In this document: piece after piece, positions 1-64,000 of the stretch
How the letters are laid out: each line of letters starts with the position of its first letter
How positions within the stretch are numbered: position 1 is the stretch's first letter
Assembly (NCBI GenBank): GCA_001003605.1
Contig: LCPL01000001.1
Location: 7,976 to 71,975 of the forward strand
Length of the DNA stretch: 64,000 bases
Direction of reading: 5' to 3'
Origin: Parcubacteria group bacterium GW2011_GWC2_48_17
GTDB lineage: Bacteria > Patescibacteriota > Minisyncoccia > Phycocordibacterales > UBA10002
The notes under the pieces: model-generated
Database searches by the model: none
What the model was told of the DNA's origin: nothing
What the model saw: the letters and a program-made list of their open reading frames with translations, nothing else
Program-made: the position numbers and the translations under genes

Positions 1-355
1 AAGAGTCCTTAACTAAATGAACCTGCCTTTCCTCATCTTCGTCCAGCCATTCATCAATAGCCACCATGTCTTTGAAATTTCTAGTGAGACGGTCTACTTT
101 CTCGAGGATGATTACCTTAATATTATGTTTCTCCACATAGTCCAGCATTTCAGTGAATTTCTTCCTCTGAGACTTTCCGCTCGCCGATTCAGAAATTGAG
201 AAAACATCACTCTTGGTAATAAGGAATCGTCTCTTGGGGTCCTCCGCATACTCCTTCAGGAATCTTCCTTGCGAAGGCAGAGAATATCCAGTTTCTTCCT
301 GGTCTTTTGAACTCACCCGCGCAAGTATTACGGCTTTGATTTTATTTTCGTTCAT
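1..355 (-). CDS. Serine recombinase (resolvase/invertase family). Only the N-terminal catalytic part is present; the 3' end runs off the window start.
   Basis: Reverse-complement translation from ATG at 353-355 gives MNENKIKAVILARVSSKDQEETGYSLPSQ.... This is the resolvase catalytic-serine motif (A/Y)RVSSxxQ..G.SLxxQ. There is no stop before the window edge. Confidence 0.6.
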   Translation of the reverse strand, partial: MNENKIKAVILARVSSKDQEETGYSLPSQGRFLKEYAEDPKRRFLITKSDVFSISESASGKSQRKKFTEMLDYVEKHNIKVIILEKVDRLTRNFKDMVAIDEWLDEDEERQVHLVKDS

Positions 356-393
356 ATTTTTATTTCTTAATTATAACTCATAACATCTATCTT

Positions 394-2985
394 TCAGAAA
401 GTCTCTGGATTCCAGAAATCATCTACTCTGTCGACTCCTTTGTCTGCTTTGGAACCCAAGAGCAAGGGCATGGGAGGATCCTTCTGTTTTGGTGCTGTCC
501 CTACGCTTGGGGACGGTACAACAGAGTCAACAGAGACAGTCTTTTTCCCGCCCTTTCTGATGTAGATCCTTTTTTGTTTTTGGGCCTCCCCGCGTTTAAT
601 GTGCATCCCCGTAACCGCGAGGTTAGTTTTTAATTCGTTTATTTTCTTCCCGAGTGCATTTGCCGTCTTTGGAAAATCAGGCTCCCGCTCAGGCTTGATG
701 TGTAGACCCTCTGCTACTTCAATAAGTGCATTCCGCAATTCTGTGGGCGTTCCTTCCCAATCTTCTCTGCCATCCATAAAGGTACGGAGGAGGACCGCTG
801 TTAGATTTTCAGCTAAGACCTCATCGTTCTGACTCGCGATGTTACTTCCATAGGCACTCAGAAACTCTTCCTTGGTGTATCCGAGTGCCTCCGCAATAGC
901 AGCGCCCCATCGCGTGAAGTCAGCCATTCGAGGCAGAGACGCTAATTCAATTGCAGGCTCTATCTGCATCGCCTTTTGCAGTACAGTGAAGATGCCCCCC
1001 AGTATGCTAGGCTGGTCCTTCTCGAATTCAGCGAGCAGGGCTTTCTCAGATTTTCTGTCTTCCTCACTGATTCGCTCCAATTCAAGCAGGATGCCTCGTT
1101 CCAGAATATCAGGTCTCGTCGCCACCTGATTGATACCGTTTAGGATTAGGACACGGCGGAAAGCGTATATGATGTCGTCATCATCAGTAAAGAGTTCACG
1201 CTTCGAGAAGCCATCCCCCGTAACCGCTTTACAAAGCGCATCGGAATCTCGGCCAGAAATACGAGATATATTGTCAAATACAATGCACCAGTGGTGGTCG
1301 AATATCTGAACCAACTCATTTTGGTCTCTCGGAAATCCTATCGTTTCGACTTCGGAGGGGTCTCCAATCTTCTTTAATAATCGGCAAAAGAATGTCTTCG
1401 ATGCTCCTTGAGCTCCATAAACAATCAGAATAGGATGAGGAATATTTGGAATAAAAGACGCGACTAACCACACCAGCAACAGAAGCCGATGCTTTCTATC
1501 AGCAACATTTAGATATTTGAGTAGAAGGGTTATATCTCCATCTTGAACGGGTTGACATTGCGCCTTTTGGTGGGAATAACGTCGAAAAAGAATAGGCGGA
1601 TTTGCGACAATCTCCCAGCTCGCCTTTGTAATTTTTACTGCACGCCATTCCGTGTCGGCGAGGTCATACCATATCGCGCCCTCGTGTTCCGTCAGTCGAT
1701 TCCACAGTTTGATTAAGGGACCGTCAAAATATGCCTTTCCTTCAAGGACCGTCAAGGCAGTTTTGAGAGCTTCGGTGTTCGGTGCTTTATGTCGAAGTTG
1801 CCAAAAGCGTCGGGCCAACCACCGCCGACACATTTTTGAACGACACGACCATACTTCCCGATGCGACCCCACAGTGAGCTGAAGGAAAGGATATTTATAC
1901 TGATTGTGGAAGAGGACAACTTTAGTCTCAGGGTCTTCAAGCACCATACGCACGATTACGTCGCTTTGAGATTCATGCGGTACTGCGACCTTCGTACCTT
2001 CTTCCGACTGTTTGCTTCCATATCCCTTATTTGCCAACTCTCTCGCAGCGCTTTTGAAGTCAGCCTTATGATTCAAGATGGCATACGCCGAGAACTTGGT
2101 ATAGCTTCTATCTGGCTCAAAGGGTGTACTCGATGAAAAGACATGAAGCAGACCGTTGCCATTGTAGTTTTCGGTCGCCGATATTCCGCCTTCTATCTTG
2201 CCAGGCCGCTTCCAGTATCTTTTCTCCCCGCATTGCCGTTCAATCTTCCAGCCAAGAGGTGCCAGTATCTCTTCCCAAGTGGCCCTAGTGTTGTAGTCAT
2301 CTCCAGGCCGATTAGAGTCAGGAAGTTGCGGCTTAGGATTGAATATCTTTTGTTCCTCTACTATCTCGTTAAGTACACGGGCAGTGTCCCAGAGTGATTT
2401 TCGTTGTTCTGGAGTAATTTCAGGTATATGCTCGAGGGACCCATTCAAGTGCTCATAGCCCTCTGTAGGCGGCTCTACAATGAATCCTCCTTCACCTCTC
2501 GTTTCTATGACTGCTTTTTTCTCCCCGCTTTCATCGAGACATCTCGCTAACGGGGTATTTCTCCCAATCTCCTTACTTCGATAGAGAAGGTGATATCCGT
2601 TGTTGATAGTTTTGGATAGAGGGAGGGTTTTTAAAAGCTCTAGGGCTTCCGCTGGCAGCAGTGATTTCCACGCTTCAAAAAACCCTTTCCTGACTTTCTC
2701 GTCAAAGTCTATGACCTCAAGATTCCCACTCACTCTTCCGCAGACAATTCCCCAACGCTTCTTGTTGGTCCAACTTGAGATCTCCGACTCATTAGGTAGT
2801 CGGCTTTGGTATTGCTTCCACCCATCACCATGATGCTTTTCACCGTCTACTAGCGGGAGCAAGCAGAGCCCGCAGGAGTTGATTAACTTCCGAACATACT
2901 GAATTATTTTAGGTTGTTCATCCATGACTTTCTCTATATTTAATTTTCGCGAGTAAGTCGAAGTACCTGACGAGTGTATTCGCAA
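394..2985 (-). CDS. Phage/plasmid primase-helicase. It has a Prim-Pol-like N-terminal region and a D5/P4-type P-loop NTPase C-terminal domain. An alternative start lies at Met21 (~2925).
   Basis: 863-aa ORF. Walker A motif GAQGASKT. Overall architecture matches P4-alpha/D5-type replicative primase-helicases. It sits next to a serine recombinase. Confidence 0.6.
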   Translation of the reverse strand: MRIHSSGTSTYSRKLNIEKVMDEQPKIIQYVRKLINSCGLCLLPLVDGEKHHGDGWKQYQSRLPNESEISSWTNKKRWGIVCGRVSGNLEVIDFDEKVRKGFFEAWKSLLPAEALELLKTLPLSKTINNGYHLLYRSKEIGRNTPLARCLDESGEKKAVIETRGEGGFIVEPPTEGYEHLNGSLEHIPEITPEQRKSLWDTARVLNEIVEEQKIFNPKPQLPDSNRPGDDYNTRATWEEILAPLGWKIERQCGEKRYWKRPGKIEGGISATENYNGNGLLHVFSSSTPFEPDRSYTKFSAYAILNHKADFKSAARELANKGYGSKQSEEGTKVAVPHESQSDVIVRMVLEDPETKVVLFHNQYKYPFLQLTVGSHREVWSCRSKMCRRWLARRFWQLRHKAPNTEALKTALTVLEGKAYFDGPLIKLWNRLTEHEGAIWYDLADTEWRAVKITKASWEIVANPPILFRRYSHQKAQCQPVQDGDITLLLKYLNVADRKHRLLLLVWLVASFIPNIPHPILIVYGAQGASKTFFCRLLKKIGDPSEVETIGFPRDQNELVQIFDHHWCIVFDNISRISGRDSDALCKAVTGDGFSKRELFTDDDDIIYAFRRVLILNGINQVATRPDILERGILLELERISEEDRKSEKALLAEFEKDQPSILGGIFTVLQKAMQIEPAIELASLPRMADFTRWGAAIAEALGYTKEEFLSAYGSNIASQNDEVLAENLTAVLLRTFMDGREDWEGTPTELRNALIEVAEGLHIKPEREPDFPKTANALGKKINELKTNLAVTGMHIKRGEAQKQKRIYIRKGGKKTVSVDSVVPSPSVGTAPKQKDPPMPLLLGSKADKGVDRVDDFWNPETF

Positions 2986-3323
2986 TCTCGGCGGCTTGGT
3001 CGTACGTCAGTTCACGCCCATAGTCCGTGGCGATAATCTGTCGTAGCTCTTCGATTTTCGTCGCGCTTAACATAAATACTTCCGTGCGCGTTACTCCTTA
3101 TTTTTCTAAGCGACTGCTCGACTGCAGCCGTGGAGTTCATTTGGCTTCAACAAATTTTGGAAATCAATACCCCATAGAAAATAACAGAACGGCCATGTTG
3201 AGCCGTTCTGTCTCTACCTTCTTATGAAGTTCGATTTACAATTCTGGAAAAGAAATACAGATACCTATATTTAGAGCCATCAAAGAAATCCAGAATTGAG
3301 AGATTCTGGAAAATTTGACTATC

Positions 3324-4010
3324 CTACATTTTCATTCTGTAACCCCTTCCTCGAATGCTCTCGATTATTTCAGGGTGATTTGCTGGCCCCATAGCTATCT
3401 CCAGTTTCTTCCGCACTTCGTTCACAGCTGATCTAACGGCATCCTTTTGAGTTTCAGTAATGGTTCTATGTTCTCCATGGTGCAATATCGCTGTTCGTCC
3501 GAGGCGGTGTATGTTCTCTATGGAAGCGTGAAGTTCTTCGAAAGATACGACCTCCCCCCACTCTCTTAAAAGCCGACGAAGTATAGCCAGTTCGTTTCCT
3601 CCAGCAGGAGTAGCGGTGTTTTTTTCGCAGTAGGTTAGGACAGTGCTGTTGTTCTCGCCTCGTCCTTCACCGAATAGACTTCTTGGTCCGCCGAGATATT
3701 CTACAAAATACTTTCTAAGTAACGCTGTTGTATATCCACGGATCTCAACATGGCCGTCATTTGTCTCCCATGTCAGTTCTGTGGGTGGTATATCATTGCC
3801 CCCAACTAATGTCCCTCTTATTTCCCTAAGCATGCGAATAGCATGCTGTTCAGGGGTTTGATGCGCATCAAAAGTCGGGTTTGTATTGGCCGTGATAATA
3901 GATAAGTCAAAGTCTATAGGAGCATGATATCCGTCAATCTCACGAACTCTCTTCTCGATAAGTTTTCGAGTGAACCACTTTAATTGTTCTTGGAGTATTT
4001 CGCTTACCAT
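3324..4010 (-). CDS. DNA-binding protein with a C-terminal OmpR/PhoB-type winged-helix domain
   Basis: C-terminal ...VSFEELHASI...VRSAVNEVRKKLE...IESIRGRGYRM matches the trans_reg_C pattern (RxLRxKLE...I.TVRGVGYRL). N-terminal domain not recognised. Confidence 0.4.
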   Translation of the reverse strand: MVSEILQEQLKWFTRKLIEKRVREIDGYHAPIDFDLSIITANTNPTFDAHQTPEQHAIRMLREIRGTLVGGNDIPPTELTWETNDGHVEIRGYTTALLRKYFVEYLGGPRSLFGEGRGENNSTVLTYCEKNTATPAGGNELAILRRLLREWGEVVSFEELHASIENIHRLGRTAILHHGEHRTITETQKDAVRSAVNEVRKKLEIAMGPANHPEIIESIRGRGYRMKM

Positions 4011-4042
4011 GCTTCATTCATTTAAGGTGCCGCGTTCTAATA

Positions 4043-6073
4043 CTAAGAACTAGAGATAATCTGCATCAGCCACTCTATAGATGCCTCTCCCTGCTTTTTC
4101 TCGACACGGTTCATCTCTCGGCCGTGCACGAGGGCGTTTCGATATTCCTTTATGTTAAGGAAATGTTTTTGCACCTCGCCTGTAGAGCCGAAGTCCTCCT
4201 CGAATATCTCCCAGTTCTTTCCGATGATGCCGTTGTAGTCCATGATGTCACAGAAGCCGAGCCGATCAATATTCGTTAATACGCTCTCTTTCTCGTATGG
4301 ATGTCGCTTCATTCTCTCCTCTATTTTTTTCGCGACTCGATCTTGAATGTCTGAAGGTACATGTGTCCAGTAATCTGGACCGAAATCCAACGCTAGCTTG
4401 TCGTTGAGATACATACGAGTCAGTTTTTCGAGCTCGTCCACCACTTTCGTTGGTGCATCTTGCATCTTTGTTTCTAAAGCCGCATGGTCTCCTATGACAC
4501 GTTCAATATGACTGAAAATCAAATTGGCACGGTCTTGAATAAAACGATCATAATCATCGGTCCAGATTGCCGCGTCCTCCTCTGAGGGAATAAGGTGCGA
4601 CTGCATAATTTCCTGAAATACAGGGTTGCCTGCTCTATACTCACTCAAATAGTCCGAGGGACCGCGCTTGCTTATCTCCCGATTCAATTCTCCAGGTATG
4701 AACGCGAAATTCATCAGCAAGTGCCGATGCTTGACCTCCTTGCTTCGTAAAAACGCTTTCGGAAATATGTGATGCTTTTCACTATGGTTGTAGTCGGAGC
4801 ACAATTGATCATCTAAGGTGATGGGTGTACCTGTCCTAAAATGACGTGGCTGTTGCAACGAGAGCAAACACAAAATCGCGCTCTTAACCGCCGAACGTGT
4901 ATAGTTCATCAAACGGGCAATATCTGTCGCCTGTATGTTAATAGGAAAGTTCATTTGGGGAGGGCTACTGTGCATTGCTGGGGTAAAATAATCCACCGCA
5001 TCAAGACCCATCACAGTCGGAGTGGAAGCACCATATCGTTCCGAAAAAGCGGAGCGCCAAAACCAATCTTGAATGAATTTCGCCTGTGTTACATTTAAAG
5101 ACCGAGAAGGTACTTTAGCGTACATATAAGCCACCAGAGCGATCATGGAAGGGTACGGAATGAAGTCATAGATGCGAACCCCGAGGTGGCTCCGCAGAAA
5201 ATCAATCGCAGCGCGGATAGCATCACTCACCTCCTGCCAGTGCTGTTTTATTTCCTGATTAGTCAGTTGTATTTGGTACGACTTGGTGCAACCGTTTTTT
5301 ACTACCAATGCCAAAGCTTGTGCCACTACTTCTTCGGCAATCCTGCCGAAGCCCGATTCCTCCAGAGTGGAATTGAGTTCCTTTGTCTTTTCTTTCAGGT
5401 CGAAGTCCTCACTCCACGTATTTGCGACTACTAAATCAAACAGGCCGAGCCGCTTCCCTCCTTGATTGATTCGTTCAAAAATCGTAATCGCATCGTCCAA
5501 GTGCTTGCCCTTTACCTCAACGATGGACATCGGATAGTTATTAAGCGCAGTCTTGCACTTCTTAAACACCCGCCGTTTCTCGGGAGTCAGCGAGTCATAT
5601 ATCTCATCTTCGCCTTCTTGGGCGAAAAAGCGCCAGAGCGAAATTGTCTTCTGTTTGTCCTCCTTTCGCTTCACGCTCTCGAATTTTTCAGTTTCCAAAT
5701 CGAAGCAGATCTTACGGTAGTCTTTGTCCCTTCCATTTTTTGAAGGTAGGGAAAGTCCCTTTGCGGTTACATAAAGAGAGGTGATTCTCTGTTGCCCATC
5801 CAGTATCATTTTTATCTGGTCATAGTTCTCGGGAGTGGGTAATTTCAGTTCTGGTATATCGCGGTAGTGGTCCCGATATTCCTGCGGGGTAATCCAGTAG
5901 AAGAAGCTTCCTATAGGGAACCCTTTATAGATGCTGTCGAAGAGCTTGGCAACCCGCGTCGCCTCCCAAACATAATCACGCTGAAAACGCGGGATTCGCA
6001 ATACGCCTCGTCCCATTTCTGACATAACATCATTTAATGTGCGCGGACGCACCTCTATGGGAGACTCATCCAT
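4043..6073 (-). CDS. GmrSD-like DUF262/DUF1524 nuclease, a putative type IV (modification-dependent) restriction enzyme. It carries an extra ~170-aa C-terminal region.
   Basis: N-terminal IPRFQRDYVWE and DGQQRITSL are the DUF262 (ParB-like) signatures. The middle HSEKHHIFPKAFL is a DUF1524 His-Me-finger-like motif. The C-terminal tail contains RNALVHG, an Rx4HG-like motif. Confidence 0.65.
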   Translation of the reverse strand: MDESPIEVRPRTLNDVMSEMGRGVLRIPRFQRDYVWEATRVAKLFDSIYKGFPIGSFFYWITPQEYRDHYRDIPELKLPTPENYDQIKMILDGQQRITSLYVTAKGLSLPSKNGRDKDYRKICFDLETEKFESVKRKEDKQKTISLWRFFAQEGEDEIYDSLTPEKRRVFKKCKTALNNYPMSIVEVKGKHLDDAITIFERINQGGKRLGLFDLVVANTWSEDFDLKEKTKELNSTLEESGFGRIAEEVVAQALALVVKNGCTKSYQIQLTNQEIKQHWQEVSDAIRAAIDFLRSHLGVRIYDFIPYPSMIALVAYMYAKVPSRSLNVTQAKFIQDWFWRSAFSERYGASTPTVMGLDAVDYFTPAMHSSPPQMNFPINIQATDIARLMNYTRSAVKSAILCLLSLQQPRHFRTGTPITLDDQLCSDYNHSEKHHIFPKAFLRSKEVKHRHLLMNFAFIPGELNREISKRGPSDYLSEYRAGNPVFQEIMQSHLIPSEEDAAIWTDDYDRFIQDRANLIFSHIERVIGDHAALETKMQDAPTKVVDELEKLTRMYLNDKLALDFGPDYWTHVPSDIQDRVAKKIEERMKRHPYEKESVLTNIDRLGFCDIMDYNGIIGKNWEIFEEDFGSTGEVQKHFLNIKEYRNALVHGREMNRVEKKQGEASIEWLMQIISSS

Positions 6074-6182
6074 ACACGAAATTTAAGCATAAAGCAGCAA
6101 CTTCTCCAACACCGACGAGCGGGACAACAAAAACGGCAGGGACCACATTGGATCCCCGCCGTTTTGTGCTGCCGATATTCAG

Positions 6183-6911
6183 TTATCGTCCTACCATCGC
6201 GAGCATTCCCTTAATCGCCTCGCTACAGTCACTCCTACTCAAGGACTCAATATTTGCCATGTACTGCTCCTTCTCTGCACCCTCGTCCAAGTTCTGCATG
6301 GCGAGGTCACGGAGGTATGAGATTTGCCTCTCGGAAGCAGGTACTGGTTCCATCTCTGCGCCCTCCTCTGATTCTTCGTTCCCCGAGCGTTCATAGGGGT
6401 AATGAGGGTCATCAGCAACGCTTGCTTCCTCGATTGCTGTATGCGACTGAATTGCGAATTCTGGCATAGATTCGAGGTCTTGAGTGAAGATGTCTGAAAG
6501 CCCCGTGGTGCGTATCACTGCATCAATGAATGAGGACTTTTGGGCCATCTTGATTGTCTTATTGATGTCCCCGCCATTTGATTTGGCGACTGCCGCTCCT
6601 CGCCCTTGTCCAACAATATTGTCTCCGCGTTTCAAGGTGCAGACATAGGCAACGACACCTTCTGTCTTCCCGAATGACTCCAAAGTCTCAGAATCCTTGT
6701 GGAAAATTGCCGTAAGTCCATAGACTGACAATAACTTTTCCGCACCGCCTTTCGAGAGGGAGCGTCTTCCTTTGATAACATAGAAGTCGGCGTTTACGGC
6801 CAGTATTGGCAGAACTCTTGAGATGAAGTAACTGCGGCGGTTGATAAGATCATCAACACCCGCTCGGAATTCTGTTATGCCGCCTGTGGCGGTTGCGATT
6901 TCGGTTGTCAT
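6183..6911 (-). CDS. Putative Rad52/Sak-family single-strand annealing protein (tentative)
   Basis: Segment ...GQGRGAAVAKSNGGDINKTIKMAQKSSFIDAVIRTTGL resembles the conserved Rad52-family core (..G.G....A.KsAeTdAlKRa...GlG). It sits in a block of mobile-element genes. Weak, motif-level only. Confidence 0.3.
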   Translation of the reverse strand: MTTEIATATGGITEFRAGVDDLINRRSYFISRVLPILAVNADFYVIKGRRSLSKGGAEKLLSVYGLTAIFHKDSETLESFGKTEGVVAYVCTLKRGDNIVGQGRGAAVAKSNGGDINKTIKMAQKSSFIDAVIRTTGLSDIFTQDLESMPEFAIQSHTAIEEASVADDPHYPYERSGNEESEEGAEMEPVPASERQISYLRDLAMQNLDEGAEKEQYMANIESLSRSDCSEAIKGMLAMVGR

Positions 6912-6933
6912 GATTAAGATATTAATTTGATAA

Positions 6934-7239
6934 TTACCTTCGGATTGTTTGACAAATTTGGTAAAGGTAAACCACTCTCGGCTTGCGTTTGGTCGTCTTC
7001 CTTCCGTTCTCCACTACGGGGACGAGCGTAACCCCCCGAAGAGCTTGTTCACCCAGAATAATTTTGCGGTTATGCAGGAACCACCATTGCAGGGTGTTCT
7101 TTACATCCGTTTCGGGATTAAACTCACGGGCGGTATCTTTACCGAAGCGCCAACGCACTTGCGCCCGTAGAAACCAAACAGCCGCCCTGTGTTGCGTGTA
7201 CGCTGACGCTGGAGGACCCAGCCATTTCGAGATGCTCAT
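6934..7239 (-). CDS. ArdC-N-like (DUF1738) ssDNA-binding domain protein, paralog 1
   Basis: Shares with its neighbour the pattern W...G..I.xGEqALR.VT........ + PR.VYL(Y/F)...Q. This is reminiscent of the ArdC N-terminal domain (W..lG..VkKGEkg..v...VFnvsQ). It is the tandem paralog of 7317..7640. Confidence 0.35.
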   Translation of the reverse strand: MSISKWLGPPASAYTQHRAAVWFLRAQVRWRFGKDTAREFNPETDVKNTLQWWFLHNRKIILGEQALRGVTLVPVVENGRKTTKRKPRVVYLYQICQTIRR

Positions 7240-7316
7240 GGGTTAATGACTTACGAATAATCACGACGCCGTTTTGATATCGGTAGCGTAAGACACTGTC
7301 ATCATTCTGATTTTTG

Positions 7317-7640
7317 TCATGGCTGGACGAACCTCGGACCATTGACTTGGAGGAAGTAAAAAAGATACACAGTTCTCGGTATCTTTTTAATCACTTCTCC
7401 TTTCTCATCTTTCATCTCGATATAAGTGACAGAGCGAAGAGCTTTTTCACCTGGCTTTATCCGATAGCCCATTGAACTCCACTTTGCAAAGGTGAAGCAG
7501 TTGGTATAAGGGTCATACTCCATTGCCGCTTTCTTTCCGAATCGCTCCACGATTTGCGCTCTGACGGACTCCCGTGTCGTAGGCGAGCCTGTGTAGGCCG
7601 ACACTGAAGCATCATTGATTACTTGGCTTATGCTGTTCAT
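7317..7640 (-). CDS. ArdC-N-like (DUF1738) ssDNA-binding domain protein, paralog 2
   Basis: FTFAKWSSMGYRIKPGEKALRSVTYIEMKDEKGEVIKKIPRTVYLFYFLQV matches the ArdC-N pattern. Paralogous to 6934..7239. Confidence 0.4.
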   Translation of the reverse strand: MNSISQVINDASVSAYTGSPTTRESVRAQIVERFGKKAAMEYDPYTNCFTFAKWSSMGYRIKPGEKALRSVTYIEMKDEKGEVIKKIPRTVYLFYFLQVNGPRFVQP

Positions 7641-8379
7641 AAATGTAAGGCATGTTTAATAACCGCGTCCGACTAAGTGCGGAAGAAGTTTGTTTTATTA
7701 AATTACTTCCTCACTAATTTAGTTTTATTTTAGGAGTGGGTATGGGAGTTGTCTTTCAAAAAGTACCGACTTGGATTGGGGTGGTGGGTATGGGGAGTGC
7801 GTACGGTTTTTCTTCGGTTTCAAAGATGAACCGCTCACAAAAAATTTCTAAAAAATCTAGAACTTCTTGCGTACTTCCCAAAATCAGAACAGAGGTATAT
7901 TATTCACTTGATAACTGAATATTCCGCCCGCAAGGGCATAGCCTAAACCGCTCGATTCATTTCAAAGCGGCACGGCTCCTAATCCCATGGAAGATTCTGA
8001 ACCCCACGTTCAGCGCTCTTCCATGGGTATATCTCCGAAAGGAGGTATGGAGCCGCAAGGCTCTGCTGGCGTGGGGCTCAGTGTTTATCCCTCTCCACGC
8101 CAGCCGTTATCGGCTGTTTTTTGTTTGAGTAGTTCATTGACGGCAGCAGGTTTCGAGAAGTAACGCAATGTTTCTGCAGGAATTTGCGTCCCACTCTCGT
8201 TGTGCGGAAGTGCTTCAAAAACACTTTTTATATGGTCGCCGTTTGCTGAGAAATCGGCAAAATCATCATAGGCACAAACAAAAAAACAAACACAGGTAGC
8301 CACTTTCTGGCTTCTACTTTTTAAAGGGGCGAATGCCCGCCTGCTGCCGTCAGTGAATTATTAAATTATTAAAAGATTT

Positions 8380-9198
8380 ATGAAAAACATAAATTGGAGA
8401 ATGATTTCAGTGCTTATCATCGGCATTTTTGTAGGCGCTCTTGTTACAGGCATGGTGCCCGTAAGTAGTGCGAGTTCAGGAGAAATAACTGTGTGCGTGA
8501 GAAAAGATGGGGCAATGCACATGATTGGAGAAAACTTCGCGCGCTCCAGCTGCAGGAAAGGCGAACAGTTAATCTCGTTTAATGCGCAGGGCCAGGTCGG
8601 CCAGCAAGGACCGCAAGGTGTCGCTGGTAAAGACGGCGCAACAATTCCTTGTGTTCACACAGAGGGCAATGATGTGTATTTTGATGGGTGCAACGTTCAT
8701 GTTCGTGATGGCAGTGGCGATACATTTGGTGCGACAAATGGACTCGGCAATCTCATTATCGGTTACAACGAAGATACAGGCGGTCCTCACGACCGAACAG
8801 GCTCTCATAACTTAGTCATTGGTCCTTATCACACTTTTAGCTCCTTTGGAGGAATTGTTGCTGGCCAATTCAATACCATAAGCGCAGGTAGTGCTTCTGT
8901 TTTAGGGGGAGTAGGCAATGTGGCGAACGGAGTCCAATCAGTCATTTCTGGAGGGAGCGGCAACATTTCTAAAGGAAATAGTTCATCTGTGAGTGGGGGT
9001 ACTTTCAACACTGCGAGCGGAGATAATTCATCCGTCAGCGGCGGCAAATACAATGAAACAAGCGGCAATGCTTCTTCAATAAGCGGCGGAGATCATAACA
9101 CCGCTACGGCCAACCAATCTTCGGTGAGCGGCGGGCGTGAGAGAACCGCAACGGGGTTTTTTAACTGGGCAGCTGGCGCGCTATTCCAGGCAAACTAA
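8380..9198 (+). CDS. Secreted or membrane-anchored glycine-rich repeat protein. It has a short collagen-like segment and about eight tandem ~11-aa repeats.
   Basis: N-terminal TM/signal ISVLIIGIFVGALVTGMVPVSSA. Collagen-like GQQGPQGVAGKDG. Repeats of the form S.VSGG..N.ASG.(N/S)SS(V/I)SGG run to the C-terminus, resembling a phage-fibre or beta-helix-type repeat. Confidence 0.5.
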   Translation: MKNINWRMISVLIIGIFVGALVTGMVPVSSASSGEITVCVRKDGAMHMIGENFARSSCRKGEQLISFNAQGQVGQQGPQGVAGKDGATIPCVHTEGNDVYFDGCNVHVRDGSGDTFGATNGLGNLIIGYNEDTGGPHDRTGSHNLVIGPYHTFSSFGGIVAGQFNTISAGSASVLGGVGNVANGVQSVISGGSGNISKGNSSSVSGGTFNTASGDNSSVSGGKYNETSGNASSISGGDHNTATANQSSVSGGRERTATGFFNWAAGALFQAN

Positions 9199-9247
9199 TT
9201 CACGATGCAACTATGAAAATGGTGCTTTACTCGTAGCGGCTTTTTGT

Positions 9248-10213
9248 ATGGAAACACTTTTATCTTTGTACGGCGTCGTAGGTTTGGTATACGGCATATA
9301 TAAAGTGACGCAGTGGGGGCACGGAATAAGTCCAGACCTTGGAGAGAATTCATCGCGAGTACTTTCTTGGTTCATGTTATTAGTATGGGTGCTTCCTCTT
9401 GCGATTATTCTCTGGCCTTTGATTCCTTTGTGGGAGCGTTGGGAGAGAGAGGAACCAGTAAGAATCTTGAAGGGCAAGATAATAGACGAATGGGTACAAA
9501 AAAGAACAGACGAACAGATTGGCGAATATCGGCAAAAGAAACAGAAGGAACAGCAAGGGATTGACGCTGAAGTAGAGAGGCGTTTCCGTGAATTTCGAGA
9601 TATGTTAACGAGCTTTGGAACTAGAGAAAGTAGAGGGAATCTCATGCGAGCAATAAGGGAAGACTCAACTGGATGGACCACTCGAAATAAAGAAAGAATA
9701 AGAAACGAAATTGAAGAAGAAAAGCTACACCTTCCAGGTTGGCAGAAACCAGACGAGCATATCGAGAACCTTGACCATCTTTTGATGCCAGCTTCACCGC
9801 AGGAACAAAAAAGAATTGACGCTGAAAAAAGGGTTGATACTTTGATTGACGCTTCCGAAAAGAAGGGTACTGGAAATAAGAAGACTGCGTTATTGCTACT
9901 CAACAATAATAGAGCTGCAGTTAATGAATATATTGAAGAAACGATTTTAAGTATAACAGGGCTAGGTACGGTAAACGGCAGTATGCTTAATGATAAATTT
10001 TTTAAATCTAAGGAAGCAATTGGTACGCTGCACGGCAGCATACTTGCCCGTGAATGTTTTAAAATTATAATCAAAAAGGAAAAAATAGAACTGGGAAATA
10101 ACATTGATGATCCACGAAATTATCCACCAGAGTACAGGGAGCTTTTGGATATAGTTAGGAGTTATGTTGCTATGTTTCTGAATATCTTGGAAATGAAAAA
10201 TAGAATAAAATAA
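9248..10213 (+). CDS. Hypothetical membrane protein with a charged coiled-coil-like C-terminal region
   Basis: The ORF-track start at 9137 overlaps the upstream gene, so Met at 9248 (METLLSLYGVV...) is preferred. Two TM segments are followed by a K/E/R-rich region. Confidence 0.4.
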   Translation: METLLSLYGVVGLVYGIYKVTQWGHGISPDLGENSSRVLSWFMLLVWVLPLAIILWPLIPLWERWEREEPVRILKGKIIDEWVQKRTDEQIGEYRQKKQKEQQGIDAEVERRFREFRDMLTSFGTRESRGNLMRAIREDSTGWTTRNKERIRNEIEEEKLHLPGWQKPDEHIENLDHLLMPASPQEQKRIDAEKRVDTLIDASEKKGTGNKKTALLLLNNNRAAVNEYIEETILSITGLGTVNGSMLNDKFFKSKEAIGTLHGSILARECFKIIIKKEKIELGNNIDDPRNYPPEYRELLDIVRSYVAMFLNILEMKNRIK

Positions 10214-10223
10214 TGCTAAAGAT

Positions 10224-10685
10224 ATGGAAAACATAAATATCGCGGACAAAAAACAATGGAACGGGGACCTAATATATTCGTTCGCCTTTATCGTACTCGC
10301 GTGGGTAATAACACTGTATGGAGTTTCTGCTTCATCCCTCTTTGACCCAACTGTTCACCCGTTCATAGTGAGGCCGTATATCAGCCTTCTGTACTTCTTG
10401 TCGGGTCTCGGTTTCCAGGCCGACCCGATATACTTTGCCTCTGCATATGGATTGCCAGCCCTCTTTTCAGTCATTGTTATCTGTCTGTCAGTTCGTGCGG
10501 GGAGGGAAACGCCTACGATAGAAGGAGAAGGAGAGAGAAAGTTCTTCGGGTTTCTCACCAACAACTGGCAAGGGGTTATTCCTCTGCTTCTCATCATCGG
10601 AGCAGTATTAAATATTCTCTTTCTGTGGCATGTTTTTGCCGCGGTGTCTCTCTTTGAGCCGAGCATCTTCCCTGAATTGAATTAG
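10224..10685 (+). CDS. Hypothetical integral membrane protein (about 4 TM)
   Basis: 153-aa ORF with four hydrophobic helices. No recognisable motif. Confidence 0.4.
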   Translation: MENINIADKKQWNGDLIYSFAFIVLAWVITLYGVSASSLFDPTVHPFIVRPYISLLYFLSGLGFQADPIYFASAYGLPALFSVIVICLSVRAGRETPTIEGEGERKFFGFLTNNWQGVIPLLLIIGAVLNILFLWHVFAAVSLFEPSIFPELN

Positions 10686-10728
10686 GCAAGCGAACGGGTA
10701 AGCAGTGGGACTTTAGTATAGTTAGACA

Positions 10729-11256
10729 ATGGAATATGTTGAGGACTGTTACCATATCACGCCGTGTGTCATTGTGAAGGGAATGGATGAGAAACGGGCG
10801 GATATAAGTTTTTGGACAGAACGCGAGAATGGCGGGTTATTCCTATTCGCTGCTGCGCCCAATTGTGAGGCACAAAGGATCGAATTAGAGGAATTCTTCT
10901 CGCCAATCATAGACAGGACCTACTTCCGATGCGAATGCGGCCGACGCGCCTTTAAGCTCTATTTGCCTCCTCATAAGACCTTGTTCAAGTGTCGCACCTG
11001 TTACAAGCTCCGATATATCCTCACGACATTCAACCCGAATACAGAGCATGGACGGGCTCGATATCAGTTCATACGAATGGAAAAATTATCACAGCAGAGA
11101 ATGGAGATAAGTAAACCGATGTATAAAGGTCGCTATACGACACGTTTCCTACGATTTCTCCGCCTCTGTGGGCGTGCGGGGCTGAGCGATGTAGTGGACG
11201 ATGCCAGAAAACTCATGGAAACTATCCACGCACCCGTGCCAACCTCAACCATTTAG
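10729..11256 (+). CDS. Hypothetical protein with a CxxC...CxxC zinc-ribbon-like motif
   Basis: FRCECGRR...FKCRTCYKL gives two CxxC pairs. Confidence 0.35.
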   Translation: MEYVEDCYHITPCVIVKGMDEKRADISFWTERENGGLFLFAAAPNCEAQRIELEEFFSPIIDRTYFRCECGRRAFKLYLPPHKTLFKCRTCYKLRYILTTFNPNTEHGRARYQFIRMEKLSQQRMEISKPMYKGRYTTRFLRFLRLCGRAGLSDVVDDARKLMETIHAPVPTSTI

Positions 11257-11377
11257 ACAAGTTCAGGATATTTTGACGCACAGATACTTCTTCGAATTCA
11301 TGATCCTCCCGATTTATCGAGTGGAAGCTCAGAACTTCAGCGCGGTTTCTTCCCTGAGACTATCCACAGAATCTGTT

Positions 11378-11406
11378 TTGTTGACATTCTGAAAAGGTGA
11401 TATAAT
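11378..11406 (+). promoter_or_regulatory. Sigma70-like promoter with TTGACA and an extended -10 (TGATATAAT)
   Basis: ttgacattctgaaaaggtgatataat: a TTGACA hexamer and TGnTATAAT. It lies in a 750-nt intergenic region, upstream of a structured sequence. Confidence 0.4.
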
Positions 11407-12009
11407 TTCTTGCAGAATAATAAAGTTTCCTTATTGGAGATGGGGAAACAGGCAACCCGTCAGTGTTCCGATACTGATAAATACCCTAGGGGGGCATGTG
11501 GAACTCATCAGAGTTCCATCATCTCCAAAAATGTGGGACCTGAACTTATAATTCAGAGTTCACATGCGCCCTTAGGGTATTTTGTTTGGTCGGATTGTCT
11601 CTGTGAGTTTCTTTAAAGGAATTTACAGGGGCAATCAGCCCTTAGGCGGAATCCTAGTTACCCGTCGCATCGTCATTATCAGGATTCTTGTAATTAAATT
11701 TCGCCTATGACAATACGAATCGGAAGAAGCGCACGAACTGGTAAATTCACCAGCGTAGCACGGGCAATAGCTCGTCCAAATACGCATGTAGTGGAAACAG
11801 TGTACATTCCTCCTAAACGCAAAAAGCACTGCTAACATAGCAATGCTTTAGCGTTAAAAAGAAAAACAGAGAGCCGCCTTATACTAGGTTGGTGGTTTTC
11901 TGTTGCTAGGATTATACCTCTTTAACAAGGAGGCCGCATTATATTACTTGTGGATAATTGAGAGTTAGGTTAGCCCAAGAGGCTGAAATATGGTAGATTC
12001 TTTAGCACT

Positions 12010-13485
12010 ATGGCGACACTACAATTTAAGGGGAAGTCGGCGGTATGGAATCACCATCTCTCGGTGCCGTATCACACGCTTGAGGAGAATAAGAAGCAGT
12101 CCCTTAAAGGCAAGGACAGCGACGAGAACTTAATCATTGAAGGCGATAATCTTCTCGCGCTCAAAGCACTCCTGCCGAAATATCAGGGGCGGGTGAAGTG
12201 TATCTATATTGACCCGCCGTACAACACGGGTAACGAGAACTGGGTCTATAACGATAATGTGAACAGCCCGACGATGCAGGAGTGGGTAGGCAAAGCCGTT
12301 GCCAAAGACGATCTCACACGGCACGACAAGTGGCTGTGCATGATGACTCCTCGCTTGAAACTCCTGAAGGAACTACTTCGGGAGGATGGGGGGATTTTTA
12401 TTAGCATCGATTACAACGAGGAGTCGCGGTTACGATTGCTGATGGACGAGATTTTCGATGAGGGGAACTATCGAAATACATTTGTCGTGTCGCGTGTAAA
12501 GAAGAACATCCAAGAGACAGAAAAAGTAAAAGCTGTAAACTTCGGGTACAACTCCGTTGTTTTCTATGCACGGACAGATTCTTGCCTTATCAATCCGCCA
12601 AAGCGGCCACATAGAAAAGAAGAGCGGTGGCATGCCTTTGATGCACCTGGCATACGCTCAACGATGGAATTTGAGATTTTCGGTGCAAAGCCTCCTCAAG
12701 GGAGACACTGGATGTATTCGAAGGATCTCGTAGATAAAATGATTAAGGAAGGAACGGTGAGGAAAAACCCAAAGACGGGAAGTATTCAGTATTTACTTGC
12801 CGCTTCTGATTTCACCCTACTTGATACAAACTGGACCGACATCCAGGAATCAGATTCCCAGTGGGACTTCCTGAACGGAGAGAAAAATGTAGAACTCATT
12901 AAGCGAATTATTAAGATGCTTGACGAACCAGGCGCTATAATTCTCGACTCATTTGCTGGCTCAGGCACTACCGCTCATGCCGTTCTTGATCTTAATCGGG
13001 GAGGCGGTGACAGAAAGTTTATTCTCGTAGAAATGGAAAGTTACGCCAATGAAAAAACGGCGGGACGGGTCAGAAAAGTAATAAAGGATAGTGCCGACAA
13101 ATCTGGCTTCACCTACTACACCCTCGGTCCAGCGATAGACGCGGAGAATCTTTTGAGCGGTAAGCTCCCGACTTACAAGGAATTCGCCAAGTATGTCTAC
13201 TACCTCGCCACGGGCAAGAATCACCCGAACGAAGCGAAGATAAAGGAGAGCGACTCACTCGTAGGAAAGGCAGAGCACGAATCAATCTATCTTCTCTACG
13301 AGAAAGACAAGAAGAAGCTCAAGACGCTCGCTATAACCCTTGATTGGGCGCAGAAAGTCCACGAAAAGAACTCGGGCAGGAAGATTGTCTATGCTCCTGC
13401 CTGTTACCTCGACGACGAGGCATTGGAGCAGTACAACATCAAGTTTGTCAGTATTCCCTATAATCTCTTTGAGCGAAATGTGTAA
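12010..13485 (+). CDS. mod: Type III restriction-modification system methyltransferase (Mod), beta-class N6-adenine/N4-cytosine MTase
   Basis: DPPYN (motif IV) precedes DSFAGSGTT (motif I). LIIEGDNLLALKAL is the typical Mod N-terminus. A Res gene follows 5 nt downstream. Confidence 0.8.
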   Translation: MATLQFKGKSAVWNHHLSVPYHTLEENKKQSLKGKDSDENLIIEGDNLLALKALLPKYQGRVKCIYIDPPYNTGNENWVYNDNVNSPTMQEWVGKAVAKDDLTRHDKWLCMMTPRLKLLKELLREDGGIFISIDYNEESRLRLLMDEIFDEGNYRNTFVVSRVKKNIQETEKVKAVNFGYNSVVFYARTDSCLINPPKRPHRKEERWHAFDAPGIRSTMEFEIFGAKPPQGRHWMYSKDLVDKMIKEGTVRKNPKTGSIQYLLAASDFTLLDTNWTDIQESDSQWDFLNGEKNVELIKRIIKMLDEPGAIILDSFAGSGTTAHAVLDLNRGGGDRKFILVEMESYANEKTAGRVRKVIKDSADKSGFTYYTLGPAIDAENLLSGKLPTYKEFAKYVYYLATGKNHPNEAKIKESDSLVGKAEHESIYLLYEKDKKKLKTLAITLDWAQKVHEKNSGRKIVYAPACYLDDEALEQYNIKFVSIPYNLFERNV

Positions 13486-13490
13486 CCTCT

Positions 13491-15989
13491 ATGCTGAAGG
13501 ACTATCAAAAAAAGGTGGTGAAGGAGATAGAACGCTTCTTTAACCACTTGGACAGCGCACGACAGAAGTTTGAGGTTATGGGGGCCGATATGCAGTCAAC
13601 TGTCCAGTCGCTTGGCGGCTTTCTCGCACTCACTAACGAATACAAGGGGTATGTTGACCGCCCCCAGACAGGCATCGGCGCTTCCTATCCTCGCGTCTGC
13701 ATCAAGATGCCAACAGGTGGCGGAAAAACCCTAATTGCAATTGAGACCATTCGCGCGTATCAAAACCTCTTCGCCAAGAGCAAGACGGGGCTGGTAGTAT
13801 GGATAACACACCGCGACCAGATATATCGGCAGACCATAGAGAATCTACAGAATAAAGGGCATGTCTATCGGCAGTTGCTGGACCAAGCAAGCGGCAATCG
13901 GACGCTTATCATCGAAAAGGGCCAGGCGCTACGCAAACAGGATGTGGACGAGAACCTCGTCGTGCTTATGCTGATGATTCAGTCCGCGAGAAAGGACACC
14001 AACAAGATATTTGAGGACAGTGGCGGCTATACCGATTTCTTTCCGCCCGAAAACCGCTATGACCTCCACAAAGAGTTGCTTGGTGTCATTCCGAATCTTG
14101 ATAGGACAGTTGATACTGATACGCTCTATGAGCGTGCGCAGATTAAGACCAGTTTGGGAAATGTGATTCGTTCGTTGAACCCGCTCGTTATCATGGATGA
14201 GCTCCACACGATGTTCACCGATACGGCCAAAGAGACACTCGATGGGCTGAATCCCTCGGTGGTTATCGGACTATCGGCCACTCCACGGCAAGGTATGAAT
14301 ATTCTCTCTGAAGTGTCGGGACGGGATCTCAAGGTAGCGGACATGATTAAACTTGATATGCATCTCATTCCGCCTGTACAGAAAGATGACTGGCGTTCTA
14401 TGCTCATAGCCGTCAAGGCAAAGCGCGATGCGCTTGAGAACAGCGCGACTAAACTTGAGCGCAATAAAGGCGTATATATTCGCCCCATCGCGCTGATACA
14501 GGTTGAACGGACGGGTAAGGACCAGCGCGGACAGAAACATTTCGTACATAGTGAAGATGTTCGAGAGTTTCTCACTGCGTCTGGTGTCCCTAAACATACC
14601 ATCGCAGTGAAATCCAGTTCTCTTGATGAGATTAAACAGCAGAAACTTCTTTCCAAGGAGAGCGAGATTCGATATATCATCACGAAAGAGGCACTCAAGG
14701 AGGGGTGGGACTGTTCATTCGCGTATATCCTCGGAGTGATACCGAATGCAAAGAGCGACTCTTCAATGACTCAACTTGTGGGGCGCGTTCTGCGACAGCC
14801 CTATGCGAAAAAGACGGGAGTAGCCGAGCTTGACGAGAGCTATGTATTTTTCAGGAGCGGTAATGTAAAAGAGGTACTTGAAAAGATACAGGCGGGGTTT
14901 GATGATGAAGGACTCGGCGATCTGAAACTGGGTATAGCGGTACGCGACCACAGTGGTAAGACGCTTAACCCGACGCGAAATGTTGGCATCAGGAAAGAGA
15001 TTAAAGAGCAGTACCCCGAATCGCTCTTTCTTCCTATGTGGCTTGTGAAGCAGGGCAAGGGACTGTACCGCAAGTTTTCGTATGATACAGATATACGCCC
15101 ACGCCTTTCGTGGGATGTTCAGAAGGAGACAAAGCAGTGGCTCAAGGAGCTTATCCCGACGATTGGAAAGCCGCGGAGGGGACCGAAGGAGAGAATAATC
15201 ACTCTGAATAAAGAGGCGAGAATAGGGGGATCGGTTAAGGACAGAGGGTCCGTGAAGTTTGATGAACTCTATATCACTCGGCGATTCTCGGAAACCATTG
15301 AAAATGCGTTTATAGCTCATGAGATAGCCGAGGGTATTGTCTCCAAGCTCAGTGTCCAATTTTCAGCAGAGGTGCTCGATACGGATTCGGGATATATTGC
15401 TCGGGAGATTGAGCGGCACTTATTGGAGTTTAGGAAGAAACAGGAGCAAGGCATTTTTGAGAACCTCGTAAAGAGCGATTCGCTTGAACTCGTTGTCTCT
15501 GATGATGCCGAATCAGGATTCTCTATGCCCGACAAAGATAGCGTTGCAGGGAATATCCCTCCTGTCTATACGCTTAATCTGTACGAAGCGATTGAGCCCG
15601 ATTCTATGAATACGCTTGAGCAGGAAGTGGCGGACATCATTGAGGAGAGCCATAATGTGGTCTGGTGGGCTCGGAATAAGCCACAGAAGGGGTGGTATGC
15701 GGTCCAGGGGTGGCAGAGGGACAAGATACGGCCTGACTTTGTTATAGCCCGTAAGAACGATAAAGGAGAGCTTGAATTTGTTTATGTGGTAGAGAGTAAG
15801 GGTGAGCACCTTGCGGGAAATGAGGATACGAAATACAAGACTGCCGTATTCGAGAAGATGAACACGATGCGCAGGAGTGTGCAGAAAACACAGGTGCGGA
15901 CGACGACCGTAAAGCTCAATGACCAGTTTAAGTTTGAGGTGATTCCCGAAGGAAAGGAGGAAATTCAGTTAAAGAAGGAACTCAATTAG
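13491..15989 (+). CDS. res: Type III restriction enzyme Res subunit (SF2 helicase plus C-terminal PD-(D/E)xK nuclease)
   Basis: Walker A MPTGGGKT, motif II VIMDELH, motif III GLSATP. C-terminal PDFVIARK...VVESKGEH is the nuclease motif. Confidence 0.8.
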   Translation: MLKDYQKKVVKEIERFFNHLDSARQKFEVMGADMQSTVQSLGGFLALTNEYKGYVDRPQTGIGASYPRVCIKMPTGGGKTLIAIETIRAYQNLFAKSKTGLVVWITHRDQIYRQTIENLQNKGHVYRQLLDQASGNRTLIIEKGQALRKQDVDENLVVLMLMIQSARKDTNKIFEDSGGYTDFFPPENRYDLHKELLGVIPNLDRTVDTDTLYERAQIKTSLGNVIRSLNPLVIMDELHTMFTDTAKETLDGLNPSVVIGLSATPRQGMNILSEVSGRDLKVADMIKLDMHLIPPVQKDDWRSMLIAVKAKRDALENSATKLERNKGVYIRPIALIQVERTGKDQRGQKHFVHSEDVREFLTASGVPKHTIAVKSSSLDEIKQQKLLSKESEIRYIITKEALKEGWDCSFAYILGVIPNAKSDSSMTQLVGRVLRQPYAKKTGVAELDESYVFFRSGNVKEVLEKIQAGFDDEGLGDLKLGIAVRDHSGKTLNPTRNVGIRKEIKEQYPESLFLPMWLVKQGKGLYRKFSYDTDIRPRLSWDVQKETKQWLKELIPTIGKPRRGPKERIITLNKEARIGGSVKDRGSVKFDELYITRRFSETIENAFIAHEIAEGIVSKLSVQFSAEVLDTDSGYIAREIERHLLEFRKKQEQGIFENLVKSDSLELVVSDDAESGFSMPDKDSVAGNIPPVYTLNLYEAIEPDSMNTLEQEVADIIEESHNVVWWARNKPQKGWYAVQGWQRDKIRPDFVIARKNDKGELEFVYVVESKGEHLAGNEDTKYKTAVFEKMNTMRRSVQKTQVRTTTVKLNDQFKFEVIPEGKEEIQLKKELN

Positions 15990-16004
15990 CATATCGTCGG
16001 GCCA

Positions 16005-16850
16005 ATGAACAAATGTAAAGATTTAATAGTCAGACTGGGGAAAGCATTCTCCAGAGTTCCTATTGTCTACCACAACTGGAGATGCAGACACCACAGATGT
16101 GTTCGATGTAACCTCCCCTTTTTAGTAAAGGGAGGGGACCACTATCGCATTGATGCGGGCTACTTTTTTCTTGGGAAAAACTTCGAAAGGAACTGCGAGC
16201 GTGCTCAGCTAATAAATCGTAGAGACAGTTCTGTAGATATGTGCGAATTGAGTGATGCTCACACCCTTCTTGTTGGTATTATCGGGAGCATGCTTGAGGA
16301 ACATAACGGGAGGCGGGTACCTGTCGAAGATGAAAATATAAGGCGTAAGTTTGTTCTGACGGCTGCCTTTGTTCAGGGAATATTTCTGTGCGAACAAAGC
16401 ATTTTGCGGAGCATGTATCTTCAGGCAGGAGCCTTAATAAGACAGGAATTTGAAACCCTAGTTTTGCTGAATGAGATTAAGGCGGGCAGGCGAAAGGATG
16501 GGAAGGTAGGAAACGCAAAGCATGCGCCATGGAAGAGCAGCCGTCACTATGGAGAACTCAGTGCGTTTGCGCATCTGTCTAATCACCAAATTCTTGATTC
16601 GATAATCGGATACAACACTACATGGGGAGACTTTGCGGCGACAACTCCTCGATATCAAAAGGAGAATGCTAAAAGAATTTACTGTTGGCACATTTCCCTA
16701 GTTCTAGGAATTGTGGAAGAGCTTGCTGCTCTATATGTTGAAATGTACGCCTATAAACCTAGTGAGCGAGAAACAGATGCTAAGAATATTGCATTCAGCA
16801 TCTTGGTAAAATACAAGGTCTTCAAAGAGCCACGTGATAAGAGTAGATGA
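16005..16850 (+). CDS. Hypothetical protein. Start uncertain; a possible alternative start is at 16239.
   Basis: 281-aa ORF immediately downstream of res. No motif recognised. Confidence 0.3.
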   Translation: MNKCKDLIVRLGKAFSRVPIVYHNWRCRHHRCVRCNLPFLVKGGDHYRIDAGYFFLGKNFERNCERAQLINRRDSSVDMCELSDAHTLLVGIIGSMLEEHNGRRVPVEDENIRRKFVLTAAFVQGIFLCEQSILRSMYLQAGALIRQEFETLVLLNEIKAGRRKDGKVGNAKHAPWKSSRHYGELSAFAHLSNHQILDSIIGYNTTWGDFAATTPRYQKENAKRIYCWHISLVLGIVEELAALYVEMYAYKPSERETDAKNIAFSILVKYKVFKEPRDKSR

Positions 16851-16894
16851 AGTAGATCACTGTATCTGGGTTTTCTTGGTATACTTGGCAGACT

Positions 16895-17815
16895 ATGCCA
16901 CCGAGTCTAAACAAGAATTCACCACTGATGCGTTTGATTGAGGGAATTATCTCCTCTTTCAGCCGCCTCCTTCGGTCAAGAAGTAAGGCGCAAACTGTAA
17001 TTGCGCCCTCAAGAGGTCCCTTACCTCATTTGGAGAAGCCGACAGTAGAACCCTCTCCCATTGGACCCGTTATTCAAGAGACTGTAATGGCGCCTGTAGT
17101 GCAGGAGATTCCTAAGGTGGAATCGTCTTCAGCAGGTTTTTTGCGGTGTCCGATAAAGATTGAAGGTCAGGCACTGACACCCTTTACAGTTCGCATCAGT
17201 GCTATCCTTGATCACTCGGGTACAGCCATTGACCCGACCAGCGATAAGAAGTGGGGAAGAAGCGCGAAGGATCAAAAGGTGAAAGCTTTCAATGGAGAAG
17301 TTGGAGAGGGTCCACAATGCCCTCAAGAGCCGTGTGGTTACTCGATGAGGGATTCCGATGAATTTTTCAAGAACAGGGAGATTAATTATGTAGGAGTTTT
17401 ATCCGATGGCGGGAAGTGTACTCTCCAATATGACGGGCATGCGGGTTATGATTTTCCATATCCTGTCCTCACTGCAGTTGTTGCGCCTGCCAGTGGCGAG
17501 CTGTACAAAGCCGCTCAAGGAACCGATTCAATTTACAGCGCACACTGGGGTAAGGACCATTCTTTCTACATAAAGCACGATAACGGTTTCGTAACATGGT
17601 TTCGACACTGTGAGAAGCTGATAGATAGTATAGAAGCAATCATCGGCTCGGACTTTACGAAGTCCTATCGCGTAGAAGGTGGAGCCTCTGTTGCCTACAG
17701 TGGCAATTTTGAGAATGGAAAATCAGGAGGAACCCCCGCGCATCTGCATTTTGAAGTGCGGGATAAGGATTGGAAAATCGTGGACCCTTACCAGACCAAA
17801 TTGTGGAGGGATTAA
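16895..17815 (+). CDS. M23 family (LytM-type) metallopeptidase
   Basis: C-terminal GHAGYDF...(HxxxD) and GGTPAHLHFEV (HxH) are M23 zinc-ligand motifs. Confidence 0.6.
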   Translation: MPPSLNKNSPLMRLIEGIISSFSRLLRSRSKAQTVIAPSRGPLPHLEKPTVEPSPIGPVIQETVMAPVVQEIPKVESSSAGFLRCPIKIEGQALTPFTVRISAILDHSGTAIDPTSDKKWGRSAKDQKVKAFNGEVGEGPQCPQEPCGYSMRDSDEFFKNREINYVGVLSDGGKCTLQYDGHAGYDFPYPVLTAVVAPASGELYKAAQGTDSIYSAHWGKDHSFYIKHDNGFVTWFRHCEKLIDSIEAIIGSDFTKSYRVEGGASVAYSGNFENGKSGGTPAHLHFEVRDKDWKIVDPYQTKLWRD

Positions 17816-17825
17816 GGAGAACACC

Positions 17826-18638
17826 ATGTCCAGCATTTCTGCATCTTATAGCGGCCCTCGAGAAATCAAGTACCTATTTGTTGACGGTGGCTGTTTTCGC
17901 CAGACGCTTGAAACATTGTCGAAACGATATTTCGGCGTTCCAATAGATATTGATTACCAAAAACTTGCGGGAGAGTTCACGAAGGTTTTTTACTATGATG
18001 CACTTCCTGTGAAGGAGGAGGAAGAAGTAGACGCCGCATACGAATTACGAATCAGGACACAAGATGGGCTACTGAATCATATTCGCTCTTTCGATAAATA
18101 TCATGTCTATGAGGGCGATGCTCGCCGCCGTCCCAAGCGGGGTCTGGAGCAAAAAAAGGTGGATGTGATGATTGCGGTGGATATGCTGACGCACTCCGTG
18201 CGTCGCAACATGCACAAAGCGACTCTGCTCACGGGAGATCTTGATTTTAAGCCGCTTATTGACGCATTAGTTCAGGAGGGTATGTTTGTCACTCTCTGGT
18301 ATCCCAAGGAGGCGACGAATCCAGAACTAATAACCGCGGCGGATGGCCGTAGGGTATTTGACATCCGCTCAGCATACGAAAATGCAACTGATGACTTTCG
18401 AAACCGATTTCGTCTCCCGTTTGCTTCATCTGGTCCTAAAGGTGTAGGGAAAGCAAAATTGGAACAAACATGGTGGGACAAGACGAGAGGCCCCATTGAA
18501 CTCTATCGAGATGATGATGGTTATCTTGTGGTCTTTGTTGAGGGGGTAAACCCAGGGTATTATCTTCATTTTCGGCATCACGGTATGGATTTACTCAAGA
18601 TGTATATGCGTGAATACTACGACATCTCGATGCCCTAA
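17826..18638 (+). CDS. NYN-domain (PIN-like) putative ribonuclease with an extra C-terminal domain
   Basis: KYLFVDGGCF...KKVDVMIAVDML...ATLLTGDLDFKPLI matches the NYN/LabA-like pattern (VDG.N......GVDV.iA.D.......v.lvSGDsDF.Plv). The start was moved to Met 17826 to avoid overlap. Confidence 0.5.
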   Translation: MSSISASYSGPREIKYLFVDGGCFRQTLETLSKRYFGVPIDIDYQKLAGEFTKVFYYDALPVKEEEEVDAAYELRIRTQDGLLNHIRSFDKYHVYEGDARRRPKRGLEQKKVDVMIAVDMLTHSVRRNMHKATLLTGDLDFKPLIDALVQEGMFVTLWYPKEATNPELITAADGRRVFDIRSAYENATDDFRNRFRLPFASSGPKGVGKAKLEQTWWDKTRGPIELYRDDDGYLVVFVEGVNPGYYLHFRHHGMDLLKMYMREYYDISMP

Positions 18639-18971
18639 ATATGAAAAGGAGGTCTCAGAAAATCAAGATGATTTTCATTGATCCTCCTCCGCCGAAAACG
18701 GAAGACGAAAGAAGGGACAGAGAGCGGAGGATTGAGCAGGCTTTTGACATCTTATTTAATGTTGTACTTAGGAGATATCCCAAATCTCAGAGTCGCTTCG
18801 GTAAATCCTCAGACTAGGGCTAGAAGCTGTCGTACATGAGTAAGGACCATCGCAGGATCTGCTACTGCCTTCTTCCAGTCATAGGTTCGGAACGCGTCCC
18901 GCCAAGCGAGCCAGTTAGTATGAAGCCCAAAATTTGAAAATCCGGTTTTCATGATACAATTGAATTTCATT

Positions 18972-19112
18972 TAGGACTTACGCACTTTATCATCTTTCGG
19001 TGTCATTCCACTGAAAAAGGGAATCCATGTTATGCAGTATAGCTCTGGATTCCCGCCTCTGCGGGAATGATGAGGAGAAAATGCGAGAGCAAGCTAAAGT
19101 GCGTAAGTCCTA
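18972..19112. mobile_element. MITE-like element, copy A, with perfect 18-nt terminal inverted repeats TAGGACTTACGCACTTTA
   Basis: taggacttacgcacttta at 18972-18989 and its exact reverse complement at 19095-19112. The interior carries the widespread gtcattcc...gcgggaat palindromic-repeat core. Confidence 0.55.
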
Positions 19113-19139
19113 TCATTATTACTTACATATTAAAGAACT

Positions 19140-19325
19140 ATGAAAACTCTTAAATGCGACCTGTGCGAAATAACGGCGGAAGGTGAGACATTTGAAGCAT
19201 GGATGAAAGCCCTTCATCCTCATTACAATGAGGTTCATGTTGAAGTAATGAAAAACTCTAGTCATACAAAGGAAGACATGGAGAAGTGGATGGCTGAAAA
19301 TAAGGCAAGGTTTGATGCTGCCTAA
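19140..19325 (+). CDS. Small DUF1059-like protein (tentative)
   Basis: MKTLKCDLCEITAEGETFEAWMKALHPHYNEVH resembles the ~60-aa DUF1059 pattern (MK.F.C.D.G..C.....ETEEE....EH....HG). Confidence 0.3.
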   Translation: MKTLKCDLCEITAEGETFEAWMKALHPHYNEVHVEVMKNSSHTKEDMEKWMAENKARFDAA

Positions 19326-19501
19326 AACATACGCAAAAAACATTCGTAAAAAAAGCCAGCTATGTGTGCTTTTTTACAAATCCTAATTCCCAACTTTTTT
19401 CCTATTCTAGTCCAGTTCAAAGTCCTGAACCTGTCCCACAAGTTGGAGCAAAGCAATCATGAAAAAGCCCCCATTGTTGGGGCTTTTCTGTTGCGCAAGA
19501 G

Positions 19502-20503
19502 TTAATTGGCCAGTGTCATCGCCTGAAACTGACCTGTCCTTCTCACATTACCTGACGCGTCCCTCGACTCAATAATAAGGTAATAGGTGGTACTCGTTCC
19601 TAGGCCACTAAGGTCCAGTCTGTGGTCTTTTTCCAAAGTCAATTTTTCCGTGAAAGGCGTTGTAGAGGCGTTTGCATCTAGTGGGGTTGATGTGCCAAAC
19701 AGCAGTTTGCTTGTGGAAAATTCATTGGTATGCCAACCGACACTGATGGTGGTCGTACCGACTAGTGTACTTACGCTACTTATAATTGGGGCAAGAGCGT
19801 CCGTCAGAATGCTCTTTGTCGTAAAGGAGAATTCGGAAGAAGTGGCAGTGTTTCCCGATGCATCCACAGTGCTAATGAGCGCGTAATAAGTCGTGGAGGC
19901 AGTCAGGCCGAAGATGTCAGTATGATGATTCCGAGAAAAACCAGAACCGGACAAGACCTGTATTGACCCAGCCGTGATGTTTATAGGCGTGGTGGTGCTG
20001 TAATATAGAGTGCCTCTGGTTTTTTCATTCGTCTCCCATTTTACTTCCGCTCTGACTATCTTTGGATTGGTGGAGATGTTGCTTATGGCTGGCGCCACGG
20101 TATCAATCTGTGGAGGGGTGGTTGTAGCTCTATTATCGGGGAACTTCTTCCAGATGCCAAATGGCCAGAAGCACACTCTGTCCGCCAGTTCTTGAAGTCG
20201 TTCCTTGTTGCCAGTGCGGCTCATGCGAATTAGAAGACCAAATGACCTAAAACACTCCTTCTCCATTCGGCCATTCCTTCGAATGAGCGTCTGCTCTTTA
20301 GCTTTTTCCCTTTTCTCGTGTTCCTCCTCATTGTCCCACGCATCATCCATGAGTTTCCGCTGTTGTTCCACTGCCTCTTTCTGCTGTACACTTTTTCCGT
20401 TATTCCCCTTGTCCTGCTTTGCGTATGTAAGCGTAGGGGAAAGCGTGAAGGTCGCAACAAGCATCGAGGCGGCAACGACTCTGCTCAATCTTTTTGTTTT
20501 CAT
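19502..20503 (-). CDS. Secreted protein with two fibronectin type III-like domains
   Basis: Signal peptide MKTKRLSRVVAASMLVATFTLSPTLTYA. Two repeats follow with the pattern W.TNE.T.G.L.Y......L.GL...TTYY..I.S.DASGN. Confidence 0.5.
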   Translation of the reverse strand: MKTKRLSRVVAASMLVATFTLSPTLTYAKQDKGNNGKSVQQKEAVEQQRKLMDDAWDNEEEHEKREKAKEQTLIRRNGRMEKECFRSFGLLIRMSRTGNKERLQELADRVCFWPFGIWKKFPDNRATTTPPQIDTVAPAISNISTNPKIVRAEVKWETNEKTRGTLYYSTTTPINITAGSIQVLSGSGFSRNHHTDIFGLTASTTYYALISTVDASGNTATSSEFSFTTKSILTDALAPIISSVSTLVGTTTISVGWHTNEFSTSKLLFGTSTPLDANASTTPFTEKLTLEKDHRLDLSGLGTSTTYYLIIESRDASGNVRRTGQFQAMTLAN

Positions 20504-20721
20504 AAAAGTATGTTTGGTGATAATTAGTAATGCTTACACCAATCGGGAAGCGATGCTCTCCTTCGCATGGGTCCCATGCTTCAAAAAGACGCTTCGGTAC
20601 AGCATCTCTTACACCACGAATCAATCAGACAATAAGATTTCATTTCTGCAATGGACGCTGCAGGTAAGAGAAGACGAGTTTGTGATACCCTGTAAGAATT
20701 GAGGCACGCACTCGTCTCTCT

Positions 20722-21243
20722 ATGAAGGAACGAAACGAACACGCACAATTCGAGAGAATTTATCAGGATACTGCCGACATGCTGTTTCGGTTTTGTTTTG
20801 TAAAGGTCTCTGACAGGGAGGTCGCGTTGGACCTCACGCAAGAGGCCTTTACGCGATTGTATGAGACGATGCAGATTGGCAAAGTGATAGACCACCCTAG
20901 AGCCTGGCTTTTTAAAATCTCTAGGAATCTAGTTATTGACTGGTATAGGAAGAAAAAGCCGATTTCCCTTGAGCAGATGATGGAGCAAGGCGGAGAAGCG
21001 ATTGAGCCAGCAGATAAAGATGGTCGAGAGCATATAGAACTTTCCTCCGAAGCAAAGTTGGTCATCAAAGCATTTGAAAAGCTTGGCGAGGAGTTTCGGG
21101 AGGTTTTGTACTTACGATACGTGGAAGATTTGGAACCGAAAGAGATAGCTCGTATGCTAGGCCTTACGGCGAATCTCGTTTCGGTAAGAATCAGCAGAGG
21201 TATGGAGGAACTTCGAAAGATAATGAGAAGCAGCGATAACTAA
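20722..21243 (+). CDS. ECF-subfamily RNA polymerase sigma factor (sigma-70 regions 2 and 4)
   Basis: Region 2: DLTQEAFTRLYE...AWLFKISRNLVIDWYRKK. Region 4: EVLYLRYVEDLEPKEIARMLGLTANLVSVRISRGMEELRK. Confidence 0.8.
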   Translation: MKERNEHAQFERIYQDTADMLFRFCFVKVSDREVALDLTQEAFTRLYETMQIGKVIDHPRAWLFKISRNLVIDWYRKKKPISLEQMMEQGGEAIEPADKDGREHIELSSEAKLVIKAFEKLGEEFREVLYLRYVEDLEPKEIARMLGLTANLVSVRISRGMEELRKIMRSSDN

Positions 21244-21258
21244 TAAAAATCTGTCACC

Positions 21259-22314
21259 ATGGACAATGATATCTTTAAAAAAGCTCTCGACGAAATAAAA
21301 GGCATCCGTCTCTCAAGAGACGAGAAATCTTTTATCTTGGAAAGAGTTCTCCACGAAGGAATAAAGAGCCCATACTGGAGCCCATATTCAATCATTATGC
21401 GGGTGCGGGAGAACAAACTGTACGCTCTCTCCTTTGCAATTATTCTCCTTGTGTCGGGAGGAGGATCGGTGGTCTTGGCGGCCGAGCGTTCCGTTCCCGG
21501 TGATATTCTGTACCCGATAAAGGTGAAGATTACCGAGCCCGCTCTCGACAAGCTCTATGTTACCGCCGAAGAAAATGCTAGGTGGCAGGGCGAAAAGACT
21601 GCACGGCGACTTCGAGAGGCCGAGACGTTGGCCATTCAAGGCAAACTCGATGAGGAAAAATCTAGGGTAATCGAAGAAAAGATAAAGGAACATACCGAGG
21701 AATTTCGCGCGGTGATACAGGACATTTCAACCACGACCGAATCCGAGACGAGAGAGAGCGTTGAGGTGGAATATGAGTCGAAGGTCAAAGCTCACTCGAT
21801 GATTTTAAGCAAGATCAAGGAGAATAATGAAGAAGAAGCAAAACCGACCATTCAACATGTTGAGAACACCTTGAGCACCGAACTTCAAAGGAATGAGACG
21901 AGGAAAGAAGAGCGAGTGCGGGAGAAGAAAGAAAAGGAAAGGGAGGAGACGCCCGAGGAAGTGACGAAAGTGGACCTGGACCAAAGACTTCTGGATGCCG
22001 AAAAGTCGATTGAGGCCACCGTCGAGAATATTAAAAAAGGAGAAATGAATCTTCGCGACTTCCATGAGGACTTGAGCAAGATGATACTCGAGGAGTCTGA
22101 CAAAATTATGCAGGAAACTCGGAGTAGGATTCGTGAGGCGCGAGAAACCAGAGACAAGGGAAATGCCGACGAGGCAAAAACCATCTCCGATATTGAAGAC
22201 TCAAATCAAAAAGTATTTGAAACGAACACGATGCTCCATGAGATGAAAAAGATAGACAGACCTGCAAGGAAAGAAAAAGCCTCAAAGGAAAAAAGAGAAG
22301 AGAGGAGGCCGTGA
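21259..22314 (+). CDS. Putative anti-sigma factor / DUF5667-like membrane protein with a long E/K-rich coiled-coil tail
   Basis: Immediately downstream of the ECF sigma gene. One TM (YALSFAIILLVSGGGSVVLAA) is followed by PGDILYPIKVKITE. Confidence 0.45.
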   Translation: MDNDIFKKALDEIKGIRLSRDEKSFILERVLHEGIKSPYWSPYSIIMRVRENKLYALSFAIILLVSGGGSVVLAAERSVPGDILYPIKVKITEPALDKLYVTAEENARWQGEKTARRLREAETLAIQGKLDEEKSRVIEEKIKEHTEEFRAVIQDISTTTESETRESVEVEYESKVKAHSMILSKIKENNEEEAKPTIQHVENTLSTELQRNETRKEERVREKKEKEREETPEEVTKVDLDQRLLDAEKSIEATVENIKKGEMNLRDFHEDLSKMILEESDKIMQETRSRIREARETRDKGNADEAKTISDIEDSNQKVFETNTMLHEMKKIDRPARKEKASKEKREERRP

Positions 22315-22351
22315 GAAAGAACCGTCAGAACCGCCCCGTAGCGGGGCAAGA

Positions 22352-22385
22352 TCCCCATCAGCCCATTATTTAGCATTTGCTCACG
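22352..22385. repeat. Perfect 16+16 palindrome TAGCATTTGCTCACGG|CCGTGAGCAAATGCTA (family copy 1). Likely a bidirectional terminator or REP-like element between convergent genes.
   Basis: Exact inverted repeat in the sequence. The same TAGCA..CTCACGGCCGTGAG..TGCTA architecture recurs at ~42827, ~49172 and ~49812. Confidence 0.5.
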
Positions 22386-22407
22386 GCCGTGAGCAAATGC
22401 TAAATCT

Positions 22408-22767
22408 TCACTGGGAAACATACTCCCATTTGCCGTCAAGATAATTAGCAACACACTCGCCACTATAGGGCACACCTTCGGCATCATATCTAATCTTGTG
22501 AATAGAGGCAGAGAATTGCGCGCCGGGAGGGAGTGCCTTATTTCTGTAATCATAAGTGGCTTTTTGGTAGTTGTATTCCAGTTTTTCTCCGTTTTCCAAA
22601 AGAACTTCGATTTCATACAGAGAAACTTCCGTCTCGTTGCTCACTATCCGCAACTCCCGATAGTTCTGACCTTGCAGAATAGTCTCAAAGACACGCGTTA
22701 TCTCCTCCTTCGAGGGAAATTGTTCGGAGGTTTCGCAGGGTCTCAAAAATTTATCTTCTAGACTCAT
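22408..22767 (-). CDS. Hypothetical protein
   Basis: 119-aa ORF with plausible composition. Preferred over the overlapping low-complexity ORF 22206..22616. Confidence 0.35.
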   Translation of the reverse strand: MSLEDKFLRPCETSEQFPSKEEITRVFETILQGQNYRELRIVSNETEVSLYEIEVLLENGEKLEYNYQKATYDYRNKALPPGAQFSASIHKIRYDAEGVPYSGECVANYLDGKWEYVSQ

Positions 22768-22839
22768 ACGGACAATTATACCAGAAGATTCTCTTCAACC
22801 ATTTCGAGAGGATCGAATGGTGATGCTATACTGAAGCGA

Positions 22840-23922
22840 ATGCTGAAACGGGCCAAATCATTTATCGAGCGAAATGAGCGTCGGCTCTCTATACTCGCGT
22901 TTTCACTCGGCTTTCTTTGGGACAGCCTCACCTTAACTTCCGTTGACGGCCTGTTCGACAACATCGTTCTACTGTCCTATATTGTCGTCGCCTTCGCGAG
23001 CATAATGCTCTTAAACGCGCCCGGCGCGCGAAATTTCCAAAGCTCGCTCGCGAGGCGCGGAGTAAATCTCGCGGAGTTCCTTCTGCCGTTCTCGTTTGGA
23101 GGGCTCTTCAGCGGGTTCCTAATTTTTTATTCAAGGAGCGGCCCCTTACTTTCAAGCGCGCCGTTTTTGCTTTTTATTCTGCTTCTATTCTTGGGTAATG
23201 AATTCTTTAGACGGCATTATGAGCGGTTCATTTTTCAGATGAGCGTATTTTTTGTGGCACTCTTCTCGTATGTAGCTCTCATCATACCCGTTCTCCTAGG
23301 ACGCATGGGGGATATGATATTTCTCCTCAGCGGGGTGGTAACGCTGTTTCTCTTTTGGTGCGCTCTTAAGATTCTCTCGCTCATCTCGCGCGAGGAAATA
23401 CGCAAAAGTAAGTTCTCACTTTTGGCGATTGTGATAAGTATCTTCGTTACATTCAACTTTCTGTATTGGAGCAACATGATTCCGCCCATTCCGCTTTCCC
23501 TAAAGGAAATTGGAATCTATCATAACGTGGAGCGGACGCGAAGCGGCGAGTACCGCTTAACTTTCGAAAAAGCGCCATGGTATGCGTTTGGACAAAAAAC
23601 AAGCGCGGTCTTTCATAGACAAGGTAGCATGCCGATATACGCCTTTAGCTCGGTGTTCGCGCCAACGCGGCTTCTCACGGAGGTCGCGCATCGTTGGGCC
23701 TATTTCGATGATCAAAAAGACAGATGGATTGACTCGACCGTGGTCGGCTTTCCAATCTCCGGAGGGCGCGAGAACGGTTTTCGAGGATACTCGAAGAAGG
23801 AGACAATTTCCCCCGGGAAGTGGCGCGTAGATGTTGAAACGCTCCGCGGACAGACCATCGGTCGGTTTGTCTTTGAGGTTATAGGGGTATCTCCTCCGCC
23901 GCTTAAGGAAGAAACTCGATAA
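22840..23922 (+). CDS. Hypothetical polytopic membrane protein with a C-terminal soluble domain
   Basis: About 7 hydrophobic helices, then a ~130-aa hydrophilic C-terminal domain. Confidence 0.45.
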   Translation: MLKRAKSFIERNERRLSILAFSLGFLWDSLTLTSVDGLFDNIVLLSYIVVAFASIMLLNAPGARNFQSSLARRGVNLAEFLLPFSFGGLFSGFLIFYSRSGPLLSSAPFLLFILLLFLGNEFFRRHYERFIFQMSVFFVALFSYVALIIPVLLGRMGDMIFLLSGVVTLFLFWCALKILSLISREEIRKSKFSLLAIVISIFVTFNFLYWSNMIPPIPLSLKEIGIYHNVERTRSGEYRLTFEKAPWYAFGQKTSAVFHRQGSMPIYAFSSVFAPTRLLTEVAHRWAYFDDQKDRWIDSTVVGFPISGGRENGFRGYSKKETISPGKWRVDVETLRGQTIGRFVFEVIGVSPPPLKEETR

Positions 23923-24497
23923 CCCGTGACTCTTGCGTTCCTTATATTTTTTAGGTATACTTTTTACCGGTTCGTCAAATCGTCAATCCAGCCAAACCCA
24001 CAAGAAAAAAAATGATAAGCAATAACGGCGTTTGTCCCAACTGCCAAAGAAGGCCCCTCAACGGCCTCAAGTGCGTGTACTGCAAGTATCAATCGAACGC
24101 TTCGCCTGTAATGAGCGTCATAGCCCATCGGTTTCAACAAGAACTGCAGGAACATAGGCGTCGGGCGGCGCGCGCCAAAATGCTTCCCTGGAACTAATCA
24201 GGAGAATCCTCATTGTACTTTGTAAGGCGTCGCGAGTGATGCGACGCCTTCTATTTTAGTGTATACTCTTATTTATTATAAAGCTTTAGGTGTCATCTTA
24301 TGAATAAGAAAGAAAAACAAGCCCGCAAAAAACAGCGTAAAAAACACGGCAAGAAGATATCGGTGCGTCATCGCTAAATCAGCTTGTTAGCTTTTTAGCA
24401 GGTTAGCTTGTTAGTTCTTTTATTCAGTTTGCTGTCGCATTACCTGTCGCTTTTTCCTTCTACTTTTTCTACTAACTACCTTCTACTTACTGTTTTC

Positions 24498-25157
24498 ATG
24501 ATTATTACCCATTTTGGCGGAGAATTTATCAAAGTGCAATTTGGCGACGTGGTGTTCGCGTTCAATCCGCCTTCCCGCGACTCGAAACTAAAAACCGCGC
24601 GTTTTGGAGCCGATATCGCACTCATAAGCGCGAACCACCCGGATTTTAACGGGGTAGACATCGTGACTCACGGCGACCATAGACCGTTTGTCATTTCCGG
24701 TCCCGGAGAGTATGAAATAAGAGGCATCGTTGTTCGAGGTTTTGCCACCGAGTCCGATTACGGAACGGATGGGAAGAGTAAGCGCATAAACACCGTCTAC
24801 ACGGTAGCGCTTGAGGGAATGAAGCTCTGTTTCCTCGGAGCGCTTTCCTCCGGCGAACTTCCCGACGTCTTGAAGGAAGAGCTGGATGAGATAGATATTT
24901 TGTTCATCCCAATCGGCTCTATCGGCGTTCTATCTCCTTCTTCGGCAAACAAGCTCGCGGTTGCCCTCGAGCCGCGTCTTGTCATTCCAATCCATTTTGC
25001 TGGCATTGGGGATAAGAACGCACTCAAACAGTTTTTAAAAGAATCCGGTGAGGAGAATTCGTCATCTTCCGGACGAGCGTTGGACAAGCTGACGCTCAAG
25101 AAGAAGGACCTTGAAGGGAAAGAAGGCGAAGTCGTAGTACTAGCTGCTAGCTTCTAG
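24498..25157 (+). CDS. MBL-fold metallo-hydrolase (UPF0173-like)
   Basis: MIITHFGGEFIKVQFGDVVFAFNPP...DIALISANHPDF...IPIH resembles small MBL-fold hydrolases. The start was moved to Met 24498 because the upstream part of the ORF is repeat-derived. Confidence 0.45.
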   Translation: MIITHFGGEFIKVQFGDVVFAFNPPSRDSKLKTARFGADIALISANHPDFNGVDIVTHGDHRPFVISGPGEYEIRGIVVRGFATESDYGTDGKSKRINTVYTVALEGMKLCFLGALSSGELPDVLKEELDEIDILFIPIGSIGVLSPSSANKLAVALEPRLVIPIHFAGIGDKNALKQFLKESGEENSSSSGRALDKLTLKKKDLEGKEGEVVVLAASF

Positions 25158-25228
25158 CTGTCAGGTTCTAGTATGGCGGATGAGGTCCTTCCTAGAAGCT
25201 AAAACCTAAAACCTAAAACCTAGAACCT

Positions 25229-25549
25229 ATGCTGTTTCTTATCTCCAAATTACAGCGGAAGCCGGAACGCGTTCGCAAAAAAATCGCGTTCGTCGCATCT
25301 GCGATTATAACAGGCATCATAGTAATTATCTGGCTCACTTCTTTAAGTGTCGCTACTCCCGAAACCTCTTCCAAATCCGCTTTGAGCGGAGATGACGTCG
25401 GTCCATTTCAGGCACTTACCGAAAACTTAAGCGTGTTCTTTTTAGACGCGTCCGAAACAATCCAAACGGCGGTAAGCGCCTTTTCCGGGGCCTCAGACAA
25501 AGCTGCGCCGCCTCAAGAAAAAGAGGTTGCCCCGCCTGTCACGCAGTAA
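25229..25549 (+). CDS. Small hypothetical membrane protein (1 TM)
   Basis: 106-aa ORF with one TM (ASAIITGIIVIIWLTSLSV). Preceded by an (AAAACCT)x3 repeat. Confidence 0.35.
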   Translation: MLFLISKLQRKPERVRKKIAFVASAIITGIIVIIWLTSLSVATPETSSKSALSGDDVGPFQALTENLSVFFLDASETIQTAVSAFSGASDKAAPPQEKEVAPPVTQ

Positions 25550-25555
25550 CAAATC

Positions 25556-25598
25556 CCGAGCATCTGATTCTCGTAATTTACGAGAATCAGATGCTCGG
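25556..25598 (+). other. Perfect 21-bp-arm stem-loop directly upstream of gyrA
   Basis: ccgagcatctgattctcgtaa t ttacgagaatcagatgctcgg. No T-run follows it; GGAGGAGGTG follows instead. Confidence 0.5.
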
Positions 25599-25676
25599 AG
25601 GAGGTGGCGCAAGCTCAAAATATATAGTAATATAATTCAATAATATGACGGGAGATTAAAGCCTGTTTCTAACGGG

Positions 25677-28127
25677 ATGCCAAACACTGAACCAAAAACA
25701 CCTCGATTGACTGGAATTATAGCCAGGAGCATTACGACCGAGATGAAAGAATCGTACCTTGACTACGCGATGTCGGTTATTACTGCGCGCGCCCTTCCTG
25801 ACGCAAGGGACGGACTGAAACCGGTGCATCGCCGCATACTTTTCTCCATGCATGAAATGGGTCTTACCGCTTCCGCGAAGACCAGAAAATCCGCCACCGT
25901 GGTCGGTGACGTACTGGGGAAGTATCACCCACACGGCGATATCTCGGTATATGACGCGATGGTGAAAATGGCGCAGACATTTTCATTTCGCTATCCCCTC
26001 GTCATCGGCCAAGGCAATATGGGGAGCCTCGACGGCGACCCGCCGGCCGCGTACCGCTATACCGAAGCAAAAATGTCTCGGCTTTCCAGTGAAATGCTTC
26101 GTGACATTGAGAAAGACACGGTTGACCTTCGTCCAAATTTTGACGGCACACGCAAAGAACCGGTTGTCCTTCCAGCAGCAGTCCCGAATCTTTTGCTCAA
26201 CGGAACACTCGGCATCGCCGTCGGTATGGCGACCAACATACCACCGCACAACCTTCGCGAGGTTTTGTCGGCGACAATATACCTTATAGAAAATGAAGAC
26301 GCCACGACCGAAGACCTCCTAAAATTCGTGCATGGTCCGGATTTTCCGACTGGAGGCGTTGTGTTCGGTTCGAAAGATTTGCAGCACGCATACTCGACCG
26401 GAAAAGGAGGCGTCATGGTTCGAGGTGTCGCCGAGATAATAGAACAAAAAAGCGGCCAATTTCAAATCATCATCACTTCTATTCCATACCGTGTGAACAA
26501 GGCGGAGATGATTGTCAAAATTGCAGATCTCGTCCGAGAAAAAAAGATAGATGGCATAAAAGGCCTTCGCGACGAATCCACAAAAGACGTGCGGATAGTG
26601 ATAGACCTAAAGCAAGGAAGTTTTCCAGAGAAGGTTCTAAACTTCCTCTACAAACATACCCAGCTAGAGGAAACCTTCCATTTTAATACCGTAGCGCTCA
26701 TAAGAGGCGTTCCGCAAACGCTTTCCCTCAAGGCCTTGCTTTCCGAATTCATATTTCACAGAAAGGAGGTGGTGAAGAGAAGGAGTCTTTACGACCTTGC
26801 GCGCGCTAGGGAGCGGGAGCATATCCTTCTCGGACTTAAAAAAGCTCTTGACCATATTGATGAAATCATTAAGCTCATCAAGAAGTCAAAAGACGTTGAC
26901 GAAGCGCGCTCTTCTCTTATGAGAGCTTTCAGATTTTCCGAGCTTCAAGCGCAGGCCATTCTTGATATGCGCCTTCAGAAGCTTTCCGGACTCGAGAGAA
27001 AGAAGATTGATGACGAACTTCATGTCGTGAAGGATCTTATCGAGGAGCTAGAGTCAATTTTGGGTAGTCCGAAGAAGATTCTTTCGGTCATCAAAAAGGA
27101 GCTCGAGGAAATAAGCGAGAAATATGGAGATGAACGCAGAACGCGCGTCGTGAAGCATGGAGTCAAGGAGTTTTCCGAAGAAGACCTCATTCCGGATGAG
27201 GACGCGGTGCTCCTCCTCACCAAGGGGGGATACATCAAACGCACCGACCCTGAGGAATACCGCAAACAGCGCCGCGGAGGCGTGGGCGTCGTAGACCTCG
27301 ACACCAAAGATGAAGATTTCGTAACGCACGTAATCACGGGGACTACGCACAATGACATCCTTTTATTTACCGATAAGGGCAAGGCATTTCAGATAAAGAT
27401 GTATGAAATTCCGGAAGGGAGACGCGCTACCAAGGGAAAGTCCGTCATGAATTTTCTCCCGCTCGCCGCGGACGAAAAAGTAACCTCCATCCTTCCCATG
27501 CCGAAAGAAGTGAAATCTACCAAACTTTCTCTATTTATGATGACCAAGAACGGTGTTGGCAAGAAAACGGCAGCGGCGAGTTTCCATGATGTGCGTCGTA
27601 GCGGCCTCGTTGCCATTAAATTAAAGTTTGGTGACGAGCTTGTGTCCGCGTCATTCGTCGAAAAAGGCGATGAAGCTATACTCGTTACAGGAAAAGGCCA
27701 ATCTATAAGGTTTAAGGAAAGCGATATCCGCGAAATGGGTCGTGGTGCTTCTGGAGTAAGAGCAATGCGCCTTAGAAAAGGGGATTCAATTGTTGGTACA
27801 GGTATTATTTCCAGGAAAATGGAGCATCCAGAACTTCTGGTCATTATGAAGAACGGTTACGGCAAGAAAACCAAGCTCAAGGAATACAAAACGCAAAAAC
27901 GAGGCGGGTCAGGCGTTAAAACCGCCAAGATTACCTCAAAAACAGGCGAACTTATCGCGGCGCACATCGTAACGTCTCCTGAAGAGGAAGTCGTGGCCAT
28001 CTCAAGGAAAAGCCAGGTTATTCGAACTGGCGTGAGTGAGATTGCGAGTTTGGGAAGACAGACGCAGGGAGTACGGATTATGAAACTCCGGGAGGGGGAC
28101 AGTATTGCGTCATTGACGTGTCTTTGA
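25677..28127 (+). CDS. gyrA: DNA gyrase subunit A
   Basis: [27 protein letters not shown] active-site region. The C-terminal repeats carry the GyrA-box-like QRRGGVG. Confidence 0.9.
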
Positions 28128-28181
28128 AATTAAGGAGCAAAGCGACTATAATTTCTTAGACCCCGTTAAACCTCCTGCAAA

Positions 28182-28448
28182 TTGATGATACAATTCTACT
28201 ACACGTACGTTTTATACTCAGAGTTCGATAAGAAACTATACGTTGGTTGTACACAGAATTTGCAGGAGAGATTTAAGGCGCACTCGAAAGGTGAGGTGCC
28301 TGCTACCAGGAACCGTCGACCGCTAAAGTTACAATATTACGAAGCATGTCATGATTTGAGAGACGCTCGTCATCGTGAACAGTATCTCAAAACAACTCAC
28401 GGCCGCCGGTTTATCAGGCAGCGCCTTAAATCATATTTAACGGGGTGA
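28182..28448 (+). CDS. GIY-YIG nuclease family protein (small, stand-alone)
   Basis: YTYVLYSEFDKKLYVGCTQNLQERFKAH is the GIY...YVG motif pair. Confidence 0.7.
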   Translation: MMIQFYYTYVLYSEFDKKLYVGCTQNLQERFKAHSKGEVPATRNRRPLKLQYYEACHDLRDARHREQYLKTTHGRRFIRQRLKSYLTG

Positions 28449-28502
28449 CGATTTTGTAACATCTCACTTTCGCAGAATCAAGTTCACTTAACAAAATCAG
28501 TC

Positions 28503-29027
28503 ATGTTCTCCGACCCCTCACAATGCATTGAACAATTTGACCTCCAAAGCGGCTCGCGCGTGGCCGACCTTGGCGCGGGCACCGGCGCGTTCGCGATTGC
28601 CGCTGCAAAAGCGGTGGGCGAGGCCGGCAAGATTTACGCCGTAGAAGTACAGAAGGGCCTTTTGGAGCGGCTCAAAAGCGAGGCCCGCGCGGCGCGCGCG
28701 CATAATGTGGAGGCGCTGTGGGGAGACATTGAACGCGTGCAGGGTACACACCTCAAAGACGCCTCCATTGACGCCGCCGTTGCGTCAAATGTGCTGTTTC
28801 AGGTTGAAGATAAAAACGGTTTTGTAACGGAAACGAAACGTATATTAAAACCAGGCGGCAAAGCGCTTCTCATAGACTGGACGGATTCTTGGAATGGTAT
28901 GGGTCCGCACAAGACCCAGGTAGTCACCGAAAACGCCGCTCGCGAGCTTTTTGAAAAGGCCGGCTTTCAGTTCGTAAAGAAAATCGACGCCGGAGAGCAC
29001 CACTATGGGTTAGTATTTAGAAAGTAG
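28503..29027 (+). CDS. Class I SAM-dependent methyltransferase
   Basis: VADLGAGTGAFAI (motif I) ... KPGGKALLIDW (post-I/II). Confidence 0.6.
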   Translation: MFSDPSQCIEQFDLQSGSRVADLGAGTGAFAIAAAKAVGEAGKIYAVEVQKGLLERLKSEARAARAHNVEALWGDIERVQGTHLKDASIDAAVASNVLFQVEDKNGFVTETKRILKPGGKALLIDWTDSWNGMGPHKTQVVTENAARELFEKAGFQFVKKIDAGEHHYGLVFRK

Positions 29028-29050
29028 AGGGTAGGTGGTAGAAAAAGACA

Positions 29051-29401
29051 ATGAAGGAATGGAATTACAAGAATCTTATTGTGTGGCAGAAGGCAATTGA
29101 TGTGGCCGTAAAAGTCTATCGTCTCACTGACACTTTCCCCAAAAACGAACAATACGGACTGATGTCTCAAATTCGCAGAGTAGCGTCCTCAATTTCAGCA
29201 AATATCGCGGAAGGTAGTCGGAGAAAAGGACCGAAAGACAGAGTCCATTTTTTTGTCATGGCGTATGGTTCTGGGGCTGAATTAGAATCCCACTTGGAAT
29301 TAGCTAAGCGTCTTTCGTTAGTATCTGAAGAGTCCCTAAAAGAAATGCCGGCGCTTTTAGACGAGGTGATGAAAATGTTAAACCGTCTCACCAGTGTATA
29401 A
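29051..29401 (+). CDS. Four-helix-bundle protein (23S rRNA intervening-sequence protein family, the same family as DGR Avd), copy 1
   Basis: KNLIVWQKAIDVAVKVYRLTDTFPKNEQYGLMSQIRRVASSISANIAEG...GSGAELESHLELAKRL is the canonical family signature. Confidence 0.75.
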   Translation: MKEWNYKNLIVWQKAIDVAVKVYRLTDTFPKNEQYGLMSQIRRVASSISANIAEGSRRKGPKDRVHFFVMAYGSGAELESHLELAKRLSLVSEESLKEMPALLDEVMKMLNRLTSV

Positions 29402-29476
29402 TTTTTAACCTGCTTGGGTTATACTTGAGTCGTTTCTCTTGCTACCTTCTACCCTCTACTTTCTACCTTCTAAACC

Positions 29477-30736
29477 ATGAATTCCTTCCAAATCATCGTC
29501 CTCGGTATCTTCGCCTTCTTCATTGTCGCCGGACTCGCGGCAATATCCCTCGTCAAGCAAAACGCCGGAGCGGAAGTCATATCGCTCACGATGTGGGGAA
29601 GCGTTGATAAAGACTTGGTTGAGAGTATCATCGGTAGCACCGTAAACAGCGAAACGCTCAAGGTTTCCTACAGGGAGATTCCGGAATGGTCGCTTGATAA
29701 AGAGATTGTAGAGGCGCTTGCGGTGCGTCGCGGTCCCGATATGCTTCTCCTGCCGCTTCCGCTTCTCACTCGCTACAAAGACAAACTGTTAGTAATCCCA
29801 TACAGCACTTATCCGGAACGCACATTCAAGGACACATTTATGCAGGAAGGAGACCTTTTCTTATCAAAGAATGGCATAATCGCTTTCCCTTTTTTACTTG
29901 ACCCGATGGTCATGTATTTCAATCGGGATTTGCTTGATGAAGTGAAAAAGCCCCAGGCGCCGAGATTTTGGGATGAATTTATCTCGCTCGCAAGGGACCT
30001 TACTTTGCGCGATGAGTATGGCAATATCTCGCGCAGCGCCGTCGCACTGGGCGAATATCGGAATATAAACCACGCGCGCGAGATTCTGGCGACGCTTTTT
30101 ATGCAGAGCGGAAACCCCATCGTCGCCAAAGGAGATTCCGTAAATAAGGTTACGCTGGACAAAAGTGGCACCTCTCCAGTGCTAGATTTTTACACTGAAT
30201 TCGCGAATCCGCAGAAACCCGTATATTCTTGGAATCGCTCGCTTCCGAGCGCGAGAAGCGCGTTTCTAGCCGCGAACCTAGCAATATACTTCGGTTTTGG
30301 GAGCGAATATGATGGACTGCGCAAAGGGAATCCCAATCTTGATTTTGATATCGCGCCATTTCCGAGGCCCCGAGACGCGAGTATCGCCATCACCTATGGC
30401 AAGCTCACTGGAGTGTCAATTCTCCGTACGGCTTCCAATACTGGAGTGGCCCTTCAAGTCGCTCTAACGCTCGTTAGTCCGAGGGCTCTAAACATACTTC
30501 GCTCCAAAACCGGGTTCCCGCCAGTTCATAGAGGTCTTCTTACTGCAAAGCCGACGGATGCTTTTGGAGCCGTTATGTACGATTCCGCTTTCATGGCGCG
30601 CGGATTTATTGACCCAAACCCGGCAGTATCCGCGGGAATATTCAGGAACATGATAGAATCGGTTACAAGCGGCAGAGCGCGGAGCAAAGAGGCGCTCCAA
30701 AAGGCGAATACGGAAATGAAAGAAGCGTTCCGGTAG
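29477..30736 (+). CDS. Membrane-anchored extracellular solute-binding protein (ABC-transporter substrate-binding family, tentative)
   Basis: N-terminal TM anchor. MalE-like substrate-binding-protein features (LTMWGS..., DMLLL, ...). Confidence 0.4.
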   Translation: MNSFQIIVLGIFAFFIVAGLAAISLVKQNAGAEVISLTMWGSVDKDLVESIIGSTVNSETLKVSYREIPEWSLDKEIVEALAVRRGPDMLLLPLPLLTRYKDKLLVIPYSTYPERTFKDTFMQEGDLFLSKNGIIAFPFLLDPMVMYFNRDLLDEVKKPQAPRFWDEFISLARDLTLRDEYGNISRSAVALGEYRNINHAREILATLFMQSGNPIVAKGDSVNKVTLDKSGTSPVLDFYTEFANPQKPVYSWNRSLPSARSAFLAANLAIYFGFGSEYDGLRKGNPNLDFDIAPFPRPRDASIAITYGKLTGVSILRTASNTGVALQVALTLVSPRALNILRSKTGFPPVHRGLLTAKPTDAFGAVMYDSAFMARGFIDPNPAVSAGIFRNMIESVTSGRARSKEALQKANTEMKEAFR

Positions 30737-30842
30737 AGACAAATACCAATCTGCAAATGTATACCAATTTTCCAATACCTGCGAATAAGAGTTAAGAATC
30801 CGAATTGGTAGGTATTTGTAGATTGGAATGGATTAGTTATCA

Positions 30843-31415
30843 TTGGTATCTGTCATGTCTCGTTTTTTCCCAATCTCAATACTTTCCACTCTTGTTCTAC
30901 TTGGAACGGTCATCCCGTTCGCTCATGTCGCGAACGCGCAACAACAAACGAACCCGCCAGGCGAAACCAAATACGACGATGCGTATGTCCCGTGCGGGTA
31001 CGCTGATACAAAAGACAAACAAGGGAAACCGGCAGAACAAACAATCACCTTACCCGATGGCACTACAAAAACTATCCCCGGAGACGGCGTCGTAGACAAC
31101 CCCTGCAAATTCACGCACATCATTGAGCTTGCAAAAAAGCTCATCATGGGTTGGATTATCGCCGGTGTTATAATTGCGACTATGGGTTTCGCGTACGCAG
31201 GGCTTCTCTACATTACCGCCATGGGCTCATCGGAGAAAGTGAGCCACGCGCACTCAATTTTCATAAAAACCTTCTGGGGATTCGTGTTCATGCTTTCCGC
31301 GTGGCTTATAGCGTATACTATGGAGAGCATTTTCCTTTCCAAGGAGGCAAAGTGCAATTCGTTTTTGACCACTCCCGAAGATAGAGTAAAATTGGGGTGT
31401 CCAACGACCCCATAA
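30843..31415 (+). CDS. Secreted two-TM pilin-like protein, paralog 1 (TrbC/VirB2-like architecture)
   Basis: Signal peptide. Two hydrophobic helices are separated by a short charged loop (..AMGSSEKVSHAHS..). Shares the core with six downstream paralogs. Confidence 0.45.
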   Translation: MVSVMSRFFPISILSTLVLLGTVIPFAHVANAQQQTNPPGETKYDDAYVPCGYADTKDKQGKPAEQTITLPDGTTKTIPGDGVVDNPCKFTHIIELAKKLIMGWIIAGVIIATMGFAYAGLLYITAMGSSEKVSHAHSIFIKTFWGFVFMLSAWLIAYTMESIFLSKEAKCNSFLTTPEDRVKLGCPTTP

Positions 31416-31420
31416 GAAAT

Positions 31421-31562
31421 CGGGGAGAACATGACACCCAAAGCACAGTGTCCAAAAACCCAAACAAAGCACAGTGTGTCAAAAAAACAAACAAGTCCGG
31501 TTTGTGTTTTGAAAGTTTGTGCAGTTTGTTTGGGCTTTGTGTACTGTGCTTTGGTAAGTTTA
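31421..31562. repeat. Long imperfect palindrome, CA-rich arm / TG-rich arm (~60-nt arms). Second copy at 54775-54915.
   Basis: The left arm cccaaagcacagtgtccaaaaacccaaacaaagcacagtg... is almost G-free. The right arm ...cagtttgtttgggctttgtgtactgtgctttgg is its approximate reverse complement. Copy 2 shares caaagcacagtacacaaag...ccggtttg.... Confidence 0.5.
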
Positions 31563-31584
31563 AAACAGGTAATTAAGCCAACTT

Positions 31585-32007
31585 ATGTCTTTCATTGAAA
31601 AAGTGTGCCATTCGTTTAGCAAAGTACCACAAATGGCAGTGCATCTGGGCTGGGGCGCTTTTCTCATGCTCTTTCTCACGCCGCAATCAGCCTTTGCGAC
31701 ACCATGTCCCGAAGGAAGACTCTGCAATCCCATCAACTTTCCCAATCTTACCGCGTTCCTGCTTGAAATTGTAAATATAGCAATCCAGTACGGCGCGCTC
31801 CTTATCGTATTTTTCATCGTCTTCGCCGGTTTTAAATTCGTTACGGCGCAAGGGAACAGCGAGAAGGTGAGTGAGGCGAGAAAAATGTTTACGTGGATTG
31901 TTGTCGGCGCCTTCGTGCTTCTTGGCGTCTATGTGATTAAGGCCGCCATCTGCGGCTCCATAGAACAGCTTGGGGTCACGAACGCGTGCGGATTGACTTC
32001 GCAATGA
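31585..32007 (+). CDS. Secreted two-TM pilin-like protein, paralog 2
   Basis: ...ALLIVFFIVFAGFKFVTAQGNSEKVSEARKMFTWIVVGAFVLLGVYVI... is the same helix / charged-loop / helix core. Confidence 0.45.
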   Translation: MSFIEKVCHSFSKVPQMAVHLGWGAFLMLFLTPQSAFATPCPEGRLCNPINFPNLTAFLLEIVNIAIQYGALLIVFFIVFAGFKFVTAQGNSEKVSEARKMFTWIVVGAFVLLGVYVIKAAICGSIEQLGVTNACGLTSQ

Positions 32008-32026
32008 AAGCAGTACTTAGTAGTTA

Positions 32027-32182
32027 GTAGTAGAGGACTTACGCGGTTGACTGAATTCTCCCTTAATAAAGGGAGCACTGCCGCCTTCGGCAGGAGGGAT
32101 GTTACAACCCCCGCCTCGCCGACTCGGCACCCCCTTTACTAAGGGGGACACACTTCGACCGGATTCCAAACGCGTAAGTCCT
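32027..32182. mobile_element. MITE-like element, copy B (TIR AGGACTTACGCG), with a hairpin-rich interior
   Basis: aggacttacgcg at 32027 and cgcgtaagtcct at 32171-32182. The interior has ctcccttaataaagggag and cccccctttactaaggggg stem-loops, and is related to 37640-37870. Confidence 0.5.
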
Positions 32183-32209
32183 AAGTAGTAGATTAATAGA
32201 CAAAGCAAA

Positions 32210-32593
32210 TTGATGAAAACTATAAGCCACAAAACAAATAGATTTTCTTTGCTACCCTCTACCTTCTACCTTCTACCATCTGCTTTCTTCTACCTTCTAC
32301 CTTCTGTTTCCCTTGCCAACGACTCCATCAAAATCTTTGATACTCCCAATAAGCTCACGTTCACAGACCTCGCGGGGCGGCTTGCAGGCGTTGGGAATAC
32401 AATCATAACCTTTCTCGTCGGCGTTGCTCTCGTTCTTTTGATTTGGGGCGCTTTCAAGTACATCCGTGCCGCCGGCGACTCGGAAAAGCTTGCCGAGGGA
32501 CGTCGAGTGGCCGTCTATGGCATCATTGCCTTGTTTCTAATGCTTTCTTTCTGGGGATTTGTTATGATTATCAAGAAGAGCTTGTTCGGGTAA
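32210..32593 (+). CDS. Secreted two-TM pilin-like protein, paralog 3. Its N-terminal hydrophobic region is encoded by CTACCTTC repeats.
   Basis: ...TFLVGVALVLLIWGAFKYIRAAGDSEKLAEGRRVAVYGIIALFLMLSFWGFVMII. There is no in-frame alternative start downstream of the repeat region. Confidence 0.45.
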   Translation: MMKTISHKTNRFSLLPSTFYLLPSAFFYLLPSVSLANDSIKIFDTPNKLTFTDLAGRLAGVGNTIITFLVGVALVLLIWGAFKYIRAAGDSEKLAEGRRVAVYGIIALFLMLSFWGFVMIIKKSLFG

Positions 32594-32659
32594 TACCAAT
32601 CTGCGAATGTGAACCAATCTACGAATACCTGCTAATAAAACCTACTAATAAACACGCCA

Positions 32660-33130
32660 ATGGCTAGACAAATTTTCTCAATGCTCCTCATAACGCTGAT
32701 GTTGCTGTCTGGAATGATGATGTTTGCGACTCCCACGTTCGCGATATTGTGCGCCTACACGGACGGCGGCACGGTTGAGGTACCTGGGACAGTGTGTCCT
32801 GATGGAAGCACACCTGTTGGCGATCCATCTGGTGACGGCGGCAGTCAAATAACCACCTTCGCTGGTTTGCTAAAACACATCAACGCACTTCTCAACCTCG
32901 TTGTTCCGTTCCTCGTGGGTCTGGCTGTTTTTGTTATAATCTACGGAGTCTTCAAGTACGTTTTCCACGCGGCAGATGAGGAGAAGCGGACGGAAGCAAG
33001 ACTCTTCATCGTCTGGGGAGTAATCGGCGTCTTCTTCATGCTCTCCATTTGGGGGCTCGTGAATATCCTTGTCAACACCGTTCCTCTGCAAAAAAAGCCG
33101 CCGAAGGTGGAGTCGGTGTTTCCTAAGTAA
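32660..33130 (+). CDS. Secreted two-TM pilin-like protein, paralog 4
   Basis: Signal peptide and a Cys-containing N-domain. Core: ITTFAGLL...VPFLVGLAVFVIIYGVFKYVFHAADEEKRTEARLFIVWGVIGVFFMLSIWGLVNIL. Confidence 0.5.
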   Translation: MARQIFSMLLITLMLLSGMMMFATPTFAILCAYTDGGTVEVPGTVCPDGSTPVGDPSGDGGSQITTFAGLLKHINALLNLVVPFLVGLAVFVIIYGVFKYVFHAADEEKRTEARLFIVWGVIGVFFMLSIWGLVNILVNTVPLQKKPPKVESVFPK

Positions 33131-33178
33131 ATACCAATATACGAATGGGAACCAATCTACGAATACCTGCGAATAAGA

Positions 33179-33312
33179 TAGGACTTACGCATTTCGTCAT
33201 TTTCTGTCATTCCCGCGCAGGCGGGAATCCATGCCTTGAAATAACACTCTGGATTCCCGTTCCCCGCCTTCGCGAGGACAAGCTTCACGGGAATGACACC
33301 AAATACGACTTT
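33179..33312. mobile_element. MITE-like element, copy C (left TIR TAGGACTTACGC, degenerate right end)
   Basis: taggacttacgcattt at 33179. The interior has gtcattcccgcgcaggcgggaatcc and ctggattcccg cores homologous to copy A. The ORF-track ORF 33145..33339 is the translation of this repeat. Confidence 0.45.
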
Positions 33313-33335
33313 TTAGAAGCTAATTTCTTAACCTC

Positions 33336-33905
33336 ATGAAGAAAACATACGCGTTTGCGGCAATCTTTGTGTTACTTTTCGTTCTGTCCGCTTCTTTACT
33401 GCCCGGTATTACATTTGCGAACCATGTGTGTATCGGCGATCCTAATTGGGACGAGGACAATGATTTTGCCGAAGGCCATGCTTGTGTCCCGGCCAGCAAT
33501 AGCGGCGGTGGCGGCAAAATAACCACCTTTGAAGGTTTGCTCGGCAAACTAAGTTCGGCCGTCAACTCGCTCGTGCCGTTCATAATAGGACTCGCGGTTT
33601 TTGTCATTATCTGGGGGATTTTTAACTACATCGTGCGTGCCGCAGATGAGGAGAAACGGGCGGATGCGAAAAAGTACATTATCTGGGGAATCGTTGGGTT
33701 GTTTTTTATGCTCTCCATCTGGGGCTTCGTGAACATCCTCTTAAACAGCATCAACCTTGATAGGACCATCAAGACAAGCGATATTCCAAGAGTTCCAAGC
33801 ATTGGCGGGATAGACGGGACAGATGGCGGCACCCCCAGCGGACGGGACAATGGAAGAGATGGCACAGATGACTGTGATCCATCTATTAAGGATTGTCAGC
33901 AATAA
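33336..33905 (+). CDS. Secreted two-TM pilin-like protein, paralog 5, with a G/D-rich C-terminal tail
   Basis: KITTFEGLLGKLSSAVNSLVPFIIGLAVFVIIWGIFNYIVRAADEEKRADAKKYIIWGIVGLFFMLSIWGFVNILLNSINL, then GGIDGTDGGTPSGRDNGRDGTDDCDPS. Confidence 0.5.
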   Translation: MKKTYAFAAIFVLLFVLSASLLPGITFANHVCIGDPNWDEDNDFAEGHACVPASNSGGGGKITTFEGLLGKLSSAVNSLVPFIIGLAVFVIIWGIFNYIVRAADEEKRADAKKYIIWGIVGLFFMLSIWGFVNILLNSINLDRTIKTSDIPRVPSIGGIDGTDGGTPSGRDNGRDGTDDCDPSIKDCQQ

Positions 33906-33924
33906 TTATGAGTGTACCGCCACT

Positions 33925-34281
33925 ATGTTGTTTAGCATAGGAAAGAAAAACACAGCTCTCATTTGGTACGGCCTTCTTTATTTTTTTCTCGCGCCACTCA
34001 CTTTGTTCGCGCAGTCTACTGACCTGCCGAAAGACGCAACCGAGCTCCTCAACCGCATAAGCACATTCATCATAAACCCCATCATCTATCTCCTTTTCGC
34101 CGCCGCGTTTGTAATTTTCGTTTGGGGACTCGTGCAATTCGTGGCGCATCTTGACAACGAAGAGGCGAGAAGCACGGGGGGTAAGCACATGATTTGGGGC
34201 ATCATCGGCATGGTCATCATGGTCAGCGTCAACGGAATAATCTACATAATCCAAAACACCATTCTTCAGCTGGGAAGCTGA
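33925..34281 (+). CDS. Two-TM pilin-like protein, paralog 6 (divergent)
   Basis: Start moved to Met 33925 (the 33823 start overlaps paralog 5). ...IIYLLFAAAFVIFVWGLVQFVAHLDNEEARSTGGKHMIWGIIGMVIMVSVNGIIYII. Confidence 0.4.
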   Translation: MLFSIGKKNTALIWYGLLYFFLAPLTLFAQSTDLPKDATELLNRISTFIINPIIYLLFAAAFVIFVWGLVQFVAHLDNEEARSTGGKHMIWGIIGMVIMVSVNGIIYIIQNTILQLGS

Positions 34282-34338
34282 AGAATAGCTGCTAGCTGTT
34301 AGGTGCTAGGTTCTAGGAAGGAAAAAGAAAAGAAATAG

Positions 34339-34638
34339 ATGCATGAAAGCCGAAAACTAACCGCTTCTGCCCTGCCTTTGACCGATAACGCCACTAATGC
34401 TAGCATAAGAACCATGAATACAATCGTTTTGAAAACAGCTGAATATCAAGAACTAAAGACCCGCGCTGATGCATACGATAGGTTGGTATTTGCCGTGCGT
34501 GAAGAGATTTTTTCGCCACCTCCGACCCGAAACCGCGCCAAGATTATTTCTGAATTAAAAAAGACAAAACGCTATAACAATAAATTTCTTGAGAGTCTCG
34601 CTCGCGGTTTGAAGCGTTCGTCGTATTTCACCTCATAG
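34339..34638 (+). CDS. Putative antitoxin partner of the RelE/ParE toxin (assigned by position only)
   Basis: 99-aa ORF ending 8 nt before the RelE-like toxin gene. No motif recognised. Confidence 0.35.
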   Translation: MHESRKLTASALPLTDNATNASIRTMNTIVLKTAEYQELKTRADAYDRLVFAVREEIFSPPPTRNRAKIISELKKTKRYNNKFLESLARGLKRSSYFTS

Positions 34639-34645
34639 ATTTTCC

Positions 34646-34894
34646 ATGAAAATACTCCCGCTTCATTCGGAAATCGTCCGGTATATTAAAGCGCGAGGTT
34701 TGCTAAAACGGTTTGAAAAGCAGTCAAGACTTTTCGTCGCTAATTTAAATCATCCGAGTCTTGAAATGGGATTGCTTGAACCAAGGCATTTGCGCATTTT
34801 TAGTTTTCGCCTCAACCGGAAGTACCGAGCGATTTTCATTTTTCAAGACAGGGAGACGATTGAGGTGATTGATATCAATAATCACTACCAATAA
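34646..34894 (+). CDS. RelE/ParE-family type II toxin
   Basis: ...HPSLEMGLLEPRHLRIFSFRLNRKYRAIFIFQDRETIEVIDINNHY matches the RelE/ParE C-terminal pattern (HP.L....L.....s.R+...YR.i....+..i.v..I..H). Confidence 0.6.
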   Translation: MKILPLHSEIVRYIKARGLLKRFEKQSRLFVANLNHPSLEMGLLEPRHLRIFSFRLNRKYRAIFIFQDRETIEVIDINNHYQ

Positions 34895-35025
34895 GAAGAA
34901 TAGCTGCTGGCTGTCCGGCGCTAGGTTCTAGCCGGATAAAGGAGAGGAAGATAGCTTCTAGCTGCTAGGTTCTAGCTTTTAGGAAAGAAATCGAAAAACA
35001 ACTTCTAGATAAGCGCCACACATGT

Positions 35026-35394
35026 ATGACTATCACAAAATCCTACAAAGACCTGATTGTGTGGCAAAAAGGAGTTGAACTTTCCGTGCTTGTATATGAA
35101 CTGACTGAAAAGTTTCCCAATGAAGAGAGATATGCGCTTACTTCACAAATGAGACGAGCTGCCGTTTCCATTCCATCAAATATAGCCGAAGGGCGTTGTA
35201 GAAGTACAAAAAAGGATTTTTGCCAGTTTCTGCATATTGCCCTCGGTTCTGCGGCAGAGCTTGAAACACAAATAGAAATTGCAAAGCGAATATCAAAGAC
35301 CTCCAATATCTCATATACAACCATAGAAGCCCTGCTTACCGAAGTTATGAAAATGCTCAATGCTCTTATCTCCAAACTAGAAGCCAATGCCTGA
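35026..35394 (+). CDS. Four-helix-bundle protein (IVS/Avd family), copy 2
   Basis: KDLIVWQKGVELSVLVYELTEKFPNEERYALTSQMRRAAVSIPSNIAEG...LGSAAELETQIEIAKRI. Confidence 0.75.
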   Translation: MTITKSYKDLIVWQKGVELSVLVYELTEKFPNEERYALTSQMRRAAVSIPSNIAEGRCRSTKKDFCQFLHIALGSAAELETQIEIAKRISKTSNISYTTIEALLTEVMKMLNALISKLEANA

Positions 35395-35563
35395 CAGCGC
35401 CAGCACCTTCTCTCGATTCTGCTTCTTCTAGAACCTAGCAGCTAACACCTATCCCTTGCTATCCACACCCCCCCCTTGCGCGTGCGGGAATATAGGATAG
35501 AATAGTGCGTATTAATAGGATTTTCCAAATAGGTCGTATTACTAATTATTTTATAAGTGCTTT

Positions 35564-35989
35564 ATGACTACATTGAAGAAAATTGTCCTTGCGGTCTCTG
35601 CGTATGCTTTGCCGCTGGCCGCGTTTGCACAGGCAGAGGTAGGTAATCTTACTGACCTGTTTATCACAATAAACGGGATTATCAACACCATTATTCCGTT
35701 TCTCGTCGGAATCGCCGTCTTTATCATCATCTGGGGCGTCTTCACCTACATTGCCGGCGCGGGAGACGAGGAGAAGCGGGCGCAGGCGAAGTCGTTCATC
35801 GTCTGGGGTGTTGTCGGCGTGTTTATCATGCTCTCCATCTGGGGGCTCGTGAACATCCTCGCCAACAGCATAAATCTCAAAAAAGACCCGCTTTCACAAG
35901 ATGACCTTCCGACATTTGACTTTGATTTCGGGCAGGACGTTGGCCCTGGCCCTGGCCCTGGTCCCGGCCCTGGCGATGAACAACAGTAA
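35564..35989 (+). CDS. Secreted two-TM pilin-like protein, paralog 7, ending in a (GP)n tail
   Basis: Signal peptide. IIPFLVGIAVFIIIWGVFTYIAGAGDEEKRAQAKSFIVWGVVGVFIMLSIWGLVNILANSINL. C-terminal GPGPGPGPGPG. Confidence 0.5.
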   Translation: MTTLKKIVLAVSAYALPLAAFAQAEVGNLTDLFITINGIINTIIPFLVGIAVFIIIWGVFTYIAGAGDEEKRAQAKSFIVWGVVGVFIMLSIWGLVNILANSINLKKDPLSQDDLPTFDFDFGQDVGPGPGPGPGPGDEQQ

Positions 35990-36084
35990 TTAGTGTGTTT
36001 CGTGATGGTTCTCTGATTAAAAAGAAACGCCAAGGACCTCTGTCCTTGGCGTTTTGCGTTGTTTCCCCATCCATGGGAGATTTT

Positions 36085-36804
36085 TCACTGTCTCCGATTG
36101 ACGGCGAGGCCGGAGCGACCTTGGACTTCACCTGCCACAACGGCGGTGAAGCTCTGGGTCTTAACTACCGTTCCCCGTAAGTGTCCATGCCGAGGAAGCG
36201 GGGAGCCGATGGAGGCGGCATGTCGGCGTCCTTTTTTCAGGAAGTTCGGGGTGGACACGTCCACATGTCCCCTCACATGAGCGGACGCCGTAATCCTTGC
36301 CCTACTCCCGCCGTAAACGGTGGGGGGGAGGAAGCTCCGAGTCCCTCCACCGAAGTTGGAGTGCGTTGACCCCCATTGCCGACTTGGAGCAAGCATCAAT
36401 GCTCCATTCGAGCGGCGCACTAACACCGCCTTTCCGCGAGGAGCTGGGTAGTTCCCTTGCCGTACTTCCTGCGGCGCAATGTTGCCAGTAACCCCCGTAA
36501 CCCCCGGATTGGGGAAGGGGGGAATGACCGTCGGTGAGGTCGCGCCCGGAGGCCTCTGCCCGAGAACCCTCTCCCTCCATGTTCGCTCTTCAACCGGCGG
36601 TGTTGACACCACCGTGAAGTTTGTCTGGGCGTACACGACTTGGGGTTGATTCCCCACCTGCTGTGATATCACTGTCCCAGAGATGTTGGTCGTAAGGACC
36701 GGCGGGACATACCGATGCCCCACACTCCCAGTCCGCGGGCCGACGCATCCTACCGCCGTCATGGCGATTATGATTCCAAAGAACAAACCGATTTTTGCTT
36801 TCAT
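36085..36804 (-). CDS. Putative lipoprotein (GC-rich island)
   Basis: Lipobox-like N-terminus MKAKIGLFFGIIIAMTAVGC. P/G/T-rich mature region. Confidence 0.45.
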   Translation of the reverse strand: MKAKIGLFFGIIIAMTAVGCVGPRTGSVGHRYVPPVLTTNISGTVISQQVGNQPQVVYAQTNFTVVSTPPVEERTWRERVLGQRPPGATSPTVIPPFPNPGVTGVTGNIAPQEVRQGNYPAPRGKAVLVRRSNGALMLAPSRQWGSTHSNFGGGTRSFLPPTVYGGSRARITASAHVRGHVDVSTPNFLKKGRRHAASIGSPLPRHGHLRGTVVKTQSFTAVVAGEVQGRSGLAVNRRQ

Positions 36805-36950
36805 TTCTGCCTTTCGGTGTTGTATCCGCGACTTTGCCGCGGATGGGTTTCTGAAATGCTGCGAGCATTATATCATGCATACCAATATGTCGTCAAGTTT
36901 TGAATCAAGGTTCAACTTTTCTCCGATTTTAAGGTTGAACCTTGGTATCA

Positions 36951-36985
36951 GAAAAAAAAACGCCAGACGCGGGGTGCGTCTGGCG
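36951..36985 (-). terminator. Intrinsic terminator for 37011..37535 (-)
   Basis: On the + strand: A9 then cgccagacgc-gggg-tgcgtctggcg. This reads as hairpin + T9 on the minus strand. Confidence 0.6.
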
Positions 36986-37010
36986 CTGTGCAGGAAGGTC
37001 TCCTCGGATA

Positions 37011-37535
37011 CTATCGCCGGCCATAGCTGGGAAGGAGCACCAACGCTCCGTCAGAGCGATAACCAAATCGCGCCCTCCCAGTGGAATAGCGGTACGGCCG
37101 ATAGTGTCGGCCATATCCTCCATACCCGCTAGTGCGGTAGTACCCGCGCCTGTAGTGGGAGTAGGAGTACGGGTGATAGTGGCGAACACTTTCAGCGCCG
37201 GGCATGAAGTATTGGTATTGGACGGGGTACGCGCCCCCTCCAGCCTGGACGAGAAGAACAAATTGATGTCCGCCTCCTCCTTGGGGAGCGGTTGAAGCAG
37301 GCGCTGATATCGGCTCCGTCGGCACGAAGACTGGCGTCCCATCTTTTGCAAAGAGCCACTGTCCCTGAAGCTCCACCAGTTTCCCATCCCGCAGAATTGT
37401 CGGGTTTTTGAGCACGACGGGTGGGTTGATGGAAGCCGCCAATGGCGGTGTTGCGGGGTCGGAAGCGGCTTGCCCAAAGGCAAGCGGGCCGATGCCAAGT
37501 GCGATGGCAAAGAACAGACTTTTCTTGTTTTTCAT
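37011..37535 (-). CDS. Secreted protein with a Y/G/R-rich low-complexity C-terminus
   Basis: Signal peptide MKNKKSLFFAIALGIGPLAFGQAA. C-terminal HYHPYSYSHYRRGYYRTSGYGGYGRHYRPYRYS. Confidence 0.45.
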   Translation of the reverse strand: MKNKKSLFFAIALGIGPLAFGQAASDPATPPLAASINPPVVLKNPTILRDGKLVELQGQWLFAKDGTPVFVPTEPISAPASTAPQGGGGHQFVLLVQAGGGAYPVQYQYFMPGAESVRHYHPYSYSHYRRGYYRTSGYGGYGRHYRPYRYSTGRARFGYRSDGALVLLPSYGRR

Positions 37536-37893
37536 GCAGTCGAATAGGTTTTGAGTGTTTCGATTGGCTGGTTTTTACCAGCAGAGGACTTTTCTCTGTT
37601 TCGACTCTACCACGGCATCACAATCGCGTCCAACATTAAAGGGTAATCACCGATACTCCCATCTTCTTCCGGAATTCTCCCTTACCAAAGGGAGTACCGA
37701 ATTCTGATTCGGGGAGGGTTGTTGCGGGTAAGCTATTTGTTAAGGGGGAAACAACCCCCGCTCCGAAGACGGAGCATCCCTTCACTAAGGGAAAGACAAC
37801 CCCCACCTCGCAGACTCGGCACCCCCTTTGTTTCCGCCAAAGGACGGATCCGCCTCTGGAGGAAAGGGGGATTGGAGAGTGTGAGAATTGACT

Positions 37894-37935
37894 AAAAACA
37901 CCGACTCCAGAAGCTCCTGGAGTCGGTGTTTTTTA
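37894..37935. terminator. Bidirectional intrinsic terminator (A5 - 12-bp stem - T6)
   Basis: aaaaa caccgactccag aagc tcctggagtcggtg tttttt. Lies 60 nt downstream of the stop of 37993..39237 (-). Confidence 0.65.
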
Positions 37936-37992
37936 TTTGTATTTTGGAATTTGTGATTTGTTTAGAGTTTAGAGTTTCGAATTTAGAGTTTC

Positions 37993-39237
37993 TTACACTA
38001 CGTGGTCTCTCTCTTCTTCCTCCGTATCTTCCTTGGAGCGTTTTCTAAGCGCCATGAAGATGCCGAAGATGATGAGCAGAATCGCACCGATGCCCCATCC
38101 TATAGGACCGCTCACTCGCGAGAAGATTGTTCCGGCTGAAAGCCCATTTTTTTGCTTTGTGATTTCTACCGGATAACACGCCACGGTTTTCGCTTTGTCT
38201 CCCGACACTACCGTTACGGAGGCACGCTTCCCGCCGGTTTTTTCGTACGCCTTTGATGTGGTCGCGCCTTCCCCGGAAAGCGCCTCATCGCCAAACCACG
38301 AAAATCTATATTCTCCCATACCCCCTATGGCAACCGCGTGCCAGACCATCGCGCTCCCTTGCTCCGCTTTCGCTGAAGAGGGAATACACAAGGCCTGAAC
38401 CGGCAGGGCCGCTGTCTTTTCTTTTCCATTAGGAGAAGAGACTGGCGGAGGTACTGCGGGCTTTGAAGGAGTTGTCGGGGTTTGGGCGCCGACGGTTACG
38501 AAGTTTGTGCACGAAACCGCTATGCGATTCTTTCCATCCGCAACCGTAAGCACCGCGAATTTACTCCCGGCGCTCGTGTATGATTTAGAAACAATCGGCC
38601 GCTCGCCTGTGAGTCCTTCCGCGCCATCCCACGAGTAGGTGGTGGATGCAGTAGTGCCCGAAACTATGGAAAGCCACGTTACGCTTTCTCCGAGAACTGC
38701 TTTTTCAGGTGTTGCGTAACAAGAAGCGCCGAGCCCTCCCGCCTGTCCATAATGGAATTGGCCGCCACCGGAATCTGCTCCAATGAGCGTTCCGCCGCAA
38801 GAAACCGTTATCTGTTTAGTGCCCGACGTAACTGTAAGAATGCCAAATTTTTCTCCCATGGTCGCGTATGTCTTAGATACGGCGCTTGTGTTGCCAGACA
38901 AGCCGTCGGTTCCGCTCCACGAGTAAAGATATGTTCCTTGGCCGCCGGAAACGGAAGAGAACCATGTAATTGTCTGCCCGACACCGCTTCTCAAGGTTGA
39001 TGGAGCGCAAGAAACAGAAAGTCCGCCGGCAGTACCCGGTCTGCCTCCAGAAGAAGAGTCGTATTCCGAAAACGACAGGGTGGGCATGAGGTACAGTGCC
39101 CCCGTCCGGGCATTTCTTTCAAATCGAGGGCTGTCACTTTGCGCGTTAATCGCTGAAATGGGCAAGAAGAGTCCTATAGCTAGGGAAATGACAAAAATCG
39201 GTTGTATTAGTGTGTTGATTGTCGTTTTATTTTTCAT
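37993..39237 (-). CDS. Cell-surface protein with three ~90-aa Ig/PKD-like repeats and a C-terminal TM anchor
   Basis: Signal peptide. Repeats share SC.P....G...TW...VSGG.G.Y.YSW.G.DGLSG.....SK.Y...G.K.....V.SG.K...VSC. C-terminal TM GIGAILLIIFGIFMAL + RKRSK. Confidence 0.5.
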   Translation of the reverse strand: MKNKTTINTLIQPIFVISLAIGLFLPISAINAQSDSPRFERNARTGALYLMPTLSFSEYDSSSGGRPGTAGGLSVSCAPSTLRSGVGQTITWFSSVSGGQGTYLYSWSGTDGLSGNTSAVSKTYATMGEKFGILTVTSGTKQITVSCGGTLIGADSGGGQFHYGQAGGLGASCYATPEKAVLGESVTWLSIVSGTTASTTYSWDGAEGLTGERPIVSKSYTSAGSKFAVLTVADGKNRIAVSCTNFVTVGAQTPTTPSKPAVPPPVSSPNGKEKTAALPVQALCIPSSAKAEQGSAMVWHAVAIGGMGEYRFSWFGDEALSGEGATTSKAYEKTGGKRASVTVVSGDKAKTVACYPVEITKQKNGLSAGTIFSRVSGPIGWGIGAILLIIFGIFMALRKRSKEDTEEEERDHVV

Positions 39238-39366
39238 ACGCCGAAATTATAGCATACCCATCCGATTTGTCAACCTGTTGATAACCTATGGTGGCAAGTA
39301 TCATAGCGTCTGGTATACTACAACAAATAGTTTTTTAGAGGTCGTGTTTGGTCATTATTCGCGTTT

Positions 39367-40218
39367 TTGTTAAATCTTTTTATGTACAAGAAATTGATTC
39401 AAGGTGGTATGCTCATTGCGGTGGTGTTGCTTTTTATTGTGCCATTGGCGATGCAAGCGGCAGAAGGTTCCCCCTTTTCCACTTCTTTTCCGCTCCTCAA
39501 GAGGGGCTTCTTCCAGAATAATATTTTGGTAAAGGTTGGAGAGGAGACCGTTAGTCCTATAGGCACGAACCGTGATTTTTGGGTCATCCGAGATGTCCCG
39601 TTTACCTTGAGTTGGGACGCAAAAGCGCCACTCGCTTCGGATGATACTCAAATAAGCTCCGCGGGCATGTTTTGCAGTAAAAGCTGGGAAGACTCATTTC
39701 GCGTTAAGGGTGAATCAACAGGATACCTTTCAGGCGCTCGAACTTTCTTCATGACTTGTAGCGGGTTGGGAGGGGGGATAATTGCCCAGCGCTCTGTGAA
39801 AGTCGGCGATATTGACCTCATCATTGGTTCTTTTGAGGCTAATATCTCCCCGAATGGGAACACAACAGACGAAACAGACTATCTAGCGAATTCGCCGTGG
39901 ACTGTTACAGCGTCCGTTAAAAACGCGGGAAATGTTAATCTTTCATCCCCCCGCTTCAATGTCACGTTTTATTACGGCCTAACTAACATACCAAGCTCCT
40001 TTATGAGTCAGAAGACTGTGAATACTCTTAAAGGTGGCGACAGCATAACAGTTACACATCAACAGCCGGCAGGTAATGAACCCGGAACTACATTATGGTT
40101 CAAGGTATGCGCTGATGTGGATAATGTTGTTCCGGAGAGAAAGAGTGACGGAAGTGATGGTGGTAGCAACAACTGCAGCGCAGTCAAAGGTCCCTACAGA
40201 TTTGTCAGACCGCAATAA
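39367..40218 (+). CDS. Secreted hypothetical protein (possible CARDB-like beta-sandwich)
   Basis: N-terminal TM/signal. ...VKNAGNVNLSSPRFNVTFYYG... is reminiscent of CARDB domains. Confidence 0.35.
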   Translation: MLNLFMYKKLIQGGMLIAVVLLFIVPLAMQAAEGSPFSTSFPLLKRGFFQNNILVKVGEETVSPIGTNRDFWVIRDVPFTLSWDAKAPLASDDTQISSAGMFCSKSWEDSFRVKGESTGYLSGARTFFMTCSGLGGGIIAQRSVKVGDIDLIIGSFEANISPNGNTTDETDYLANSPWTVTASVKNAGNVNLSSPRFNVTFYYGLTNIPSSFMSQKTVNTLKGGDSITVTHQQPAGNEPGTTLWFKVCADVDNVVPERKSDGSDGGSNNCSAVKGPYRFVRPQ

Positions 40219-40228
40219 CTTATTAATT

Positions 40229-40270
40229 AAAAACGCCCTCTTTTGTGTTTGAGTGTAAGAGGGCGTTTTT
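40229..40270. terminator. Bidirectional intrinsic terminator between convergent genes
   Basis: aaaaacgccctctt ttgtgtttgagtgt aagagggcgttttt. Confidence 0.65.
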
Positions 40271-40353
40271 CGTGCATCTTTGAAGCATAAAAAGAGCGGA
40301 GAGGTGGGGAACATACTTGTTCCTTAACTCTCCGCTCGTGACGTCGCTAAACT

Positions 40354-41769
40354 TCACTTTACCTCTCTTCCGACTCCCACCACGACGTTGGTAGGTGTTG
40401 GATTCGTCCAGCGGTACTGGACATAGGTCGTACCAATAGGGATTCCAGTTGAAACCCCAGGAGTCTTCGGGAGTAGAACTCCGTTCGCCCACAGCTCGTA
40501 CGGGAGTCCCGATGGCTCCATACGAGTTGAGAATCCCGCCGGCCGTGGTATTCGCTCGCTGATAGTGGTACTCAGCGTAATCGGATATTTTTGGGGGTTA
40601 ACGAGTCCGTGCCAGATTTCCTCCGTCGGCGCTGGCCTCGTTGCCACTGCCGCCGTTTGCTGCAGTGCGGCAAGTTTCCGTGCCGCCGCCTCTGTGGCGC
40701 GCGAGGTGGCGCGCATTGTCTCGTACGTCCGTTTTTCTTCCATCTGCGAAGCAATCCGGCCGTTGTGTTCCTCATGAGCGCCCCTCACGTGTTTGTACGC
40801 CCACGTGAGGCAGAGAATTATGACGGCCGCCATGGTCGCCATTCCCACAAAGCTACCTCCTTTGCCGCTTCCTCCCGTTGCCGTTGCCGCCACTCCCGCC
40901 GGTGCTTTTGCCTGTTTCAGCAATTTCACCACGAGGTAGGCAATGAGGAACACAACAGCAACCGCGATGACAGCGCCAATCCAGTGCTCCATAGTCCATG
41001 TCGAAACCGTTTTTATGGCTCCCACCACATGCTTTGTCTCAACTTCCTCCAAACCTTTGGGGCTACCTTCCGTTGGAATGTTGCCTCCCTTGTAGAGGAA
41101 AGCAAAGAAGTTGAGCTTGGGCAAGAAGAAGCAGATAAGCAACAGACCAACCGCCGCAAAGCCGGAGAACCGTACAAACGGTTTCATCCATTTGCCAGTG
41201 GCCGTACCCCACTCGTATGAGGAGAAGATAAGGAGGCCGACAATGAGCAGAAACATCGGCACTCCTCTCCAATAGTTCTGAATCGGGACGAAGTTGAGCG
41301 TAATAAACGCCGCTGCCTCGTAAATCAGAACCTGCCGCGCGAAGCTAATGTAAGTCTTCAGTCTTCGCGCAAGCCATCCTCGCTCTGCATCCGCTCCTGT
41401 CGGCTCCCCGGATTTTTTCTTTCCCGCCAGGAGATCAATGAGAAGCGCCAGCGGCACCGCGTAGTGCGCAAGCACCATGGTCCATATGAAGCACCAAACT
41501 CCCATCCACCCAACGAGCGTACGCCACCCCAGAAGGAGCGCGATGACGCTGACGAGGAGAGGAGGGAGGAAGGTGAGTGTCGCAAGCCGACGCAGTCCCC
41601 GAAAGTAATGCGCCGCAGGGTCGCTTACGCGCTTGACAGCCCAATCTACTCCATGGATGACCATGTCTGCCACCAACTTGATTGCTGGCACCAGATTTCT
41701 GATGCCGACCGCGATGATAACCACGGCGGCTCCTAGTCCCCATGCCAGACCTTTCAGTGTTTTTTTCAT
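40354..41769 (-). CDS. Hypothetical polytopic membrane protein (GC-rich island)
   Basis: 471 aa with about 9 hydrophobic helices. No recognised motif. Confidence 0.4.
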   Translation of the reverse strand: MKKTLKGLAWGLGAAVVIIAVGIRNLVPAIKLVADMVIHGVDWAVKRVSDPAAHYFRGLRRLATLTFLPPLLVSVIALLLGWRTLVGWMGVWCFIWTMVLAHYAVPLALLIDLLAGKKKSGEPTGADAERGWLARRLKTYISFARQVLIYEAAAFITLNFVPIQNYWRGVPMFLLIVGLLIFSSYEWGTATGKWMKPFVRFSGFAAVGLLLICFFLPKLNFFAFLYKGGNIPTEGSPKGLEEVETKHVVGAIKTVSTWTMEHWIGAVIAVAVVFLIAYLVVKLLKQAKAPAGVAATATGGSGKGGSFVGMATMAAVIILCLTWAYKHVRGAHEEHNGRIASQMEEKRTYETMRATSRATEAAARKLAALQQTAAVATRPAPTEEIWHGLVNPQKYPITLSTTISERIPRPAGFSTRMEPSGLPYELWANGVLLPKTPGVSTGIPIGTTYVQYRWTNPTPTNVVVGVGREVK

Positions 41770-41806
41770 TTTCAGTTCAGTTTTTGGTTTTGGGTTCAGA
41801 GTCGCA

Positions 41807-42607
41807 TCATGCCCAGAGTTTCGCCATCAGTTTCCATGGCGCGTCCAGTATCTTTCCGATAACGCTCTCGCTTGAGCGTTTTGCTTTCGCCTCTCGCTCT
41901 TTGCAGAGCCGTTCGGCGTCCTTCTTGAGCCAATTAACGGCTGGCGTGAGTTCTGCGTTGAAGTCACCAAGTCCTTTGTCTGCCGCCTTTACGGCGGTGT
42001 TGAAGCCGCTCCTCAACCGCTCGCCAAGTGGCACGCCCGGCTCCGATTCTTTCGGCCTTCCGTGGGCAAGCGCATCCTTGACGTCCACTAACCCATAAGC
42101 TTCCGCCTTGAGCTGGTTGACGACAATTTCCATGTCGGTGGCATGCGTCGAAGCGATGAGCTCCAACGCACGCGCCCAAAATGCATCCTGAATCTTTGAG
42201 AAACTCTCCTTGGTTTTCTCGCTCACCTCCGGCCCGTGTTCGAGAGCGTCCCTCCCGAAGAGTTCACCACGGTAACTATCGAGGAAGTCCGATACTTTCC
42301 TCATAAGGGTCTTCAACGGCTCGGGCTGGTTATCAGCCGCCTTGTCGATTCTACCGGACAGCATTCCGAGTCCGTAGTTCATCAGTGGGTGTAGAAGAGG
42401 ATTTCCTGGCTTTAGCCATTTCTTCGTTGCCACCGCCGCACTCTTCGCAAGTTTGTCGATTCCCGGGTCAGTGAGTCCTGCGAAAGTACCCAGGTCGAGT
42501 TCGACCTTGAACAGATCCTTGAGAACCTTTACCCCCTGATCCAGCAACGGGTCGCCCAAACTTGTCGTGCTAGGAGTTCCTCCCGCGGGTGGTGTAGGTG
42601 TTGCCAT
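41807..42607 (-). CDS. Hypothetical soluble protein (GC-rich island). Probably co-transcribed with 40354..41769.
   Basis: 266-aa ORF on the same strand, 37 nt upstream of the membrane-protein gene. Confidence 0.35.
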   Translation of the reverse strand: MATPTPPAGGTPSTTSLGDPLLDQGVKVLKDLFKVELDLGTFAGLTDPGIDKLAKSAAVATKKWLKPGNPLLHPLMNYGLGMLSGRIDKAADNQPEPLKTLMRKVSDFLDSYRGELFGRDALEHGPEVSEKTKESFSKIQDAFWARALELIASTHATDMEIVVNQLKAEAYGLVDVKDALAHGRPKESEPGVPLGERLRSGFNTAVKAADKGLGDFNAELTPAVNWLKKDAERLCKEREAKAKRSSESVIGKILDAPWKLMAKLWA

Positions 42608-43069
42608 AGTATGCCTTTCCAGACCCCAGCGTTTTAGGCCGAGTCTTGTTGTTGATTGCCTGCCCCGTGGTCATCCGCTTTTGAGCGGATTACTTTACGG
42701 GGCTTAGTTGTCAAAGGGCGGAAACCGCCTTTTTGTACAACGGTTTAACTGGCCGCAATGCTAGCACATTTCCTCCTGCCTGTCAACTTTCTCGGCAGCT
42801 AGTTCAACAATGAAATGCAACGCTCATTTAGCACGATAGCCACGGCCGTGACTCTCATGCTAAACAGGACCTCACCGGTTCAAATTCCATATTTACCCAG
42901 CACCTTGAACGCCCTGCGGTCAAGGTGCTGGGTTTATTGTGTCATCCCACACTTTTCAGAAAAAGTGTGGGATTGCGGCACTACGAACGCCGCTCATGCG
43001 AATACCCTGCGCTCCTGCGCAGGGTACGTTCTGTGCGACCCACAGGGTTAATGCCCTGTGGTGTCGCTC

Positions 43070-43495
43070 TTAAACTTTATTTTTTAGATAGGTGTCAATC
43101 TGGATGAGGTACATTTTGAAATCAGAGAAATTACACTTAAGATTATTCAAGAACAAATCCTTGTCCAGTTTTTCGTATCGGTGGACAAGCATATTTCGTA
43201 CGCCGACAATCGGCGCAATCTTGCCCGCGAAATCTTTTTCCAATACGCCGAAATCTCCGAGCATCCTAAAAGTGCCTTGTAAATCATCAACCGTTCCGAA
43301 ATCGCTCGCTGTGATAAGGTGAGTGTTAATGTCAACCATGGTGTCTACCGCCTTCTGAAAGTAGCGTTCCAGCGCAGGAAGTCTCATGTCATCGTTTTTA
43401 ATGACCTCAATGGGAGTTTCCATGAGCTTTTCAATTTTGCCCACGCTCTCCGAGAGCATATCCATTTTCTTTTGTATGAAGACTTTATCCAACAT
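43070..43495 (-). CDS. HepT-like (DUF86/HEPN) toxin of a HepT/MntA toxin-antitoxin pair
   Basis: Rx4HxY motif (GVRNMLVHRY). About 140 aa. It overlaps the 3' end of the upstream nucleotidyltransferase gene by 11 nt. Confidence 0.55.
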   Translation of the reverse strand: MLDKVFIQKKMDMLSESVGKIEKLMETPIEVIKNDDMRLPALERYFQKAVDTMVDINTHLITASDFGTVDDLQGTFRMLGDFGVLEKDFAGKIAPIVGVRNMLVHRYEKLDKDLFLNNLKCNFSDFKMYLIQIDTYLKNKV

Positions 43496-43937
43496 ATTTG
43501 TATTCGCTTATTCTTCGCTTCAGGTATTCCTCCCTAAGCCTGAACAGCGGTTCCGCCTCTTCATATGTCCTTAAGGCATACAAGAGCATATCGTCAAACA
43601 GGTGCGGGGTTTTTTCGTATAACACTTTTGCGTTTTGAACAATTTGCTTCAGAAGCAACGGCGGGGCTTTTCTGAAATTAACCGTGGAGACCTTGTCGTT
43701 TTTAAACACTTCAGTCAAATCAGTGTTTAACGACACCTCATCCTCAAACGACATCTTGTTTTCTGACAAAAACGCCACATCAACATCACTTTCTTTGTGC
43801 GTAAATCCGGTTGCCTGCGAGCCGAATAGCACCACAAGGGAGAAGTGATAGCGTACGGCGATTTCCGCAATTCTATTTTTGTCTATCTTTATCATGCGCT
43901 TACTATACCATAAAAATGTTCGACAGGCGATTATCAC
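43485..43937 (-). CDS. MntA-like minimal nucleotidyltransferase (antitoxin partner of HepT)
   Basis: LFGSQATGFTHKESDVDVAFL is the GSx9-13DxD nucleotidyltransferase motif. Confidence 0.55.
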   Translation of the reverse strand: MIIACRTFLWYSKRMIKIDKNRIAEIAVRYHFSLVVLFGSQATGFTHKESDVDVAFLSENKMSFEDEVSLNTDLTEVFKNDKVSTVNFRKAPPLLLKQIVQNAKVLYEKTPHLFDDMLLYALRTYEEAEPLFRLREEYLKRRISEYKYVG

Positions 43938-44076
43938 TTCTCAATTCATACTTCATAATTCATTCTGCTATGCTATAGTGCTAGAATGTTGAGTTGCTAG
44001 GTGTCAGCTGTCAGGTTCTAGTCGGAATCTTTTCTTTTTTACTAAACGCTATACGCTAACCGCTAACCGCTTCCCT

Positions 44077-45090
44077 ATGTCTTTCTTTACCCCCAAACTA
44101 GGCATTGACCTCGGCACCGCCAACACACTTGTGTATGTGCCGAAAAAGGGCATCGTGCTGAACGAGCCGTCGGTCGTCGCGGTTTCCGAACAGGACAACA
44201 AAATACTCGCGGTCGGGAACGATGCCAAAAATATGCTAGGGAAAACTCCCGAATCTATTGTCGCTTACCGTCCCATGAAAGACGGAGTCATCGCCGATTA
44301 CCGCGTCACAGAAGCGATGCTACGGTATTTCATCACGAAAGCTCTCGGAAAGTGGAATATCTGGAAGCCCGAAGTGCTTGTCTCTGTTCCCGCGGGCGTT
44401 ACCTCAACCGAACGACGCGCCGTTATTGAAGCCGCCATTAAGGCGGGGGCAAAGAATGCCTATGTCGTGAAAGAGCCAATTCTCGCCGCTATCGGCGCTG
44501 GCATCCCCATTCATGAGCCGGTTGGACACATGATAATAGACATTGGCGGCGGCACGACCGACGTAGCGGTAATATCGCTCGGAGGCATCGTGGCCTCCAC
44601 ATCCGTGAAATGCGCCGGCAACCGCATTGACGAGGCTATCGCGGACTATATCAAAAAGACATTCAATCTCGCGATAGGGGACAAGATGGCGGAGAGTATC
44701 AAAATCGAAATAGGTTCCGCCGTGCCGCTCGAAGAAGAACTTTCTATTGTCATTAAAGGACGCGATTTTGTCACAGGCCTTCCGCGCGCCGCCGAAGTGA
44801 AGACAAACGAGATTGTGCGCGCCATCGGAAGGGAACTCCGGGAAATCATCAAATCTCTGAAGGATGTGCTTCAGGAAACGCCCCCGGAGCTTGCCGCAGA
44901 CATCATTGACCGCGGCATTATCATGACTGGAGGGACATCACAGCTGCGTAATTTCCCGGAACTCGTGTTCCGTCGCACCGGCGTCAAGGCGGTACTCGCG
45001 AAAGACCCGCTCTTTTGCGTGGCAAACGGAACCGGCATCGCCCTCGAACATTTGGATACGTATAAGAAGACAATTATAGCGAAGAGGTAA
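44077..45090 (+). CDS. mreB: Rod-shape-determining protein MreB (actin-like ATPase), copy 1
   Basis: LGIDLGTANTLVYV...NEPSVVAV (phosphate-1), DIGGGTTDVAVISLGGIV, IIMTGGTSQL. Confidence 0.8.
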   Translation: MSFFTPKLGIDLGTANTLVYVPKKGIVLNEPSVVAVSEQDNKILAVGNDAKNMLGKTPESIVAYRPMKDGVIADYRVTEAMLRYFITKALGKWNIWKPEVLVSVPAGVTSTERRAVIEAAIKAGAKNAYVVKEPILAAIGAGIPIHEPVGHMIIDIGGGTTDVAVISLGGIVASTSVKCAGNRIDEAIADYIKKTFNLAIGDKMAESIKIEIGSAVPLEEELSIVIKGRDFVTGLPRAAEVKTNEIVRAIGRELREIIKSLKDVLQETPPELAADIIDRGIIMTGGTSQLRNFPELVFRRTGVKAVLAKDPLFCVANGTGIALEHLDTYKKTIIAKR

Positions 45091-45199
45091 AATAGCAGGT
45101 AGATGATAGAAAGTAGAAGGTCAAAATAGATTGTAGAAGGTAGATGGTAGAAGGTAAGAAGAAACAGTCTACTAGCTACTTTCTACCAACTAATTTTTT

Positions 45200-45865
45200 A
45201 TGTTTGACTCACTTACGCATCACGCATATGGAATTGCCGGACAACCGGAAACAATCATTCCCAAACTTATAAAGTCACTTCTGAAGATTGGATACCGGAC
45301 AAAAGGCAATCCAGATTTCCGAGTTGAATCCCATGATGTAATGGGTGTTGATGAATCGCGGGTGCTCAAAGAAGCGGCGGGGAGAAAAGCAATTTCTGGC
45401 AGTAAGAAAGTCTTTATCATTTCCGCGCGAGGCATCACCAAAGAGGCTCAAAACGCCCTGCTCAAAGTGTTCGAGGAGCCGCCTCTCGGTACGCATTTCT
45501 TTCTGATTGTTCCCTCGCTCGAGATTTTACTCGGAACGCTTCGTTCGCGTCTTTTTGCGGTAGATGCTTTTCGAATGAACGATAACAAAACATCATCTCG
45601 AGCTGAAACATTCCTCGATGCCGCAGTCCCGTTTCGGCTAAAGATAATCCAAGGACTTCTCAAAGGCGCGGATGAGGAAACTGGAAAGAAAGAATTGCTC
45701 GCATTTATGGACGAGATTGAGCAAAGTCTAGCCGCAGGCGAGCGACGCTCCGTCGCAGACGCCCTCGAAGAGGTACTCAAGGTGAAGAAATACAGCCGCG
45801 ATAGAGCCCCATCATTTAAGCTATTGCTAGAACATCTCGCGCTGGTGTTGCCTAAAGTGGAATAA
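45200..45865 (+). CDS. holB: DNA polymerase III delta-prime subunit (short form)
   Basis: HAYGIAG...NALLKVFEEPP..THFFLIV....SR is the clamp-loader delta-prime motif set. Confidence 0.55.
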   Translation: MFDSLTHHAYGIAGQPETIIPKLIKSLLKIGYRTKGNPDFRVESHDVMGVDESRVLKEAAGRKAISGSKKVFIISARGITKEAQNALLKVFEEPPLGTHFFLIVPSLEILLGTLRSRLFAVDAFRMNDNKTSSRAETFLDAAVPFRLKIIQGLLKGADEETGKKELLAFMDEIEQSLAAGERRSVADALEEVLKVKKYSRDRAPSFKLLLEHLALVLPKVE

Positions 45866-46038
45866 ACAAGGCGGTATGGTATTATATTGTGAAATATCGG
45901 ATACCAATGCAAAATAAATCTCGAATACCAAATATCGAATATCTAAAAATACCAAATACCAAATGTTAAAACAGAGGAAATCTCAAATTGTGGTTTCTTG
46001 TTTCGGTATTCGGTATTCGGGATTAGATATTTAATCGT

Positions 46039-46590
46039 ATGTCATATAGCTTCTCAAAACTGAACGAGCGTTATAAAGAAGTCCATGACTGGCTCGCTAA
46101 GGAGCTTGCGAGCCTGCGCAGCGGCCGCGCCGCGCCGTCCGTACTTGACGGCGTACTCGTAGAGAGTTATGGCTCCAAAATGCCGATAAAACATCTCGCC
46201 ACCATCGCCCTGGAGGACGCGCGAACGCTTCGTGTGAGTCCATTTGACGCGGCGGTTTCAAAGGATATTGAAAAGGCGATAGCCTTGACCAATTTGGGTC
46301 TCTCCGTGTCCTTAGACGATAACGGCATAAGGGTTCATTTTCCAGACCTTACATCGGAGCGGAGAACGGCGCTTATGAAAGTAGCAAAGGAAAAGCTCGA
46401 AGCCGCCCGCATCAATGTGCGCAAGGCGCGAGATGAGACCCTGAAAGATATTGAAGAGAAGGTAAAACAGGGTGGTATTGGCGAGGACGAAAGATTTCGG
46501 CTAAAGAAAGAGTTGGAAAAAATGGTGGAAAGCGAAAATAAGAAACTGCAGGAGGCGTTTGAGCGAAAAGAAAAAGAAATCTCAAGTTAA
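46039..46590 (+). CDS. frr: Ribosome recycling factor
   Basis: 183 aa. ...LASLRSGRAAPSVLDGVLVESYGSKMPIKHLATI...RTALMKVAKEKLEAARINVRKARDE is typical of Frr. Confidence 0.8.
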   Translation: MSYSFSKLNERYKEVHDWLAKELASLRSGRAAPSVLDGVLVESYGSKMPIKHLATIALEDARTLRVSPFDAAVSKDIEKAIALTNLGLSVSLDDNGIRVHFPDLTSERRTALMKVAKEKLEAARINVRKARDETLKDIEEKVKQGGIGEDERFRLKKELEKMVESENKKLQEAFERKEKEISS

Positions 46591-46694
46591 GAAACTTGAA
46601 ATTTCTACCATTGACCTTTGACCATTAACAATTGACAGACTTCTTTTTAACGTCACATGTCACATGTCAATTGTCACCTGTTAATTGTTGATTT

Positions 46695-47810
46695 ATGACT
46701 CTAGTTTTATTTCTCATCATTCTCGGTGCGCTCATCTTCGTGCATGAGCTCGGACACTTTATCTCCGCGAAAAAAGCCGGAATTCGCGTTGATGAATTCG
46801 CGCTTGGATTTCCGCCGAGGGTACTTGGAAAGAAAATAGGAGAGACAGAGTACAACCTCAATCTCATTCCATTTGGAGGATATGTGAAAATCTTTGGCGA
46901 AGACGGCGACGAAGACGCAGATAAACGCGGATTAGGAACGCAGATAAGCGCGGATAAAGAAAGACGCTTCACCTCAAAACCTCGGTGGGTGCAGGGAATA
47001 GTCCTTGCTTCCGGCGTCCTCGGCAATATAGTTTTCGCGTGGCTACTTGTGTCGATAGGCTTCATGTCGGGTGTTCCATCGGCAATCAACGGGCGATACG
47101 CCGCTGACGTGCGAAATCTCGAGCTTATGGTCACTTCAGTACTCCCGGACTCTCCGGCTTATACAGCAGGGCTTCATTCCGGCGATGTAATCACAGCAAT
47201 CGAGGAAAACGGTAATCGATTTGAAGGCACCGATGCGACAGTGGCAGGAAACTTTATCGGCGCCAGTACGGATAAGCTATCCGTCTTTTACAAACGCGGA
47301 AAAGAAGCTGGAAGCGTAGTCGTACTGCCGAAAGATGGAATTGTGGAGGGGAAACACGCCATAGGGGTTGGCCTAGACACTATAGGTGAAGTGCGCTTCG
47401 GCTTTTTCCGAGCTTTTTTTGAAGGAGCTCTAATGACATGGGACATTACTCGCGAAGTCACTGTGGGCCTAGTCGGATTTTTGAAACAAGCCGTCACTTT
47501 GCAAGCGGACTTAAATTCCATTACCGGCCCCTTGGGTATTGCGGGACTCGTTGGGGAGGCGCGCGTTTTAGGAGTCATCTATCTTCTGTCTTTCACCGCA
47601 TTTATCTCCATTAACCTCGCTGTCATCAATCTTCTGCCAATTCCGGCGCTAGACGGAGGTCGTCTTCTCTTTTTAGCGATTGAAGGCATCACCCGAAGAT
47701 CAATCCCCGCAAAGTTAACTCGAACAGTAAATACGGCCGGCTTCATACTCCTCATTCTCTTTATGGTTTTTATTACATATCGGGATATTGTGAAATTAGT
47801 TAGTAGCTAG
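46695..47810 (+). CDS. rseP: RIP site-2 zinc metalloprotease RseP-like (M50 with PDZ)
   Basis: VHELGHF (HExxH). C-terminal NLLPIPALDGG. Confidence 0.75.
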   Translation: MTLVLFLIILGALIFVHELGHFISAKKAGIRVDEFALGFPPRVLGKKIGETEYNLNLIPFGGYVKIFGEDGDEDADKRGLGTQISADKERRFTSKPRWVQGIVLASGVLGNIVFAWLLVSIGFMSGVPSAINGRYAADVRNLELMVTSVLPDSPAYTAGLHSGDVITAIEENGNRFEGTDATVAGNFIGASTDKLSVFYKRGKEAGSVVVLPKDGIVEGKHAIGVGLDTIGEVRFGFFRAFFEGALMTWDITREVTVGLVGFLKQAVTLQADLNSITGPLGIAGLVGEARVLGVIYLLSFTAFISINLAVINLLPIPALDGGRLLFLAIEGITRRSIPAKLTRTVNTAGFILLILFMVFITYRDIVKLVSS

Positions 47811-47895
47811 TAGCAAGTAGAAAGTAGAAAGTAGCGTGCTACTATTTTCTTATCCGTAATTCGTATATCGGTACTTATTTGTACTCCGTAAACCT

Positions 47896-49146
47896 ATGAG
47901 ACAATCACAGCTTTTTACAAAGACGAGAAAAGAAGTTCCATCCGATGAAATTGCAAAAAACGCCAAGCTTTTGATTCAAGCTGGCTATGTCCACAAAGAA
48001 ATGGCGGGCGTTTATTCCTTTTTGCCACTCGGATTGCGCGTAATGAATAAAATTATCGGCATCATACGAGAGGAGATGAACGCAGTTGGCGGGCAAGAGC
48101 TTCACTTAACGGCGCTCCAAGACCCGAATGTATGGCAGAAGTCTGGGCGTTGGAGCGACGAAGCAGTTGATAATTGGTTCAAGACCAAGGTGAAAGTAGG
48201 AGGGGAAGTCGGACTTGCCTTCACGCACGAGGAACCGCTCACCCGCATTATGAAAGACCATATTCGTTCCTATAAGGACCTTCCATTTTCCGCGTATCAG
48301 TTTCAGACGAAATTCAGAAACGAAACGCGCGCGAAGAGCGGCATTCTGCGAGGCAGGGAGTTTCTTATGAAGGATATGTACTCATTTTCGCGCCATGAGA
48401 AAGAGCACGAGGTATTTTACAAGAAGGCGATAGACGCATACAAAAAAATCTTCACGCGTTCTGGAATAGGTGAAGAAACCTATCTCACCTTTTCCTCCGG
48501 CGGAAGCTTTAGCAAATACTCGCACGAGTTTCAGACGCTAACTTTAGCCGGCGAGGACACGATCCATCTCTGCGAGAAGTGCTCGGTCGCAGTGAATGAG
48601 GAAATCATCAAAGACCAAAGCGCCTGTCCAGAATGCGGCAACAAAAAACTCGCGAAAAAGACAAGCGTGGAAATCGGGAATATCTTTACGCTCGGGACGC
48701 GATTCTCGGAGGTACTCGACCTCGCGTATCTTGATGAAAAAGGCGAAAAACAATTTGTATTTATGGGTAGCTATGGTATCGGTCCGGGGCGGATTATGGG
48801 TACGATTGTGGAGCTTCTTTCCGATGAAAAGGGGATTGTCTGGCCAGCCGCAATCGCGCCGTTTCAGGTACATCTTATCTCGATTATCGGCGCAAACGGA
48901 GAAGATGTACGAAAAGAAGGCGATGGCTTATACGAAAGGCTTATGAAGAAGGGAATTGACGTACTCTATGATGACCGCGATATCCGCCCCGGAGAAAAAT
49001 TCGCAGACTCCGACCTTATCGGCATCCCGACACGAGTGGTCATAAGCGAAAAGGCCATAAAAAGCGGAAGACTTGAGGTAAAAGGCCGCAAAACAGACAC
49101 TGTTCAAATGCTCTCCGAACCCGACTTTCTTAAAACACTCTCTTAA
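47896..49146 (+). CDS. proS: Prolyl-tRNA synthetase (short form lacking the insertion editing domain)
   Basis: N-terminal MRQSQLF.T.KE.P..........L..AGYV.K..AGVYSFLPLGLRV is ProRS-like. Class II motifs are present. The C-terminal anticodon-binding region is at YDDRDIRPGEKFADSDLIGIP. Confidence 0.7.
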   Translation: MRQSQLFTKTRKEVPSDEIAKNAKLLIQAGYVHKEMAGVYSFLPLGLRVMNKIIGIIREEMNAVGGQELHLTALQDPNVWQKSGRWSDEAVDNWFKTKVKVGGEVGLAFTHEEPLTRIMKDHIRSYKDLPFSAYQFQTKFRNETRAKSGILRGREFLMKDMYSFSRHEKEHEVFYKKAIDAYKKIFTRSGIGEETYLTFSSGGSFSKYSHEFQTLTLAGEDTIHLCEKCSVAVNEEIIKDQSACPECGNKKLAKKTSVEIGNIFTLGTRFSEVLDLAYLDEKGEKQFVFMGSYGIGPGRIMGTIVELLSDEKGIVWPAAIAPFQVHLISIIGANGEDVRKEGDGLYERLMKKGIDVLYDDRDIRPGEKFADSDLIGIPTRVVISEKAIKSGRLEVKGRKTDTVQMLSEPDFLKTLS

Positions 49147-49199
49147 CATTCAAAATCCTTCTTCTGTTTTTAGCAAACACTCACGGCCGTGAGTGTTTG

Positions 49200-49823
49200 C
49201 TAAAATTGGTCCAGTTTAAAGATATACTTCCAGTGCTCCTCATTATCGATATGTTCCGCAATGATGAGCCGCACATACTTCCTGATATCAAGCGCTTCAA
49301 CGATAAAATCAATTTCATTCCCGCATTCAAATGGATAGATTCCCGCGGAGTGTTGAAGTTTGCGGAATCCGAGCCTTTTCAGGTGATCTCGGAAAGCATC
49401 CCGAACCACACGCTCGTCCTCCGGGATGTCATACAAAACAATCCACCATTTTTTGCTCCAGATACCTGAATGTTTGATCTTCATATGGTACATTCGGTAG
49501 GTGAGGGAGCGTTTTTTTCCGTTTTCACTGAGTACAAGCGTGTGAGTCCCATCAGCATTCTCTTTTGCCTCGACTAGCCGAGACTCATAGAGTGCATCAA
49601 TAGCACGTTCCGCCGCCTGCCGCTTGATATCGTGCCAGTCCCCATACATATCTTTGATAATCTTCCACTGCTGTCCCGGCGAACGCGAACAGCTAAGAGC
49701 TACTCCTCCGGCGAGCAGCAGTAAGATCTTTCGCTGTACTCCTCCGAGACCCCTTTTTTGCTTTCGCAACCGTATTTTCCGATTTCTTTCCGTGGTATCC
49801 ATGCAGTCAATTTTAGCAAACAC
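49200..49823 (-). CDS. Hypothetical protein. C-terminal segment WWIVLYDIPEDERVVRDAFRDHLKRLGFRKLQHSAGIYP is Cas2/VapD-like (tentative). Flanked on both sides by TAGCA..CACGGCCGTGAG..TGCTA palindromes.
   Basis: The pattern (V.YD.......R.+....L...G.R.Q.S...) resembles Cas2-type small nucleases. The N-terminal half is not recognised. Confidence 0.3.
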   Translation of the reverse strand: MFAKIDCMDTTERNRKIRLRKQKRGLGGVQRKILLLLAGGVALSCSRSPGQQWKIIKDMYGDWHDIKRQAAERAIDALYESRLVEAKENADGTHTLVLSENGKKRSLTYRMYHMKIKHSGIWSKKWWIVLYDIPEDERVVRDAFRDHLKRLGFRKLQHSAGIYPFECGNEIDFIVEALDIRKYVRLIIAEHIDNEEHWKYIFKLDQF

Positions 49824-49939
49824 TCACTGCCGTGAGCAAATGCTAAAAAAGTGAAAGATAGTTCTTGAATACGAACATACTACTTACATTCAGAGTAGCT
49901 TTGCGTTTGGCTGTATTCGTATATAATGCGTAAACCAAC

Positions 49940-51004
49940 ATGCTCAAAAAATATTGGGAAAAAATTAGTGGATATCTTTCCAACGACATCGGCATTGACC
50001 TTGGCACCGCTAATACCCTTGTGTATATGCGCGGGCAAGGCATCGTCATCAATGAGCCGTCGGTGGTCGCGGTAAACCAGAAGACAGGACAGGTTGTAGC
50101 TGTTGGTTCGCAGGCAAGAGAAATGCTTGGTCGCACCCCGGCTCATATCGTAGCGGTGAAGCCCCTCGTTGGCGGAGTCATTTCTGATTTTGAGGTAACG
50201 GAAGAAATGCTCGCGTACCTTATAAGGCGCGCGGAGACTAACTCGCGAAAAATACTAGGCCCGCGCGTTGTCGTCGGAGTTCCATCGGGTGTCACGAATG
50301 TGGAAACGCGCGCCGTCCGCGACGCGACCAAGAACAATGGAGCCAGCCAAGTTTTCATCGTTGAAGAGCCAATGGCCGCCGCCATTGGCATACGGCTCCC
50401 GGTGAATGACCCCATAGGGAATATGATAGTGGACATAGGGGGCGGAACGTCCGATATAGCAGTTATCTCTCTTGGAGGAATTGTTCGCTCAAAAAGCCTC
50501 AAAATTGCCGGCGACAAATTCAACCAGGACATCATTTCGTTCATCCGAAGCGAATTTAAAATGCTAATCGGAGAAAAGACCTCGGAAAACCTGAAGATAG
50601 CTATCGGTTCCGCATTGCCGCTTCCTGCGCCGCTTGAAGCAGCCATCAGAGGACGCGACCTTATAACCGGTCTTCCGCGCGAAATCGTAATAACAGATAC
50701 GGACGTGCGCGAAGCAATCGCGCCTTCAATCGACCATCTCATTGAAGCGGTAAAAGAAGTCCTTGAAACAACTCCCCCAGAGATAGTATCCGATGTTATT
50801 GGAAGGGGACTTTATCTTGTGGGGGGAGGAGGCCTAATAAAGGGACTTGCAGAACTTCTCGCGGAAAATCTTAAAATCCCGGTACACTGCGCCGATGATC
50901 CCATGACCGCGGTAGCGCGCGGCGCCGGCATTATTCTTGAAGACTTTGAGCGTTACAAGGACGTACTTATTGAAAGCGAAGATGAATTACCGCTTCATTC
51001 GTAG
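49940..51004 (+). CDS. mreB: MreB, copy 2 (followed by mreC/mreD/PBP2)
   Basis: IGIDLGTANTLVYMRGQGIVINEPSVVAV, DIGGGTSDIAVISLGGIV, LYLVGGGGLIKGL. Confidence 0.8.
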   Translation: MLKKYWEKISGYLSNDIGIDLGTANTLVYMRGQGIVINEPSVVAVNQKTGQVVAVGSQAREMLGRTPAHIVAVKPLVGGVISDFEVTEEMLAYLIRRAETNSRKILGPRVVVGVPSGVTNVETRAVRDATKNNGASQVFIVEEPMAAAIGIRLPVNDPIGNMIVDIGGGTSDIAVISLGGIVRSKSLKIAGDKFNQDIISFIRSEFKMLIGEKTSENLKIAIGSALPLPAPLEAAIRGRDLITGLPREIVITDTDVREAIAPSIDHLIEAVKEVLETTPPEIVSDVIGRGLYLVGGGGLIKGLAELLAENLKIPVHCADDPMTAVARGAGIILEDFERYKDVLIESEDELPLHS

Positions 51005-51794
51005 CATCAAAACAAAAGGACTGTCGTCGGAGTTTTGGCTCCCACTTTGTTTTTTCGTGGCGATAATTCTTTTTCATTTCGCTTACCCGACGGCGCTTGG
51101 AAACCTTGCGTCGCGCGCAGCGTCGCCTATCTGGAGCGGAAAGCAATTTTTGAGCGATAAGCTCAATGAGCTATTTTTCTTTTTTTCTTCAAAGAAAGAA
51201 TTGACAGACGATGTGAATCGGCTTTCGTCGGAGTTAGAGCGCGCAAAGACCCTTCTTCTTGATAGGGAACTATTACTTTCGGAAAACAGAATCATTAAAG
51301 AACAGTTCGGACGAGCTAAAGAGCAAAAAGGACGTCTAATCGGAGCGATTTTGAAGACGCCTCCGAAATCACTTTATGACACTGCTGTTATAGACATAGG
51401 ATTGGAAGATGGCGTGCGAATTGGCGACCTCGCTCTTTCAGGGTCCGTGGTTTTAGGCGTTGTCGGCAAAGTATTCGCGCACACATCACTGGTCGAATTC
51501 TTTTCAACTTCAGGGAAGAAAACCGCAGTAGTGATACTCCACGATGATAAAGCTATTCCCGTAGAGGCAGAGGGAAGAGGCGGCGGGGAGTTTCGCGCGA
51601 CTCTGCCCAAAGAAGTCTCTATCATAGTCGGCGATAGTGTTGTGATGCCAGGTTTGAGTTTGCTCCTGTTCGCCACTATTGAAGCTATCGATGGGAGTGA
51701 TACAGACTCTTTTCAGACGGTTCGCTTCAAGAATCCAGTTTCGATAGAGCTGCTACGAATTTTGGAAATCCAAAACACAACGCCCCAAGAGTGA
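50982..51794 (+). CDS. mreC: Rod-shape-determining protein MreC
   Basis: N-terminal TM, coiled-coil (LSSELERAKTLLLDRELLLSENRIIKEQ), then a beta-rich domain (AVIDIGLEDGVRIGDLALSG.VLGVVGKV). Sits between mreB and the mreD/PBP2 genes. Confidence 0.65.
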   Translation: MNYRFIRSIKTKGLSSEFWLPLCFFVAIILFHFAYPTALGNLASRAASPIWSGKQFLSDKLNELFFFFSSKKELTDDVNRLSSELERAKTLLLDRELLLSENRIIKEQFGRAKEQKGRLIGAILKTPPKSLYDTAVIDIGLEDGVRIGDLALSGSVVLGVVGKVFAHTSLVEFFSTSGKKTAVVILHDDKAIPVEAEGRGGGEFRATLPKEVSIIVGDSVVMPGLSLLLFATIEAIDGSDTDSFQTVRFKNPVSIELLRILEIQNTTPQE

Positions 51795-51995
51795 TTTTAG
51801 AACTCATCCCAAAACCTACCATGGTGTTATTGATTGAAGCCATTTCGCATCGTCGTTTCGCAAAATCCGGTAAAAAACGGCTTATCCTCGGTCGCCTGCC
51901 TGCCGGTCAGGCAGGGAGTACCTCGGTACACCTCCCTCGTCTGCTCCGTTTTTTCCTCGGATTTTGCGAAACTTTGGATTGCGATAGGTTTTTGG

Positions 51996-52283
51996 ATGAG
52001 TTCTATGAGAATTAAAACTAAACTGATAATTTTGAGGGCCATTGCTGATTTTCTGCTTATCACCGCGGCGTTTCTTCTTCCTTGGTGGGTTGTTCTTTTG
52101 TGCGCAGCCGCGCTTTTCTTTGTGTTTGAACGTTTTTTCGAGCTTTTTCTAGTTGCTTTTTTGATGGACCTTCTTTTTGCCGTCCCGCTTCCGCGTTTCG
52201 GCAGATTCGAGTTTGTGCTCTCGTTCGGATCGGTGTTCCTGTATCTAATCCTCAACGCCATCAAAAAGAAGATGCGAATATAA
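51996..52283 (+). CDS. Putative MreD-like small membrane protein (start uncertain)
   Basis: Position is between mreC and PBP2. Three hydrophobic helices (ILRAIADFLLITAAFLLPWWVVLLCAAALFFVF...). Confidence 0.35.
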   Translation: MSSMRIKTKLIILRAIADFLLITAAFLLPWWVVLLCAAALFFVFERFFELFLVAFLMDLLFAVPLPRFGRFEFVLSFGSVFLYLILNAIKKKMRI

Positions 52284-52414
52284 ACTTATCAAGTTTCAAT
52301 CAAATCTTTAATTTTTTTTAATCTTCAAATTTCTGGCATTGATTGAAAATTGCCTGCCCGCCGAAGGCTCGGCGTAGGCGGGTAAATTGATAATTGAAAA
52401 TTTAAAACATCCAT

Positions 52415-54133
52415 ATGCTACAAAGATTTCTTAAATTGTTTAGTTCACGTAGAGTCGCTCTGCATGGGAAGAAGGAAATCAATCCTGATGAGATATTTCT
52501 TGATTCTAGCAATCTGCCGCAGTTTGACAGGCACCAATTCGAGGGCCGCCTTGAGCGTCCTATAGCTCGCCGCACCATTTTCATTTTAGGTGGCGTATTT
52601 TGCTTGGCAATGCTTCTGGTTCTCTCAAAGACCTTTTCACTTCAAATAATGGAAGGAGACCGGTACGCAAATCAAAGCGCGCAAAATCGCCTGCGCCACA
52701 GCCTGATTTTTGGCTCGCGCGGCGTGTTCTATGACAGGAACGGAACATTACTCGCATGGAATGTCATTGATGACGCTAAACCTGAATTTTCGAAGCGCAA
52801 ATATCTGGAGCAAAATGGACTGTCGCACGTCGTAGGATTTATAAAATATCCTTCAAAGGATAAAGCAGGGTTCTATTATAAAGTTGATTTTGAAGGACTT
52901 GATGGAGCGGAAAAGTATTACAACGAATATGTCGCGCCGCAACATGGAATCAGAATCGTTGAAACAGACGCTCATGGGAATATTCAGTCGGAGAGCGTGT
53001 TAAAGCCGCCAAAAGATGGAGCAAACATTACTCTAACTATCGACGCGCGCCTTCAGAGTAAGCTTCACGAGTTAATGGAAGGTCTAGCGAAGGAACGCGG
53101 TTTCAACGGAGGCGCCGCAGTCATAATGGATGTTCAAAACGGCGAGCTTCTCACCATGGTGAGCTTTCCAGAGTACGATTCACAAGTTCTTACCGATGGT
53201 AGCGATGAAGACGCCATAAAAAAGACGCTTGCTGACCCAAAGACTCCATTCCTCAATCGAGCTACAAGCGGACTATACGCGCCAGGCTCTATCGTTAAGC
53301 CGTTCATAGCACTTGCTGCGTTGGAAGAGGGAATAATAACGCCAGAGAAGGAGATAGTAAGCACAGGCAAGATATCAGTTCCGAACCCATTCGACCCGAG
53401 CAAGCCGAGTGTTTTTAAAGATTGGAAAGCGCACGGCGCTGTTGATATGCGCAAAGCATTGGCAGTTTCATCCGACATATATTTCTACGAAATAGGCGGG
53501 GGGTTCGAAGAACAAAAAGGACTTGGTATCGGGAGCATCGAAAAGTATATGCGTCTATTCGGCTTCGGCGAGGAGCCAGGAGGAAACGATTTCTTTGGTG
53601 AAGCCGGAGTCATCCCAAATCCCAAGTGGAAACGCGCGAATTTTAACGGTGAAGCGTGGAATCTTGGCAATACCTACCATACGTCGATTGGGCAATATGG
53701 ATTTCAGGTAACTCCCTTGCAGGTGGCGCGCGGAGTTGCCGCGATTGCGAATGGCGGAAAGCTTTTAGAACCTCGGCTTGTAGAGGAAAAAGAAATTCCG
53801 CCGTCATATGCGGTGATTCCTATCAAAACTTCCTCTTTCGGGGTTGTGAAAGAAGGTATGCTTGGCGCCGTAACTTTAGGTGGCACGGCAAGTGGACTTT
53901 CCATTCCCAACATAAGCGTTGCCGGAAAGACTGGAACAGCGGAGCTAGGAACCTTAAAAAAACTAGTCAACTCATGGGTAGTGGGATTCTTTCCATATGA
54001 AAAACCTGCGTTTGCGTTTGCAATCATAATGGAAAAAGGCCCGCGTGATAACACCATAGGCGCGACTTTTGTGGCTAGGCAGCTATTCGAGTGGATGAGC
54101 GTGTATACGCCGGAATACCTGCGGAGTCAGTAA
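52415..54133 (+). CDS. mrdA: Penicillin-binding protein 2 (elongasome transpeptidase)
   Basis: SxxK (GSIVKPF), SxD/N (VSSDIYF), KTGTA. N-terminal TM. Lies in the mreBCD block. Confidence 0.75.
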   Translation: MLQRFLKLFSSRRVALHGKKEINPDEIFLDSSNLPQFDRHQFEGRLERPIARRTIFILGGVFCLAMLLVLSKTFSLQIMEGDRYANQSAQNRLRHSLIFGSRGVFYDRNGTLLAWNVIDDAKPEFSKRKYLEQNGLSHVVGFIKYPSKDKAGFYYKVDFEGLDGAEKYYNEYVAPQHGIRIVETDAHGNIQSESVLKPPKDGANITLTIDARLQSKLHELMEGLAKERGFNGGAAVIMDVQNGELLTMVSFPEYDSQVLTDGSDEDAIKKTLADPKTPFLNRATSGLYAPGSIVKPFIALAALEEGIITPEKEIVSTGKISVPNPFDPSKPSVFKDWKAHGAVDMRKALAVSSDIYFYEIGGGFEEQKGLGIGSIEKYMRLFGFGEEPGGNDFFGEAGVIPNPKWKRANFNGEAWNLGNTYHTSIGQYGFQVTPLQVARGVAAIANGGKLLEPRLVEEKEIPPSYAVIPIKTSSFGVVKEGMLGAVTLGGTASGLSIPNISVAGKTGTAELGTLKKLVNSWVVGFFPYEKPAFAFAIIMEKGPRDNTIGATFVARQLFEWMSVYTPEYLRSQ

Positions 54134-54281
54134 GTAGCAAGTAGAAAGTAGCAAGTAGCAAGCAGGCAGTATCGAATTTTCTTTTTCTACCTTCTACCCT
54201 CTACTGTCTACCTTCTGCTTGTGCGTTGACTTACTCTCAAAAACCCGCTACAATCTTGAGGTTTAGCAAATCTAACGAATA

Positions 54282-54755
54282 GTGAACATGCCAGATACAC
54301 ACGAATATCTTACCAAGGAGAAGTTTGAGGAGCTTGTCAACGAATTGGACTATCTCAAGACAGATGGCAGGAAAAAAGTGGCTGAAAGTCTTGAATACGC
54401 AAAATCACTTGGCGATCTTTCGGAGAACGCCGAGTATCAAGAGGCGCGTGAGACTCAGGCGAATATAGAAGACCGCATCTTGAAGCTGGAAGTGATGCTT
54501 AAATCTGCCGTAATCATGAAAATGCATCACACGGAAGCGGTTGATATAGGCTCGACAGTTTCTCTCGCGCCAGAAGGCTTAAAGGATAAAGTGACCTACA
54601 AAATCGTAGGTTCGGAGGAGGCCAATCTTGAGCAAAAAAAGCTTTCTATCAATTCACCGCTTGGACGCGCGCTTCTTGGCAAGAAGAAAGGCGATAGTCT
54701 TATGGTAAAGACGCCTGGAGGCAATGTTATGTATATGGTAGTTCATATTGAATAG
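54282..54755 (+). CDS. greA: Transcription elongation factor GreA
   Basis: YLTKEKFEELVNELDYLKT..R..VAESLEYAKSLGDLSENAEYQEARE... matches GreA end to end. 157 aa. Confidence 0.85.
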   Translation: MNMPDTHEYLTKEKFEELVNELDYLKTDGRKKVAESLEYAKSLGDLSENAEYQEARETQANIEDRILKLEVMLKSAVIMKMHHTEAVDIGSTVSLAPEGLKDKVTYKIVGSEEANLEQKKLSINSPLGRALLGKKKGDSLMVKTPGGNVMYMVVHIE

Positions 54756-54774
54756 CACCAACTTCCGATTACTT

Positions 54775-54915
54775 ATCTTAAACTTCACAAAGCACAGTAC
54801 ACAAAGTCCAAACAGACTACACAAATCTCCAAAACACAAACTGAGCCGGTTTGATTTTTTGAAACACTGTGTTTTGTTTGGGTTTTTGGACATTGTGCCT
54901 TGGGTTTTGTCAGAA
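54775..54915. repeat. Second copy of the long CA-rich/TG-rich palindromic element (see 31421-31562)
   Basis: cacaaagcacagtacacaaagtccaaacag...ccggtttgattttttgaaacactgtgttttgtttggg.... The copy-1 arms match the copy-2 arms. Confidence 0.5.
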
Positions 54916-54993
54916 AGTAAGTGAACTACCTGCCCGTCGAGACGAGTTCATCGCAGGAAGGGAAATTAGACAATTAGATGAATTGAATTCCTC

Positions 54994-56463
54994 ATGTCAT
55001 CACTCCAAGAAATCAGAGAAAATCGCCTTAAGAAGCTGAAATTGCTTCAAGACAAAGGAATAAATCCTTATCCTGTTTCGACGCGCCTAGACGCCACGCT
55101 TAAAGCGGCAACCAAAGACTTTGCGAAGCTCTCAAAGAAAAAGGAGATTTCAATTGCTGGTCGCGTCATGGCGCTTCGAGGGCAGGGCGGTCTCGTGTTT
55201 GCGGACCTTTTTGATGGTACAAGTAAATTTCAGGTGTTGCTAAAGAGAGATGAATTATCCAGCGATTTATTCAACCTTTGGAGCGATACTGTAGACATAG
55301 GAGATGTTGTGGAACTTTGCGGCAAGCTCTTTCTCACGAAACGCAGTGAGAAAACTCTTCAGGTCAAGAATTGGCGTATGCTCGCAAAGTCTCTACGCTC
55401 ACTGCCTGAAAAATGGCATGGCCTTACCGATACCGAGGAACGATTCCGCAAACGCTATCTTGATCTTTTGATGAATGAGGAAGTGCGGAATCGATTCGAG
55501 CTTCGTTCGCGCATTGTAAGCGCCCTGCGCAGGATTCTTGATGCGGAGGGGTTTCTGGAAGTTGAGACGTCAATCCTGCAGGAACTTGCGGGAGGCGCGA
55601 ACGCCGAGCCGTTTAAGACACACCACAACGCGCTTGATATTGATTTATACCTCCGTATCGCGCCGGAGCTTGACCTCAAAAAGCTTCTTATCGGCGGTTT
55701 TCCGAAGGTGTACGAGATAGGGCGCAGCTTCCGGAATGAGGGAATTGACGTAACGCACAATCCGGAATTTACGACCGTGGAATGGTACGAAGCATACAGC
55801 GATAGCGCGAAACAACAAATCTTTGTGGAACAAGTGCTTAAGAGCATTGTAGAGAACGTGCACGGCAAGACGCCTGTTCTCTTTGACGCGCACGAGCTTG
55901 ATTTCGGAAAGTCGTTTGCCAAAGCGACGTACTTTGAACTCCTGCAGCGTTACGCCCTCATTCCGCATCCAGAGAAAGCGACGCGAGAAAAACTGGCGCT
56001 TCACGCCGCCCAGCTTGGGGTAAAGGTTGACTCGGGCGACACCTCGGAAAAAATCATGGATAGCATTTACAAAAAGGCAATTCGGCCCAAACTTATTCAG
56101 CCAACAATCATCACGGAATATCCGAAAAATTATATTCCGCTCGCCAAGAAGAAAGAGGGAAGCGAGACAATGGTAGACGCATTCCAGGTTGTTGTCGGCG
56201 GATATGAAATTGTTAAGGCGTTTTCAGAACTCAATGACCCGATTGACCAGCGCGAGAGATTCGGCGTTCAAGAAAAAAATAAAAATGCAGGCGATAGAGA
56301 AGCCCAACCAAGCGATGAAGCATTTCTTGAAGCATTGGAGTACGGTATGCCGCCGGCAGGAGGACTCGCGATATCAATAGACCGCCTGACGATGCTTCTC
56401 TCAAACACAAAAAACATCCGTGAGGTCATATTCTTTCCGACGCTCCGGCCGAGGAATGAATAA
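54994..56463 (+). CDS. lysS: Lysyl-tRNA synthetase, class II
   Basis: OB-fold N-domain. Motif 2 FRNEGIDVTHNPEFTTVEWYEAY. Motif 3 region GGLAISIDRLTMLL. Confidence 0.85.
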   Translation: MSSLQEIRENRLKKLKLLQDKGINPYPVSTRLDATLKAATKDFAKLSKKKEISIAGRVMALRGQGGLVFADLFDGTSKFQVLLKRDELSSDLFNLWSDTVDIGDVVELCGKLFLTKRSEKTLQVKNWRMLAKSLRSLPEKWHGLTDTEERFRKRYLDLLMNEEVRNRFELRSRIVSALRRILDAEGFLEVETSILQELAGGANAEPFKTHHNALDIDLYLRIAPELDLKKLLIGGFPKVYEIGRSFRNEGIDVTHNPEFTTVEWYEAYSDSAKQQIFVEQVLKSIVENVHGKTPVLFDAHELDFGKSFAKATYFELLQRYALIPHPEKATREKLALHAAQLGVKVDSGDTSEKIMDSIYKKAIRPKLIQPTIITEYPKNYIPLAKKKEGSETMVDAFQVVVGGYEIVKAFSELNDPIDQRERFGVQEKNKNAGDREAQPSDEAFLEALEYGMPPAGGLAISIDRLTMLLSNTKNIREVIFFPTLRPRNE

Positions 56464-56602
56464 GGAATAGTAAATTGAACAGCGGCACCACAGGGCGTTA
56501 GACCCTGCGGGTCGCCCCGACTTCCCTGCGCGGGAGCGCATGGTGTCCTCATTCGCATGCGCCATTCGTTAAGCGTATCTACTATGAATTAGGAATTAAG
56601 GA

Positions 56603-56636
56603 AAAACAGCGGCGCGCGCGAGCGCGCCGCTGTTTG
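56603..56636 (+). terminator. Intrinsic terminator downstream of lysS
   Basis: aaaaa cagcggcgcgc gcga gcgcgccgctg tttg. Confidence 0.55.
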
Positions 56637-56751
56637 CCCATGCGTAAAGTTGACAATTTTAACGTCATGAATAGTATTGCTTCGGGGCGCGAGAATACCG
56701 TTTCTTCGCGCATACAAATGGTACAGCGAAAACTCAATATTCGGAGCTCTA

Positions 56752-57588
56752 ATGAAATTCTCAATTCTCACGCACGTTGTTGGACCGGTTGTTTCTGTTA
56801 TCGTAGCGGCCATCTTCTGGAAGAGCATGTCGGAAAAAGAAAATGGTGACGAAAAACTCTTGTGGCTGAATCTGAACACCCTCGCATTCGCCACAGGTAT
56901 GTATGCTTGTTTCTTCTTCTTCTATCAATTCTTCGACTTTTGGCTGTTCTCTGCGAACGCCTACAACATCAAGGATGAATGGACGCTTCCAGCTTTTTTT
57001 GGCATTTTCGCAGGACTTGTCATTTGTATTATGATCTCCGCGAGTAGGTTTATCGAAGGCGGAAGCCGCGAACGGCTTTCGATTTTCGAGTTCCGAAACG
57101 GTAGATCTGTATACCCAATAACTCTCCCAGTGTTTTTCGCCTCGATGATTGCCGCCATCGGTTTCTACGCCGGGCCACTTAGCCACTTCAAGGTCAGGGA
57201 TGGCTATCTCGCTCTTCGCGGAAATAACCTGACCTATGCTGGAGAGCGTGTTCGAGCAAATCACTTTCTTGGCGACCAGAAGGTGAAAATCATTCCGATT
57301 CACAAATCAGCACGAATCGACGGGCTTCGATATCGTCTTGGAAATAGCAAAGAGCTTGCGGCGATAGCCTTTGTTGATGTTTATCTTGATGTTGTGTCGG
57401 CAAAACACCGCGGGGTGAAGTTCTTTAATCCAAGGGCAATAGATACAGAAGTTAAAGCCAAGGTAGCGCAGGCGGTATTGGAACATCCAAGTAGTCTCGC
57501 TACTGTGGCGCCACAGGAGATTTCTCTTTCTGGCTTCCCAGCGTCGTGGCGGGTGACTAAGCTTGAGATTTTCTTCAATCCCATGTAG
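56752..57588 (+). CDS. Hypothetical membrane protein
   Basis: Start moved to Met 56752 (MKFSILTHVVGPVVSVIVAAIF...). At least four hydrophobic helices. Confidence 0.4.
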   Translation: MKFSILTHVVGPVVSVIVAAIFWKSMSEKENGDEKLLWLNLNTLAFATGMYACFFFFYQFFDFWLFSANAYNIKDEWTLPAFFGIFAGLVICIMISASRFIEGGSRERLSIFEFRNGRSVYPITLPVFFASMIAAIGFYAGPLSHFKVRDGYLALRGNNLTYAGERVRANHFLGDQKVKIIPIHKSARIDGLRYRLGNSKELAAIAFVDVYLDVVSAKHRGVKFFNPRAIDTEVKAKVAQAVLEHPSSLATVAPQEISLSGFPASWRVTKLEIFFNPM

Positions 57589-57911
57589 TGGGCAGTTTGA
57601 ATTCCCGCGCACCGTGGTTTCGAACAGCGTTCTGGGTACAGGCGCTGCTTTTTGTTATGCACAGGTTATCCACACGAAAATGCTATGCAGTGGGCGGAAG
57701 TGTTATAGAATATGAAACAAGTGGGATTTGGTGGGAAACATAGGAAATCCTTAACAAAAAAGAATGAAAATTGAAAAACTAATCTACAAGGTTTTTTATA
57801 AAGGAAAAAAGTTCGCACTGCCAATAACAGTCAGCGTGAATGTGTTATTGCGTGAAAAAGTCCGTGTTCATTCTTCAAGAATCCTAAATCCTAAATCCTA
57901 AATCCTTCTCC

Positions 57912-58346
57912 ATGTTAATTGGCGAATATACCCACACCGTAGACGATAAGAATCGGCTTTCACTACCCGCCAAATTTCGGGCTGAGATGGGGAAGAAGAT
58001 AGTGCTGACGCGAGGGCTCGACAGATGCGTGGCGATTTTCACGAAAAAGGAGTGGGAAAAGATTGCGGCCAAGCTCTCGGAGTCCAGTATGCTACAAGCT
58101 GACAGTCGGAGCTTTAACCGTTTTATGTTCGGAGGGGCCGTTGAGACTGAAGTTGATTCCATCGGGCGCGTACTCATTCCGGATTTCTTGAAAGAGTGGG
58201 GAAGTCTCGGGACGAAAGTAGTCGTCATCGGAGTGCAAAACCGAGTTGAGATTTGGAACGAGAGGGCCTGGGAAGCCAATAAAGAGACGATTGAGAAGCA
58301 GGCAGATACGCTGGCGGAGAAGTTGGGCCAAGTGGGCGTACTCTAA
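57912..58346 (+). CDS. mraZ: Transcriptional regulator MraZ
   Basis: MLIGEYTHTVDDKNRLSLPAKFR......GLDRC...........SIGRVLIP are the duplicated MraZ motifs. 144 aa, at the head of the dcw cluster. Confidence 0.85.
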   Translation: MLIGEYTHTVDDKNRLSLPAKFRAEMGKKIVLTRGLDRCVAIFTKKEWEKIAAKLSESSMLQADSRSFNRFMFGGAVETEVDSIGRVLIPDFLKEWGSLGTKVVVIGVQNRVEIWNERAWEANKETIEKQADTLAEKLGQVGVL

Positions 58347-58434
58347 GAAGAGCAGAACAATTGACCATTAACATTTAACAATTGACCACAATGCAATAAA
58401 AGGTAGTTTCTTCGAGTCAAATGTTAATTGTCAC

Positions 58435-59409
58435 ATGTCAATGGCGCACATACCTGTTCTTTTACAAGAAGTCATCGAAGGTTTGCAGATAAGGAACGGC
58501 GACTTTGTTCTTGACGCCACGGTTGGGGGCGGAGGACACAGTGAGGCGTTGTGCCGTGCCATAGGCAAAGATACTCAGCGACCAAGCTCCTATCCACGAG
58601 GGTCGAGGCTCTCGAGAGCGGGGCTAACGACGTTCATTTGCCTAGACGCGGACGAAGATGCGATAAACAGAAGCCGTCAAAGACTCGAGGATTGCGTACG
58701 CCGGCAGGATTGTCAGGACTGCAACTTTCTTTTTGAGAGGACCAACTACCGCGAGCTTGATAAAGCTCTCGCGGGATTTGGTGTCAGAGGCATCAATCGA
58801 GTGCTCTTTGACCTCGGACTGTCCAGTTTCCAGCTTGAGGAGAGCGGAAGAGGATTCTCATTCATGCGCGACGAGCCGCTCGAAATGACCTTTGAGAAAA
58901 ATCCAGAAAAAAGCGCGGTTACAGCGAAGACGATTGTGAACGAATGGAGCGAGGAAACGATTGCGACGCTACTAGAAAGTTATGGAGACGAAAGACATGC
59001 GAGGAGCATTGCAAGGAAAATCGTGGAGGCGAGGGAACACACGCTCATCTCCACGACCTTCCAGCTTGCGTCGCTGGTTGCGTCGGTTGTGAGGCGGAGG
59101 GGCAGGATTCATCCCGCTACAAAAACCTTTCAGGCGCTTCGTATCGCGGTTAACGATGAATTTCAGGGGCTCAAGGACGGGATATCCAAGGCGTGGGAAG
59201 CATTGCTCCCGATGGGACGAATTGCAGTCATTTCTTTTCAAAGTTTAGAGGACCGCCTGGTCAAGAATTTTTTTAGAGAACTTAACAAAACTGGAGCTGG
59301 AAAATTGATAAACAAAAAACCGATCGTGCCGACAGAAGGTGAATTGGCAAGCAATCCTCGGTCTCGAAGCGCGAAGTTGCGGATCATAGAAAAGATAAAG
59401 AATATCTAA
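58435..59409 (+). CDS. rsmH: 16S rRNA (cytosine1402-N4)-methyltransferase RsmH, with an insertion after motif I
   Basis: HIPVLLQEVIEGL...DATVGGGGHSEAL...FDLGLSSFQLE...TFQALRIAVNDE. Confidence 0.8.
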   Translation: MSMAHIPVLLQEVIEGLQIRNGDFVLDATVGGGGHSEALCRAIGKDTQRPSSYPRGSRLSRAGLTTFICLDADEDAINRSRQRLEDCVRRQDCQDCNFLFERTNYRELDKALAGFGVRGINRVLFDLGLSSFQLEESGRGFSFMRDEPLEMTFEKNPEKSAVTAKTIVNEWSEETIATLLESYGDERHARSIARKIVEAREHTLISTTFQLASLVASVVRRRGRIHPATKTFQALRIAVNDEFQGLKDGISKAWEALLPMGRIAVISFQSLEDRLVKNFFRELNKTGAGKLINKKPIVPTEGELASNPRSRSAKLRIIEKIKNI

Positions 59410-59529
59410 TTTCGAATACCAAATATCGAAAAATATCGAATTCTTAAATATTAAACTATTCGAAATTAAGATTTTTTTCGAGATTCGAAGTTGGATATTC
59501 GAGATTAAATAGGAAATATTTTACGGAAG

Positions 59530-59856
59530 ATGAAAACGATAAAGAAAAATCTGAAGCGATTTGAAAAACACGGCAAGAAGCTTTTTTGGTCTTTGGCCTG
59601 TCTTTTGCTGTTGGCTACCTCATTCTATGTATATTTAATGAATACCGCTGCGCTCAACGGCGTGCGTTGGGAAGGAGCCGAGAAGGAAATTATGTCTATC
59701 GAAGCCACAGTGTCAGAGCTTGAATCAGAGTACCTTTCTTTAAAGCAATCGGTGACTCTTTCCACGGCATATGCCATGGGGTTTGAAGATGTGAAAGCCA
59801 TTAAATTCATTTCAGCCAAGAAGGTTGGCACTGTGGCCGCAGTAAATGAAATCTAA
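59530..59856 (+). CDS. ftsL: Cell-division protein FtsL-like (single TM plus coiled coil)
   Basis: 108 aa. TM LFWSLACLLLLATSFYVYLM, then a coiled coil. Position is between rsmH and the PBP gene. Confidence 0.55.
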   Translation: MKTIKKNLKRFEKHGKKLFWSLACLLLLATSFYVYLMNTAALNGVRWEGAEKEIMSIEATVSELESEYLSLKQSVTLSTAYAMGFEDVKAIKFISAKKVGTVAAVNEI

Positions 59857-59953
59857 GAGACTGTCTGAAAAGCTATCGCAATCCAAAGCCGCGCCAGATT
59901 CGAGGAAAAAACGGTGAAGACAAGGGAGGTGTAGACCGCTACTCCGACCGAGG

Positions 59954-61714
59954 ATGAGTCGTTTTTTACCGAATCTGGCGCGGCGACGATGCGAAATGGC
60001 TTCAACAATAATTTCCATGGTAGCTTTTCAGACAGTTTCTAACCCCAAATTCTTGTTTCGCGCGCGGCTTATAAGCGTAATGTGTGTTGCCGCCGCTTTT
60101 CTTCTGCTGGCTCAATTGTATTCAGTGCAAATTGTGAACGGGAGCGAGTACTCCGAAAAAGCAGAACGGCAATACTCGCGCCCAAATCAGGAACTCTGGA
60201 GCAGAGGCTCCATTTTCTTTTCAACGCGAAGCGGCGAACTCGTATCAGCCGCCACGCTCAAAACGGGTTTTACGCTAGTTATCCGTCAGAGTGAGATAAC
60301 CGATAGAGAGGCCGTGTGGAACGCTCTTTCAAGGTATGTTGCTCTTGATAAAGATGATTTTCTTGCAAAGATGTCAAAGCGCTCTCACGGAGGTGAGGAG
60401 AGAATAGCTCGCAAACTCGGAACTGACGTCGCTCCTTTAATTGATAAGTTAGGATTGAAGGGGGTCTACTTATACAAAGAAAGATGGCGCTTTTATCCAG
60501 GCGGACGTCTTTCGGCGAATCTCTTGGGTTTCGTCGGATTCGACGGCGACATTCTCTTAGGTCAGTATGGGTTGGAGCGTTACTACAATGACACTCTATC
60601 TCGCGACTCCGGCGGCCTATACAAGAACTTTTTTGCCGAGATTTTTTCCGGCGTCAAAAAAGCTGTCGGACCTGGCCGCTCCGAAGGGGACATAGTTACC
60701 TCGATTGAACCGAGCGTGGAAAGCTTTCTTGAAAATACTCTTGCCGAGCTTCAAGAAACCTTTACCGCGAATCGCGTAGGGGGAATAATTATGGATCCTA
60801 GCACCGGTCGCATCTATGGAATGGCGCTTTCTCCGTCTTTTGACCCAAACAGTTATGGCAAGGTGGAAAGTGTTTACGAGATGGGTTCCATCATAAAGCC
60901 AATTACGATAGCAGTCGGACTTGATGCCAAGGTCATAACCGCCACCAGCACTTACTACGATGCCGGTTTTTTGACGCTAAACAATAAAACCATCTCCAAC
61001 TTTGACGGCAAAGGCCGCGGAAGAGTTTCTATGCAGGAAGTGCTTAACCAATCGCTCAATACCGGAGCTGTTACTGTCGCGCTTAAACTTGGCAAGGATA
61101 ATTTTCGCGAGTACTTTAAAAAGTTCGGACTCGGTGAGGAAACCGGGATAGACCTTCCTGCGGAAGCGGCTGGTCTTGTGAGGAACCTGGAAAGCGGCAG
61201 GGATATTGAGCTTGCCACCGCCTCATACGGCCAGGGCATCGCCCTTACTCCCATTCAAACCGTGCGCGCCCTTTCCGCGCTCGGGAACGGCGGATATCTT
61301 GTAACGCCGCATATTGTGACGGAAATAAAATATAAAACAGGCGTGCGCCGTTCCGTCGAAAGCAGCGATAGAAAACAGATTTTAAAGCCGGAAACATCAA
61401 CGGAGATTTCACGCATGCTCGTAGAGGTTGTAGACACCGCGCTTTTGCATGGCGCGTACAAAATGGAACGCCACAGCATCGCTGCCAAGACAGGGACCGC
61501 GCTTATCGCCAATCCGGACGGAGGAGGATACTATGAAGACAGATTTCTGCACTCGTTTTTCGGGTATTTCCCGGCGTATAATCCAAGCTTCATCGTCTTT
61601 CTGTATGCAGTTGAACCTAAGGGAGTAGAGTTCGCGTCAGCTTCTCTTACAGCGCCATTCATGAACATCGCGAAATTTTTGATAAACTATTACGAAATCC
61701 CACCAGACCGGTAG
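59954..61714 (+). CDS. ftsI: Penicillin-binding protein (FtsI-type transpeptidase of the dcw cluster). An internal start is possible.
   Basis: SxxK (GSIIKPI), SxN (SLNTG), KTGTA. N-terminal TM. Follows ftsL. Confidence 0.7.
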   Translation: MSRFLPNLARRRCEMASTIISMVAFQTVSNPKFLFRARLISVMCVAAAFLLLAQLYSVQIVNGSEYSEKAERQYSRPNQELWSRGSIFFSTRSGELVSAATLKTGFTLVIRQSEITDREAVWNALSRYVALDKDDFLAKMSKRSHGGEERIARKLGTDVAPLIDKLGLKGVYLYKERWRFYPGGRLSANLLGFVGFDGDILLGQYGLERYYNDTLSRDSGGLYKNFFAEIFSGVKKAVGPGRSEGDIVTSIEPSVESFLENTLAELQETFTANRVGGIIMDPSTGRIYGMALSPSFDPNSYGKVESVYEMGSIIKPITIAVGLDAKVITATSTYYDAGFLTLNNKTISNFDGKGRGRVSMQEVLNQSLNTGAVTVALKLGKDNFREYFKKFGLGEETGIDLPAEAAGLVRNLESGRDIELATASYGQGIALTPIQTVRALSALGNGGYLVTPHIVTEIKYKTGVRRSVESSDRKQILKPETSTEISRMLVEVVDTALLHGAYKMERHSIAAKTGTALIANPDGGGYYEDRFLHSFFGYFPAYNPSFIVFLYAVEPKGVEFASASLTAPFMNIAKFLINYYEIPPDR

Positions 61715-62043
61715 GGGAAGCGTTTAGTCCGCTAGCTGGCGGATAGCGTTTAGCGTTTAGTTGAAAAGTGTCACCGAATATTCCCTAAATCTCCTTTCTC
61801 TTTCTACATTCCTGTCTACGTGGGTAGCCTACTTTCTACCTACTACTCTCTGCTCACTGTGGATAAAGGTGTGGATAAGCCTATTGACAAAACACTAAAT
61901 GGATATATGGTATAACATAGTATTTGGCTCATTGGAAAACCATTCGTTCGGCCGTTCCACAAGGTCAGCAGTATCAGCATATGATGACTTTGCGGAGCGG
62001 CCGAAAACAACAAACAACAACGGTCGCCACACAGAAAGGCACC

Positions 62044-62643
62044 ATGAAAAAGACAGTACTAGTAACAGCGGCCGCAATGGCTTTTATTGCCCTGTTGGCC
62101 AGCGGGTGCGGAAGCACACAAGTCAGCAAAGCTCCCGCCAGCAATCAACCCGGCTTAGCTGGGACAACGCATCCTTCTCCGGAGAAGGCGGTTCCGGGAC
62201 TTGTGAACATCGGCCCCAAGATGTCGCCACAGGAGGTGGCGACGAAACTCATCAAAGGGGAGACTACCCTGGCTGAGGTTAATGTCCTCCTTGGGCCTCC
62301 ACAAGATGCGGTGATGACAGGGAGTGAGAACGGACAGACCGTGGTGTACCGGTGGAGAAAGGAGCTTGCAGAGGAGCCATGGATCGATATGAAGGAGACG
62401 GTAACTTCAAGCCTCCCCGGGCCGTTTTCGCTCATATCTGCTTTCGGAGTCAAGAAAAAGGTCGCCGATCGTAAGGCGCAGATGGCGGCGGTGAAAGACT
62501 CATTCAGGAGCCTGACGCTGGAGTTTGACGATAATGGAAAGCTGAAACGATTTTTGTTCAGCCCACCAGTCGTTACGACACCGGTGTCATCTTCGGAGGC
62601 GATCTCTCCACCGTCGCTGGTTGCGACGACGCCAGCTCGCTGA
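62044..62643 (+). CDS. Putative lipoprotein
   Basis: MKKTVLVTAAAMAFIALLASGC is a lipobox. The start was moved to Met 62044 within ORF 61924..62643. Confidence 0.45.
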   Translation: MKKTVLVTAAAMAFIALLASGCGSTQVSKAPASNQPGLAGTTHPSPEKAVPGLVNIGPKMSPQEVATKLIKGETTLAEVNVLLGPPQDAVMTGSENGQTVVYRWRKELAEEPWIDMKETVTSSLPGPFSLISAFGVKKKVADRKAQMAAVKDSFRSLTLEFDDNGKLKRFLFSPPVVTTPVSSSEAISPPSLVATTPAR

Positions 62644-62668
62644 GGAAGAAATTGGTTTTTCAGGCAGA

Positions 62669-62706
62669 ACGTCCACTACCACCTTGGTAGTGGACGCTTT
62701 TTATTT
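62669..62706 (+). terminator. Intrinsic terminator
   Basis: cgtccactacca cctt ggtagtggacg ctttttattt. Confidence 0.6.
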
Positions 62707-62763
62707 GTTCGTATCCGTGTCCGTAACCATTTTCTAGCAAGCTAAAAAGCTAGTTCGCTAAGG

Positions 62764-63924
62764 TTAGATTTCCTGATAGTTAGGATTACCCTGCACTCTA
62801 ATCGCGGAGGAACACTCTGACGACTCCGAAAGCCCAACCAGAGACACTGTAGCGCTCTTCAATCCAGAAGTTCTATACACCTTAGTAATGACCTGTTCGT
62901 CTCCAGAAAGGTTGTCATCACCCGACCATTCATAAGTATAATTGCCGGCCGGATTGGGCACAGCCGTCCATGTGACAGTCTCTCCCATCCTTATAACTTG
63001 CGGACTTCCACTGCATGTAAGGGAATCAGGCGCTGGCCGAGGTATGACATTCACTGGCGTAGGCGACTGTTTTGTAACAGGCAAACAATTGGGCGCCGAA
63101 ACTGTAACCGTGGCGTCGTAACTCCCCAGGCTTTCATATGTGTGTGTTACCGTTTGCCCTGTCCCGCTCAAAGAATCGTCTCCAGTCCAAGAATAACTGA
63201 AAGGCCCGTGGCACTCTCCGAAAGGAGTCGCCGTCCAAGTTACATCCCCGCCCGGGTAGGATGGGTTGGGCGCTGGAACAACAGTCGTGTCAATCTCCGG
63301 CTCCGCTGCACATTTGGTTGCGTTGACGGTATTGGAATTATCTGAACGGCTGGAACCGGCAACGGCAACAACATAATAGGAATGCGTTCCCGCCGTTGCC
63401 GCGGAATCAGTGTAACTGAGCTGGTTAGCGGTTACCTCGGCTAAAATTATGCCATCGCGATAAATCTCGTAACCTTCAGCGCCCAACACCGCACTCCAAT
63501 CCAATTTAATATCGTCTAAACAATCACTGCCACCTTCGCCGCCCGGGCCGGGACCCTCGGTCGGCTCATCCAATACCGGCGCGTCGAGCGACGACTCGTC
63601 AACAATAATTCTTATATAACCGCTCGTCCAGTGGTGGACGTCAAAGTAGTAATTATCAACCTTGATGTCAATCCGATAAGTTCCCGGCTCCGAAGGGGCT
63701 GTAAGCGGAAAGGAGTATGACTGGGTGATAACGTTGTCTCCCTCTGGGATCTCGGATATATATGTTTTGGTCTCGCCATCCAAGACAATGGTCCATGTGG
63801 TCACGCCAATGCCGATCGCATTTGAGCAATACTGATAGGTTTGCCTTACTTCCAAATTGAAAGCAGCGTCGGGAGTAAGATGGCTCCTATCAATTGGATT
63901 GTTCACGAATACGTCGGGCTCCAA
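62764..63924 (-). CDS. Cell-surface repeat protein, paralogous to 37993..39237. It may extend past the window end.
   Basis: Repeats with FSYSWTGDDSLSG...H.Y...G and YTYEWSGDDNLSG...KVY...G. This is the same Y.WSG.D.LSG Ig/PKD-like repeat as 37993..39237. Confidence 0.45.
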   Translation of the reverse strand: MEPDVFVNNPIDRSHLTPDAAFNLEVRQTYQYCSNAIGIGVTTWTIVLDGETKTYISEIPEGDNVITQSYSFPLTAPSEPGTYRIDIKVDNYYFDVHHWTSGYIRIIVDESSLDAPVLDEPTEGPGPGGEGGSDCLDDIKLDWSAVLGAEGYEIYRDGIILAEVTANQLSYTDSAATAGTHSYYVVAVAGSSRSDNSNTVNATKCAAEPEIDTTVVPAPNPSYPGGDVTWTATPFGECHGPFSYSWTGDDSLSGTGQTVTHTYESLGSYDATVTVSAPNCLPVTKQSPTPVNVIPRPAPDSLTCSGSPQVIRMGETVTWTAVPNPAGNYTYEWSGDDNLSGDEQVITKVYRTSGLKSATVSLVGLSESSECSSAIRVQGNPNYQEI

Positions 63925-64000
63925 ATCGTACGTAGAACTACTGCATCCGGTGAACGTGCCTCCCGTGAATGTACACCTCGCTTGGGCAACTTCCGGTGCC

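What the first reader, a model, noticed from the sequence alone, without database searches (positions are those of the whole stretch)
34259..34940. RelE/ParE toxin-antitoxin pair flanked by ~40-nt direct repeats (cassette-like insertion)
ctgaagaatagctgctagctgttaggtgctaggttctagg at ~34259-34300 matches taagaagaatagctgctggctgtccggcgctaggttctagcc at ~34893-34935. These two immediately bracket the antitoxin/RelE pair (34339..34894). A third partial copy lies at ~34950-34985 and an inverted copy at ~35408-35440. This is the signature of a small mobilised cassette, or a site-specific recombination target, rather than ordinary intergenic DNA.
Basis: seen in the sequence. Interest (0 to 1): 0.5.

Follow-up and report, generated by a model that had tools for sequence, protein, structure and literature searches.

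The report
Toxin-antitoxin insert inside heptamer-repeat gene cassette
The repeats are real: a small toxin-antitoxin operon was inserted, with a ~55-base duplication of its target, into the TAG-every-7-bases repeat array that forms the end of a neighbouring four-helix-bundle ("23S rRNA intervening-sequence protein") gene cassette. Gene cassettes bracketed by inverted heptamer arrays turn out to be widespread, and I found no description of them.

Summary
**Observation: confirmed.** Four copies of a ~40-nt repeat lie at 34280-34334 (A), 34895-34949 (B), 34946-35000 (C) and, inverted, 35406-35453 (D). The 12-nt core occurs 4 times against 0.14 expected.

**What the repeat is.** It is an array of five TAGs spaced 7 nt apart.
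- C and D are the inverted termini of a cassette carrying a PF05635 four-helix-bundle (4HB) gene, 35026..35394.
- A second such cassette lies at 29011-29472.
- Of 72 related 4HB genes in other genomes, 75% have this upstream TAG array, against 2% of neighbouring genes.
- 54% have matching inverted flanks, against 4.6% (p=3e-21).
- Cultured cyanobacteria show the same layout with other heptamer units.

**The toxin-antitoxin (TA) pair.** It is a YoeB/RelE-type operon with its own conserved promoter, and it sits between A and B.
- A relative (L185) has the same pilin-4HB-pilin locus with one array and no TA. This is the empty site.
- The TA family is flanked by direct repeats of local sequence (18-207 nt) in 28% of loci, against 1.4% of controls.

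**Verdict.** "Cassette-like insertion" holds. "Site-specific recombination target" does not.

**Mechanism (inferred, not shown).** The arrays may pair in RNA like the RNase III stem of 23S rRNA intervening sequences. How either module moves is unknown.

The parts
33926..34281 (+). T4SS-type pilin gene 'pilin5', the fifth of six tandem paralogs. Its TGA stop (34279-34281) overlaps the first base of repeat copy A. The start is uncertain (33823 or 33926).
   Evidence: PF18895 T4SS_pilin E=8.5e-9. NCBI calls a 118-aa product (L002).
34280..34334 (+). Repeat copy A: five TAGs at 7-nt spacing (34286, 34293, 34300, 34307, 34314) plus a purine-rich tail. It is the upstream copy of the duplication that flanks the TA module.
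   Evidence: It aligns with the single array of the empty site in L185.
34335..34413 (+). Leader of the TA module. 34335-34376 has no homology in other TA loci. 34378-34406 is a promoter-like TTGACC-17-TGcTAGCAT.
   Evidence: Promoter scan. The two hexamers and the TG are conserved in four TA loci from different contexts, and homology between TA loci begins at ~34377.
34414..34638 (+). Antitoxin candidate, 74 aa. The 99-aa ORF from 34339 is probably too long.
   Evidence: An upstream ORF of 73-77 aa (one of 83) ends next to the toxin start in 79 of 89 related loci. No Pfam or NCBIfam match.
34646..34894 (+). Toxin, 82 aa, RelE/YoeB/HigB superfamily.
   Evidence: Pfam HigB-like E=1.9e-4 and ParE E=0.013, both below cut-off. 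170 homologs, many with precomputed PF05015 or PF06769. Family profile vs PDB YoeB 7v5y E=5.3e-5. C-terminal N-N-H-Y is invariant.
34895..34949 (+). Repeat copy B, the downstream copy of the duplication. It is decaying: TAG, TGG, CCG, TAG, TAG.
   Evidence: It is absent from the empty site in L185.
34946..35000 (+). Repeat copy C, the left terminal array of the 4HB cassette: five TAGs at 34952, 34959, 34966, 34973, 34980 plus a purine-rich tail.
   Evidence: Similarity to the 4HB cassettes of L012 and L013, which sit in other contexts, starts exactly at AATAGCTTCTAG.
35026..35394 (+). Four-helix-bundle protein gene (23S rRNA intervening-sequence protein family), 122 aa.
   Evidence: PF05635 E=1.7e-39. 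NCBIfam NF008911 144 bits (cut-off 137) and TIGR02436 E=2.7e-38. PDB 2GSC E=4e-26.
35406..35453 (-). Repeat copy D, the right terminal array of the 4HB cassette, inverted: CTA at 35428, 35435, 35442, 35449, preceded by a pyrimidine-rich tail.
   Evidence: Inverted repeats I1 and I2. Predicted to pair with C in the RNA fold of 34940-35465, z=-3.1. The right boundary CTAGAACCTAT is shared with L011, L012 and L013.
35564..35989 (+). T4SS-type pilin gene 'pilin6', the downstream host gene.
   Evidence: PF18895 E=2e-9. 72% identical to L185 and 67% to L182 at the orthologous position.
29011..29472 (+). Second 4HB cassette. Five TAGs at exact 7-nt spacing (29011-29041); the third is the stop codon of the upstream methyltransferase gene. 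ORF 29051..29401 (116 aa). Five CTAs at exact 7-nt spacing (29442-29472), 5 nt before the ATG of the next gene.
   Evidence: PF05635 E=6e-37. Sequence. 53% identical to the first 4HB protein.
25140..25228 (.). ORF-less inverted pair of the same CTAG-type arrays (25140-25172 and 25190-25228). It overlaps the stop codon of an MBL-fold gene.
43990..44071 (.). Another ORF-less pair: a TAG-type array at 43990-44018 and a CTA-type array at 44042-44071, upstream of mreB.

Best explanation
Two independent small accessory modules are nested between two pilin genes of a Candidatus Taylorbacteria (CPR) genome.

**Module 1: the 4HB cassette (34946-35453).** A PF05635 gene is bracketed by inverted arrays of about five TAG-containing heptamers (copies C and D). 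The unit array-gene-inverted array recurs with the same boundaries in unrelated genomic contexts, so it behaves as a discrete, movable cassette. It usually sits co-directionally right at the stop codon of a host gene.

**Module 2: the TA operon (about 34377-34894).** This is a YoeB/RelE-type toxin-antitoxin operon with its own promoter. It was inserted just behind the pilin stop codon, into the left-array region of the cassette. The insertion came with a ~55-nt duplication of the target, which gives the direct repeats A and B. B has since decayed.

**Shown here:**
- the anatomy of the locus;
- the duplication flanking the TA operon;
- the empty site in L185;
- the statistical association of arrays with 4HB genes, and of direct repeats with this TA family.

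**Inferred:**
- In a read-through transcript the two arrays pair into a long stem around the 4HB ORF, like the RNase III-cleaved stem of ORF-bearing 23S rRNA intervening sequences.
- TAGs at period 7 stop translation in all three frames. This makes insertion at gene ends harmless.
- The TA operon is kept by addiction. It entered by a recombination or repair event that duplicates local sequence, not by a dedicated recombinase.
For: **Repeat anatomy.**

**Gene identities.**

**4HB cassettes in 80 other loci (72 testable).**
- An upstream chain of at least 3 TAGs at 7-8 nt spacing is present in 75%, against 2% of 283 neighbouring genes. The modal chain length is 5 TAGs.
- An inverted-repeat score of at least 12.5 is reached by 54%, against 4.6% (Fisher p=3e-21).
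- Direct-repeat scores stay at background.
- The arms are TAG-heptamer arrays.

**Same unit, different contexts.**
- Window, L012 and L013 share the left boundary AATAGCTTCTAG.
- Window, L011, L012 and L013 share the right boundary CTAGAACCTAT.
- Flanking genes are unrelated.
- The host stop codon is one of the array TAGs in 28 of 53 loci.

**Cultured strains.** Complete plasmids of Nostoc, Geminocystis, Stanieria and Gemmatirosa carry 4HB genes between inverted heptamer arrays of other units.

**RNA fold.** In the predicted fold of 34940-35465, C pairs with D (z=-3.1).

**TA module.**
- It occurs in different contexts, such as rpsR-efp and after metK.
- Flanking direct repeats of local sequence occur in 21 of 75 loci, against 4 of 277 controls (Fisher p=4e-12).
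- The promoter is conserved, and homology ends at the toxin stop.

**Orthologous-locus series.**
- L185: pilin-array-array-4HB-pilin, no TA.
- L182: pilin-arrays-pilin, neither module.
- L180 and L181: same arrangement as the window.

**Independence of the modules.** TA and 4HB never co-occur in 89 TA loci or 80 4HB loci.
Against: - No enzyme or mechanism for moving either module was identified.
- RNA pairing is only predicted. Mismatches between arms favour sense-strand G-U pairs 19 to 10, which is not significant. Several ORF-less array pairs fold no better than shuffled sequence.
- The empty site comes from a diverged relative (pilin5 70% aa identity). Loss of the TA by recombination between A and B would give the same picture as gain.
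- The arrays are duplication-prone on their own. L185 has two tandem left arrays without a TA, and L181 has a duplicated D. Part of the A/B/C triplication could therefore predate the TA.
- 72% of TA loci show no flanking direct repeat.
- Most comparative data are metagenome assemblies. The 80 4HB loci were selected for similarity to the window protein (45-87% identity in all but one hit).
Confidence: 0.72

Rival explanations
1. A and B are pre-existing tandem copies of a slippage-prone or duplication-prone heptamer array, and the TA operon simply landed between them. The direct repeats would then not be a product of the insertion.
For: - L185 has two tandem left arrays with no TA.
- L181 has a tandem duplication of D.
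- About 25 period-7 arrays lie scattered through the window.
Against: - The L185 alignment shows one array fewer exactly where the TA is missing.
- The TA family is flanked by direct repeats of non-array sequence (efp or metK 3' ends) far more often than control segments.
Confidence: 0.15
2. Integron-like or other site-specific cassette system: the ~40-nt repeat is an attachment site recognised by a recombinase that mobilises the TA pair.
For: Direct repeats immediately bracket the TA pair. TA pairs are known cargo of chromosomal integrons (general knowledge).
Against: - No integrase or recombinase is among the called genes within +/-10 kb.
- Repeats flanking the same TA family elsewhere are unrelated local sequences of 18-207 nt.
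- The repeat is instead tied to 4HB genes.
- None of 89 TA loci has a 4HB gene nearby.
Confidence: 0.04
3. The arrays are operator or 5'-UTR binding sites. The pentameric 4HB protein binds five UAG/TAG repeats, rather as TRAP binds GAG/UAG triplets, and regulates itself and adjacent genes. Copy A would then put the TA operon under the same control. This is compatible with the cassette reading.
For: - The modal number of upstream TAGs is 5 (25 of 72).
- A, C and both arrays of the second cassette have exactly five.
- The two PDB relatives, 2GSC and 2RLD, are each listed with 5 chains in a single entry.
- Only TAG and the spacing are conserved; the spacers vary.
Against: - There is no significant link between protein divergence and spacer composition (Mantel r=0.12, p=0.07).
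- The cyanobacterial units lack TAG.
- ORF-less arrays with many different units exist in one genome.
- No binding data exist.
Confidence: 0.15
4. Remnant of a diversity-generating retroelement: the 4HB gene is an Avd, and the repeats are template or variable repeat fragments.
For: Weak bAvd and DivGenRetAVD similarity.
Against: - Scores are far below cut-off (34.4 against 80 bits).
- No reverse transcriptase lies within +/-10 kb.
- The repeats are simple heptamer arrays, not coding template/variable repeat pairs.
Confidence: 0.01

Closest known systems
ORF-bearing intervening sequences (IVS) of 23S rRNA (Leptospira; Coxiella burnetii S23p IVS; PMC4990558)
   Same: Both are elements of ~430-760 nt that carry a PF05635/S23p four-helix-bundle ORF between terminal inverted repeats of ~26-28 nt. 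The repeats can form a stem; in Coxiella RNase III cleaves that stem. The window cassette is 34946-35453 (508 nt).
   Different: The window cassette is not in rRNA. It lies between protein-coding genes, and none of 80 related loci has an LSU rRNA match. Its termini are arrays of TAG heptamers. Whether rRNA IVS termini are also heptamer arrays could not be checked. Cleavage is untested.
Intergenic heptanucleotide repeat arrays (TAACTGA repeats of Beggiatoaceae, Cyanobacteria and Bacteroidetes, PMC4679880; cyanobacterial STRR, from general knowledge)
   Same: Both are short tandem arrays of 2-6 or more heptamers in intergenic DNA, oriented with respect to genes. They often overlap the upstream stop codon and give stop codons in all three frames.
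   Different: Here the arrays come as inverted pairs around a specific gene family. The conserved part is TAG plus the period, not a fixed heptamer. That paper does not mention 4HB/S23 genes.
Type II toxin-antitoxin modules of the YoeB/RelE/HigB superfamily
   Same: The antitoxin-then-toxin operon has a 7-nt gap and its own promoter. The 82-aa toxin matches YoeB structures and has a C-terminal H-Y. The module shows high horizontal mobility (PMC2701414).
   Different: The antitoxin matches no known family. The flanking direct repeats of local sequence with variable length (18-207 nt) are not a described property, as far as my searches went.
MITEs, REPINs and other small non-autonomous elements with terminal inverted repeats
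   Same: Both have terminal inverted repeats, ORF-less derivatives dispersed in intergenic DNA, and no transposase inside.
   Different: Array units differ from locus to locus, so they are not copies of one master sequence. No target-site duplication is seen at the 4HB cassette ends. No partner enzyme such as a RAYT is known.
Avd of diversity-generating retroelements
   Same: Homologous four-helix-bundle fold and family (PF22296 weak hit).
   Different: There is no reverse transcriptase and no template/variable repeats. The score is well below the Avd cut-off.

Membership tests
Type II TA, RelE/YoeB/HigB toxin superfamily | Toxin matches a RelE-fold family model | tested here: inconclusive
   Pfam HigB-like 22.3 bits against a cut-off of 27, and ParE 16.5 against 23. 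NCBIfam Txe/YoeB 14.6 against 51.8. However, a family profile hits PDB YoeB at E=5e-5, and many homologs carry PF05015 or PF06769.
Type II TA, RelE/YoeB/HigB toxin superfamily | Small antitoxin gene immediately upstream, co-directional, conserved as a pair | tested here: met
   The 74-aa ORF ends 7 nt before the toxin start. An equivalent ORF is present in 79 of 89 related loci. A conserved promoter precedes it.
Type II TA, RelE/YoeB/HigB toxin superfamily | Toxicity and neutralisation by the antitoxin | not testable with these tools
   Needs expression experiments.
Integron gene cassette | attC-type recombination site and an IntI integrase nearby | tested here: not met
   No integrase is among the genes within +/-10 kb. 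The repeats are heptamer arrays. Repeats at other TA loci are unrelated local sequence.
ORF-bearing 23S rRNA intervening sequence | PF05635 (S23p) ORF | tested here: met
   E=1.7e-39.
ORF-bearing 23S rRNA intervening sequence | Terminal inverted repeats able to form a stem around the ORF | tested here: met
   C and D are 26 nt and 88% complementary. They pair in the predicted fold.
ORF-bearing 23S rRNA intervening sequence | Located inside helix 25 or 45 of a 23S rRNA gene | tested here: not met
   No Rfam match in 33800-35700. The flanks are pilin genes. No LSU rRNA match in 80 related loci.
ORF-bearing 23S rRNA intervening sequence | Excision by RNase III | not testable with these tools
   Needs transcript end mapping or an in vitro assay.
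DGR accessory protein Avd | Score above the Avd model cut-off, with an adjacent reverse transcriptase and TR/VR | tested here: not met
   34.4 bits against a cut-off of 80. No reverse transcriptase within +/-10 kb.
Heptanucleotide tandem repeat arrays (STRR/TAACTGA-like) | Tandem period-7 arrays in intergenic DNA | tested here: met
   TRF reports period 7 at 34286-34317, 34952-34982 and about 20 further sites.
Transposon/MITE | Fixed-length target-site duplication and a cognate transposase | tested here: not met
   No duplication is visible at the 4HB cassette junctions. TA flanking repeats vary from 18 to 207 nt. There is no transposase in the module.

The most novel reading that the evidence does not exclude
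PF05635 four-helix-bundle genes, and probably GxxExxY genes, together with their inverted heptamer arrays form a widespread and so far unrecognised class of self-contained cassettes. 23S rRNA intervening sequences would be only the special case that was noticed first. In this reading the pentameric protein recognises its own roughly five-fold array, as RNA or DNA. The many ORF-less inverted heptamer arrays, including cyanobacterial STRR-type repeats, would be the ORF-less derivatives or landing sites of these cassettes.
Probability: 0.2. Interest if true: 0.85.

Novelty: new variant of a known kind. Interest (0 to 1): 0.6.

Why it matters
Taken alone, the TA pair is an ordinary mobile addiction module. 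It is, however, caught with an empty site and with a variable-length target duplication. That duplication recurs across the family and hints at a recombinase-free way in which TA operons spread.

The larger point is the repeat itself. It links three poorly understood things:
- the function-unknown four-helix-bundle "IVS protein" family, which is homologous to DGR Avd;
- the ORF-bearing intervening sequences of 23S rRNA;
- the unexplained excess of intergenic heptamer repeats in bacteria.

If 4HB genes generally travel with inverted heptamer arrays, two questions become testable. One is what these proteins bind. The other is where heptamer arrays come from. Both could be addressed with simple binding and transcript-mapping experiments, and genome annotation could flag such cassettes.

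Tried and rejected
- **Exact-protein look-up of the toxin.** It returned only the same organism with identical synteny, so it gave no empty site. I found the empty site instead through pilin5 homologs.
- **Folding A, or B+C, alone as RNA.** The result is no better than shuffled sequence (z about 0). The copies are not stand-alone hairpins or terminators.
- **Strand-asymmetry test for G-U pairs in the cassette arms.** 19 against 10, not significant.
- **Mantel test of 4HB protein distance against array spacer composition.** r=0.12, p=0.07. No clear cognate specificity.
- **Functional linkage of TA and 4HB.** Rejected: zero co-occurrence in 89 and 80 loci.
- **DGR and integron readings.** Rejected.
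- **Rfam.** Nothing in 33800-35700. No LSU rRNA in the 80 4HB loci, so I could not compare genuine rRNA IVS termini.
- **Literature searches.** I found no paper linking heptamer arrays with PF05635 genes, and none on direct repeats flanking TA operons. The library covers open-access papers only.
- **The L091 repeat.** The perfect 100-nt repeat in L091 overlaps the place where the antitoxin should be. It may be an assembly artefact, so I did not rely on it.
Full report
**1. The observation**

The repeat is real.
- Copy A is 34280-34317. It begins within the TGA stop of the upstream gene.
- Copy B is 34895-34932. It begins right after the TAA stop of the toxin ORF.
- A and B are identical at 33 of 38 positions. 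The similarity runs on through a purine-rich tail to 55 nt at 78%.
- Copy C (34946-35000) lies 51 nt after B.
- Copy D (core 35428-35453) is inverted. It is 88% complementary to C and 92% to A.

The 12-nt core GCTAGGTTCTAG occurs four times exactly, all within this 1.2-kb stretch. The expectation is 0.14 per 64 kb. Otherwise the description holds.

**2. What the genes are**

- The window is a Candidatus Taylorbacteria (Patescibacteria/CPR) contig from Rifle groundwater.
- The region lies inside a tandem array of six PF18895 T4SS-type pilin genes, 31585-35989.
- ORF 34646..34894 (82 aa) is a RelE-superfamily toxin:
  - it is sub-threshold for Pfam HigB and ParE;
  - it has 170 homologs, many carrying PF05015 or PF06769;
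  - the family profile hits YoeB crystal structures at E=5e-5;
  - it has an invariant C-terminal N-N-H-Y.
- The partner ORF is best read as 34414..34638 (74 aa). An ORF of that size precedes the toxin in 79 of 89 related loci. It matches no family.
- ORF 35026..35394 is a four-helix-bundle (4HB) protein of the "23S rRNA intervening-sequence protein" family: PF05635 E=1.7e-39, TIGR02436, PDB 2GSC.

**3. What the repeat is**

Each copy is a heptamer array.
- A and C each have five TAGs at exactly 7-nt spacing.
- D has four CTAs.
- B has TAG, TGG, CCG, TAG, TAG, so it is a decaying copy.

Tandem Repeats Finder reports about 25 period-7 arrays in the window. Nearly all are at gene boundaries. Their units differ, and they often form inverted pairs.

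A second 4HB gene (29051..29401, PF05635 E=6e-37) is bracketed in the same way. Five TAGs lie at 29011-29041, and the third is the stop codon of the upstream gene. Five CTAs lie at 29442-29472, ending 5 nt before the next gene's ATG.

ORF-less inverted pairs lie at:
- 25140-25228
- 43990-44071
- 45093-45186
- 45917-46031
- 54132-54216

Some of these fold well as RNA (z=-4.1 and -4.7), others do not.

**4. The arrays belong to the 4HB gene**

I fetched 80 loci with 4HB homologs from species-representative genomes. Most are CPR.

| Measure (72 testable genes vs 283 neighbouring genes) | 4HB genes | Neighbours |
|---|---|---|
| Upstream chain of at least 3 TAGs at 7-8 nt spacing | 75% | 2% |
| Downstream inverted chain of at least 3 | 36% | 4% |
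| Local alignment of upstream flank to reverse-complemented downstream flank, score at least 12.5 | 54% | 4.6% |

- The modal upstream chain length is 5 TAGs.
- The inverted-repeat enrichment has odds ratio 25 and Fisher p=3e-21.
- Direct-repeat scores stay at background.
- The effect is orientation-specific, and it is specific to TAG among all 64 trinucleotides.

The closest relatives of the window's 4HB gene (L011-L013, 82-87% aa identity) sit in unrelated contexts. For example, L012 lies next to jag/yidC/rnpA. DNA similarity nevertheless starts exactly at AATAGCTTCTAG (window, L012, L013) and ends exactly at CTAGAACCTAT (window, L011-L013). The unit array-ORF-inverted array is therefore a discrete cassette found in different places.

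In 53 of 54 array-bearing loci a co-directional host ORF ends in the flank. In 28 of these its stop codon is one of the array's TAGs.

Two GxxExxY genes (TIGR04256) in these loci are likewise flanked by inverted arrays of other short units.

Seven 4HB genes on complete plasmids of cultured organisms all have a heptamer array beside them, and four have clear inverted pairs:
- Nostoc edaphicum: (TAGGGAG)n / (CTCCCTA)n
- Geminocystis: (AAGGGAA)n
- Stanieria and Gemmatirosa: (AGGGCAG)n / (CTGCCCT)n

The period and the inverted layout are therefore general. The TAG is not.

**5. The TA operon is a separate insertion with a target duplication**

The same TA family sits in many contexts, for example between rpsR and efp, and after metK.

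Homology between TA loci starts at a conserved promoter (TTGAC-17-TGnTAnnAT, window 34378-34406) and ends at the toxin stop.

In 21 of 75 loci (17 of 61 distinct contexts) the operon is flanked by significant direct repeats. For same-length segments displaced within the same loci the figure is 4 of 277 (Fisher p=4e-12).
- The repeats are local sequence of 18-207 nt, mostly the last part of an adjacent gene.
- The downstream copy usually starts 0-13 nt after the toxin stop.

The orthologous locus exists in three states:

| Locus | Arrangement | Identity to window |
|---|---|---|
| L182 | pilin5 - arrays - pilin6, neither module | pilin5 80% over 81% of the query, pilin6 67% |
| L185 | pilin5 - array - array - 4HB - inverted array - pilin6, no TA | pilin5 70%, 4HB 64%, pilin6 72% |
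| window, L180, L181 | pilin5 - A - TA - B - C - 4HB - D - pilin6 | n/a |

The TA and the 4HB gene never co-occur elsewhere. Their adjacency here is incidental.

**6. How it most likely works**

*Shown:* the anatomy, the duplication, the empty site and the associations above.

*Inferred for the 4HB cassette:*
- It sits co-directionally at the very end of a host gene, so it is probably transcribed by read-through.
- Its arrays are predicted to pair and enclose the ORF. This is the layout of the S23p-bearing IVS of Coxiella and Leptospira, whose terminal stem is cut by RNase III.
- TAGs at period 7 put a stop in every frame. Any host ORF that runs into the cassette therefore ends within 21 nt. 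The inverted array does the same for the opposite strand. MacGregor made the same point for TAACTGA repeats.
- This cannot be the whole story, because the cyanobacterial units have no stop codons.
- A binding role for the pentameric protein is attractive, given five repeats and five chains listed for each of 2GSC and 2RLD. It is untested, and the Mantel test gave no support.

*Inferred for the TA operon:*
- It is maintained by addiction.
- The variable length and local origin of the repeats argue against a transposase or a site-specific recombinase. They point to a repair-mediated or homology-anchored recombination event that duplicates the target.
- Gain and loss by recombination between A and B cannot be told apart with these data.

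**7. Comparison with what is known, and novelty**

- The TA pair is a new member of a known kind.
- The 4HB cassette works like an ORF-bearing rRNA IVS. It fails the defining location test: it is not in rRNA, and none of the 80 related loci has an LSU rRNA match.
- Its termini are heptamer arrays. In the searchable literature I found no link between heptamer arrays and this gene family.
- I therefore rate it a new variant of a known kind.

**8. Caveats**

- Most comparative loci are metagenome assemblies, and repeats are assembly-prone.
- Taxon labels of some non-CPR genomes may be wrong.
- The 4HB sample is biased towards relatives of the window protein.
- The cultured sample is small (n=7).
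- No mechanism of movement has been shown for either module.

Noticed in passing
window 29011-29472: A second 4HB (PF05635) cassette with perfectly regular arrays: five TAGs and five CTAs at exact 7-nt spacing. The third TAG is the stop codon of the upstream methyltransferase gene, and the next gene's ATG follows the last CTA by 5 nt.
   Followed up: yes
window 25140-25228; 43990-44071; 45093-45186; 45917-46031; 46607-46688; 47802-47835; 54132-54216: ORF-less heptamer arrays sit at gene boundaries, mostly as inverted pairs with a short loop. Each pair has its own unit (CTAGNNN, GTAGNNN, AAATACC, GTCACAT and others). Two pairs fold far better than shuffles (z=-4.1, -4.7); others do not.
   Followed up: partly
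window 32252-32305, inside ORF 32210..32593: A (CTTCTAC)n heptamer array is read as the hydrophobic signal-peptide region (LLPSTFYLLPSAFFYLLPS) of a pilin paralog. An array seems to have been taken over as coding sequence.
   Followed up: no
window 32033-32180 and 33182-33310: MITE-like insertions lie in pilin-pilin spacers. One is bounded by GGACTTACGCG / CGCGTAAGTCC. The other carries a GTCATTCCCGCGCAGGCGGGAATCC-type hairpin.
   Followed up: no
L180, L181 vs window 33926-35560: Strain variants have a TA-4HB segment that is virtually identical to the window, yet their pilin5 proteins are only 89% and 81% identical. Either the pilins diversify very fast or the segment was recently exchanged. 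L181 also has a tandem duplication of the right array D.
   Followed up: partly
L040 4148-4555; L089 879-1271: GxxExxY family genes (TIGR04256) are flanked by inverted short-period arrays of other units (for example AACAGAA / TTCTGTT). This suggests the same cassette layout for a second small-protein family.
   Followed up: partly
L094 2094-2246 and 2832-3398; L091 2270-2369 and 2760-2859; L097 2203-2229 and 2758-2784: In other genomes the same TA operon is flanked by duplicated 3' ends of efp (141 nt diverged; 100 nt perfect) or of metK (27 nt). The perfect L091 repeat overlaps the expected antitoxin position and may be an assembly artefact.
   Followed up: partly
L015, L029, L037, L044, L084, L011 and others (7 of 72 loci): 4HB cassettes repeatedly lie directly upstream of a PrgI-like gene (M.FQVPQFI...). 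As in the window, this places them in T4SS/pilin neighbourhoods of CPR genomes.
   Followed up: partly
L191 (Pseudanabaena galeata plasmid, between cas6 and cas4); L186 (Nostoc edaphicum, between nrdB and nrdA): Cyanobacterial 4HB genes are wedged between genes of one functional cluster and flanked by long heptamer arrays, 17 and about 10 copies in L191. In L191 both arrays have the same orientation.
   Followed up: no
window 34258-34289: An 11-bp perfect palindrome (ATTCTTCAGCT GGGA AGCTGAAGAAT) spans the pilin5 stop codon and the first bases of copy A. Copy B lacks it.
   Followed up: no
window 43070-43937 (- strand): A second, unrelated TA-like pair (HepT-like / nucleotidyltransferase). Heptamer arrays lie just beyond its start.
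   Followed up: no

Follow-up and report, generated by a model that had tools for sequence, protein, structure and literature searches.

The window, by which we mean the whole 64,000-nt stretch of DNA that was analysed, contains a minus-strand gene at 37011..37535 whose product has a signal-peptide-like N-terminus, and a PKD-domain gene at 37993..39237 (−) that is ended by a bidirectional intrinsic terminator starting at 37894. Both the ORF and the terminator were found as the preliminary description had given them. Between them, upstream of 37011..37535, lies a hairpin-rich stretch. The neighbourhood encodes PKD and CARDB proteins as well as a 23S-rRNA-IVP/bAvd-like protein (35026-35394); a DGR, suggested by the bAvd-like gene, was rejected because neither an RT nearby nor a TR/VR pair was seen. 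At least five T4SS-pilin (PF18895) paralogs occupy 31585-35989, with 223-nt segments that are 63-74% identical, and the 223-nt repeats at 32879, 33549 and 35669 are these pilin paralogs. The secreted protein of 37011..37535 has an exact match on GCA_003514705.1 (DOPE01000037.1) and in groundwater assemblies. No population variation was found at the hairpin-rich locus, five assemblies being identical across the region.

Other features of the window were also recorded. Full-length LOOT RNA (RF03000) at 7940-8064 (+) scored 80.2 bits (gathering score, 46.4) and was the sole Rfam family in the window. An intergenic block of about 120 nt that ends at an ATG (56470-56588, +) is 89-92% identical to L075 and L093 and 71% identical to L096, where an internal hairpin is expanded. 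This block had no Rfam match at E<=1 and is a candidate for a conserved structured RNA or 5′ UTR in CPR. Degenerate TAG-rich, heptamer-like intergenic spacers (AGTAGAAGGTAG / CTACCTTCTACC) were found at 29433-29471, 32243-32305, 45093-45193, 47794-47836 and 54125-54218; these introduce stops into every reading frame and are also present in related CPR contigs, including L124 4243-4470.

Two copies of a modular palindromic repeat

The hairpin-rich stretch is real, as it folds far below shuffled sequence. Its extent had been given as 37640-37870, which holds approximately for the location, the true boundaries being 37672-37872. The stems listed for it were present at 37677-37694 (ctcccttaccaaagggag), 37778-37791 (cccttcactaaggg) and 37739-37761 (gttaaggggga aacaaccccc gc), and the fourth was present at 37822-37843 as ccccctttgtttccgccaaagg, its earlier spelling having had one c too many. 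Sequence sharing with a region near 32.1 kb was also borne out: within the window one block, GAATTCTCCCTTANNAAAGGGAG, occurs only at 32053-32075 and 37672-37694, and the other, ACAACCCCCRCCTCGCMGACTCGGCACCCCCTTT, only at 32104-32137 and 37796-37829. Both blocks had 0 matches in 100 dinucleotide shuffles, and pairwise alignment of the two regions recovered both. The folding energies of the two regions were well below those of shuffled sequence on either strand (z −5.1 to −7.9), with z of −5.9 (+) and −7.9 (−) at 37.6-37.9 kb and of −5.7 (+) and −5.1 (−) at 32.0-32.2 kb. We call these regions copy 1 and copy 2 of a repeat family; profile searches found no third copy within the 64 kb. The features of copy 1 and of the shell around it are as follows.

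32035..32181, no strand assigned: shell around copy 1, with inverted ends GGACTTACGCG / CGCGTAAGTCC
32053..32150, +: canonical full-length copy 1 (full-element profile, E=1e-25)
32058-32075, +: hairpin H1
32078-32093, +: hairpin H2, then GAGGGATGT
32104-32113, +: C-tract ACAACCCCCG
32114-32130, +: core
32130-32147, +: hairpin H4

Copy 1 is located between two pilin genes and is 94.6% identical, over 92 nt, to a copy inside the cysteine desulfurase gene of L004. The region that encloses it had been described as a MITE (copy B), and its inverted ends are indeed 11-bp perfect repeats (GGACTTACGCG at 32035-32045 and 32171-32181). These shell ends belong to a repeat family distinct from the palindromic modules. 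Ends of the TAGGACTTACGC type occur in seven other CPR loci (L010, L012, L014, L036, L072, L083 and L120), and the interiors of the two further TIR copies in the window (18974-19110 and 33181-~33300) are unrelated to that of copy B, which shares only the ends with them. Interior palindromes of the GTCATTCC…GGGAATCC type were observed in these two TIR copies.

The features of copy 2 and its immediate surroundings are as follows.

37588..37635, −: block located downstream of the repeat and ahead of the ATG, also conserved at the orthologous locus L122 (alignment)
37675..37722, +: 48-nt two-hairpin module (nhmmer module profile, E=4e-13)
37677-37694, +: H1 of this module, CTCCCTT-ACCA-AAGGGAG
37697-37712, +: H2 of this module, CCGAAT-TCTG-ATTCGG
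37713-37722, +: G-tract of this module, GGAGGGTTGT
37723..37750, +: remnant TGCGGGTAAGCTATTTGTTAAGGGGGAA, as compared with canonical ...CACCCCCTTTGTTAAGGGGGAT units
37751..37795, −: apparent inverted, diverged 48-nt module (weak match; module profile 37752-37793 (−), E=0.08)
37796..37872, +: 45-nt unit expanded to 77 nt (exact core match; unit profile, E=3e-9)
37796-37805, +: C-tract of the expanded unit, ACAACCCCCA
37806-37822, +: invariant core of the expanded unit, CCTCGCAGACTCGGCAC
37822-37829 / 37863-37870, +: H4 arms CCCCCTTT / AAAGGGGG, then AT
37830-37862, +: 33-nt insertion in the H4 loop
37894..37943, both strands: bidirectional intrinsic terminator (called at 37894-37933) with a 17-bp stem and T-runs on both strands, separate from the repeat

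Copy 2 had been considered a second, decayed copy of the MITE. It belongs to the family that makes up the inside of copy B and is not a copy of the TIR-bounded MITE; ends of the GGACTTACGC type were not found near 37.6-37.9 kb. It is also less decayed than compound, consisting of a module (+), a remnant, a module (−) and a unit whose hairpin loop contains an insertion. In our reading, the remnant would contain the 3′ half of an H4-type hairpin (TTTGTTAAGGGGG) whose preceding core was deleted. The inverted module, which on the minus strand has the order CCCTT-AGTG-AAGGG, ATG, CTCCG-TCTT-CGGAG, CGGGGGTTGT, is a weak match whose assignment would rest mainly on this architecture, and the unit profile also matches 37751-37791 on the plus strand (E=0.03). 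An insertion comparable to that in the H4 loop (…GGCGGATCCGTCC…) was found in L038. The ORFs 37636..37806 and 37719..37895 are element-derived.

Comparison of copies across the family defined two building blocks. The 48-nt module has the order H1 (CTCCCTT-loop-AAGGGAG), NAC, H2 and GGAGGGnTGT. Its H2 has 33 different stems among 40 module copies, and the H2 loop is nearly always TCTT or TCTG. The 45-nt unit consists of a C-tract (for example ACAACCCCCG), the invariant 17-nt core CCTCGCnGACTCGGCAC and H4, in which the 5′ arm is pyrimidine and the 3′ arm purine. The H4 arms of different subfamilies (CCCCTTT/AAGGGGG, TTCCCCTC/GAGGGGAA, TCCCCCTC/GAGGGGGA, CTCCCCCGTC/GACGGGGGAG, CCCTCCTC/GAGGAGGG and CTCCTTT/AAAGGAG) differ from one another in a fully compensatory manner. 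Thus the stems covary, while the loops and the core stay fixed across copies. Some copies have a plain hairpin with a complementary CAGA/AAGA loop in place of the core, and in L013, L060, L065, L070 and L089 the core is on the opposite arm. Blocks are found alone or in tandem, and they may be inverted, inserted into one another's loops or joined into a palindrome of about 95 nt (32053-32150), and tandem arrays with an 83-nt period were found in L034 and L079. When RNAalifold was applied to 12 full-length copies, a long foldback of H1 with H4 was favoured over local hairpins; the alignment was poor in the variable H2, and hairpins were therefore scored per copy instead.

Two interpretations of the core were discarded. 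It is not a CcrM (GANTC) site, because the site is not conserved among core variants, and the vague resemblance of the reverse core to the D-arm of a class II tRNA was dropped without further support; a tRNA/tmRNA scan of the window detected none. Another observation concerns the H4 subfamily CACCTCCTTT…AAAGGAGG (L004 5191, L070 3910, L083 8697 and L101 1719), whose 5′ arm equals the anti-Shine-Dalgarno tail of 16S rRNA. The 3′ arm of this subfamily is an SD-like AAGGAGG followed by AATAAGA, and its intergenic copies could mask or supply ribosome-binding sites.

Copies in other genomes and inside genes

Scanning one genome per species with the pattern CCTCGCNGACTCGGCACCCCC gave 17 loci, all of them in CPR MAGs with no more than five copies per MAG, and a slightly looser pattern gave 86 loci in metagenomes. 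Together the genome and metagenome loci amount to about 95-105 unique copies, which occur in both orientations, in intergenic gaps and inside genes. Their hosts are Parcubacteria, Taylorbacteria, other CPR (Patescibacteria) contigs and Phycisphaerales (Planctomycetes); the relatives found were Parcubacteria, Taylorbacteria and Paceibacterota MAGs. Twelve matches with full context were on high-GC contigs, and the proteins encoded on two of these, L023 and L080, are named Phycisphaerales by their sources. On the high-GC contigs L049, L095 and L099 the unit directly adjoins an opposite-strand tRNA gene, at the 3′ end of that gene. On IMG/VR viral contigs, 11 exact matches to the core were attributed to chance, as all were in high-GC contigs and had neither C-tract nor hairpin context, and they served as a null for the surrounding context. 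The metagenome matches L022, L043, L044 and L059 also look like chance matches. A search of the full-text literature, the coverage of which is incomplete so that a prior description is possible, found no account of this repeat family in CPR. A peptide search with the 41-aa translation of the element gave no matches, probably on account of the word index or low complexity.

About 30-40% of the copies are inside ORFs of housekeeping genes, and the frame is always kept. Among 89 CPR-like copies, an ORF runs through 26 and none is a convincing case of a frame-breaking copy within a gene; six are split-gene candidates that resemble ordinary co-directional gene pairs, of which the pilin pair in the window alone was inspected. 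Pfam identified at least 17 host protein families with domains on both sides of the insert. The hosts include a class-V aminotransferase (cysteine desulfurase-like, IscS/NifS-like), Zn-ADH, PheT, Obg, LigA, GlmS, SecA, Mur ligases, GuaA, PolA, DnaG, SMC, a DNA methylase, an RNase R-like protein and, on a high-GC contig, a DEAD/DEAH helicase. Within genes, about 14 copies are in the sense and about 17 in the antisense orientation. Depending on the subfamily, the host frame through the core reads PRGLGT, ASQTRH or RLADSA in sense copies and GAESAR or VPSPRG in antisense copies. Since the host frame differs among subfamilies, what is conserved is the nucleotide sequence and not a peptide. In-gene copies are most likely translated rather than removed from the mRNA, because removal should mostly break the frame, yet the frames are intact. 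An AlphaFold model of the LigA protein P0056 shows no long coils with pLDDT<50 other than the inserts at 110-160 and 286-297, which are flanked by well-predicted elements; the in-gene inserts are thus predicted to be disordered loops at tolerated positions.

Two in-frame occurrences were noted separately. One ORF, L037 1064-2287, consists of an N-terminal part of LigA and a C-terminal part of Obg with the junction exactly at the element-derived GAESARRG, and is probably an assembly chimera, or a product of recombination, via the repeat. In the window, a solitary H1/H4-like hairpin, CCTCCCCTTTTTAGTAAAGGGAGG, is found at 16110-16140 inside ORF 16005..16850 (+), a gene of unknown function. It translates as NLPFLVKGGD and is possibly a lone in-frame remnant of the palindromic repeat family.

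The ligA gene provided examples of gain and loss. Most of 120 CPR LigA orthologs are 666-674 aa long, and about 25 contain element-derived peptides, such as …NKGGAESARRGL… or …PSSAGRGVSPL…, at three hot spots and in both orientations. At the IYDLS…P.TQHEEL site the orientations are opposite by lineage (…GGAESARRG… versus …PSSAGRGVSPL…), and the site is empty in P0057 and P0058, the closest relatives of L010. Orthologous sites are thus occupied in some lineages and empty in the nearest relatives. Over 2097 nt, L125 and L126 have the same ligA sequence (100% identity) save for one 48-nt module, and the ligA gene of L127 (81% identity) has a single module. The difference between L125 and L126 indicates that whole modules are gained or lost in tandem, exactly and within very short times. 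Inspection by eye of the flanks of 19 copies (the 17 loci and the two window copies) revealed no consistent target-site duplication, and a flanking direct repeat (CCCGAGG) was found only in L001. No transposase, target-site duplication or nucleotide-resolution pair of empty and filled sites was found, and for this reason we can only infer de novo mobility.

Possible roles of the copy upstream of 37011..37535

The surroundings of copy 2 were compared with orthologous loci. Downstream of the PKD-gene ortholog in L120 (70% identity) the element is absent, as seen over only the 333 nt available before L120 ends short of the next gene, and a TAGGACTTACGC-type MITE is present instead; nothing related was found downstream of the orthologs in L121 (55%) and L124 (53%). 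In L122/L123 (49%, Parcubacteria GW2011_GWA2_49_9), a family member of the same orientation follows the terminator; its middle differs, a plain hairpin taking the place of the core. In the stretch that runs from the element to the start codon, GCGCGATTGT..CCGTGGTA..GTC…CAGAGAAA is common to the window and L122. The conserved 37588..37635 block contains an extended −10-like TGgTAGAGT at 37612-37604 (−), and a consensus promoter scan made no call there. From this weak consensus match and the conservation in one relative, the block may be a candidate promoter of 37011..37535. If TGgTAGAGT is the promoter, transcription starts downstream of the element, which then lies about 60-260 nt ahead of the start site. 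The proteins encoded downstream in the window and in L122 have no detectable homology (E = 0.27), a signal-peptide-like start alone being common to them. Rfam 15 gave no match for either copy at the gathering score or at E<=1-10, other than terminator-like miRNA noise.

We consider it likely that 37672-37872 arose as a compound insertion, the inserted repeat being modular, palindromic, non-coding and dispersed, and that it is selfish DNA resembling REP and RPE elements. The preliminary description had also offered a structured 5′ leader (regulatory RNA), and a dedicated riboswitch- or attenuator-like leader of 37011..37535 (−), acquired from the repeat, would fit with the position of the element upstream of this gene, with the low folding energy of its minus strand (z = −7.9) and with the related element that precedes a signal-peptide gene in L122/L123. 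We find such a leader very unlikely, since the same modules occur about 100 times elsewhere, in either orientation and also in frame within housekeeping ORFs, and the element is missing from three of the four orthologous loci (L120, L121 and L124). The proteins that would be regulated in the window and in L122 are not detectably homologous, the conserved, promoter-like TGnTAGAGT block sits between the element and the ATG, and there is no Rfam match. The T-run of the terminator on the plus strand, directly after the element, suggests instead an independent small RNA extending from about 37672 to 37940 and ending at the plus-strand reading of the bidirectional terminator; the plus strand also folds well below shuffled sequence (z = −5.9), and both window copies are on this strand. 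This is extremely unlikely, because no promoter-like site was found upstream and neither copy 1 nor most other copies of the family have a terminator. The copies inside ORFs and the lack of an Rfam match argue against it as well.

By analogy with proposals for REP/BIME, folded copies might serve the cell by protecting mRNA 3′ ends, by insulating or strengthening termination next to 37894-37933 or by binding nucleoid or repair proteins, in which case copy 2 would be a buffer between terminator and promoter. Its place right next to the terminator, the matching position and orientation of the L122/L123 copy, the strong covariation that keeps the hairpins and the conservation of core and loops across CPR and Phycisphaerales are all in keeping with such a role. 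However, orthologous sites are patchily occupied, copies occur in both orientations and within ORFs, and copy number differs among otherwise identical genes, and we regard exploitation by the host as quite unlikely. Two of the same observations bear on the selfish reading itself: the L122/L123 copy, in the same place and orientation, could be old, retained and possibly useful DNA, and an invariant 17-nt core common to two distant phyla is not what one usually finds in a purely selfish repeat and may point to a constrained function.

In the mechanism that we propose for the selfish repeat, it would be DNA of the REP/BIME-RPE type, selfish or neutral in its behaviour, that spreads or expands at the DNA level. 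Modules would be gained and lost in tandem via slippage or unequal exchange, and new insertions would be made by a putative structure-specific enzyme acting on single-stranded DNA, in which it would recognise the core and the conserved loops, with copies persisting only where they are harmless. Copy 2 would then have lodged in the gap between the PKD-gene terminator and the probable promoter of 37011..37535, and any effect of the window copies on a neighbouring gene would be incidental.

Relation to known repeats and the mirror tract

RPEs are short palindromic, hairpin-forming, multi-copy repeats that are found in frame in unrelated housekeeping genes as well as between genes; their peptides are at tolerated positions and the mobilising mechanism is unknown (PMC10969869, PMC3733652). 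The present family likewise inserts in frame, without stop codons, into unrelated protein-coding genes. It differs in that its hosts are CPR and Phycisphaerales rather than Rickettsia, so that it is at most an analogue, likened by features alone; in that it is built from 45- and 48-nt blocks stacked in tandem, inverted or nested, whereas RPEs are units of about 100-150 bp; and in its invariant, non-palindromic 17-nt core. The host frame varies among subfamilies of the family, which thus has no conserved peptide.

REP elements (REP, BIME and REPIN), which are mobilised by RAYT, are imperfect palindromes of 20-40 nt with a GTAG or CGTC tag at one end, as defined in PMC3733652, and have occasional intragenic copies, often in replication and repair genes (PMC3733652). 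As in REP/BIME, a short conserved single-stranded tag stands beside a hairpin with a variable stem, the units form mosaics of alternating orientation (copy 2 is module(+)/module(−)/unit(+)) and the hosts include LigA, PolA, DnaG, SMC and a helicase. However, the GTAG/CGTC tag is absent from the hairpin feet, which are GGCAC|CCCCC…GGGGG|AT, CA|CTGCCG…CGGCAG|GA and similar, and the tag of the family is 17-19 nt long rather than 4. Membership in the GTAG or CGTC REP super-families was therefore rejected. The large intragenic share is a further difference, REP being extragenic.

With MITEs (for example Correia, ERIC and Chunjie) the family shares a size below 500 bp (45-200 nt), a non-coding and multi-copy nature and a foldback structure. 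MITEs have TIRs of about 4-30 bp; one subfamily of the present repeat ends in TCTTATTCTCCC…GGAGGAATAAGA, but neither window copy has its own TIRs, copy 1 being enclosed by those of another family. The repeat grows module by module, and no parent IS was identified. The family is G+C-rich, not A+T-rich, and has no consistent TSD, and on these two counts it does not qualify as a MITE; nor does it keep to intergenic DNA as MITEs prefer to, given the 26 of 89 CPR-like copies with an ORF running through. Its distinctive features are the 45/48-nt modularity, the invariant 17-nt core, the occurrence in CPR and Phycisphaerales and a mirror tract.

The mirror tract consists of the eight bases before ‘CG + core’, which mirror the opening eight bases of H4. 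Over 78 unique combinations, scored with C=C and T=T or A, 7.14 of 8 positions matched the mirror model, compared with 5.08 ± 0.15 for permuted pairings, none of 2000 permutations reaching the observed score; these statistics are inflated by the relatedness of the copies. Sliding the register by one base lowered the score to 4.6-4.9, and a direct-repeat model for the relation between C-tract and arm was rejected (4.1/8 versus 7.1/8 for the mirror). At the two most informative positions all four combinations were seen (TC/CT, TT/TT, CT/TC and CC/CC). Two pyrimidine tracts cannot pair together, and an intramolecular triplex has as its signature a mirror repeat beside a hairpin. Such a triplex could form as Y·R-Y on one strand or as G·G-C / A·A-T / T·A-T on the other; on the reverse strand, a G-rich third strand with A/T opposite A-T pairs fits the observed tolerance of A/T. 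The family resembles H-DNA-type mirror repeats in that the pyrimidine tract 5′ of the core mirrors the pyrimidine arm of the hairpin in a fixed register, as expected of a Y·R-Y triplex or, read on the opposite strand, of an R·R-Y triplex. Classical H-DNA, in contrast, is one uninterrupted homopurine-homopyrimidine mirror repeat in duplex DNA, whereas here the three strands would be supplied by a hairpin and a conserved 19-nt spacer.

We therefore raise, as a speculation that we rate as unlikely, that the 45-nt unit might be a recognition element in which the C-tract and the two arms of the hairpin, pyrimidine and purine, fold into an intramolecular triplex, with the invariant 19-nt spacer displayed as a loop for an enzyme that copies the element into single-stranded DNA. 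This reading would call for a horizontally shared putative enzyme and would cover insertion into genes that include essential ones, in two unrelated phyla. If it is true, mobile palindromic elements would gain a new class, one that is recognised by its triplex.

For the window, the outcome is that a false lead was removed, as the region consists of repeat DNA and is no riboswitch-like leader. More generally, tiny, streamlined CPR genomes harbour repeats that colonise surface loops of many essential proteins, among them LigA, PolA, DnaG, SecA, Obg, GlmS and GuaA, and the copy number of the family is still shifting in 48-nt steps. The repeats insert disordered segments of 15-50 residues, which affects annotation, homology modelling and alignments, and they can join unrelated genes in assemblies, as in the LigA/Obg case of L037. 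They are also a ready source of new peptide loops, and the 17-nt core that CPR share with Phycisphaerales, together with the mirror signature, is a handle on how such elements move.
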